Positions 1 to 33,844 of a DNA stretch of 33,844 bases are shown here, in pieces. The notes below the pieces were generated by a model. That model worked only from the letters and a program-made list of their open reading frames with translations, did not search any database and was not told the DNA's origin. Source of the stretch: Hyphococcus sp. (GTDB lineage Bacteria; Pseudomonadota; Alphaproteobacteria; Caulobacterales; Parvularculaceae). Each line of letters starts with the position of its first letter. Position 1 is the stretch's first letter. The stretch spans positions 1 to 33,844 of the forward strand of contig BQJH01000001.1 in the NCBI GenBank assembly GCA_021604605.1, written 5' to 3'. Position numbers and translations under genes: made by a program.

Positions 1-2
1 CT

Positions 3-224
3 CCTTTGGGCCCTGATGTGATTGTTCGCGAAACTTTGGAGTCGAGCATTGTCATGGCGCGCGAGGCTTTGTCGCGCATGGGGCATGAAGAAAATGATAT
101 CGATGATTATGTTGAGCAGTTCAGAAAGCGTGACCGCGAGAGATTGTTGGCGCAGCGCGATTATGGCCCGGAGGCTGGCAAAGAATTACTCCATGCGCGC
201 TATGATAAACCGACGCCCAATTAA
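3..224 (+). CDS. C-terminal end of a KefB/KefC-like monovalent cation:proton antiporter-2 (K+ efflux) protein; partial, 5' end outside the window
   Basis: Open frame from the window edge; 'VIVRETLESSIVMAREALSRMG...EQFRKRD' resembles the RETFES motif and tail that follow the KTN domain in KefB/KefC. Confidence 0.75.
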   Translation, partial: PLGPDVIVRETLESSIVMAREALSRMGHEENDIDDYVEQFRKRDRERLLAQRDYGPEAGKELLHARYDKPTPN

Positions 225-1606
225 GCTCCTTCCGGTTCTCCCACAGCATCATAAATTTCTTTGACAACCGGCGCGACGAGTTCAATCGGGTTGGCGCCCC
301 GTGTCATGCCCGTTCTGACAATCACCATCCGCTTTGAGGGGATGATAATCACATATTGCCCCTCATGGCCCGCCATATAATAAACCTCCTCCGGCAAACC
401 GGGGATGAAGCGCTCCCGATCTTTGCCGTCGCGGTTTAACCAGAAATGCGCACCATATTGATTGTCTGACATGGGGGCTGGCGCCGCGACATAATCTGAC
501 CAGCCTTCGGGGAGCAGGCGTTCACCGTTCCAGACCCCATTTTGCAAATAGAGCTGGCCAAGCCGCGCCCAGTCACGCGCGGTCGCGTAGATAAAGGACG
601 ATCCAATAAAAGAACCGCTCGCATCGGTTTCAATGGTCGTATCGCCAGCGCCAATGGGCGTCAGCAAGGCTTCTTGTGAAAAGGCGTGATAATCAATGCC
701 TTTTGCTTCGAGTGTTTGCCGCAGCGTGCGCGACAAAAGATTGGACGTACCGCTTGAATAATACCAATGCTCACCGGGTTTATAGGCTGCGGGTTTGTTG
801 GCGGCGAAAGCGCCCGCATCCGCCAATTCAAACAACATCCGGTTTACGTCTGAACGCGGGTCGCCATATTCCTCGCTAAACTCCAGACCACTTTGCATCT
901 GCAAAAGGTCATGCCAGGTGATGTTGGCGCGTACGCTGTCGCCCGCCCATTCCGGCACTGGCGCAGGCTCATTGATATCAATAAGGCCTTGTTCCACAGC
1001 GGCGCCAATGAGGGTTGCGGTAATACTTTTTGCCATTGACCATGAGAGAAACGGTGTTTCCTTATTGAAACCTTCCGCATAGCGCTCATCAACGATCTTT
1101 CCATCGACAGCGACAAGCAGGGATCGATGGGCGGCTGTGTTATTGTCAAATGCATTGGTCAGCGCAAAATCAATAGCGGCGTAATCAACGCGGTTGATCG
1201 CTTTGCCAGAAATGGCCGGCGCTTCCGCCCATGCTTGTGGCGTCACGTCAGGAAGCGTAGGCGTCGGAAGAATTCTGCCGGAATTTGCCAGGGCGCATCC
1301 ATACCCATCGCGATAAACTGCTTTGGCATGGCCTAACCCCAACGGACCTGCAGCTCGGGTTTCTTTCTTTTCAAGATCAGCCTTCACTTTGACCTGCTGC
1401 AAGACCGGGTCCATCCCGGCAAATTCATTTTTCAGGATGAGTTTCGCATCACGGTTTGCGAGGAAAATTTCTGAGCAGGCGATTTTGGCTTTGTAACCCG
1501 CGCCGATACGGATCAACCGGTCAGCCTTAACGCCAAAGAAAATCAACGTCATGGCCGCCATTGCAGCGATAACGAGAAAAATAAGATGATGTGTTTTCAT
1601 GGTCAT
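221..1606 (-). CDS. Serine hydrolase, beta-lactamase class C / NylB-like family, with N-terminal membrane anchor
   Basis: SxxK motif in 'SWSMAKS', 'WYYSSGTS', 'LLQMQSGL', 'TARDWARLGQLYL' and 'GHEGQ'; hydrophobic N-terminus. Start could be 1615, 1606 or 1600. Confidence 0.85.
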   Translation of the reverse strand: MTMKTHHLIFLVIAAMAAMTLIFFGVKADRLIRIGAGYKAKIACSEIFLANRDAKLILKNEFAGMDPVLQQVKVKADLEKKETRAAGPLGLGHAKAVYRDGYGCALANSGRILPTPTLPDVTPQAWAEAPAISGKAINRVDYAAIDFALTNAFDNNTAAHRSLLVAVDGKIVDERYAEGFNKETPFLSWSMAKSITATLIGAAVEQGLIDINEPAPVPEWAGDSVRANITWHDLLQMQSGLEFSEEYGDPRSDVNRMLFELADAGAFAANKPAAYKPGEHWYYSSGTSNLLSRTLRQTLEAKGIDYHAFSQEALLTPIGAGDTTIETDASGSFIGSSFIYATARDWARLGQLYLQNGVWNGERLLPEGWSDYVAAPAPMSDNQYGAHFWLNRDGKDRERFIPGLPEEVYYMAGHEGQYVIIIPSKRMVIVRTGMTRGANPIELVAPVVKEIYDAVGEPEGA

Positions 1607-1659
1607 GGCGTGCACTCTAGACGGAAATGTCCGCGCCGTTGACCCTTTTTGTCAGTTCG

Positions 1660-2316
1660 TCAGAGCCCGATAAAAGGTTGAGCGATACGGCCCACGAGTG
1701 TTTTGAATTTCAGCGGCGCTTCGGTTGCGATCAGACAGATGCAAGGCTCATCGCCTATGGCTTTGGGTGTGTGTGTGTACTCGCCGTCAAGGTCTGCAAG
1801 ATCACCAACGCCAAAGTCGCCAATCTCATCTTCATAAGCGCCGCGTAAAATCAATGTCAGCTCATTGCCCTTGTGAGAGTGTTTCGGCATTTCGGTGCCG
1901 GGATCAATTTTTAAAAGGCGCAAGACGCCCTGGCGATAACCCTGCGCTTCAATGACGCTTTGCGAGAGGCCGGGCGCCACGCGTTTCCATTCAACATCAT
2001 CAATGGACCCTTTGAGATAAGCGCTCAAAGGTAATTTTACTTCAGGGCCTGGTGCGTCAGGTGTTTGTCTCAACACGACGCTCGCTGCGTTGCCTGCACG
2101 CGCGAGGATTTTTTCGAGCGCATCATCGGCCATTGCGACAGGCTCAACTTCTTCAAGACATTGCCCGCCGATGGCCTCAAAGTCTGAAATGGCCCGCGCA
2201 CAGTCAGCGCATAAGGCGGCGTGGGTTGCAATGACAACAGCGCGTGCTTCATCAAGACGTCCGGCGGCAAAACTACCGAGGGTCTCATCTGTCGGATGGT
2301 GGTGGACAGTACTCAT
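1660..2316 (-). CDS. chrR: ChrR family anti-sigma-E factor (zinc anti-sigma domain + cupin)
   Basis: N-terminal 'HHHP', ZAS motif 'HAALCADC', cupin 'PKHSHKGNELTLILRGAY' and 'CICL'; overlaps the sigma factor stop by 4 nt. Confidence 0.93.
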   Translation of the reverse strand: MSTVHHHPTDETLGSFAAGRLDEARAVVIATHAALCADCARAISDFEAIGGQCLEEVEPVAMADDALEKILARAGNAASVVLRQTPDAPGPEVKLPLSAYLKGSIDDVEWKRVAPGLSQSVIEAQGYRQGVLRLLKIDPGTEMPKHSHKGNELTLILRGAYEDEIGDFGVGDLADLDGEYTHTPKAIGDEPCICLIATEAPLKFKTLVGRIAQPFIGL

Positions 2317-2855
2317 GCCAAATCACCAAGTTCCTTTCTGATCTTCTCAAAGGCGAGCCGCAATCGCGATTTCACCGTACCGAGGGGTAAATCAAGCTTT
2401 TCCGCGATCACAGAATGCGGCTCGTCTTCATAGAAATGAAGCCGCATTACCGTTAGCTGATCGGCCGATAAAACACCCAATGCAGACCTGATACGGGCGT
2501 CGCGCTCTTTCAGTTCACATGTAACATCAGCTCTTGGCGCTTCTTCGGGCATTAATGCGGGGTCTTCGCCGTCCAGCGAGGGTTTGGAGGCCTTGCGAAT
2601 GGCGTCAATCCTGGCGTTCCGGGCGATTGTGAATATCCAGGTGGAGGCGGAGGCTTTGGCCGGATCGAACAATTTTGCCTTGTTCATGACCTTTACCATG
2701 GTGTCCTGAGCGAGATCTTCAGCCTCCTCAGGGGTGGCGCCGCCGCGCATCAAAAATCCTTTAATCCGGGGCGCGAAATGTGCATAAAGTTCAGCGAACG
2801 CTTGACGGTCACCATCTTGCGCGACCCTTGAGAGATGATCTTCCATTTGCGGCAT
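2313..2855 (-). CDS. rpoE: ECF sigma factor RpoE (ChrR-associated, ECF11 type)
   Basis: Region 2 'AEDLAQDTMVKV...FDPAKASASTWIFTIARNARID' and region 4 'IAEKLDLPLGTVKSRLRLA'; directly upstream of chrR. An in-frame TGA two codons upstream fixes the start. Confidence 0.92.
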   Translation of the reverse strand: MPQMEDHLSRVAQDGDRQAFAELYAHFAPRIKGFLMRGGATPEEAEDLAQDTMVKVMNKAKLFDPAKASASTWIFTIARNARIDAIRKASKPSLDGEDPALMPEEAPRADVTCELKERDARIRSALGVLSADQLTVMRLHFYEDEPHSVIAEKLDLPLGTVKSRLRLAFEKIRKELGDLA

Positions 2856-2897
2856 AAATCGTCATTCACTCGCTTTTCAATAGAATCCATTCATCTC

Positions 2898-2923
2898 TAA
2901 TCCATCTATACCGATCTTGCGTA
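2898..2923 (+). promoter_or_regulatory. Putative RpoE (ECF11)-dependent promoter of the oxidoreductase/DUF1365 operon
   Basis: TAATCC (2898-2903)-N15-GCGTA (2919-2923); one mismatch to the TGATCC-N15-GCGTA-type sigmaE/ChrR consensus, about 35 nt before ATG 2959. Confidence 0.7.
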
Positions 2924-2958
2924 TCAAGGGAAACAAGAATGGACTGAGACGAGCTGTT

Positions 2959-4323
2959 ATGCCTTTTGATACAAACAAGCCGGAGAATGCCCCTTTGACT
3001 TCGGCCGGTAAGTCAAAACAACGGATTGCCATTATTGGTTCCGGGGTTTCAGGCCTGTCCGCCGCCTGGCTGTCATCACAAGCGCATGACGTTGTGATCT
3101 ACGAAAAGGATCGGCGCGTCGGTGGGCATTCCAATACAGTTGATGTGGATTTACCTGGCGGAACCGTTCCAGTTGATACCGGGTTTATCGTTTTTAATGA
3201 ACCAAGCTATCCGAACTTCACCGCGCTGCTCGATCATATCGGCGTTGCGCACGAAAATTCCTGTATGTCATTTGGCGTGTCGATCGATGATGGCGAGGTC
3301 GAGTATTCCGGTCAGACATTGTCATCGGTTTTTGCACGGCGCACGAATGCGGCGTCGCCGTCTTTCTGGAAGATGTTGAGCGATATTCCCCGGTTTCATC
3401 GTGATGCGCGCAGTGTTTTGCGCGCAGGGTTCTGTGAACAAGCCTCGCTCGGCGATTTTGTCGAGCAGATGAAATATGGCCGCCGGTTTTGCGAGCACTT
3501 TTTAAAGCCCATGGCGGCGGCGATTTGGTCAACGCCGCAGATGAAAGTTTTCGACTATCCGGCGCTCGCGTTTCTTCAGTTTTTTGAAAATCACGGGCTC
3601 TTGCAAGTCCTAAATCTACCTGAATGGCGAACGGTTTCCGGTGGCTCGCGTTCATATGTGAATGAAATCATGTCGGCGTTTAATGGCGCCGTTCGGTTGT
3701 CTTCTGGTGCGTCAAAAATTGAACGCTCGAACGGGAAGGTGGTTGTGACAGATGTAAACGGTAATGCCGATCAGTTCGATCATGTTATCATTGCCTCTCA
3801 CGCAGATGCAGCACTTTCCATGCTAGGCGATGCCTCGCGGCAAGAGCGCTCGATCCTTGAGGCGTTCACTTATCAGAACAATCATGCTGTACTTCATCTT
3901 GATGAGAGTGAGATGCCGCAGCGTCGGCGCGCATGGTCTAGTTGGAATTATGTTGGCTCTGAAAATGCGGGCGCTGTGACTTACTGGATGAACCGCCTGC
4001 AAAATTTGCCATGCGATGAAAATGTTTTTGTCACGCTTAATCCGGCGCGAGAAATTTCAGCCGAGAAAATAGTCGCTGAATTCAATTATGATCACCCGAT
4101 GTTCAATGCGGCGACTGAAATCGCGCAAAAGGATATTTGGCGTATTCAGGGGCGGGGCGGCGTGTGGTATGCTGGCGCCCATCTTGGTCACGGGTTCCAT
4201 GAGGACGGGTTACAGTCTGGTCTTGCCGTTGCGGAAGCTATTGGCAGTGTTCGCAGACCTTGGCGTGTTGAAAATGAATCCGGTCGTTTGTTTTCTGCGG
4301 CGCCGCTAGAGGCAACTTTGTGA
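2959..4323 (+). CDS. FAD-dependent oxidoreductase / amine oxidase family, RSP_1091 (UfaD)-like fatty acid desaturase candidate
   Basis: Rossmann 'IAIIGSGVSG', 'GGHSNT', 'VDTGFIVFN', 'AWSSWNY', 'TYWMNRLQ', 'GFHEDG'; divergent from rpoE as in Rhodobacter. ATG 2959 (MPFD) is preferred over TTG 2917, which would overlap the promoter. Confidence 0.85.
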   Translation: MPFDTNKPENAPLTSAGKSKQRIAIIGSGVSGLSAAWLSSQAHDVVIYEKDRRVGGHSNTVDVDLPGGTVPVDTGFIVFNEPSYPNFTALLDHIGVAHENSCMSFGVSIDDGEVEYSGQTLSSVFARRTNAASPSFWKMLSDIPRFHRDARSVLRAGFCEQASLGDFVEQMKYGRRFCEHFLKPMAAAIWSTPQMKVFDYPALAFLQFFENHGLLQVLNLPEWRTVSGGSRSYVNEIMSAFNGAVRLSSGASKIERSNGKVVVTDVNGNADQFDHVIIASHADAALSMLGDASRQERSILEAFTYQNNHAVLHLDESEMPQRRRAWSSWNYVGSENAGAVTYWMNRLQNLPCDENVFVTLNPAREISAEKIVAEFNYDHPMFNAATEIAQKDIWRIQGRGGVWYAGAHLGHGFHEDGLQSGLAVAEAIGSVRRPWRVENESGRLFSAAPLEATL

Positions 4324-5138
4324 AAACACATGCGCCAATAGCCAGCGTCTATGAGGGCGAAGTGATCCATAGCCGGTTCAAGCCGGTGCGTCACAATTTG
4401 AAGTATCGCGTATTTTCTTTTCTCATCGATCTTGATCGGCTTGATGAGTTGTCATCTTCTTCAAAATATTTTTCCCGCAACTGGTTTAATCTCTTTTCGT
4501 TTCATGACCGTGATTTCGGGACAGGGCGGCCGAATGATGTGGCGACTTATATCAGAACCGCGCTTCGAGAGGCTGATGTCAAAGCCGACGGCCGCATTCT
4601 TCTTTTATGCTATCCGCGCATGTTGGGTTATGCATTTAATCCGTTGTCTGTCTATTACTGCTACAACAAGGATGATGAGTTAGCGGCGATGATCTATGAG
4701 GTTTCCAGCACCTTTGGAGAACGTCACGCCTACCTTATTCCTGTTGAGAAAAATCGTGCGAATGGCAGCAAAAATCCAATTCGACAAATTGCGCAAAAGC
4801 GCCTTCATGTATCTCCCTTTATCGACATGGATATGGATTACACGTTTGACGTGACGTTGCCTGACAAGGAGTTACGGATTTTTATTCAAACTGCTGATAA
4901 TGAAGGGCCAGTATTGAACGCCGCATTTGCGGGAAAAGGCGAGCCGGTTACGGACCGCAAGCTTCTCGGTTTGTTTTTTCGCTATCCTTTAATGACCATA
5001 AAAGTCATTTTCGGCATTCATTGGGAAGCGGTGAAGTTGATGCTCAAGGGCATGCGCCTGCGCGCTGGCGATCCCGCACCTGAATACCCGATGACCGTGG
5101 TTCGTGCGAGAAATGTTGAAAGTTCAAAGGCCGCATAA
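4320..5138 (+). CDS. DUF1365 family protein, RSP_1090 (UfaO)-like
   Basis: 'HSRFKPVRH', 'PRMLGYAFNPLSVYYC', 'TFGERHAY', 'HVSPF', 'IHWEAVKL'; GTG start overlaps the upstream stop. Confidence 0.88.
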   Translation: MKTHAPIASVYEGEVIHSRFKPVRHNLKYRVFSFLIDLDRLDELSSSSKYFSRNWFNLFSFHDRDFGTGRPNDVATYIRTALREADVKADGRILLLCYPRMLGYAFNPLSVYYCYNKDDELAAMIYEVSSTFGERHAYLIPVEKNRANGSKNPIRQIAQKRLHVSPFIDMDMDYTFDVTLPDKELRIFIQTADNEGPVLNAAFAGKGEPVTDRKLLGLFFRYPLMTIKVIFGIHWEAVKLMLKGMRLRAGDPAPEYPMTVVRARNVESSKAA

Positions 5139-5210
5139 AGGAATTGTGCGCCGATCATGGACGCGCCCCTCTATTTGAGCTAATCGAAGGCCACAATAAG
5201 GAGGCCTTTG

Positions 5211-5915
5211 ATGAAGAAAATATTCCCTAACGCCGCCGCCGCTCTTGAGGGGCTTTGTTTTGACGGGATGACCGTCATGTCGGGTGGCTTTGGTTTGTGC
5301 GGTATCGCGGAAAACCTCATCATTGCGCTCCGCGATAGCGGCGCTAAAGACCTCACGGTGATCTCTAATAATGCGGGCGTTGATGATTTTGGCTTGGGTT
5401 TCCTCTTGCAAACGCGCCAGATCAAAAAAATGATTTCCTCTTATGTGGGGGAGAACAAAGAGTTCGAGCGCCAGTTTCTCTCTGGTGAATTAGAGTTAGA
5501 ATTTAACCCGCAAGGCACCCTGGCTGAACGCTGCCGCGCTGGCGGCGCCGGCATTCCCGGCTTCTACACCAAGACCGGTGTTGGTACGGTGATCGCGGAT
5601 GGCAAAGAGCATAAAGAATTTAACGGCGAGACTTATATTCTGGAAACCGGCCTCGTTTCAGATTTGTCGATTGTCAAAGCCTGGAAAGGCGATGAGCAAG
5701 GCAATCTTGTTTACCGAAAAACTGCGCGCAACTTTAACCCGATGATGGCGTCTGCCGGGAAAGTCACCGTCGCCGAGGTTGAAGAAATTGTGCCCCTTGG
5801 CAGTCTTGACCCCGATTGCATCCATACGCCGGGTATTTTCGTTCAACGGATTATTCAAGCGGACCATGAAAAGCGTATTGAACAGCGCACCGTGCGTGAA
5901 AGGGAGAATGCGTAA
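5211..5915 (+). CDS. scoA: 3-oxoacid (succinyl-CoA:3-ketoacid) CoA-transferase subunit A
   Basis: 'GGFGLCG', 'SNNAG', 'SYVGEN', 'PQGTLAER', 'TARNFNP'; SD AGGAGG at 5199-5204 before ATG 5211. Confidence 0.93.
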
Positions 5916-6565
5916 TGTCTGATGTAAAAGGATGGGATCGCAATCAGATGGCCGCGCGGGCGGCGCAGGAACTTGAAGACGGGTTCTACGTAAATCTCGG
6001 CATCGGCATTCCGACGCTGGTGGCGAACTTCATTGCTGATGATGTCGACGTCACCTTGCAATCGGAAAATGGCATGCTCGGTATGGGGCCATTCCCATAT
6101 GAGGATGAGGTTGATGCGGATCTGATTAATGCCGGCAAGCAGACGATTACGGAACTGCGTCGGACATCCTATTTTTCTTCCGCTGACTCATTCGGCATGA
6201 TCCGCGGTGGGCACATTGATTTATCTGTGCTGGGCGCCATGGAAGTTTCTGAAAAAGGTGATCTTGCGAACTGGATGATCCCCGGCAAGATGGTCAAAGG
6301 CATGGGCGGCGCTATGGACCTTGTGGCGGGCGTGAAGCGGGTTGTCGTTGTAATGGACCACGCCTCCAAGGCAGGCGCGCCAAAGCTTTTGCACGAATGC
6401 TCCTTGCCACTGACGGGTCAAAAAGTTGTCGATATGGTCATCACCAATCTTGGTGTTTTCACAATCGACTCTGAAAAAGGCATGACCCTGGCTGAGCTCG
6501 CGCCGGGTGTTACAGTAGACGACGTTAAATCACTGACGGAAGCTGATTTCGAAGTTGCGGTTTAA
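5915..6565 (+). CDS. scoB: 3-oxoacid CoA-transferase subunit B
   Basis: 'VNLGIGIPT', catalytic 'QSENG', 'GMGGAMDLV'; TAATG coupling to scoA. Confidence 0.93.
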
Positions 6566-6571
6566 AAACTC

Positions 6572-7324
6572 TTACGACGCAGCTTTTACTTTGTTCGGTT
6601 GATAGGCGTCATCGTGCATAGCCGCATGCTTAATATGCACTATGCAGCTCAAGACATGATCAAGCGCTTTTTGATCACCGCTCAGTGTCATCCGCTTTTT
6701 GGCTTCTTCCAGCGGGAGTTCTTTTCTCAGCGCCTGCATAATCGTTGCTACATCAGAGGACAGCTTCGCAACGGCGGGGGTGTCCGCCCCGCGATGCGCG
6801 GTCATCTCGCCGTTCATATAATAAAGCGTGTACGGAAAATCGTCGATCATAATATGAGCGACATAATTCAAGTCCGGATCATGGGCGTCGCCAGCGAAGA
6901 GTTCAATCGCGAGCGCCACGGAATCCGGCTGCAGATCATTTGAATAAATACAGTCGCGGGCAGGGGAGGCTTCCGGGCGCTCCATAAAATAATTGATTGA
7001 CCAGCACATCATTTCACGAATGGCAGGCCGCAATCGTTCACCAATAGGGGAGAGCCGATAACGCGACCCGGTTTCGCCGGATTTCGGTGCGATAATCAAA
7101 CCGGCGCCATCAAGCTCTTTCAGCCGTTTACTGAGAAGGTTGGCGCCAATTCCAGGCAGCCCCGCCTGCAGATCGCCAAACCGCTGAGGTCCCAAAAAAA
7201 GGTCCCGTAAAATCAGAAACGTCCAGCGTTCCCCCAAAATATCGAGGGCGTGGGCCAGAATGCAGTCCTGATTATAGGTTCGGGTCATCGACTTCCTTGG
7301 CGGCTGGCTTTGCGGCTGATTCAT
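6572..7324 (-). CDS. HxlR/DUF24 winged-helix regulator with C-terminal SCP2-like domain
   Basis: 'YNQDCILAHALDILGERWTFLILRDL...RFGDLQAGLPGIGANLLSKRLKEL' is HxlR-like with the conserved N-terminal Cys. The C-terminus '...KLSSDVATIMQAL...MTLSGDQKAL' resembles SCP2 (weaker call). Confidence 0.85.
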   Translation of the reverse strand: MNQPQSQPPRKSMTRTYNQDCILAHALDILGERWTFLILRDLFLGPQRFGDLQAGLPGIGANLLSKRLKELDGAGLIIAPKSGETGSRYRLSPIGERLRPAIREMMCWSINYFMERPEASPARDCIYSNDLQPDSVALAIELFAGDAHDPDLNYVAHIMIDDFPYTLYYMNGEMTAHRGADTPAVAKLSSDVATIMQALRKELPLEEAKKRMTLSGDQKALDHVLSCIVHIKHAAMHDDAYQPNKVKAAS

Positions 7325-7385
7325 TCTCTCACCTGTAAGTTGTACTGCATTTTCGAGAAAACGCCGTCTCTAAAGAAAAATCATT

Positions 7386-7404
7386 AATACTATCAAAAAG
7401 TATT
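7386..7404. promoter_or_regulatory. Putative operator of the HxlR/DUF24 regulator
   Basis: Perfect inverted repeat AATACT-N7-AGTATT, whose core TACT-N7-AGTA is the spacing described for DUF24 repressors such as YodB. It abuts a TTGACA hexamer at 7404-7409 in the divergent intergenic region. Confidence 0.6.
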
Positions 7405-7500
7405 TGACACTTTAAAAATATATAGTAAAAAGTAACTCATAGTCAAACGGTGCTTTAATAAAGACGACATAACAGCGCCAAAAGCCAAGGAGCCTCCCTG

Positions 7501-7785
7501 ATGAATATGCGTTTTTTGACCGGATTTATTGCGACAGCAGCAGTTTTCGCCACTTTTCCCGCCCATGCCACCGACTGGAGCGAGCAGATGAATGTCTGCG
7601 CCGCAGCAGTTCAGTCAGAAGGTTTGGCCGCTGAAGGCGAATATCTTGTGACTTTTGTGGATGCGCGTGGCTCGCGCGTGAAGCGTCTCACCATCGAACT
7701 TACCCCTGATGATGGCGGAGACACAATGACGGCGACGTGCAATATTAAGCGCGGCGAAGTCACCGAGGTCGTATTAACGAGCTAG
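7501..7785 (+). CDS. Small secreted hypothetical protein (two Cys)
   Basis: SD AAGGAG upstream, Sec signal ending 'PAHA', two Cys in the mature part, followed by a terminator. Confidence 0.75.
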   Translation: MNMRFLTGFIATAAVFATFPAHATDWSEQMNVCAAAVQSEGLAAEGEYLVTFVDARGSRVKRLTIELTPDDGGDTMTATCNIKRGEVTEVVLTS

Positions 7786-7817
7786 CGACTTCACCTAATA
7801 TACTCCCTGAAACTGAC

Positions 7818-7843
7818 ACGCCCGCTTCGGCGGGCGTTTTTTT
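7818..7843 (+). terminator. Rho-independent terminator
   Basis: Stem ACGCCCGC / GCGGGCGT with a TTCG loop, followed by a T run to 7843. Confidence 0.9.
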
Positions 7844-8727
7844 CATTCAGCTTTCAAAGACTGATAGGCGGTCTTAACCGTGAACTCAGAATCCATGAAG
7901 CCTGATCCCCATTCTTCATCGAGATCGTCGAGCGGCCTGGCGGCAATCGCTTCGGCTTCACTGAGCCCTTCATCAATTTGGGCTTGCACACGCGAGCGCA
8001 CAGTTTTCAACATTGCGATGGAAGCATCCAATTCAACTTTGGATGATAAGGGGCCATGCCCGGGAATGATTTTTGTTTCATCGTCCGCGAGCGATGCAAC
8101 ATATTCCAGCGCTTGAATATAGCCGCTTAGCGAACCGCCGCTCTTGAGATCGATATAGGGATAGCCGCCGGAAAAGAAGACATCGCCCATGTGAATGACA
8201 TTGGCGTTTTTGAAGAAGACGATGGAATCCCCATCCGTATGGGCGTTCTCAGGGTGCTTCACATAGATTTCATGGCCATTTCGGTGAAATGTTGCGCTGT
8301 GTGAAAATGTGATTACCGGCAGGGCGTCAGGCGATGTGTTTTTAGCGTCGGATAGGCGTTTGTGAACATTGTCATGAGAAATAATATAAGCGCCGGATTT
8401 GCCGAGTGCTTCATTGCCGCCTGTGTGGTCTCCGTGGTGGTGGGTGTTCAATACAAACTCGACGGGTTTGTCGGTTAGTGCCGAGATCGCTGCCGCAATC
8501 TTATCACTTAACGGGGCGAATTGGTCATCAATGACAAAGGCGCCGTCATCGCCGATAGAAAGGCCGATATTTCCTCCGGCGCCTTCAAGCATGTAAATAT
8601 CGTCTGTCACTTGCGTCGTTTTAATTTCGACATTGGAATAGTCGCGCTGAGCCAGCGCCGGCCCATGGACAGCTGAAAACCCGAAAATGGTTGAAAGGAC
8701 GGTGGTGGTTAGAAACATCTTTTTCAT
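7843..8727 (-). CDS. Exported MBL-fold metallo-hydrolase (cyclase-like)
   Basis: Signal peptide ending 'ALA', 'NTHHHGDHTGGN', 'HTDGD', 'HMGD', 'IPGHG'. Confidence 0.9.
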   Translation of the reverse strand: MKKMFLTTTVLSTIFGFSAVHGPALAQRDYSNVEIKTTQVTDDIYMLEGAGGNIGLSIGDDGAFVIDDQFAPLSDKIAAAISALTDKPVEFVLNTHHHGDHTGGNEALGKSGAYIISHDNVHKRLSDAKNTSPDALPVITFSHSATFHRNGHEIYVKHPENAHTDGDSIVFFKNANVIHMGDVFFSGGYPYIDLKSGGSLSGYIQALEYVASLADDETKIIPGHGPLSSKVELDASIAMLKTVRSRVQAQIDEGLSEAEAIAARPLDDLDEEWGSGFMDSEFTVKTAYQSLKAE

Positions 8728-8880
8728 TGAAAACCCCTGAAAATAATAACGCTGAGTTAGGTATCAGCCGTCATCAGGCTTGAGAAGTCACGATTGCGAG
8801 GGCGCTATCCCGATGAAAGAGATTGTGTTGCAGTGCGGTGACAGGCGGGCTAAAGACGCTTGTTTGTTGGAGTTGAGAAC

Positions 8881-10239
8881 ATGACGTGGATGCCTGACAG
8901 CTGGCGATCAAAAGACGCCCGGCATATTCCTGAAGACTACCCAGATCCTGCCGCCCTGGCGGCGGTAGAGGGGGAATTGTCGGGGTATCCGCCTCTGGTT
9001 TTTGCCGGGGAAGTCAGGACATTGCGCGCCTCATTGGCTGATGTAGCGAACGGCAAAGCATTTTTGCTGCAAGGCGGTGATTGCGCTGAAAGCTTTAAAG
9101 AGTTTCACCCCGATAATATTCGCGACACGTTCCGCGTATTGCTGCAGATGTCGGTGGCTTTGACATTCGGCGCTGCGATGCCTGTCGTGAAAGTCGGCAG
9201 GATCGCCGGGCAATTTGCCAAGCCACGCAGTGCGCCAACCGAGACCAAAGACGGTGTTACCCTGCCAAGCTACCGTGGCGACAACATCAATGGAGCCGAG
9301 TTTACTGATGCTGTGCGGGCGCCAGACCCGCAGCGACTTTTAAAAGCCTATGGTCAGGCAGCGGCAACGCTCAATCTTATTCGTGCTTTCGCTACCGGTG
9401 GTTACGCGGATTTGCGCAATGTCCATCGTTGGAATCTGGAATTTGTTTCTGGCAACCGTCAGGAAGATCGCTATCAGGCGCTTGCTGATAAAATTTCTGA
9501 AGCAATAACTTTCATGGAAGCATGCGGTGTTGATGGTGGCGGCGTGCGCGCCATTCGCGAAGTCGAATTTTATACCAGTCACGAGGCGCTACTGCTTGGC
9601 TATGAAGCGGCGATGACCCGCGTCGATTCCACAACGGGCAAATGGTATGACACTTCAGCCCATATGGTTTGGATTGGTGATCGTACGCGCCAACCAGACG
9701 GTGCTCATGTTGAGTTTTGCCGTGGTATTGAAAATCCGATCGGCATAAAATGTGGTCCATCACTATCGCCGGATGAGTTGATCCGTTTGATCGACCTTAT
9801 CGACCCGAACAATGAGGCGGGCAGGGTTGTTCTTATCGCGCGGTTTGGCGCCGACGCTGCTGCTGACGGTCTTGCGCCGTTGATGGAAAAAGTAAAAGCG
9901 GAAGGCCGAACAGTCGTTTGGTCGTGTGACCCGATGCATGGCAATACGATAAAAACCGATGTTGGATTTAAGACCCGGCGTTTTGATGCGATCCTGTCTG
10001 AAGTGCGGACATTTATTGATGTCAGCCATGCGGTTGGCGTCCATCCGGGCGGTGTTCATTTTGAGATGACCGGGCAGAACGTCACAGAATGCCTTGGCGG
10101 CTCCCAGGAGATTTCCGAAGCCGATCTTTCATCACGCTATCACACACATTGCGATCCGCGCCTCAACGCCAATCAGGCGCTTGAATTGGCCTTTATCCTT
10201 GCTGACCGGTTTAAGGAAACGCGGGCCAACGGCGCGTAA
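8881..10239 (+). CDS. 3-deoxy-7-phosphoheptulonate (DAHP) synthase, class II
   Basis: '[10 protein letters not shown]', '[12 protein letters not shown]', 'WIGDRTRQ', 'DPMHGNT', 'HTHCDPRLN'. ATG 8881 follows a GGAG/GAG-rich leader. Confidence 0.95.
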
Positions 10240-10270
10240 GGCGCAGCTTAACACCGCCTGACGCGCCGTT
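10228..10270. other. Long GC-rich hairpin overlapping the DAHP synthase stop codon
   Basis: AACGGCGCGTAAGGCG (10228-10243) pairs with CGCCTGACGCGCCGTT (10255-10270), 15 of 16 bp; 11-nt loop; no clear U-tract. Confidence 0.6.
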
Positions 10271-10424
10271 ATGGCTCTAAGGTGCTGAAATACAAAGAAA
10301 CATTCTTTGACTGTTGGGCTTAGGCCGGGCGTTTCCCATGATGAGAGCAATGTGTATGGTCTCGTGAATTGGGACATATTGCTCAATCGCGAGTTTACCA
10401 ACCGCGAATTCAGACGGGGACGAG

Positions 10425-11369
10425 TTGCAAGTGAGTTCAAAACTGAAAATCGGCATCGCGGGAGCCGGCGTTTTTGGGTCGTATCATGCGGCCAAATATG
10501 TAAACCATGCTGAGGCTGATTTAGTTGGCGTCTTTGATCCCGATCAAAAGCGTGCAGAAGATTTTGCTCGAAAATTTAATGCATCAACTTACGTTGATTA
10601 CGCTGATTTTCTGGCCGCGGTAGATGCGGTGGTGATTGCCGCGCCGGCGAGCCAACATTTTCAGTTAGCCGAAGCGGCGCTTCATTCTGGCCGTCATGTC
10701 TTTGTTGAAAAACCGATTGCGCTTTCTGTTGAGGCGGCGGATACGCTGATTGCCATCGCAGATGAGGCTGGCCTTGTGTTGCAGGTTGGCCATCAGGAAC
10801 GTTACGTTTGTGATGCTGTTGGCTTGCTCGGAAGAGATAAGTCTCCGATTAAAATTGATTGCATCCGATACGTGCCTTTCTCGGGTCGCTGTGATGATGT
10901 TTCTGTGGCTTTTGATTTGATGGTGCATGATCTGGATATTATCCGCCAGCTGACAAAATCTGAAATCCGTGAGATTTCTGCTGAAGGCGATAGCGATAAA
11001 ATCAGGGCGGAATTCACCCTGGGCAACGATGCCTTGGTTAGTGTCCGCGCCGGGCGCCGGGCGGATCGGGCTGAGCGGCGGATGACACTCGTCTATGATG
11101 ACGGAGTTATTGATTTCGATTTTGCCAACAGGACATTCACCAATACGACGCCAATCGAGATGGGGAACGCGTTTGAGTCGGAACGGGCGCCGCTCGCCAT
11201 GCGTGACCCGTTAGAGCATGGCGCTGCGCTTTTTGTGAACGCCATCAATGCTGGCGAAACACCATTAGTGACCGGTCACGATGGTCGCGACGCCGTCGCC
11301 TGGGCATGCGCTATCGAAGATGCCGCCGGGCTTTCGTCAAGCGCAGTCTTAAAACAGATGCGTGCCTGA
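10425..11369 (+). CDS. Gfo/Idh/MocA family NAD(P)-dependent oxidoreductase
   Basis: 'GIAGAGVFG', 'HVFVEKP', 'QVGHQER', 'DLMVHDLD'. Start TTG 10425 or GTG 10431. Confidence 0.9.
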   Translation: MQVSSKLKIGIAGAGVFGSYHAAKYVNHAEADLVGVFDPDQKRAEDFARKFNASTYVDYADFLAAVDAVVIAAPASQHFQLAEAALHSGRHVFVEKPIALSVEAADTLIAIADEAGLVLQVGHQERYVCDAVGLLGRDKSPIKIDCIRYVPFSGRCDDVSVAFDLMVHDLDIIRQLTKSEIREISAEGDSDKIRAEFTLGNDALVSVRAGRRADRAERRMTLVYDDGVIDFDFANRTFTNTTPIEMGNAFESERAPLAMRDPLEHGAALFVNAINAGETPLVTGHDGRDAVAWACAIEDAAGLSSSAVLKQMRA

Positions 11370-11469
11370 TAAGCGCAGTTTATTCAGCTTGATAAATTGA
11401 CGCGCTCAAGAGGAATGCTTATCTGCGACTTGTGATCGTTTGTAATCAACAAGCATTGTCTGAGCATTC

Positions 11470-13131
11470 ATGACCAACACTCTTTCTATCGCGATCGCCC
11501 AAATTGCCCCGATTGTTGGCGACATTGAAGGCAATGTCGCAGCTATCCGTGAGGCAAGAGCAAAAGCGGGCGAAGCGGGCGCTGATCTGGTTGTTTTTTG
11601 CGAACTTGTTATCGCCGGATACCCTCCAGAGGATTTGGTTCAGAAGCCGGCTTTTCAGCGCGCCTGCAGGCAGGCTGTTGAGACGCTGGCGAAGGATACT
11701 GAAGATAACGGCCCGGCGATGATTGTCGGTGCGCCCTGGAAAGAGGGTGGCGCGCTTTATAATGGCGCTTTTCTTTTGAGTGACGGCGCTATTGCCGCAA
11801 TCCGCTTCAAAGTGCGGTTGCCCAACTATGGCGTTTTTGATGAGCCGCGCCGTTTTACGCCGGGGCCCGCTTATCCCGAGCCGATAGAATGGAATGGCGT
11901 TAAGCTCGGCTTGATGGTCTGTGAAGATATGTGGCTCCCGGGAGCAGGGGAAGCGCTCGCTACAGCGGGGGCGGAAATTTTCATCGTGCCGCACGGGTCT
12001 CCGTTCCGGGAAACAGCCATCGACGAGCGCGCCGCCGCCGCGCGTGACCGGGTGCGCGAGACATCTTTGCCGTTGGTTTTTGTGAACCAGCTTGCCGGTC
12101 AGGATGAAGTCTTGTTCGAGGGCGCGAGTTTTGTGATGAGCGCCGATGGTGACGTGCTTCATCGTGCGCCGCAGTTTCAAGAGGGCGTGTATTTAACAAA
12201 CTGGCAGCGCGAAGGCGCTGGTTGGTCTTGCCTTGAAGGGCCAATGTCAGCGTGGTGTGACGGCGAAGAGATGACCTATCGCGCTGTCACAATGGCGGTG
12301 CGCGACTATGTAAACAAGAACCGGTTTAAGGGCGTGGTTATCGGCCTGTCTGGCGGTGTGGATTCCGCGTTGACAGCCGCTATCGCCGTTGACGCTCTTG
12401 GCGCCGACAGAGTGCGCTGTGTGATGATGCCGTCGCGTTATACGTCACAAGAGAGCCTTGAAGACGCACAGGCCTGCGCCGATGCGTTAGGGGTTTCGTA
12501 TCGGTCGATCAACATTGAACCGGGGGTCAATGCGTTTGATGAAATGATGGGGCCGGTTTTTGACGGGCTGGAAAAGGATACAACTGAGGAAAACATACAA
12601 TCGCGCCTGCGCGGCGTGATCTTGATGGCGCTCTCCAACAAGTTTGGCGATATGGTGCTGACAACCGGCAATAAATCGGAAATGTCGGTTGGGTATGCAA
12701 CGCTCTATGGCGACATGAATGGCGGCTATAATCCGCTTAAAGATATTTATAAAATGGATGTATTTGCGTTGTGCCGCTGGCGCAATCTACATCATGCACC
12801 CGATCTTAAGGGGCCGGTTGGTGAGGTTATCCCTCAGCGGATTATCACCAAGCCGCCTTCCGCCGAGTTAAGAGAAGACCAGACCGATCAGGACAGCCTG
12901 CCGCCTTATGAAGTTCTTGACGCTATTCTGGAGCGTCTGGTTGAGAAAGAAATGGCGGTTCGTGAGATTGTCGAAGACGGCTATGATGAAACAACGGTGC
13001 GCCGCATTGAGCATTTGCTTTATATTGCTGAATATAAACGCCGTCAGGCCCCGCCAGGGCCCAAAGTAACAGCAGTGAATTTTGGACGCGATCGTCGGTA
13101 TCCGATCACCAATGGGTGGCGCGACAAATAA
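11470..13131 (+). CDS. nadE: Glutamine-dependent NAD+ synthetase
   Basis: Nitrilase-like N-terminal domain (E, K and 'VCEDMW' triad, 'LPNYGVFDE') plus synthetase motifs 'GLSGGVDS', 'ENIQSRLRG', 'TGNKSE', 'PPSAEL'. Confidence 0.96.
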   Translation: MTNTLSIAIAQIAPIVGDIEGNVAAIREARAKAGEAGADLVVFCELVIAGYPPEDLVQKPAFQRACRQAVETLAKDTEDNGPAMIVGAPWKEGGALYNGAFLLSDGAIAAIRFKVRLPNYGVFDEPRRFTPGPAYPEPIEWNGVKLGLMVCEDMWLPGAGEALATAGAEIFIVPHGSPFRETAIDERAAAARDRVRETSLPLVFVNQLAGQDEVLFEGASFVMSADGDVLHRAPQFQEGVYLTNWQREGAGWSCLEGPMSAWCDGEEMTYRAVTMAVRDYVNKNRFKGVVIGLSGGVDSALTAAIAVDALGADRVRCVMMPSRYTSQESLEDAQACADALGVSYRSINIEPGVNAFDEMMGPVFDGLEKDTTEENIQSRLRGVILMALSNKFGDMVLTTGNKSEMSVGYATLYGDMNGGYNPLKDIYKMDVFALCRWRNLHHAPDLKGPVGEVIPQRIITKPPSAELREDQTDQDSLPPYEVLDAILERLVEKEMAVREIVEDGYDETTVRRIEHLLYIAEYKRRQAPPGPKVTAVNFGRDRRYPITNGWRDK

Positions 13132-13153
13132 AAAAGGCCGGGTTGCCCCGGCC
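13130..13153 (-). terminator. Rho-independent terminator of the VPLPA-CTERM gene (possibly bidirectional)
   Basis: Stem GGCCGGG/CCCGGCC (13136-13142 / 13147-13153); loop reads GCAA on the minus strand, followed by T6 on the minus strand. Confidence 0.8.
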
Positions 13154-13179
13154 CTTCAAACTTGAATATTGTGCGATTG

Positions 13180-13866
13180 TTACGCTATGCGTTTTTGCTT
13201 GCGTGATGCGAAGCCAAGTCCCGCCATACCTGAAAGCAGAAGATAAAGGGCGCCTGGCAGCGGCACTTCCGGGGTCAACAGGTCTTGAGTGCGGCGAGCC
13301 GCGAAAACATCGAATGAGACCGGCAAATATTGACCGGACATTGCCATGGCCCACAAATTATTGGCTGCAGCGAGAACATCTGCGGAAATAAGTTCGAATA
13401 CACCGTCAGACAGATCGAATGATGAGGCGCCGTCCTCAACGATTTCCCACATGATCGCCTGCATAGCGGCGGCTGTTGTTGAGTTTTGCAGACCTGTCGT
13501 ATCCGTCATGAAGTTCCCATAAATGATGCCGATTTTGTTCTGATCCTCGGCATCCGGGAAATAATCGGTTCCTGCGACCCGCGTATGTTCGCGCGGCAAG
13601 CTCAAAAACTCATTGATCTGCAGGCAAAATGTCAGGAAATCGGTCCAGCCGTCTTCATTTGAGCCATATTGGAGGCTGAAAACACCGGCGCCGATATTCC
13701 GTGTGATGCCATTGATGTCTATCGTGATGGTCCGGCTAAGGCCTGTGGCGAAGACAGAACTGCCATTATCGGGGTTGTCCCGGACGGTAATTGGCGCGGC
13801 GTTAGCGATGGCCGGTAAAGCCAGAGCCATAGCAATGCCGGCAGCAAGTGTTGCAAAACGAGACAT
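13180..13866 (-). CDS. VPLPA-CTERM (PEP-CTERM-like) sorting-domain surface protein with candidate thioester-type domain
   Basis: Signal peptide ending 'ANA', C-terminal 'EVPLPGALYLLLSGMAGLGFASRKQKR' (motif + TM helix + basic tail); single Cys in 'FCLQ', plus 'MQAIMW' and 'TQDLL'. Confidence 0.9.
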   Translation of the reverse strand: MSRFATLAAGIAMALALPAIANAAPITVRDNPDNGSSVFATGLSRTITIDINGITRNIGAGVFSLQYGSNEDGWTDFLTFCLQINEFLSLPREHTRVAGTDYFPDAEDQNKIGIIYGNFMTDTTGLQNSTTAAAMQAIMWEIVEDGASSFDLSDGVFELISADVLAAANNLWAMAMSGQYLPVSFDVFAARRTQDLLTPEVPLPGALYLLLSGMAGLGFASRKQKRIA

Positions 13867-13996
13867 AATTCCCTCTTCAGTCGTTAAAAATCTATTACTG
13901 AAGGAGACTATTCAAATTCTGCGCCGCAAAAGCGGGTTTGACCCAGATGCAGGGAGCGGTTAATCCCTCGCGTCTTCTCGACACTTGGAAACCTAG

Positions 13997-15325
13997 ATGA
14001 CTGTCACTGTTAGATTCGCTCCATCGCCAACCGGCAAACTCCATGTCGGCAATGTGCGCGCTGCGCTCTGGAACTGGCTATTCGCCCGAAAAGAAAACGG
14101 CCGTTTTATTTTGCGGATCGATGATACAGATCAAGAGCGCTCAACCCAGGAATATGAAGAGGCGATCAAGGCTGATCTTGCTTGGTTGGGGCTGTCCTAT
14201 AATGATACAGTTAAGCAGTCAGACCGATTTGAGCGGTATGACGCCGCTCGCGACAAGCTGATTGCAGCAGGGTTGTTATATCCCTGTTATGAAAGTGCAG
14301 AGGAGCTTGATCGCAAACGTAAGCTACAACGGGCGCGCAGCCTGCCGCCGGTTTATGATCGTGCGGCGCTACAGCTTGGTGATGCAGAGCGAAAAGAACT
14401 TGAGGCAGCGGGGCGCAAACCGCATTGGCGGTTCAAACTGTCCCAAACGCCTGTGACCTGGACGGATCTGATCCGCGGGGAGACGAGTGTCGATACGGCG
14501 AGTGTCTCCGACCCGGTATTGATCCGTGAAGACGGCATGTATCTTTACACCTTGCCGAGTTGTGTCGATGATATTGATCTTGGCATTACCCACGTCATGC
14601 GCGGCGAAGATCATGTCACAAATACTGGTGTGCAGATCGAAATTTTCAAAGCCCTTGGCGGCACACCGCCGCAATTTGCTCACCATTCTCTTTTGGTCGG
14701 TGCTGATGGCGCGGGTCTTTCTAAAAGGCTCGGTTCACTTTCCATTGAAGCGATGAGAGAAGACGGTCTTGAGCCTGCAGCCATCACTGATCTGCTGGCC
14801 CGCTTGGGGACGGCTGACCCGGTTGAACCGGTGCATGATCTGGAACGGCTTGCGACAGGATTTGATTTTGATCGCGTTGGCCGGGCGCCTGCACGTTTTG
14901 ATGAAGCTGAACTGGAAGTGTTAAACGCGAAGATTTTGCATGAAACACCTTTCGTAGATGTGGCGGATCGCGTCTCAGAGTATGGCGCCGATGAGCAAAT
15001 CTGGAATGCGGTGCGCGGCAACATAACGCGTGTAAGTGATGTTGCTCATTGGATCGGTGTGATCCGTGGGGAAGTTGACCCCGTTATTGAAGACAAGTCG
15101 CTGACAGACGAAGCAGCCAAGATAATTCCTGACACAATGGATGACACCGCCTGGGCGACGCTCACCAATGCGTTAAAAGAAAAAACCGGCGCCAAAGGCA
15201 AAAACTTGTTTATGCCTTTGCGCCTTGCGCTGACGGGTGAAAAACGCGGCCCGGAGATGGCGGTGATGCTGCCTTTGATCGGCAGTGAAAAAGCACGCGC
15301 ACGGCTTCAGGGCATGCGCGCTTGA
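13997..15325 (+). CDS. gltX: Glutamate--tRNA ligase
   Basis: 'RFAPSPTG', HIGH-type 'HVGN', 'LRIDDTD', 'RGEDH', KMSKS-type 'LSKR', anticodon-binding 'PLRLALTG..GPE'. Confidence 0.95.
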   Translation: MTVTVRFAPSPTGKLHVGNVRAALWNWLFARKENGRFILRIDDTDQERSTQEYEEAIKADLAWLGLSYNDTVKQSDRFERYDAARDKLIAAGLLYPCYESAEELDRKRKLQRARSLPPVYDRAALQLGDAERKELEAAGRKPHWRFKLSQTPVTWTDLIRGETSVDTASVSDPVLIREDGMYLYTLPSCVDDIDLGITHVMRGEDHVTNTGVQIEIFKALGGTPPQFAHHSLLVGADGAGLSKRLGSLSIEAMREDGLEPAAITDLLARLGTADPVEPVHDLERLATGFDFDRVGRAPARFDEAELEVLNAKILHETPFVDVADRVSEYGADEQIWNAVRGNITRVSDVAHWIGVIRGEVDPVIEDKSLTDEAAKIIPDTMDDTAWATLTNALKEKTGAKGKNLFMPLRLALTGEKRGPEMAVMLPLIGSEKARARLQGMRA

Positions 15326-15339
15326 TGAGCAGGAAGCTT

Positions 15340-15894
15340 TTAAGCTTTCGCGCGCAACATCATTTTTTCTGCAGCGGGAAAAACATCCTCAACGCTGTCG
15401 ACAAAAACCATATCGTTCAGGAGTTCAGGATCGGCGAAGCCTTGCGCTACGATATGCTCAAACAATTCTTTGAGCGGCGCCCAAAAGCCTTTGAGGTTGA
15501 GAACGATAATCGGCTTTTTGTGAAGGGCGAGGCGGGCCCATGAAAGAACTTCGATCAACTCTTCCAGCGTGCCAATGCCGCCAGGCAGCGTGAGGATCGC
15601 ATCGGATTCCTCAAACATCCGCATTTTGCGCTCGTGCATCGTATCAACGATCACATGATCAACGCCCTCAAGGATGCCTTCAAGCTCGACTAGAAAGTCG
15701 GGAATGACGCCAAAGACCGGGCCTCCTGCGTCACGAGCGGCGCCGGCGGTGGCGCCCATAAGGCCCATCTTGCCGCCGCCATAGACGATGCGGCAGTCCC
15801 GGCTTGCGGCTTCTTTCCCGATTGAGATGGCGGCTTCTTTGATGGCGGGGTCTTTTCCCGGACGGGACCCGCAGTAAACACATAATGATTTCAT
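15340..15894 (-). CDS. LOG family nucleotide phosphoribohydrolase (TIGR00730-type Rossmann-fold protein)
   Basis: 'CVYCGS', 'VYGGG..GLMG', 'MHERK', 'PGGIGTLEE'. ATG 15894 chosen; 15927 is an alternative. Confidence 0.92.
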   Translation of the reverse strand: MKSLCVYCGSRPGKDPAIKEAAISIGKEAASRDCRIVYGGGKMGLMGATAGAARDAGGPVFGVIPDFLVELEGILEGVDHVIVDTMHERKMRMFEESDAILTLPGGIGTLEELIEVLSWARLALHKKPIIVLNLKGFWAPLKELFEHIVAQGFADPELLNDMVFVDSVEDVFPAAEKMMLRAKA

Positions 15895-15995
15895 GGCTTT
15901 ACACGTTTCTTTTTCTTGGGAGCGCATTGTACGCAGATTTTCTTGTGGGTAAAGTAAATATGCTGCGATAATATACGGCAAAGGGAGTTGCTTTT

Positions 15996-16988
15996 ATGCG
16001 TGTTGTACTCATCGTCCTGTTACTGATCGTTTTGGGGTTCATCGGTTGGAAAGCCTTTGAACGTTTTAAAGTGATAGAGCCAGCGCCAGAGGTCTCGCAG
16101 ACGGAAGTTGATGGCGAGACGCCCGATGCCCCCGTCGTCGATGCTGGTAAAGAACCATCCTTGCCAAGTTTTGATATTGTTTATGTGACACGCAGTGGCT
16201 ACGCGACAATTGCCGGGCGGGCAAAACCCGGCGCCAGTGTCACTGTCTACGCAAATGGTGACGAATTGGTGACGGCGGAAGCCGAAAATGACGGGTCCTG
16301 GGCGCTTGCTACAGACACGCCCTTATCAGCCGGTCCCGTTGAGTTGAGCTTGTCGATGACTACGGCGGATGGCTTAACCATCCGCTCTGACGAAACGATC
16401 CTGATTTATGTGCCGGAACGTGAAGGCGATCTGCCGTTAGTATTACGCACGACACCGGGAGGAGCGACGGAAGTCTTGCAAGACCCGCGTGAAACACCAG
16501 AGGGTGTTGGCCCCTTAACGCTCGATGTGATCGACTATGATGATTCAGGCGCGGTTATTTTTTCTGGCCGGGCTGAACCAAATCGAATGGTGCAGCTTTT
16601 TATCAATAGGCAATTGCTGGCGCAGACGCCGTCGACAGAACGCGGACGCTGGACCGTCGCGCCGGAAGCGCAGATTGCGCCAGGTGTTTATCAGTTACTA
16701 GTTGTGCAGCTCGATGATGCGGGCCGCCCTGCCTACGCAATTGAACTACCGTTCGAGCGCGCGAGCCCGGATCAGGTTCTCTTGCGGGATGGCAAAGTGA
16801 TTGTTCAACCTGGCAACAGCCTCTGGCGTATTGCGCGCAGCGCTTATGGCCAGGGCGCTCAGTATACAATCATCTATGAAGCCAATACGGATCAAATCCG
16901 CGATCCTGATTTAATTTACCCCGGCCAAATCTTTGAAGTCCCAGATGAAGAAGAGGGCGACACAGAAAATAGCGACAACGACGAATAG
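15996..16988 (+). CDS. Membrane-anchored LysM peptidoglycan-binding protein with Ig-like domains
   Basis: N-terminal TM; two 'GRA.PG/N...G.W' Ig-like units; C-terminal LysM 'VQPGNSLWRIA...IYEAN..QIRDPDLIYPGQ'. Confidence 0.9.
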   Translation: MRVVLIVLLLIVLGFIGWKAFERFKVIEPAPEVSQTEVDGETPDAPVVDAGKEPSLPSFDIVYVTRSGYATIAGRAKPGASVTVYANGDELVTAEAENDGSWALATDTPLSAGPVELSLSMTTADGLTIRSDETILIYVPEREGDLPLVLRTTPGGATEVLQDPRETPEGVGPLTLDVIDYDDSGAVIFSGRAEPNRMVQLFINRQLLAQTPSTERGRWTVAPEAQIAPGVYQLLVVQLDDAGRPAYAIELPFERASPDQVLLRDGKVIVQPGNSLWRIARSAYGQGAQYTIIYEANTDQIRDPDLIYPGQIFEVPDEEEGDTENSDNDE

Positions 16989-16995
16989 GAAAGCG

Positions 16996-19900
16996 CTATT
17001 CTGCAGCGCGGGGAATGTCAGAGGCGGTCTGGCGTTGATGTTCGATGCCTATTTTTTCATTCGTGCTGCGTCGCGCTGAGAAACGCTTGCGCAAGACGGT
17101 TGGCGCGGCAAGCATAACCGGCGTCAGCAGCAGCGTTAGCAGCGTTGAAAAGGCAAGGCCATAAACGACAGCGGAAGACAACAGGACCCACCAGTCAGAT
17201 GTTGTCGAGCCTCTGGTGATTGTGCCGGCGCTAAAATTCAGACTAATCTCAAACACCATCGGCAACAGGCCAAGAATGGTTGTGGCGGTGGTTAAAAGGA
17301 CCGGCCGTGCACGTTGTGCGGCGGTTCTGATAACCGCGTCCTCAACGCTCAATCCTTTGCGGCGCAAATATTGATAGGTGTCGATCAGGACGATGTTGTT
17401 ATTCACAACAATCCCTGCGAGCGCGACAACGCCGACGCCGGTCATGATCACGCTGACATATTGTCCACTGAGCGCAATCCCCAAGAGCACACCGAACACC
17501 GACAAAATAACCGCGGATAATGTCAGGAGAGCGTGATAAAAGCTGTTGAATTCCAGAAGCAGGATCATTGCGATCACGAACATGGCGGCAGCCATAGCGC
17601 CCTGGAAGAAGGCTGCGGCGTCTGCAGTTTCTTCATCAGCCCCGCGCATTGTCCATTTGACATCGTCGCCAAGCGCACCGCTATCGAGCCATGCTTTCAT
17701 ATCTGCGATCGCCACATCCTGGCTGACGGTATGTCCATCAACTCTCGTATTACCGTTGGCGCGGACTTCGATGATCCGAATGCCGTTTCGGCGGACGATT
17801 TTGTCAACCTGTGGTTTTGGTTGGCGTGTAACAAAGTTCGACAAAGGAACCGAGCCCTGCGGCGTCTGCAAGCGAACCGCATCCAGCGCAAAGATGTTGC
17901 GACTCTTTTCAGGATAGCGGGCGCGGATATCAATTTCGTCATCCGCATCGTCCGGGCGGTATTTATCGATCAACAAACCATCGGTTACGAACTGCAGAAC
18001 GGCGCCCGCTTGTTGAACAGAAAGACCGTACTGACCAGCAAGGGTTCGATCCACTTCCATTGACCATTCAATGCCCGGTAAGGGCAACGTATCTTCCTGG
18101 TCCATGTAAGTATGCACATCCTGGCCATTGGCTGTGATCATTGCATTGTCTGTATAAGCGCGTACTTTTTTTGCAGCAGCGACCATGGCGTCAAAATTGG
18201 GCGATGAAATTTCAACTTGAACGTCCTTGCCGACGGGCGGTCCTCCTTCGCGTTGACGAACTTCAACGATAACGCCGGGAACGTCCTGAACAAGGTCGCG
18301 CAAGTCTTCCAAGACTAAATTGGAGTGTTCCCGCTCGGTGTAGTTCAACAAATCCACGCCGACCTGACCGATCGTCTCGGAAGGCATGTCATAGCTGCGC
18401 GTTAGAGCCGGGCCCGTTTGCAGGTAGATATGTTCAATCGCCGGATGATCTTCAATCCGGGCGGAAACGTCCTTCACGATTTCTATTTTCTGTGCTTCGG
18501 ATAAATTCCCGCGGCCCAGTACAATCAGATTGACCTGTTCGCTGTCATTGCGGATGAAGAATTCAACCTCTGGCGATGCAATCATAAATGATGTGATGCA
18601 AACGCCGATGAGCGCCACTGCGCTGGTCATAACGAGGACGGGCCGTCGCACTAACGCGGTCAAGAAACGGGAATAAGACGCAATAGGCCCATCGAGAGTG
18701 GTTGGATCAACTTCATCGACTTCGTATTTTTTTGTTGGGGTGTCGGTGCTTCCCTTGAGGTTGAATTTTTCTTTCATCCATTGCGGAATACCGAGCAGCG
18801 TGCCGATCACGGGCAGAAATATCAGGGCGACAACCAGTGAGGCCAGCAACACAAAGATCAGTGTTAAGGGCAAGAACTTCATGAACTGTCCGGGCATTGA
18901 CTGCCAAAACAGGAACGGCAGGAAGGCGGCGAGGGTAGTCGCGGTCGATGTTACGACAGGCCAGAACATGCGTTTAGACGCTTCTGAGTAAGCGGTTTGA
19001 CGCGCGGCGCCTTCGGCCATGCGCCGGTCAGCATATTCAACAATCACAATGGCCCCATCGACCAACATCCCAACAGACAGGATGAGCCCGAACATCACCA
19101 TCATATTCAATGTGTACCCAAACAGGGTCAGCATGAGAAAGCTGATCAAAAATGATGTCGGGATAGCAATGCCAACCATAATTGCTGAGCGCATGCCCAA
19201 GGCCGCGACAATTACGATCATCACCAACACAATGGCGGTCAGAATGGAGGCAGTCAGACCGGCAAGGTTGTCCTTTACGATGACGGACTGGTCGCTGAGA
19301 AACTCATACTTAATGGAGGACGGCCAGAACTTTGCTTCTTCCGCCACAGCCAGCCGCGCTTCATCGATGGTTTCGACGATGTTGGACCCCGCGCGTTTGG
19401 AAATTTCCAGTCCAATCGCCGGGCGGCCATTAAACAGCGCATATCCGGTGCGGTCTTTAAAGGTGCGGCGAACATCGGCCAGGTCGCCAATGGTGACAAT
19501 ATTATCGGCGTTGGCGCGAACAGGTATAGACATCAAGTCAGATGATGACTTGATCAGCCCTGGCGCTTTGACCGTAAACCGGGCGTCGTCGAGGTTGATA
19601 GCCCCAGCCGTAACAAGTTGATTGTTGGCGTTGACGGCATTGACAACTTCAAGCTCCGTGAGCCCGTAAGATTCTAGAACCTTTGGATCAATAATAACTT
19701 CCAGAAGTTCCTCGCGGGCGCCGGTCATGCGCGCCTCAAGAATACCGGAAATAGAATTTAGCCGATCTTCCAGCGATTTGGCTGTTTTAAATAATGTGCG
19801 TTCCGGAATGTCACCGTATAAAATGATCGTCAAAATCGGATACTGATTTTGAATATTGAATTCAGAAACGATCGGCTCTTCAGCGTTTGACGGGTATTCA

Positions 19901-20253
19901 GTTTTTGCGCGATCAACGGCTTCACGGACATCAAGTACGGCCTGATCGATGTCGACCGTCGTGAGAAACTCAATCGTGATCTGCGCGGCGCCATCATAAG
20001 CGAGCGAGTCAAATTGTTTGATGCCTTCGATACTCTGGATTTCTAATTCTGTCGGGCGCACGAGGAGGCGTTCACCATCTTCGGGCGAGATTCCAGGAAG
20101 GGGCAGCGTGATTGCGACAAACGGGGCCGGGATATCCGGTTCTGCTTCGCGGGGGATGGACTGATAAGACGAAAGTCCAAACACAATCATGACGATCAGC
20201 GCAGTCATCACGACGCGCATCCGCGAAAACGCGGCGTCGATTAGCCCTGTCAT
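16996..20253 (-). CDS. RND efflux transporter permease subunit (AcrB/AcrD/AcrF family)
   Basis: 1085 aa with RND topology; 'GMLVDGAIVIVE', 'GIVVNNNIVLID', 'RARPVLLTTATTILGLLP'. Confidence 0.94.
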   Translation of the reverse strand: MTGLIDAAFSRMRVVMTALIVMIVFGLSSYQSIPREAEPDIPAPFVAITLPLPGISPEDGERLLVRPTELEIQSIEGIKQFDSLAYDGAAQITIEFLTTVDIDQAVLDVREAVDRAKTEYPSNAEEPIVSEFNIQNQYPILTIILYGDIPERTLFKTAKSLEDRLNSISGILEARMTGAREELLEVIIDPKVLESYGLTELEVVNAVNANNQLVTAGAINLDDARFTVKAPGLIKSSSDLMSIPVRANADNIVTIGDLADVRRTFKDRTGYALFNGRPAIGLEISKRAGSNIVETIDEARLAVAEEAKFWPSSIKYEFLSDQSVIVKDNLAGLTASILTAIVLVMIVIVAALGMRSAIMVGIAIPTSFLISFLMLTLFGYTLNMMVMFGLILSVGMLVDGAIVIVEYADRRMAEGAARQTAYSEASKRMFWPVVTSTATTLAAFLPFLFWQSMPGQFMKFLPLTLIFVLLASLVVALIFLPVIGTLLGIPQWMKEKFNLKGSTDTPTKKYEVDEVDPTTLDGPIASYSRFLTALVRRPVLVMTSAVALIGVCITSFMIASPEVEFFIRNDSEQVNLIVLGRGNLSEAQKIEIVKDVSARIEDHPAIEHIYLQTGPALTRSYDMPSETIGQVGVDLLNYTEREHSNLVLEDLRDLVQDVPGVIVEVRQREGGPPVGKDVQVEISSPNFDAMVAAAKKVRAYTDNAMITANGQDVHTYMDQEDTLPLPGIEWSMEVDRTLAGQYGLSVQQAGAVLQFVTDGLLIDKYRPDDADDEIDIRARYPEKSRNIFALDAVRLQTPQGSVPLSNFVTRQPKPQVDKIVRRNGIRIIEVRANGNTRVDGHTVSQDVAIADMKAWLDSGALGDDVKWTMRGADEETADAAAFFQGAMAAAMFVIAMILLLEFNSFYHALLTLSAVILSVFGVLLGIALSGQYVSVIMTGVGVVALAGIVVNNNIVLIDTYQYLRRKGLSVEDAVIRTAAQRARPVLLTTATTILGLLPMVFEISLNFSAGTITRGSTTSDWWVLLSSAVVYGLAFSTLLTLLLTPVMLAAPTVLRKRFSARRSTNEKIGIEHQRQTASDIPRAAE

Positions 20254-21341
20254 GGTGTTGCGCCCGCGCCGGCTTGGCTGGCGGCCTCGCTCACTGTCAC
20301 GGACTGGACAATATCCCCGGCGGTGACGAAGTTTTGACCGCGTACAATTAAATCAACGTCGCCAGATAAGCCAGAAATCCAAATGCCTTCAGGGCTCTCA
20401 CCCAGTAATTGCACTTCATGAAAGCGCACAACATTTTCGGCGTTGATTGAACGAAATCCGATTTCTCCCGCATCGCCCAGGATAAGGGCTGAATGGGGAA
20501 CCAGATAGGCAGTGCGCTGTTTTGCGAAAATCTTGAACTCGGCCGTGACGCCGTCGCGGATAAGGCCGTGCTGATTGTCTATTTCCAGCTCAACCGTGAA
20601 TGTGCGCGTCTGTGGATCGGCTGATGAACCAATAAGGCTGACCACGCCTTCAACTTCTTCGCCCGTGGCGAGGAGCGCAACGCCGCGGTCACCCACTGAT
20701 ATTTTAGCCACTTCTTTTTCAGCGACAGCGCCAACAACCAGAAATGGTGATTGCTGAATTAATACGCCGCAAGGATCTCCGATTGCCATGAAGTCGCCGA
20801 TTTCGACGGCGCGGCTATCAAAGACGCCGTCAAACGGGGCGGCAATTTTGGTCTTTGCCAATTCAATTTCAGCGCGTTCGAGGTTGGCGGTAGCGAGGTC
20901 GCGCGCTGCCTTGGCGGCGGCGACTGCGGATTTTGATCGAAATCCATCTGTGTTTAATTTTACGGCGGCGTCATAATCAAGTTGGGCTTTTGCAAGTGAC
21001 GCCCGCGCTTCAGCGCGCTGGGCGTTGCGCGCATCAACTTCGATCTGGCATAAGCTTGCGCCTTTTTTGACCAACGCCCCTTCGATCGCGGGCGTCTCAG
21101 CGACGACACCAGCAGTTTCTGCCCGAACCATGACTTTGCGTTTCGCGGCGGTGCGCCCGCGCACGATAACTTCGGCCTGCCATTCCTTTGGAGAATAGGT
21201 CTCGGTCACAACGGTAAATTGTGCTTCCGCTGCGTCCTCAATGCTTTCGCCGCCCGCAGAGAAAACACCGCGAAGTGCGAAATAGGCGACCAGGACTGCA
21301 ACGAACAGTCCGGCAATTTTAACTGACTGTGAAACCTTCAT
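20250..21341 (-). CDS. RND efflux periplasmic adaptor (membrane fusion protein)
   Basis: N-terminal TM, lipoyl halves ('V.AETAGVV', 'IAAPFDGV'), alpha-hairpin, 'DPQTRTF.VE'; overlaps the permease start. ATG 21341, or GTG 21353. Confidence 0.92.
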   Translation of the reverse strand: MKVSQSVKIAGLFVAVLVAYFALRGVFSAGGESIEDAAEAQFTVVTETYSPKEWQAEVIVRGRTAAKRKVMVRAETAGVVAETPAIEGALVKKGASLCQIEVDARNAQRAEARASLAKAQLDYDAAVKLNTDGFRSKSAVAAAKAARDLATANLERAEIELAKTKIAAPFDGVFDSRAVEIGDFMAIGDPCGVLIQQSPFLVVGAVAEKEVAKISVGDRGVALLATGEEVEGVVSLIGSSADPQTRTFTVELEIDNQHGLIRDGVTAEFKIFAKQRTAYLVPHSALILGDAGEIGFRSINAENVVRFHEVQLLGESPEGIWISGLSGDVDLIVRGQNFVTAGDIVQSVTVSEAASQAGAGATP

Positions 21342-21560
21342 AAACGCCCACAAGAACTTGAAGGGATATTATTAAACTAAAACAATATCTATATCGTGAA
21401 TAAACAACGGCTAACGCCATTCTTATACTGGTAAGTTTACCGGCAGGTTCAAGCCGTGGAACTGCTATTGTTAAGATTTAAGCAGGTAAAATGAACACTT
21501 CACGCACAAGATGCGGTGTTAGGCCGTTTCAATGGAAGATTTATCGCGATTGACGGTACT

Positions 21561-22391
21561 TTAGTAGTATTGATTGGGCATCAAGGCGCTTGGCGACTTG
21601 TTGAGGACGGTCCCGATCACATTGGTTTTGCCGAGGATACGTCTTGCTTCCTTTAATTCTGGCACCCGGGTCTGACCGCTGGCGGCGATCAAAAGGACGC
21701 AATCCACTTTTGGCAGGAATGCAATTGTATCGTCACAACCGAGTATTGGCGACATATCAAAAATCACCACGCGAGATTGATAATCGGTGGTTGCCGTCTG
21801 GATCAGCCTGTCAGCATGGCCGGAGGTTAAAAACTCAGCGCCTTGGCGCGTGACCCGCTCATTTGGCATCACCAGGAGATTGGGCACGCCCATCCGAACC
21901 GTGACGTCATCTAGGTTTTTCTTGCTTTCAAAATAATCAAGAACGGAAGGAAATTCTGACATGCCCAGATACCGGGCGATGCTTGGCCGATAAAAATCAA
22001 GATCCGCCAGCACTGGATTGATCCCCGCTTTGGAGCTCATGGCGATGGCGAGATTAATCGCGGTTACTGTTTTACCCGCGCCGGAGCCCGGCGAAACAAC
22101 AGCAAGTGTCTTCCATCCAGACTTTTCCATTTTTTGCAGGACACGCGTCCGCAAAACTCTGTAAGCGTTTAAAACAGGATCTTGCTCGTTAGAAATAATC
22201 CTGTGTTCGCCAAAATTTTCAAAGTTACATTCAATGAGAGGAAACCGCTCCGACGCCGCATTGAGTGACTGATCAGATTGCTGGACGACTTTGGGTGCGG
22301 CTTTGCGTAACGCCGGATGCGTCGTCGCCGTTTTGGCGTCGCCGTTATTTCCAGTGCGTGCGCGTGTTACCGCTTGCCTGATCCGATCCAT
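21561..22391 (-). CDS. CpsD/CapB family bacterial tyrosine (BY) kinase for polysaccharide export
   Basis: 'AYRVLRT', Walker A 'SPGSGAGKT', Walker A' 'LADLDFYRP', Walker B 'VIFDMSP', 'GTVLNK', C-terminal YY. Confidence 0.9.
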   Translation of the reverse strand: MDRIRQAVTRARTGNNGDAKTATTHPALRKAAPKVVQQSDQSLNAASERFPLIECNFENFGEHRIISNEQDPVLNAYRVLRTRVLQKMEKSGWKTLAVVSPGSGAGKTVTAINLAIAMSSKAGINPVLADLDFYRPSIARYLGMSEFPSVLDYFESKKNLDDVTVRMGVPNLLVMPNERVTRQGAEFLTSGHADRLIQTATTDYQSRVVIFDMSPILGCDDTIAFLPKVDCVLLIAASGQTRVPELKEARRILGKTNVIGTVLNKSPSALMPNQYY

Positions 22392-22419
22392 TTATAAAAA
22401 CCTCAGTACTATTTTAAAC

Positions 22420-24036
22420 TCACACAGGGTCCGGTACCGGCCCGCTGGAGTGACCGCGTTTACCAAAACGCATTCTTCTTGATTTTTTCTTATTCGGCCC
22501 CTGAATGTAGGGAATAACGGCAATGGGATGCTCTTCAGTGATATTGGAGATATGCGTCCGGCCGCGCACTGTTGAGAAAACTAACTCCGCCGCGAAGGCC
22601 ACTGCGGCGCCTGCGCCAAGGGCGGCAAATATTGCCAGAACGCTGAGTTTACCACGATCCGGGCTGGTTGGTTCTTCAGGGCGCAAGGCGGGCTCCAGAA
22701 TAGAGAATTTTTCAGCCTGCTGGTTTTCTTCAAGGTTTTCAGCAAGCTGGGCCGCCTGTTGTTTTGACCTGATCGCCTGATACTCGGCGAATAGATTATC
22801 ATAATCGCGGGTCAGCGCGGCGAGGTCGCGTTCAACGGCGGGGGTTTTGCCAATACGTTCTTCATAATTCTTGATTTGCAGCTTCAGCTTTTCAGTATCG
22901 CGGTTGAGCATGCGAATTCGGTTGTCGATAACCGCAAGACGCCCTTCTATCTGAACACCGGCAATATCAGTCGAACCCTGACGGCTTTCATTCGCAATTT
23001 TGTCGCTCAGTGCTGTTCGTGCAATTTCAACGTCTTGTTCTGCTTTGGTGATTGCTTCCGGGTCAACCGGATCAAGGCGCTCCGCTGCTGTGAGGGCAAT
23101 TTCGGCTTGCCTCAGACCGCTGCGCAGGCGCTGGATTTCAGCGCTTGGCGCCATTTGCTGTTTAATGGCTCTGATCTCGTCCCGTTTTGCGACGACTTCA
23201 GGATATCCATCGCGATATGTTGCGCGCAACCTTGCGAGTTCAGACTCTAAGCGTCGCAGCTCCTGTGACAGACCATCTTCTGCATTCCCGCCAGCGACAA
23301 GTTGTGTTTCCAGAAAACGCTTTTCTTCTTCAAGCGTATTGATGGATTGGCTGGCGGAGTTGAGTTCTCGCGTTGTACGCTCGAGCATATCAAGATGCAT
23401 GTTCAGGTGTTCGGGTAGGGCATCTGAATTGGCGACTTTAAAATCTGAGATGCGCGTTTCGATGTCAGCAACCAGGGTTCTTAGTTTGGCGGCTTCCTGC
23501 TCAAAAAACTCAGTCGTGTTCGAAGCGCCAGCTGTCCGTGTGCGAACGTCTTCGCTGAGAAAGAGCGTAATGAATTCATTTGCAACAAGATAGGCTTTTG
23601 ATGGGTCCTCATCGCTGTAAGCAACGGTGAAAGCGATCGTACCGTCCTTGGGGGATCGTCTGTTGCCCGCGATTGTGATCAACGACACATTCAGGTTCTG
23701 GCGCATTATTGATACGCGCTCACTCTCCGACAAGCGGCTTGATGACGAGAAGACGGAATACTTATCGGCGACCTGCAAAAGACGATTGTGGGTCATAACC
23801 CGCTGGCGGATCGTCTGGATGCGTTCCTGAGCGTAAGCGTTGACCGTAGAACGAATAAGGTCCGTTGGAATCTGCTGGGATTCTACGAGGATTGTTCCTT
23901 TGGCCTCATATTTCGCTGGCAGCATCATCACGATGCCTAAGCCGATAGGCGCTATCAAGATGACCGGAATGATGAAATACAAAATCCGGCGCTGTAGAAT
24001 GATTAAAACATCTTCTAGTGAAAATTCATCACCCAT
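22420..24036 (-). CDS. Polysaccharide chain-length determinant / co-polymerase (GumC/Wzc N-terminal part, exosortase-system type)
   Basis: Two TM segments flanking a long coiled coil; 'ILVESQQIP', 'LTRDY', 'EKFSILEPALRPEEPTSPDR'. SD AGGAAG before ATG 24036. Confidence 0.9.
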   Translation of the reverse strand: MGDEFSLEDVLIILQRRILYFIIPVILIAPIGLGIVMMLPAKYEAKGTILVESQQIPTDLIRSTVNAYAQERIQTIRQRVMTHNRLLQVADKYSVFSSSSRLSESERVSIMRQNLNVSLITIAGNRRSPKDGTIAFTVAYSDEDPSKAYLVANEFITLFLSEDVRTRTAGASNTTEFFEQEAAKLRTLVADIETRISDFKVANSDALPEHLNMHLDMLERTTRELNSASQSINTLEEEKRFLETQLVAGGNAEDGLSQELRRLESELARLRATYRDGYPEVVAKRDEIRAIKQQMAPSAEIQRLRSGLRQAEIALTAAERLDPVDPEAITKAEQDVEIARTALSDKIANESRQGSTDIAGVQIEGRLAVIDNRIRMLNRDTEKLKLQIKNYEERIGKTPAVERDLAALTRDYDNLFAEYQAIRSKQQAAQLAENLEENQQAEKFSILEPALRPEEPTSPDRGKLSVLAIFAALGAGAAVAFAAELVFSTVRGRTHISNITEEHPIAVIPYIQGPNKKKSRRMRFGKRGHSSGPVPDPV

Positions 24037-24127
24037 CGTATTTCTTCCTGCGCCGTCCAGGCGTTTGTTATTCAACTACTTAGGCGCTCTTATCCGCCTT
24101 TGGAGCGCTCTATTGCAAGCCTTCAAA

Positions 24128-24143
24128 TGCAAGCCTTGAGCCG
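24128..24143 (-). promoter_or_regulatory. Putative sigma54 (-24/-12) promoter of the chain-length/kinase operon
   Basis: Minus strand reads CGGCTCAAGGCTTGCA: GG-N10-GC with TTGCA, about 90 nt upstream of ATG 24036. Confidence 0.6.
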
Positions 24144-24493
24144 GATTTCGCCTTGCTCAAGAGTGCGTCTTAACCAAATAAGATTAAGTAAACCCTTTGC
24201 ACGGTCTGAACGCGTTTTTTTAGTCTTTTCGCGAGTGCAGCATCAAGGCCTGTTCCTTCAAATTAGCCTCATGACCCAACATTTGTGCGGAAATATGGCG
24301 CGTACAGGGTCAAATTAGCCGGACATGGTGCTCATGGTCTTATTTATTAAAGATATTACAAATAGTTAGATGCATTTTTCGCGATTATATTAACACAAAA
24401 AGCAGTGTAAAAATTTCTCTCAGCCGGAAATGTGGGGCCGTTATTGCCTTTAGAAGGGGCGGCCTTGGTGAGAATGGTAAACAGACGCTACAA

Positions 24494-24510
24494 CTGGCCC
24501 ATGCCTTGCT
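24494..24510 (+). promoter_or_regulatory. Putative sigma54 (-24/-12) promoter of the glycosyltransferase/TPR/ATPase operon
   Basis: CTGGCCCATGCCTTGCT: TGGC-N7-TTGCT with exact GG-N10-GC spacing, about 100 nt before ATG 24612. Confidence 0.72.
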
Positions 24511-24611
24511 CATCATAATGCTGATAAAGGGGCCCAAAACGATCACGATGCTTTTCGTGTCAATCCGGAACGGCGGGCCTTGAATTACGGAAGACGGCAA
24601 GCGCCCACAGG

Positions 24612-25862
24612 ATGCAGAAATTAATGATTGAAGCAAAAGCCAGTGAAAATTTTACCCCGGCTCCTGATGACGGGGCGGCCCAGGACCGCCAACACGGCCG
24701 ATCGGTGAGCGCGGCGTCATTTTCTGCACGTGATGATTTTGATCGGGATGTCTGGTGCTTGATGGGACTGCCGGTCGATGCGGCGGATATTAATCGTGCG
24801 GTGGCTGAAATTGACGCATCTGTGCGGGATCAGAAAAAGCTTTCCTTTGTGACGCCGAATGTGAACTGGATGGTCAGCGCTTTGCGTGATCCAGAGGTCC
24901 GCCAGGAAATACTCGACGCCGATATGAGCTTTGTGGATGGGGCCCCGTTGGTCATGATGGCCAAAATGCTCGGCGTACCCGTTCGTTCGCGTGTAGCCGG
25001 GTCCGATATTTTTGAGGCGCTGCGTCGCCGGCCCGCCTTTGCCGGGCGCCCGTTACGGGTGTTTTTCTTTGGTGGGCGTGATGGGGCGGCAGAAAAAGCT
25101 GTGGCCGCGCTTGAGCAGGAACATGGCGGGGTTACTGCGGCTGGCTATCATAATCCGGGCTTTGGAGATGTCGCCAGCATGAGCACGCCGGAGATCATTT
25201 CAAAGATTAACGGGGCGAAACCGGATTTTGTTCTGGTCGCTCTTGGCGCCCGTAAAGGCCAAGCCTGGATTGACCAGAATAAAGAGCGCCTTGACGCGCC
25301 CGTGACCGCGCATTTAGGGGCTGTTATCGATTTTGCCGCCGGGGCTATCCAGCGGGCGCCGACATGGGTCCAAAAGGCCGGTTTTGAATGGGCGTGGCGC
25401 ATCAAGGAAGAGCCAAGCCTTTGGAAGCGGTACCTGAAGGATGGCGTCAGTCTGGCTGGCGCGCTTGTGAGCCGATTGGCGCCGCAGTTGATCGCTAGGA
25501 CAGGACGAGCATCGGGGCGTGAGGCTGTGGTCAATTCCATTAACAACGCCAGCGAAACCTTCATCGAATTATCCGGTGATTTGACGCGAGTGTCACTTTC
25601 TACTGTGCGCCCGGTTTTGCGCATGGCTGCAGAGCGTAAGTTAGATGTGGTGCTGGATTTATCGAATGTTGAGTATTTTGACCGAGCATTCCTTGGTCTC
25701 GTTTTGATGTTGGAAAAACATGTCGCCAGAAGCGGGCGAACGCTTTACGTAAACGGAGCCAATGCTGGGCAAAAAGCTGTTTTTCGAGCAAATGCCATGG
25801 GGTATCCCTCTTATGAGGGCATTACAGAAGATGAGCAGGATCTTAATACCGCCGCAATATAA
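24612..25862 (+). CDS. WecB/TagA/CpsF family glycosyltransferase fused to a C-terminal STAS domain
   Basis: 'FVTPNV', 'VDGAP', 'RVAGSD', 'VALGARKG', 'GAVIDF.AG...RAP.W....GFEWAWR..EEP.LWKRY'; from about aa 317 'IELSGDL...VVLDLSNVEYFD..FLG.V' is STAS-like. Start may be 24612 or 24624. Confidence 0.88.
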   Translation: MQKLMIEAKASENFTPAPDDGAAQDRQHGRSVSAASFSARDDFDRDVWCLMGLPVDAADINRAVAEIDASVRDQKKLSFVTPNVNWMVSALRDPEVRQEILDADMSFVDGAPLVMMAKMLGVPVRSRVAGSDIFEALRRRPAFAGRPLRVFFFGGRDGAAEKAVAALEQEHGGVTAAGYHNPGFGDVASMSTPEIISKINGAKPDFVLVALGARKGQAWIDQNKERLDAPVTAHLGAVIDFAAGAIQRAPTWVQKAGFEWAWRIKEEPSLWKRYLKDGVSLAGALVSRLAPQLIARTGRASGREAVVNSINNASETFIELSGDLTRVSLSTVRPVLRMAAERKLDVVLDLSNVEYFDRAFLGLVLMLEKHVARSGRTLYVNGANAGQKAVFRANAMGYPSYEGITEDEQDLNTAAI

Positions 25863-25907
25863 CCGAATGAACTGAATGACTATCGTTGTTGGAATAGGGT
25901 GAATTAC

Positions 25908-28355
25908 ATGAATAACCGATCGAATTTTTCTAAACTGACTGTTTCCGAGAAGGCGTGTCGCCCTAAAGCTCGCCGCAGAACCGGACGGTTATTCATGTTT
26001 GCAGCATTGGCGGCGGTCACGACTGCCTGCGCATCTCCGGAACAAAAGCTCGAACGCTATTATGAAAGTGGCCAGGAGTTTTTGGAAAAGAACGATCTTG
26101 GCAAAGCTAATATCCAATTCCGAAACGCTCTGAAGATTGACGAAGCGCATGTGCCGTCTTTGCTCGGCTTGGCTGTCATTGCGGAAGAGAAAAACGATCT
26201 GAAAGCGATGTTCGGCCTTTACCAGGGGATCGCCCGTCTCGATCCTGATAATTTGAAGGCGCACATTCAGCTTGGCAAATTATACCTGATCGGCAGTGAC
26301 GAGACCACTGCAATGGAAGAGGCTGATAAGGCGCTGACATTGGCCCCGGATAATCTGGACGCAATGTCTTTAAAAGCTGGTGTCTTGATGCGCATCGGCG
26401 ATTCTGTTCAGGCAACTGAATTGGCGCGCAAGGTTGTCGCTGTTGATCGTGCGAACCCTGAAGCCACTGTCGTTCTCGCAACAGATTTGGGTATTAAGAA
26501 TGACTTTGAAGGCGCTTTGGCTGAAATTGATAGTGCCCTTGCCATCGATCCAAAGCTAGCTGTTTTGCAGCTGTTGCGGATTCGTATTTTGGGTCAGCTC
26601 AACCGAACAGACGATATTGTCGCAAGCTACAAAAACCTTGTGGATCTTTTTCCTGAAGAGGTTGCTTATCGACGCGCCCTGGCTTCTGCTTACATTCTTG
26701 AGGGTGACCTCGATAACGCCCTTTTGCAATTGGAAGGCATGGTGGAGCTCCAGCCTGATAATCTTGACACGAAGTTAGACATCGTACGGATTGTCAAATC
26801 TAAAGACGGTGACGAAGCAGCAGAAAAACGATTGCGTGAATTTGCTGATGCTGAGAGTGACAATTTTGATCTAAAATTCGCTTTATCTGATTTTATGCGA
26901 GAGCAAAAAGCCTACACGAATGCGCTGGCGGTCGTTGAGCCCTTAATAAGATCGGAAGATCGAACCGTTGCCATGAAGGCGCTGAATAAAACAGCCGCGA
27001 TCCACATGATTAATGAACAGCGGGAACTGGCTGAACCGCTTGTCGATCAAATTCTTACAGAAGACGCGAACAATACGCAGGCGCTTTTGAAACGTGCTGG
27101 GCTTCAAATAGATGATGGGGAACTGGACGCCGCCATCGCAAATTTGCGCACGGCTGTGAATAACGAACCGGACCTGGCCGAAGCGATGGTCTTGATGAGC
27201 ACGGCTTTTGAGCGTCAGGGGAATATTCAATTTGCGAGAGCTGAACTTGCCAAAGCGTTTGATGTGAGTGAGCAAAGCGTTCGTATAGGTAGGGCTTATT
27301 CTTCCTTCCTGCTGCGCCATAATAATGTGGCGAGAGCAGAAGAAGTTCTCGAACAGGTTTTGGCCAAAAACCCACGCCACCTGGACACGTTGAAAAGACT
27401 GGCGTCTATCCGTTTACAGCAACAAGACTGGAGCGGGGCGGAAGAAATTGCTGAACTGATTGAAGATATCGGCGCCAATGGAGACGATGAAGCAGTGCGT
27501 GATATTCGTACAGTCGCGTACAGCGGCCTCGGCGAACATGATCGCATCATTGAGCTTTTGAACGATGACCGGCAAGCTGGTCCATTGGCGAGCCGCCCAC
27601 TGGCGACGTTGGTTGGCGCTTATGTGAATTCAAACCGGACCGCAGAAGCAAAAACACTTCTTGAAAACGTAATTGCATCTGATCAGGAAAATTATCCTGC
27701 CCGTATTCTTCTTGCACAAGTTGTCAGTAGCACTGGCGACCAAGCAGGTGCGGAAGATATCTTGCTGGAGGCAACTAAAGCTGACCCAACAAGAGCAACC
27801 GCTTATGAAATTCTTTATCGATACTATCTTGCGAACGGGAAAAGAGACAGCGCGGAAAGCTTAATCGATGAAGGGCTTTCTAATACGCCTGATAGTGATG
27901 CGCTGCAGTTTTATAAGGCTGATGTGTTGTTGAGTTCTGGCGCCCGCGAAGAAGCGCTCGAAATTTACGACGGACTGATCCAGCGGCGCCCGCAAGACAG
28001 GATTATCGCCAATAATTTTGTCAGCCTGATTGGCGAGCTGCGGGATGATCAGGCCAGTCTTGATCGGGCGTTGGAAGTGGCGCAGACTCTAAAAGATGAA
28101 ACGAACCCGGTTGTCATGGATACTGTCGGCTGGGCTTATTACCGTGCAGGACAGCAGGACAAAGCACTTGAATACCTGACCAAAGCAGCGGAAGGCGCGC
28201 CTGAACATCCGGAAATTCTTTATCATCTGGGGATGGCGCAATTTGCAGTAGGCGGGCAGGAAGACTGGCGCGCAACGTTGAATAAAGCCCTTGAAAAAGG
28301 CGGTGAGAATTTCCGCTACGCCCCAAGCATCCAGGCTGTTCTTGATCGCCAATAA
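25908..28355 (+). CDS. Long TPR-repeat lipoprotein (PrsT-like, exosortase/EPS-associated)
   Basis: Lipobox 'VTTAC', then 'A.IQFRNALKID', many TPR units and C-terminal 'DTVGWAYY...PEILYHLGMA'. Start uncertain (25899, 25908 or 25995). Confidence 0.87.
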   Translation: MNNRSNFSKLTVSEKACRPKARRRTGRLFMFAALAAVTTACASPEQKLERYYESGQEFLEKNDLGKANIQFRNALKIDEAHVPSLLGLAVIAEEKNDLKAMFGLYQGIARLDPDNLKAHIQLGKLYLIGSDETTAMEEADKALTLAPDNLDAMSLKAGVLMRIGDSVQATELARKVVAVDRANPEATVVLATDLGIKNDFEGALAEIDSALAIDPKLAVLQLLRIRILGQLNRTDDIVASYKNLVDLFPEEVAYRRALASAYILEGDLDNALLQLEGMVELQPDNLDTKLDIVRIVKSKDGDEAAEKRLREFADAESDNFDLKFALSDFMREQKAYTNALAVVEPLIRSEDRTVAMKALNKTAAIHMINEQRELAEPLVDQILTEDANNTQALLKRAGLQIDDGELDAAIANLRTAVNNEPDLAEAMVLMSTAFERQGNIQFARAELAKAFDVSEQSVRIGRAYSSFLLRHNNVARAEEVLEQVLAKNPRHLDTLKRLASIRLQQQDWSGAEEIAELIEDIGANGDDEAVRDIRTVAYSGLGEHDRIIELLNDDRQAGPLASRPLATLVGAYVNSNRTAEAKTLLENVIASDQENYPARILLAQVVSSTGDQAGAEDILLEATKADPTRATAYEILYRYYLANGKRDSAESLIDEGLSNTPDSDALQFYKADVLLSSGAREEALEIYDGLIQRRPQDRIIANNFVSLIGELRDDQASLDRALEVAQTLKDETNPVVMDTVGWAYYRAGQQDKALEYLTKAAEGAPEHPEILYHLGMAQFAVGGQEDWRATLNKALEKGGENFRYAPSIQAVLDRQ

Positions 28356-28417
28356 GGCTACTTAGTGAAGTGACGCCCCTTTTCGCGGGGAACTGAAATC
28401 GGTTAGGCACGACATCA

Positions 28418-30547
28418 ATGTACGAACAGTTCTTTGGTTTAAGCGAAAAGCCATTCTCCATTCAGCCTGACCCGTCCTTTTTATATTGGGGACGTACGCA
28501 CAGGCTTGCTTATGCGATGCTGGAATATGGTGTTCTCAATCACGCCGGTATTTCCGTGATCACTGGCGAGGTTGGTTGTGGGAAGACAACACTAATTCAT
28601 CGTCTTCTCGATCAACTATCGGACACCCACTCTGTTGCGCTTATTTCAAATATTCAGGAAGGCCGCGGCGATCTGTTAAGCTGGGTGCTGATGGGCTTTG
28701 GCGAACCATTTGCGGGGAAGACGCATGTAGAGTTGTTCTCCCAGCTTCAGAATTTTTTCATCAGCGAATATTCCAAAGGACGGCGCGTTGTTCTGATTAT
28801 TGACGAGGCGCAAAACCTTTCGATCGATATGCTGGAAGAGTTACGCCTTCTTTCAAATATCAATGCCGGCAAGGACCAATTGCTGCAATTGATTCTAGTT
28901 GGTCAGCCGCAGTTAAAAGGGCATTTGAATAAACCAGAACTTCTCCAGTTGGCGCAGCGGGTTGGGTCTGACTTTCATTTGACGCCGCTCAATAAAGAAG
29001 AAGTGCACGCCTATATTGATACGCGGCTGGCAATTGCGGGTTGTAAACGCCGTGTGTTTTCTGATCGTGCGATTGATCTGATTGCAGAGCAGTCTCGCGG
29101 CGTACCACGGGTTATCAATATCGTTGCCGATACGGCGCTTGTTTATGCGTTTTCTGCTGAAGAGCTGGTTGTTGGCGTCGAGACGATCAGAAACGTCATT
29201 CGGGATAAAACCGAGTTTGGCGTTTTTGGTATTGCCTCCGATGAAGATGCGGCGCCGCCGCTGAAGGCAGAAGGTGATGGCGGGATCGATTCATTTGCTG
29301 ACGGGGCCAGTAAATCCGAGGCTATCATCCGAGACGAATTTGACCGGGACGAGTCTGATCGGGGTGGTGATGAACCCGAAGATTTAACGCCGCCGCGCGA
29401 TCCCGCGCCTTTTGTGAACCCATCGCCCGAACCTACACCTGCTCGTGTGATGCCGGTGGCGGATATAAAAACACAAATTCAAAGCAAGCCTGCCGCAATC
29501 CCGGCGGCTCAATATGAGCCTGCGCCCTCGCGCCAGGAAGTGCGAGAAGAATCTGCGATTACAGGCGTTGTTGTCGTTTCCGCCCACAGAAAAATTTCAC
29601 CTGAAGCAGCTATTCGCTCAGCGGGTGACGGTCGCGCCATCGTTTTTGTTGCGATCGGCGCTGCGCCGGAAGCTGTGGCGATTGCCAAAAAAGCAGGCGC
29701 CATTGTTGTGGAAGATGATGGCCACACACTGAACACGGGTGGCCGGGCGCGCAATGCTGGTTATCGCCAGCTCAAGAAAATCGCGCCTCATGTTAAATAT
29801 GTTCAGTTCATTGATGCGGAATACGCCATCGCGCCTGACTGGATCGGCGCGGGTGAAAAATTTATGGCTCGCCGTCCGGAAGTCTCGGTCGTTGAAGGGT
29901 TTTTAAAAACCCATGACGGGTCGGACATTCAACTCGCTACTCTGCGTGATGAAAAGCGCATCCAGGATGAGGGCGAGATACAATGTGCAAATTGCGGCAC
30001 GGCTCTTGTGCGCACAGAGAACTTTGAAGCGATTGGCGGTTTTCGCGGTGACCTTACAGCAGCGGAAACTGAAGATTTGTGCATTCGGTTGCGTCGCCGA
30101 GGGGCGCGTATCTGGCGCTCTGACGCGGTCATGGCAATTTGCCGTCCAAGCCTGAAAGTGCGGCGCAATTGGTGGCGCGATCATGTGAAGCGTGGGTTTA
30201 AAAACGCTTATTCCATGTCGCTTCACGGCGGCCCGCCAGAGCGGCTTGGTGTCTATGATACGATGATGGCTATTTTCTGGGGCTTTCTTTTTCCTGTCGG
30301 AATGATCTGCGCTGCGATTGTGGCTGGCCTGACAGCAGGTGTTTTGGACATGCGGGTTTCCCCTTTAATTCTGGCGGCGGGTATTATCGCTGTTGGCGTT
30401 CTGGTCTTTGCTGCCTTGGTTGGTGTGTCGGTTCTGCGCCGGGGCATTTTCAGGCCATCTTCATGGGCAAGAGCCTTTGGCGCCGTCTTTGGGCGCATTC
30501 CAGAATTTGCCGGGGCGAGTAAAGTGTGGCTCAGCCGCAAAGCGTGA
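28418..30547 (+). CDS. ExeA-like AAA ATPase (PEP-CTERM/EPS-associated type) fused to a degenerate GT2-like domain and C-terminal TM helices
   Basis: 'MYEQFFGLSEKPFSIQPDP', Walker A GEVGCGKT (aa 50-57), Walker B 'LIIDEAQ', 'LVGQPQL', 'SRGVPRVIN'; acidic/Pro-rich linker; from aa 381 a GT2-like region ('ARNAG', 'YVQFIDAE', 'IGGF', 'LCIRLR'). Confidence 0.85.
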   Translation: MYEQFFGLSEKPFSIQPDPSFLYWGRTHRLAYAMLEYGVLNHAGISVITGEVGCGKTTLIHRLLDQLSDTHSVALISNIQEGRGDLLSWVLMGFGEPFAGKTHVELFSQLQNFFISEYSKGRRVVLIIDEAQNLSIDMLEELRLLSNINAGKDQLLQLILVGQPQLKGHLNKPELLQLAQRVGSDFHLTPLNKEEVHAYIDTRLAIAGCKRRVFSDRAIDLIAEQSRGVPRVINIVADTALVYAFSAEELVVGVETIRNVIRDKTEFGVFGIASDEDAAPPLKAEGDGGIDSFADGASKSEAIIRDEFDRDESDRGGDEPEDLTPPRDPAPFVNPSPEPTPARVMPVADIKTQIQSKPAAIPAAQYEPAPSRQEVREESAITGVVVVSAHRKISPEAAIRSAGDGRAIVFVAIGAAPEAVAIAKKAGAIVVEDDGHTLNTGGRARNAGYRQLKKIAPHVKYVQFIDAEYAIAPDWIGAGEKFMARRPEVSVVEGFLKTHDGSDIQLATLRDEKRIQDEGEIQCANCGTALVRTENFEAIGGFRGDLTAAETEDLCIRLRRRGARIWRSDAVMAICRPSLKVRRNWWRDHVKRGFKNAYSMSLHGGPPERLGVYDTMMAIFWGFLFPVGMICAAIVAGLTAGVLDMRVSPLILAAGIIAVGVLVFAALVGVSVLRRGIFRPSSWARAFGAVFGRIPEFAGASKVWLSRKA

Positions 30548-30561
30548 GAGGGCGTTCCGCC

Positions 30562-31812
30562 ATGTCACCCGCCGGACTTCAGGATGGTCAACAAAAAATG
30601 CGCGTTGCTTATTTTGTAAACCAATACCCAGGCATCTCTCATAGTTTTGTACGGCGTGAAATTCAGGCCCTTGAGCGCCAAAGCGTTGATGTTGTCCGAT
30701 ATGCTATCCGTCCGTCTAAAGATGATATCATTTCAGATGAGGATCGACTGGAATTTGAGAGAACCCGTCATATTGTCAAAGTAGGAAAGCTCTCGCTGCT
30801 CGCGACGATGTCGAAACAAATATTGACTGATCCTGTTCGGTCGGCTCAAGCTTTTCTAAAGGCTATAGGGCTGGGCTGGCGGTCCGAGGCTGGGCTGATA
30901 CGCCACCTAATGTATTTTGGTGAAGCCCTCGTGCTGGCCAGTTGGCTAAAGCAAGATGGCATACGCCATGTTCATGCGCATTTTGGCACTAACACAACCA
31001 CAATCGCCTTGTTAGCTGCGCCAATGGGGGATGCGACATTCAGTTTTACGGCGCACGGGCCAGAAGAATTTGAAAAAGCCGATCTAATTTCCTTGCGAGA
31101 AAAAATTGAAACAGCAGATTTTACTGTGGCGATTTCCAAGTTCGGCGCCAGTCAATTAAAAAAACTTTCGTCACCTGCTGTCTGGGATCGCATCAAGATT
31201 GTCCACTGCGGGATTGAGCCGGAATTTTATGAAACGCCCGGCGCGCCACACATAGACAAGCCTGTGTTCGTTTGTGTTGGACGTTTATGTGCGGAAAAAG
31301 GACAGATTGATCTTGTTAACGCCGCCTCCATTGTCGCGAAAAAATACCCCGCCCTTGAGGTCAGGCTGATTGGCGATGGCCCGATGCGTGGCGAGATAGA
31401 AAAATCTATCGAGCAAAATAACCTGGAAAGTAATGTTTCGCTTTTGGGTTGGAAAACCCCCACACAAGTGCGCAATGAAATCGTCAATGCGCGCGCGTTT
31501 GTTCTGCCAAGTTACGCAGAAGGGTTGCCCGTCTCCATCATGGAAGCGTTGTCATTGCGTCGCCCGGTGATCTCAACTTTTGTCGCTGGCATTCCAGAAT
31601 TAATTGAGACAGGCAAATGCGGTTGGTTAACCCCGGCGGGTGATGTTGAGGCGATTGCCAGCGCCATGCTTGAGGCGCTTGGGTGTGATGGCGACATGCT
31701 CTCACGGATGGGGGAGGACGGGTTGCAGCGGGTAAAATCCGCTCATGACATTGATCAAGAGGCAAGCCGATTAATTGGCCACTTCCAGCAAGCCATGGAG
31801 TCGGCCAAATGA
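30562..31812 (+). CDS. Family 4 glycosyltransferase (WcaL-like)
   Basis: 'AYFVNQYP..SHSFV.RE', 'HVHAHFG', 'VGRL..EKG', EX7E motif 'EGLPVSIME'. SD GAGAGGG before ATG 30562; 30598 is an alternative. Confidence 0.92.
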   Translation: MSPAGLQDGQQKMRVAYFVNQYPGISHSFVRREIQALERQSVDVVRYAIRPSKDDIISDEDRLEFERTRHIVKVGKLSLLATMSKQILTDPVRSAQAFLKAIGLGWRSEAGLIRHLMYFGEALVLASWLKQDGIRHVHAHFGTNTTTIALLAAPMGDATFSFTAHGPEEFEKADLISLREKIETADFTVAISKFGASQLKKLSSPAVWDRIKIVHCGIEPEFYETPGAPHIDKPVFVCVGRLCAEKGQIDLVNAASIVAKKYPALEVRLIGDGPMRGEIEKSIEQNNLESNVSLLGWKTPTQVRNEIVNARAFVLPSYAEGLPVSIMEALSLRRPVISTFVAGIPELIETGKCGWLTPAGDVEAIASAMLEALGCDGDMLSRMGEDGLQRVKSAHDIDQEASRLIGHFQQAMESAK

Positions 31813-32996
31813 CATTCATGCTCTCCATGTTTGTTTGGGGGGTAGCTCTACTCATCAGCATTCCGGTGCTGGTCTTTTGTTTGGAAGTTCTTTCGTCGTT
31901 TTTCCCTGCAAAAGAACGCCGCGAAGGCGTAGCGCCTGCTTCAGTTGCGATCATCGTACCGGCGCATAATGAAGGCGAGCATATAAAGAACACACTGGCT
32001 GACATTAAAGCCCAATTGCGCGCTTGTGATCGACTGATCGTTGTCGCCGATAATTGCTCTGACAATACGTTTGAAATAGCAGTGGCCTGCGGTGCAGAAG
32101 TGTTTGTCCGCACTGACCCGGACAGGCGCGGTAAAGGCTATGCGCTACAGTTTGCAATTGACCAGTTGCAAGCGTCGCCGCCTGAATGTGTCGTTTTTCT
32201 AGATGCGGACTGTCGGGTGGAAGAGGGTGTACTTTTGAAAATTGCGGCCATTGCCCATAGTGAAAAACGCCCCGCTCAGGCGATGTATCTGATGACCCCG
32301 CCGGAAGAGTTTCATCCGCGAACAAATGTATCGGTTTTTGCCTGGATGATGATGAACAAAGTGCGCATGACCGGTCTGCAACGAATGGCGGGGGTAACTC
32401 GCTTTACGGGCGCGGGACTGGCTGCGCCTTGGTCAGTGGTCTCAAAACTTCCCTTCGCGACGGGAGACATCACTGAAGACCTCGTGTTGACGTTTAAAAT
32501 GACGGAGCTGGGCGCCGCGCCGTTGCTTGTTTCTAGCGCTGTTGTGACTAGTGAGTTTCCCGCCGCTGATAAGGCGCGCGTGACCCAGCGCGCCCGGTGG
32601 GAACATGGTTCTCTTGGCGTAATCTTTCATCACGGGTTGCCGGCGATGTGGCGCAGTCTCAAGCAATCAAACCTCAAGCTGCTTGCTCTTTCTTTTGATG
32701 CAGTTGTTCCGCCGATCATATTGTTGGGCGCACTTTTGTTGGTGGTTGCCGGGCTATGTTTGCTTTTTTCCATGGCGGTTGGCGTTGCGCCATTTGTCTG
32801 GGTCGCAGGTGCGGCAGCTATATATATTGCCTCAATCTTGGTCGGGTGGCTGGCCTACGGGCGAGATGTCTTGCCGCCGTCTAAGTTAGGTTCCCTAGGG
32901 CCATTTCTGTTTGATAAACTCAAGATCTATGGCGATGAGGGGCGCGCCTCGACTAAAGTCTGGACACGCACCGACCGTGACGATGGTGCGCCGTAA
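31809..32996 (+). CDS. Membrane-bound family 2 glycosyltransferase
   Basis: 'VPAHNE', 'ADNCSD', 'GKG.AL', DxD 'DAD', 'TED', Q-R-x-R-W 'QRARW', with flanking TM helices. Confidence 0.92.
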   Translation: MTFMLSMFVWGVALLISIPVLVFCLEVLSSFFPAKERREGVAPASVAIIVPAHNEGEHIKNTLADIKAQLRACDRLIVVADNCSDNTFEIAVACGAEVFVRTDPDRRGKGYALQFAIDQLQASPPECVVFLDADCRVEEGVLLKIAAIAHSEKRPAQAMYLMTPPEEFHPRTNVSVFAWMMMNKVRMTGLQRMAGVTRFTGAGLAAPWSVVSKLPFATGDITEDLVLTFKMTELGAAPLLVSSAVVTSEFPAADKARVTQRARWEHGSLGVIFHHGLPAMWRSLKQSNLKLLALSFDAVVPPIILLGALLLVVAGLCLLFSMAVGVAPFVWVAGAAAIYIASILVGWLAYGRDVLPPSKLGSLGPFLFDKLKIYGDEGRASTKVWTRTDRDDGAP

Positions 32997-33129
32997 CCGC
33001 CAGGAACAAAAAACTTTTTAACCACTAGAGCGAAGCGAGAAAGTAGTTGACCGCGTGTGTTTAGTGTTTCCAAGTCCTTAATGCTGCGGTTGGTTTTTTA
33101 ATAGTATCGGCGCGGAATATAAATGAGCA

Positions 33130-33145
33130 TTAAAGTACCCCTAAC
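33130..33145 (+). promoter_or_regulatory. CtrA-like binding box upstream of the Ig-repeat gene
   Basis: TTAA-AGTACCC-CTAAC, one mismatch to TTAA-N7-TTAAC, in an AT-rich intergenic region. Confidence 0.4.
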
Positions 33146-33329
33146 GCCTGACGAGGCCTGCAATATAAAATATTGGTAATTGCTCACGATTTGAAAAATT
33201 TTATCGACCGTTGAAAGCGAATGTTTGTCACAACATTTTATTTCTTTGCCTGTTGCGCAAATGCATCTTTTGCAGCCAACATTTTTGTAAACGCCGTTGA
33301 ACAGCGGCAATGTACATGATGAGTATTGT

Positions 33330-33844
33330 ATGAGTATCGAACGTCGGCTGGCAAAAACAAATGATTTTTCTCAACTTAATAATTTGGAAGATTTATTAGC
33401 ACTGGGCCGGTCTGGTATTCTGGCGTCGTCGAAAGTCAAAGGCCGCCGCGCTCTAAAGCGCGCTGCGCGCAGTAAAGTTGCAAAAGCAGGCCTAATCGCG
33501 CCCTTATTAGCGGCTGAAGGGTGCCTGAGCCTTGGCAAGAAAGATGTGCCGCTTGCGGAAGATACTGGCGCCAGTGGCGGCGGCGCAGGCGGTTCTAATA
33601 ACGGCTCTACAGGCTCACCCGGTATTAACGCAGGCGGCGGCGGGGGTAAGTCAGCGCCTGTTGATCTGGAAGCGATGGACGATCACTTCCACACGGAAGC
33701 AGGCGCGCCGGTTAATATCGCGGCAAGCCAATTGCAAGCTAATGATATACACAGTAATACTGGACCGCTCGAATTGGTCCGAGTTTTTGACGCGGTGAAT
33801 GGTACAGTGTTTTTTGACGGCGCAATAGTTCAATTCATTCCTGA
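33330..33844 (+). CDS. 5' part of a cadherin-like / Ig-like repeat surface protein (partial, runs off the window; absent from the ORF track)
   Basis: Manual translation from ATG 33330 is open to the window end: MSIERRLAK...LIAPLLAAEGC...Gly/Ser linker...EAMDDHFHTEAGAPVNIAASQLQANDIHSNTGPLELVRVFDAVNGTVFFDGAIVQFIP. The last segment fits the A.DD...L.AND...NGTV...F.P pattern of bacterial cadherin-like/Ig repeats. In-frame TAA at 33288-33290 bounds the start. Confidence 0.82.
   Translation, partial: MSIERRLAKTNDFSQLNNLEDLLALGRSGILASSKVKGRRALKRAARSKVAKAGLIAPLLAAEGCLSLGKKDVPLAEDTGASGGGAGGSNNGSTGSPGINAGGGGGKSAPVDLEAMDDHFHTEAGAPVNIAASQLQANDIHSNTGPLELVRVFDAVNGTVFFDGAIVQFIP

Follow-up and report, generated by a model that had tools for sequence, protein, structure and literature searches.

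A compact protein with a predicted thioester-domain fold on an exosortase sorting tail, a candidate short covalent tether of a diderm bacterium

The window, that is, the whole stretch of 33,844 nucleotides that was analysed, carries on its minus strand a solitary gene with nadE on one side (convergent) and gltX on the other (divergent), preceded by an RBS-like GAGGG. The features of the gene and of its surroundings are the following:

13180..13866, minus strand: coding sequence of 228 aa, comprising a signal peptide, a predicted thioester-domain (TED)-fold domain and an exosortase sorting tail (ORF translation).
13798..13866, minus strand: likely Sec signal peptide, residues 1-23, ending in A-N-A (by inspection, not by a predictor).
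13270..13797, minus strand: predicted TED-fold domain, residues 24-199, a beta-barrel and a helical bundle, class I-like and free of a beta-sandwich insert (from the model).
13624..13626, minus strand: Cys81 in F-C-L-Q, predicted thioester Cys (motif and conservation).
13447..13461, minus strand: Gln136-x-x-x-Trp140 on the central helix, the equivalent of the TQxxhW motif without its Thr.
13285..13287, minus strand: Gln194 in T-Q-D-L-L, predicted to be the Gln of the thioester; it lies where the last strand begins.
13183..13266, minus strand: VPLPG, hydrophobic helix and basic tail (RKQKR), an exosortase signal of the VPLPA/PEP-CTERM type (profile matches below cut-off).
13132..13157, minus strand: hairpin with T tract resembling an intrinsic terminator, directly after the gene.
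13912..13926, minus strand: sigma-54-like promoter candidate (GG-N10-GA, with a variant -12 element), 60 bases before the start codon, its position conserved in close relatives.
21561..32996, no strand assigned: exopolysaccharide (EPS) locus like the exosortase-associated ones, 7.7 kb from the gene (NCBIfam matches).

Checking of the translation placed Cys81, in TFCLQ, as the sole Cys of the entire 228-aa protein, Gln136 and Trp140 within AAAMQAIMWE, and Gln194 8 residues ahead of the first Pro of the sorting motif, whose VPLP begins at residue 201; positions and codons are those given in the preliminary description. We take the ORF to be a real gene because of its homologues, the RBS-like sequence, the terminator-like hairpin and the mostly synonymous changes between strains. 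A protein search returned 64 proteins at E≤0.001, query included, and 591 cluster representatives matched at the same threshold; the closest named homologues are from Parvularculaceae, and the homologues are called hypothetical or VPLPA-CTERM proteins, with one 'opacity protein-like surface antigen'. An independent run yielded a strain variant (one contig, depth 2) with 25 changed codons, 21 of them synonymous, and C81, Q136, W140 and Q194 are unchanged among the 27 in-gene differences listed (5 further table rows are unlisted). Near-identical pieces of the gene are carried by an algae metagenome, and a biofilm metagenome run may be the origin of the sequence; run X2, which matches the flanking genes only, was left out of the habitat reading. 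No RNA run is among the listed runs that carry the gene, a result that speaks neither for nor against its expression. Within the likely signal peptide, A21 and A23 are invariant in 64 close homologues, and residues 1-21 have pLDDT <50 in the AlphaFold model.

The AlphaFold2 model, based on the 64 close homologues, has a mean pLDDT of 84.6 and block means of 91-98 for residues 31-200. When it was used as a query in a structural search of 48,161 PDB representatives, eight chains were found at Z≥8, all of them TED-containing (BaTIE 11.8, SaTIE 11.5, EfmTIE86 10.8, Cpa 10.8, CpTIE 10.2, SfbI 9.6, FNE 9.2 and PnTIE 8.4), and the next chain had Z 5.0; the eight superpose at rmsd 3.1-4.2 Å over 144-157 residues. 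Foldseek agreed, the 13 best listed rows being TEDs (best E 3.9e-4) with TM-scores of 0.36-0.46 by the full-length query and 10-15% identity to solved TEDs, and re-examination of its top 1000 gave Z 8.9-11.8 for TEDs and nothing else above 2.6. For a Rhodobacteraceae homologue (25% identity) modelled from its own 12-sequence alignment, TEDs were again the first structural matches, the best of its models having pLDDT 77 and the other four <40. The ESM Atlas model of the protein aligned with actinomycete TED clusters at TM 0.69-0.70, and a beta-barrel with a three-helix bundle is present in the predicted models. The TED-like fold that had been proposed from the sequence is therefore supported by the structural comparison.

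In the sequence libraries, neither Pfam nor NCBIfam gave the query a match above cut-off. Pfam TED (PF08341) scored 13.3 bits (E 0.12, residues 80-153) under a gathering cut-off of 22, Pfam PEP-CTERM 19.2 bits against 20.7, and the best NCBIfam match, TIGR03370 (VPLPA-CTERM), 20.8 bits, or 23.5 in another scoring, against 25.35; the PEP-CTERM family models of NCBIfam matched nothing of the query outside its C-terminal region. Of the 143 homologues examined, 86 show a PEP-CTERM match and 24 a TED match at E≤0.01 in Pfam (best TED E 2.8e-5), and no TED or TQXA model is found among the NCBIfam families matched by them at E≤0.001. SaTIE-TED (6fx6) was the only phmmer match among PDB sequences at E≤10 (E 1.4), in a register that lays FCLQ on FCIE and AAMQAIMWE on IATQMLIWE; a PDB profile search returned no TED with one alignment and, with a second, SaTIE-TED at E 0.19 only, ranked under three unrelated matches. 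We class the protein as a predicted TED-fold protein on an exosortase tail, and as neither a TIE protein nor a formal PF08341 member.

The motif order expected from Gram-positive TEDs holds for the Cys, the helix Gln and Trp and the late Gln, and does not hold for the helix Thr, in whose place the protein has M135. F80-C81-L82-Q83, which follows strand 73-79, has the form [YFL]-C-hydrophobic-hydrophilic (in the family, F/Y/W-C-L/V/I-E/D/Q); Q136 and W140, on helix 129-145, align with the SaTIE-TED motif; and T193-Q194-D-L-L stands ahead of strand 196-199, with a polar, not hydrophobic, first position. Thr is found at the place of M135 in 7 of 235 homologues and Phe in 126 of 235, and no residue of TQxxhW is reported as fully conserved among TEDs (PMC4450167).

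With the class I TEDs compared, namely CpTIE-TED (5a0g), SfbI-TED (5a0l), PnTIE-TED (5a0n), the Cpa TEDs (2xi9, 4c0z) and FNE (5dcq), all under Pfam PF08341, the protein shares the predicted barrel and helical bundle (Z 8.4-10.8), the succession of [YF]C-hydrophobic-polar, helix QxxxW and late Gln on the last strand, and a short linker (residues 177-184) from the last helix to the final hairpin. It differs from them by its diderm host, by an exosortase tail instead of LPXTG, by the absence of stalk domains, by F/M in place of the TQ Thr, by a conserved WE-x3-D/E-x5-DL-x2-GxF insert, by a score below the Pfam cut-off and by a Cys-to-Gln span of 113 residues (also the family median) vs 129 in CpTIE, 152 in SfbI and 153 in PnTIE (PMC4450167). 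The class II TEDs BaTIE (6fwv), SaTIE-TED (6fx6) and EfmTIE86-TED (6fwy) gave the highest Z (10.8-11.8), share an extra N-terminal strand ahead of the first hairpin and include the sole PDB sequence match (6fx6); unlike the protein, they have a Cys-to-Gln span of 171-204 and the seven-stranded beta-sandwich insert reported to define the class (PMC6194298). Since the last helix (162-176) is linked to the final hairpin (185-189, 196-199) by only 8 residues (177-184), the class II beta-sandwich is absent from the model. A short helix (99-102), as expected for the alpha0 of class I, follows strand 92-98, and none was called in the model of the second homologue. The domain, about 175 residues long, or 177 when counted from the signal peptide to VPLPG, is by its model class I-like and compact. 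The insert, at 13396-13446 on the minus strand (residues 141-157), follows the QxxxW helix family-wide, with E141, D/E145, D/N151, L152, G155 and F157; E141 covaries with G155, and its acidic residues may, from their pattern, bind a metal ion.

The choice of C81 and Q194, not Q136, as the reactive pair had been made in the preliminary description, and it is indirectly supported by register, conservation and covariation, which agree. In the structural alignments the last paired residue of the model is 202, opposite CpTIE 275 and PnTIE 255; given ungapped last 8-9 residues, Q194 falls on Gln267 of CpTIE and Gln247 of PnTIE, and on the same condition it is offset by one residue with respect to Gln261 of SfbI and in another CpTIE chain (thioester Gln numbering according to PMC4450167). 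Q136 was considered as the thioester partner and rejected, its counterpart being the Gln of TQxxhW, which the bond does not require.

Regarding conservation, 242 proteins were examined, of which two failed the domain profile and five were dropped as duplicates; in the remaining 235, C81 is kept in 230/231 and Q194 in 233/233 rows with a residue. With 81 genes added from 80 genome loci, whose possible overlap with the 235 was left in place, the alignment has 316 homologues, many at about 30% identity, in which the conservation of C, QxxxW and Q that was to be looked for is evident (C81 310/312, Q136 313/315, W140 316/316 and Q194 312/314 rows with a residue). The searches are biased towards sequences with the Cys and QxxxW motifs; Q194 is in neither pattern of the genome-contig scan, and in the 81 it is retained in 79 by column and in 80 on inspection, one of the two apparent losses being an alignment slip (L082, which keeps SQNLV) and the other, L104, also lacking the Cys. 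In the 143-sequence alignment, with a mean column identity of 16%, C81, W140, Q194 and P204 are the sole invariant columns, and on these sequence comparisons the conservation of the motifs far exceeds chance. Two variants without Cys were observed: L104:5001-5588 (Actibacterium ureilyticum), in which both the Cys (to Ala) and the Gln are lost, and L027:588-1280, with Cys to Ser and the Gln retained; both have an intact frame and tail.

By mean-field DCA on 257 effective sequences, the pairs 86-190, 86-195, 86-192 and 83-190 rank 5, 7, 21 and 31 of 14,878, in the company of plausible helix-bundle contacts (112-139, 137-164, 134-167 and 138-172) among the top pairs. The direct 81-194 score is uninformative because both residues are nearly invariant; the covariation of residue 86 with 190, 192 and 195 suggests that the residues just after C81 adjoin the Q194 loop. 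The four pairs, in the same order, rank 6, 18, 15 and 21 in the divergent subset and are not seen when the close clade is analysed by itself (44 effective sequences), and in the 81 later sequences alone 86-195 ranks 3 and the other three fall to ranks 361-455.

Taken together, fold homology, conservation and covariation make it very probable that a Cys81-Gln194 thioester forms. In Gram-positive TEDs the Cys-Gln thioester is reported to form spontaneously and to be attacked by amines, which leaves an amide on the Gln (PMC4450167, PMC6194298), in a reaction described as reversible and pH-dependent (PMC13685950). It is quite unlikely, in our opinion, that the fold is TED-like without a stable thioester and that Cys and Gln serve instead as a catalytic nucleophile, as a metal or redox site or in non-covalent binding. 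The low identity to solved TEDs, the helix motif without Thr, the insert E141-x3-D/E145-x5-D151-L-x2-G155-x-F157, which could bind metal, and the persistence of the Cys-less L027 (Cys to Ser) and L104 (Cys to Ala) as open frames would be compatible with it; against it, the conserved residues are exactly those of TEDs at the same structural places, the lone Cys of an exported protein is unpaired, Cys and Gln are lost jointly in L104, and a 17-Da loss was reported for all 12 purified Gram-positive TEDs (PMC4450167). The idea that a Lys-poor domain guards against self-reaction was rejected, Lys amounting to 1.9% here and to 1.7% in 12 other CTERM proteins.

Concerning the other end of the protein, the exosortase route that had been assumed is supported by a complete tripartite C-terminal signal (motif, hydrophobic helix, basic tail) and by XrtD in the genome; the TIGR03370 score lies under its cut-off. 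XrtD scored 506.6 bits (cut-off 400), and its pairing with VPLPA is taken from the NCBIfam model names. The 3-Mb genome encodes three different exosortases (XrtD, XrtA and XrtE) and, by profile, only about six CTERM-tailed proteins, and it has one copy of the TED-fold domain. XrtD is present in 20 of the 23 genomes of the bacterial family that have the gene and in 66 of the 98 that do not, a co-occurrence for which no test is claimed because the genomes are kin; the three carriers with no detected XrtD are 75-91% complete.

The tail is also found in distant relatives, 77 of 81 of which end in a CTERM by profile and the remaining four by eye, with VPLPA, VPIPG, VPVPG/A and VPEPA/G as types. The protein contains neither isopeptide/ester stalk domains nor LPXTG, having the VPLPG tail instead, and the stalk-less format attributed to it is the rule in the family: 185 of the 228 homologues tallied have Q194 7-11 residues ahead of the motif's first Pro. 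In a weak test, no fused longer relatives (400-2000 aa) were found among 1546 candidates; P0184 (1730 aa), the lone long match among the 591 cluster representatives, was dropped because the motifs are missing.

Upstream of the gene, the pattern [TC]GGC-N7-TTG[AC], chosen after inspection of the sequences, is present in 20 of the 25 upstream regions, compared with a mean of 0.5 and a maximum of 4 after shuffling, and in 11 of the 20 regions that carry it, it stands 60-62 bases ahead of the start. The -12 element is GA, not GC, throughout the close clade, and a sister clade has the canonical TGGCAC-N5-TTGC. This sigma-54-like motif does not extend to the whole family: among 80 distant loci it was seen in 9, vs 2 on the reverse strand. 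The genome contains rpoN, and no PrsR-type activator was found over cut-off in the genome, which is 88.6% complete. In another VPLPA-CTERM gene of the genome, L006:946-1590, the longest start is preceded, at a distance of about 73 bases, by a sigma-54-type site of canonical form, TGGCAC-N5-TTGC. We also considered a heat-shock-sigma reading of the same bases, based on the consensus TTGAA of that sigma factor; no shared -10 element was seen. A sigma-54 promoter has been documented for pepA of Aquincola (PMC9850573).

The protein has relatives in the Alpha-, Beta- and Gammaproteobacteria as well as in MAGs of Acidobacteriota and Planctomycetota. The gene was found in 23 of 121 genomes of its bacterial family and in 4 of 401 genomes of a phylum-wide draw (own genome counted; 7 candidates scored per genome), and a plasmid collection gave no match for two queries. 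A genome-contig scan with a narrower alignment confirmed at least 420 relatives among at least 603 matches; the best 80 of these relatives are mostly from Rhodobacterales and Roseibium, and include Enterovibrio, Methylobacillus, Roseateles, a Vicinamibacterales MAG and a Phycisphaeraceae MAG. Linkage to an exosortase or EPS-export gene (within 5 kb) is seen in 14 of these best 80 loci, and the flank examined of the other 66 contains none; seven of the 14 are Roseibium/Labrenzia kin, and the linkage spans about eight separate lineages. In Roseibium album, the row consists of a TPR protein, a chain-length determinant, the TED-fold gene, an ATPase, a UDP-sugar dehydrogenase and an exosortase, and in a Methylophilaceae MAG the TED-fold gene lies inside an EPS-export operon with an exosortase. 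The position of xrtD about 11-13 kb from the gene in five genomes of the same genus was discounted as linkage because the block is conserved and consists of mostly unrelated genes. In L031 (G069:C71:9358-12843), from the same genus, the gene likewise lies between nadE and gltX and is broken, with the frame interrupted upstream of the Cys motif and F-C-L followed at once by a stop, which makes it either a decayed copy or an assembly error.

The TED residues, the predicted fold and the adjoining exosortase tail point to a likely very short covalent tether. We propose that Sec export would remove residues 1-23, and that folding would then bring C81 beside Q194, the thioester forming with release of ammonia, as fold homology, conservation and covariation suggest. 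An exosortase, most likely XrtD, would cut the VPLPG tail, and the new C-terminus would be either anchored or handed on to the envelope or the matrix; finally, the thioester would be attacked by an amine belonging to a matrix polymer, a neighbour protein or the substrate surface, with an amide on Q194 and a freed C81 as the outcome. With only some 8 residues between Q194 and the sorting motif, target and anchor would be joined covalently at near-zero length. By analogy with the known TEDs and on sequence and model, we consider it reasonably likely that the protein is a stalk-less TED-fold protein whose self-made Cys81-Gln194 thioester links the cell surface, covalently and over a very short distance, to an extracellular amine partner, its most likely role being to keep the exopolysaccharide matrix, neighbours or a surface on the cell. 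The layout would be that of a covalent staple, not of a projected adhesin, and suits fastening of the matrix to the cell.

Exosortase cargo is reported to keep EPS on the cell (PMC9850573, PMC12188702, PMC13751637), the retention phenotype of exosortase systems being described for Aquincola, Nostoc and Curvibacter, and the acceptor and the outer-membrane exit route of such cargo are described as not established (PMC12188702). The thioester might be spent already in the periplasm, the domain being held at the inner membrane until cut and stapling the envelope onto the meso-diaminopimelate amine of peptidoglycan or onto another envelope protein; this is unlikely, given that the patchy occurrence of the gene and its decay in relatives fit an accessory surface trait better, that EPS-locus links are found in about eight separate lineages and that exosortase cargo governs EPS retention in three organisms. 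We consider improbable, too, that a protein with a real thioester is released after cutting and acts from solution, covalently tagging or cross-linking matrix proteins, polyamines, phage or grazer surfaces. Exosortase targets are reported to be either attached or released (PMC12188702), the Cpa TED reacts with spermidine (PMC4450167), and a single-domain format fits a diffusible reagent; however, a free reagent with one site cannot connect two partners, a lipid anchor is added in analogous sorting systems, and the floc rescue by PepA has been read as favouring anchoring (bioRxiv 10.1101/2023.06.07.544157).

The anchored tether that we prefer resembles in its architecture the VPLPA-CTERM/PEP-CTERM cargo (TIGR03370 with XrtD TIGR04152; PepA of Aquincola and Zoogloea; the CrtB substrates of Nostoc), which likewise consists of a signal peptide, a small domain and a motif-helix-basic tail, with a sigma-54-like promoter and cognate exosortases in the genome; unlike that cargo, it would have a TED fold with a predicted reactive bond as its domain. 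TEDs outside Gram-positives are present in the ESM Atlas by automatic annotation only (with a T9SS tail in Ignavibacteriota, and in Bathyarchaeota); their predicted structures align at TM 0.68-0.72 by query, and they differ in being longer and multi-domain and in using other sorting routes. Pfam-level TED calls outside Gram-positives are thus already in databases. Bacterial alpha-2-macroglobulins are described as having Cys-Gln thioester chemistry in a diderm envelope, but they have an unrelated fold, very large size and activation by proteolysis. Their motif is short-range, of the CxxQ type. Complement-type thioester proteins and TEDs are reported to be unrelated (PMC6194298).

In the main texts of the open literature covered, a TED on an exosortase or PEP-CTERM protein was not found in print, though a supplement could list one, and among the papers listed for PEP-CTERM with thioester nothing was on topic by title or by the start of the abstract. 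The papers on PF08341, as far as covered, place TEDs in Firmicutes and Actinobacteria, and neither TEDs nor exosortases come up in the portion covered of a review on bacterial surfaces from 2026. More tentatively, the homologues could represent a widespread, unannotated minimal thioester family of double-ended staples for the covalent adhesion of diderm environmental bacteria, linking EPS matrix, neighbours or surfaces in marine biofilms and flocs. Each molecule would be attached through exosortase at one end and, some 8 residues from there, through its own thioester at the other, and would supply one of the chemical links that are still missing from the picture of how the matrix is fastened. 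If the tether reading is true, covalent adhesion would be extended to free-living diderm bacteria, and there would be a concrete chemistry for PEP-CTERM cargo, whose mechanism of holding EPS is described as open (PMC9850573, PMC12188702). At about 175 residues, and with a Cys-to-Gln span shorter than in any solved TED of the comparison, the domain could provide a compact scaffold for covalent protein tools; the natural Cys-less variants (L104 and L027) are ready-made negative controls, and cultured, non-pathogenic carriers exist, among them Hyphococcus luteus, Albibacillus kandeliae, Roseibium album and Methylobacillus.

The EPS locus of the window encodes a tyrosine autokinase, a chain-length determinant, a WecB/TagA protein, a PrsT-like TPR protein, an ATPase and glycosyltransferases, its best NCBIfam matches (TIGR03018, TIGR03007, TIGR02917 and TIGR03015) each being below cut-off. 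The WecB/TagA-family glycosyltransferase at 24612-25862 is fused to a C-terminal anti-sigma-antagonist (STAS-like) domain, and the 709-aa product of 28418-30547 combines a TIGR03015-like ATPase (residues 1-263), a Pro/Ala-rich linker and a glycosyltransferase-like C-terminal region. Directly after the locus, an ORF at 33297-33842 with a Gly-rich stretch and no NCBIfam match exits the end of the window, and possibly encodes the first part of a large surface protein.
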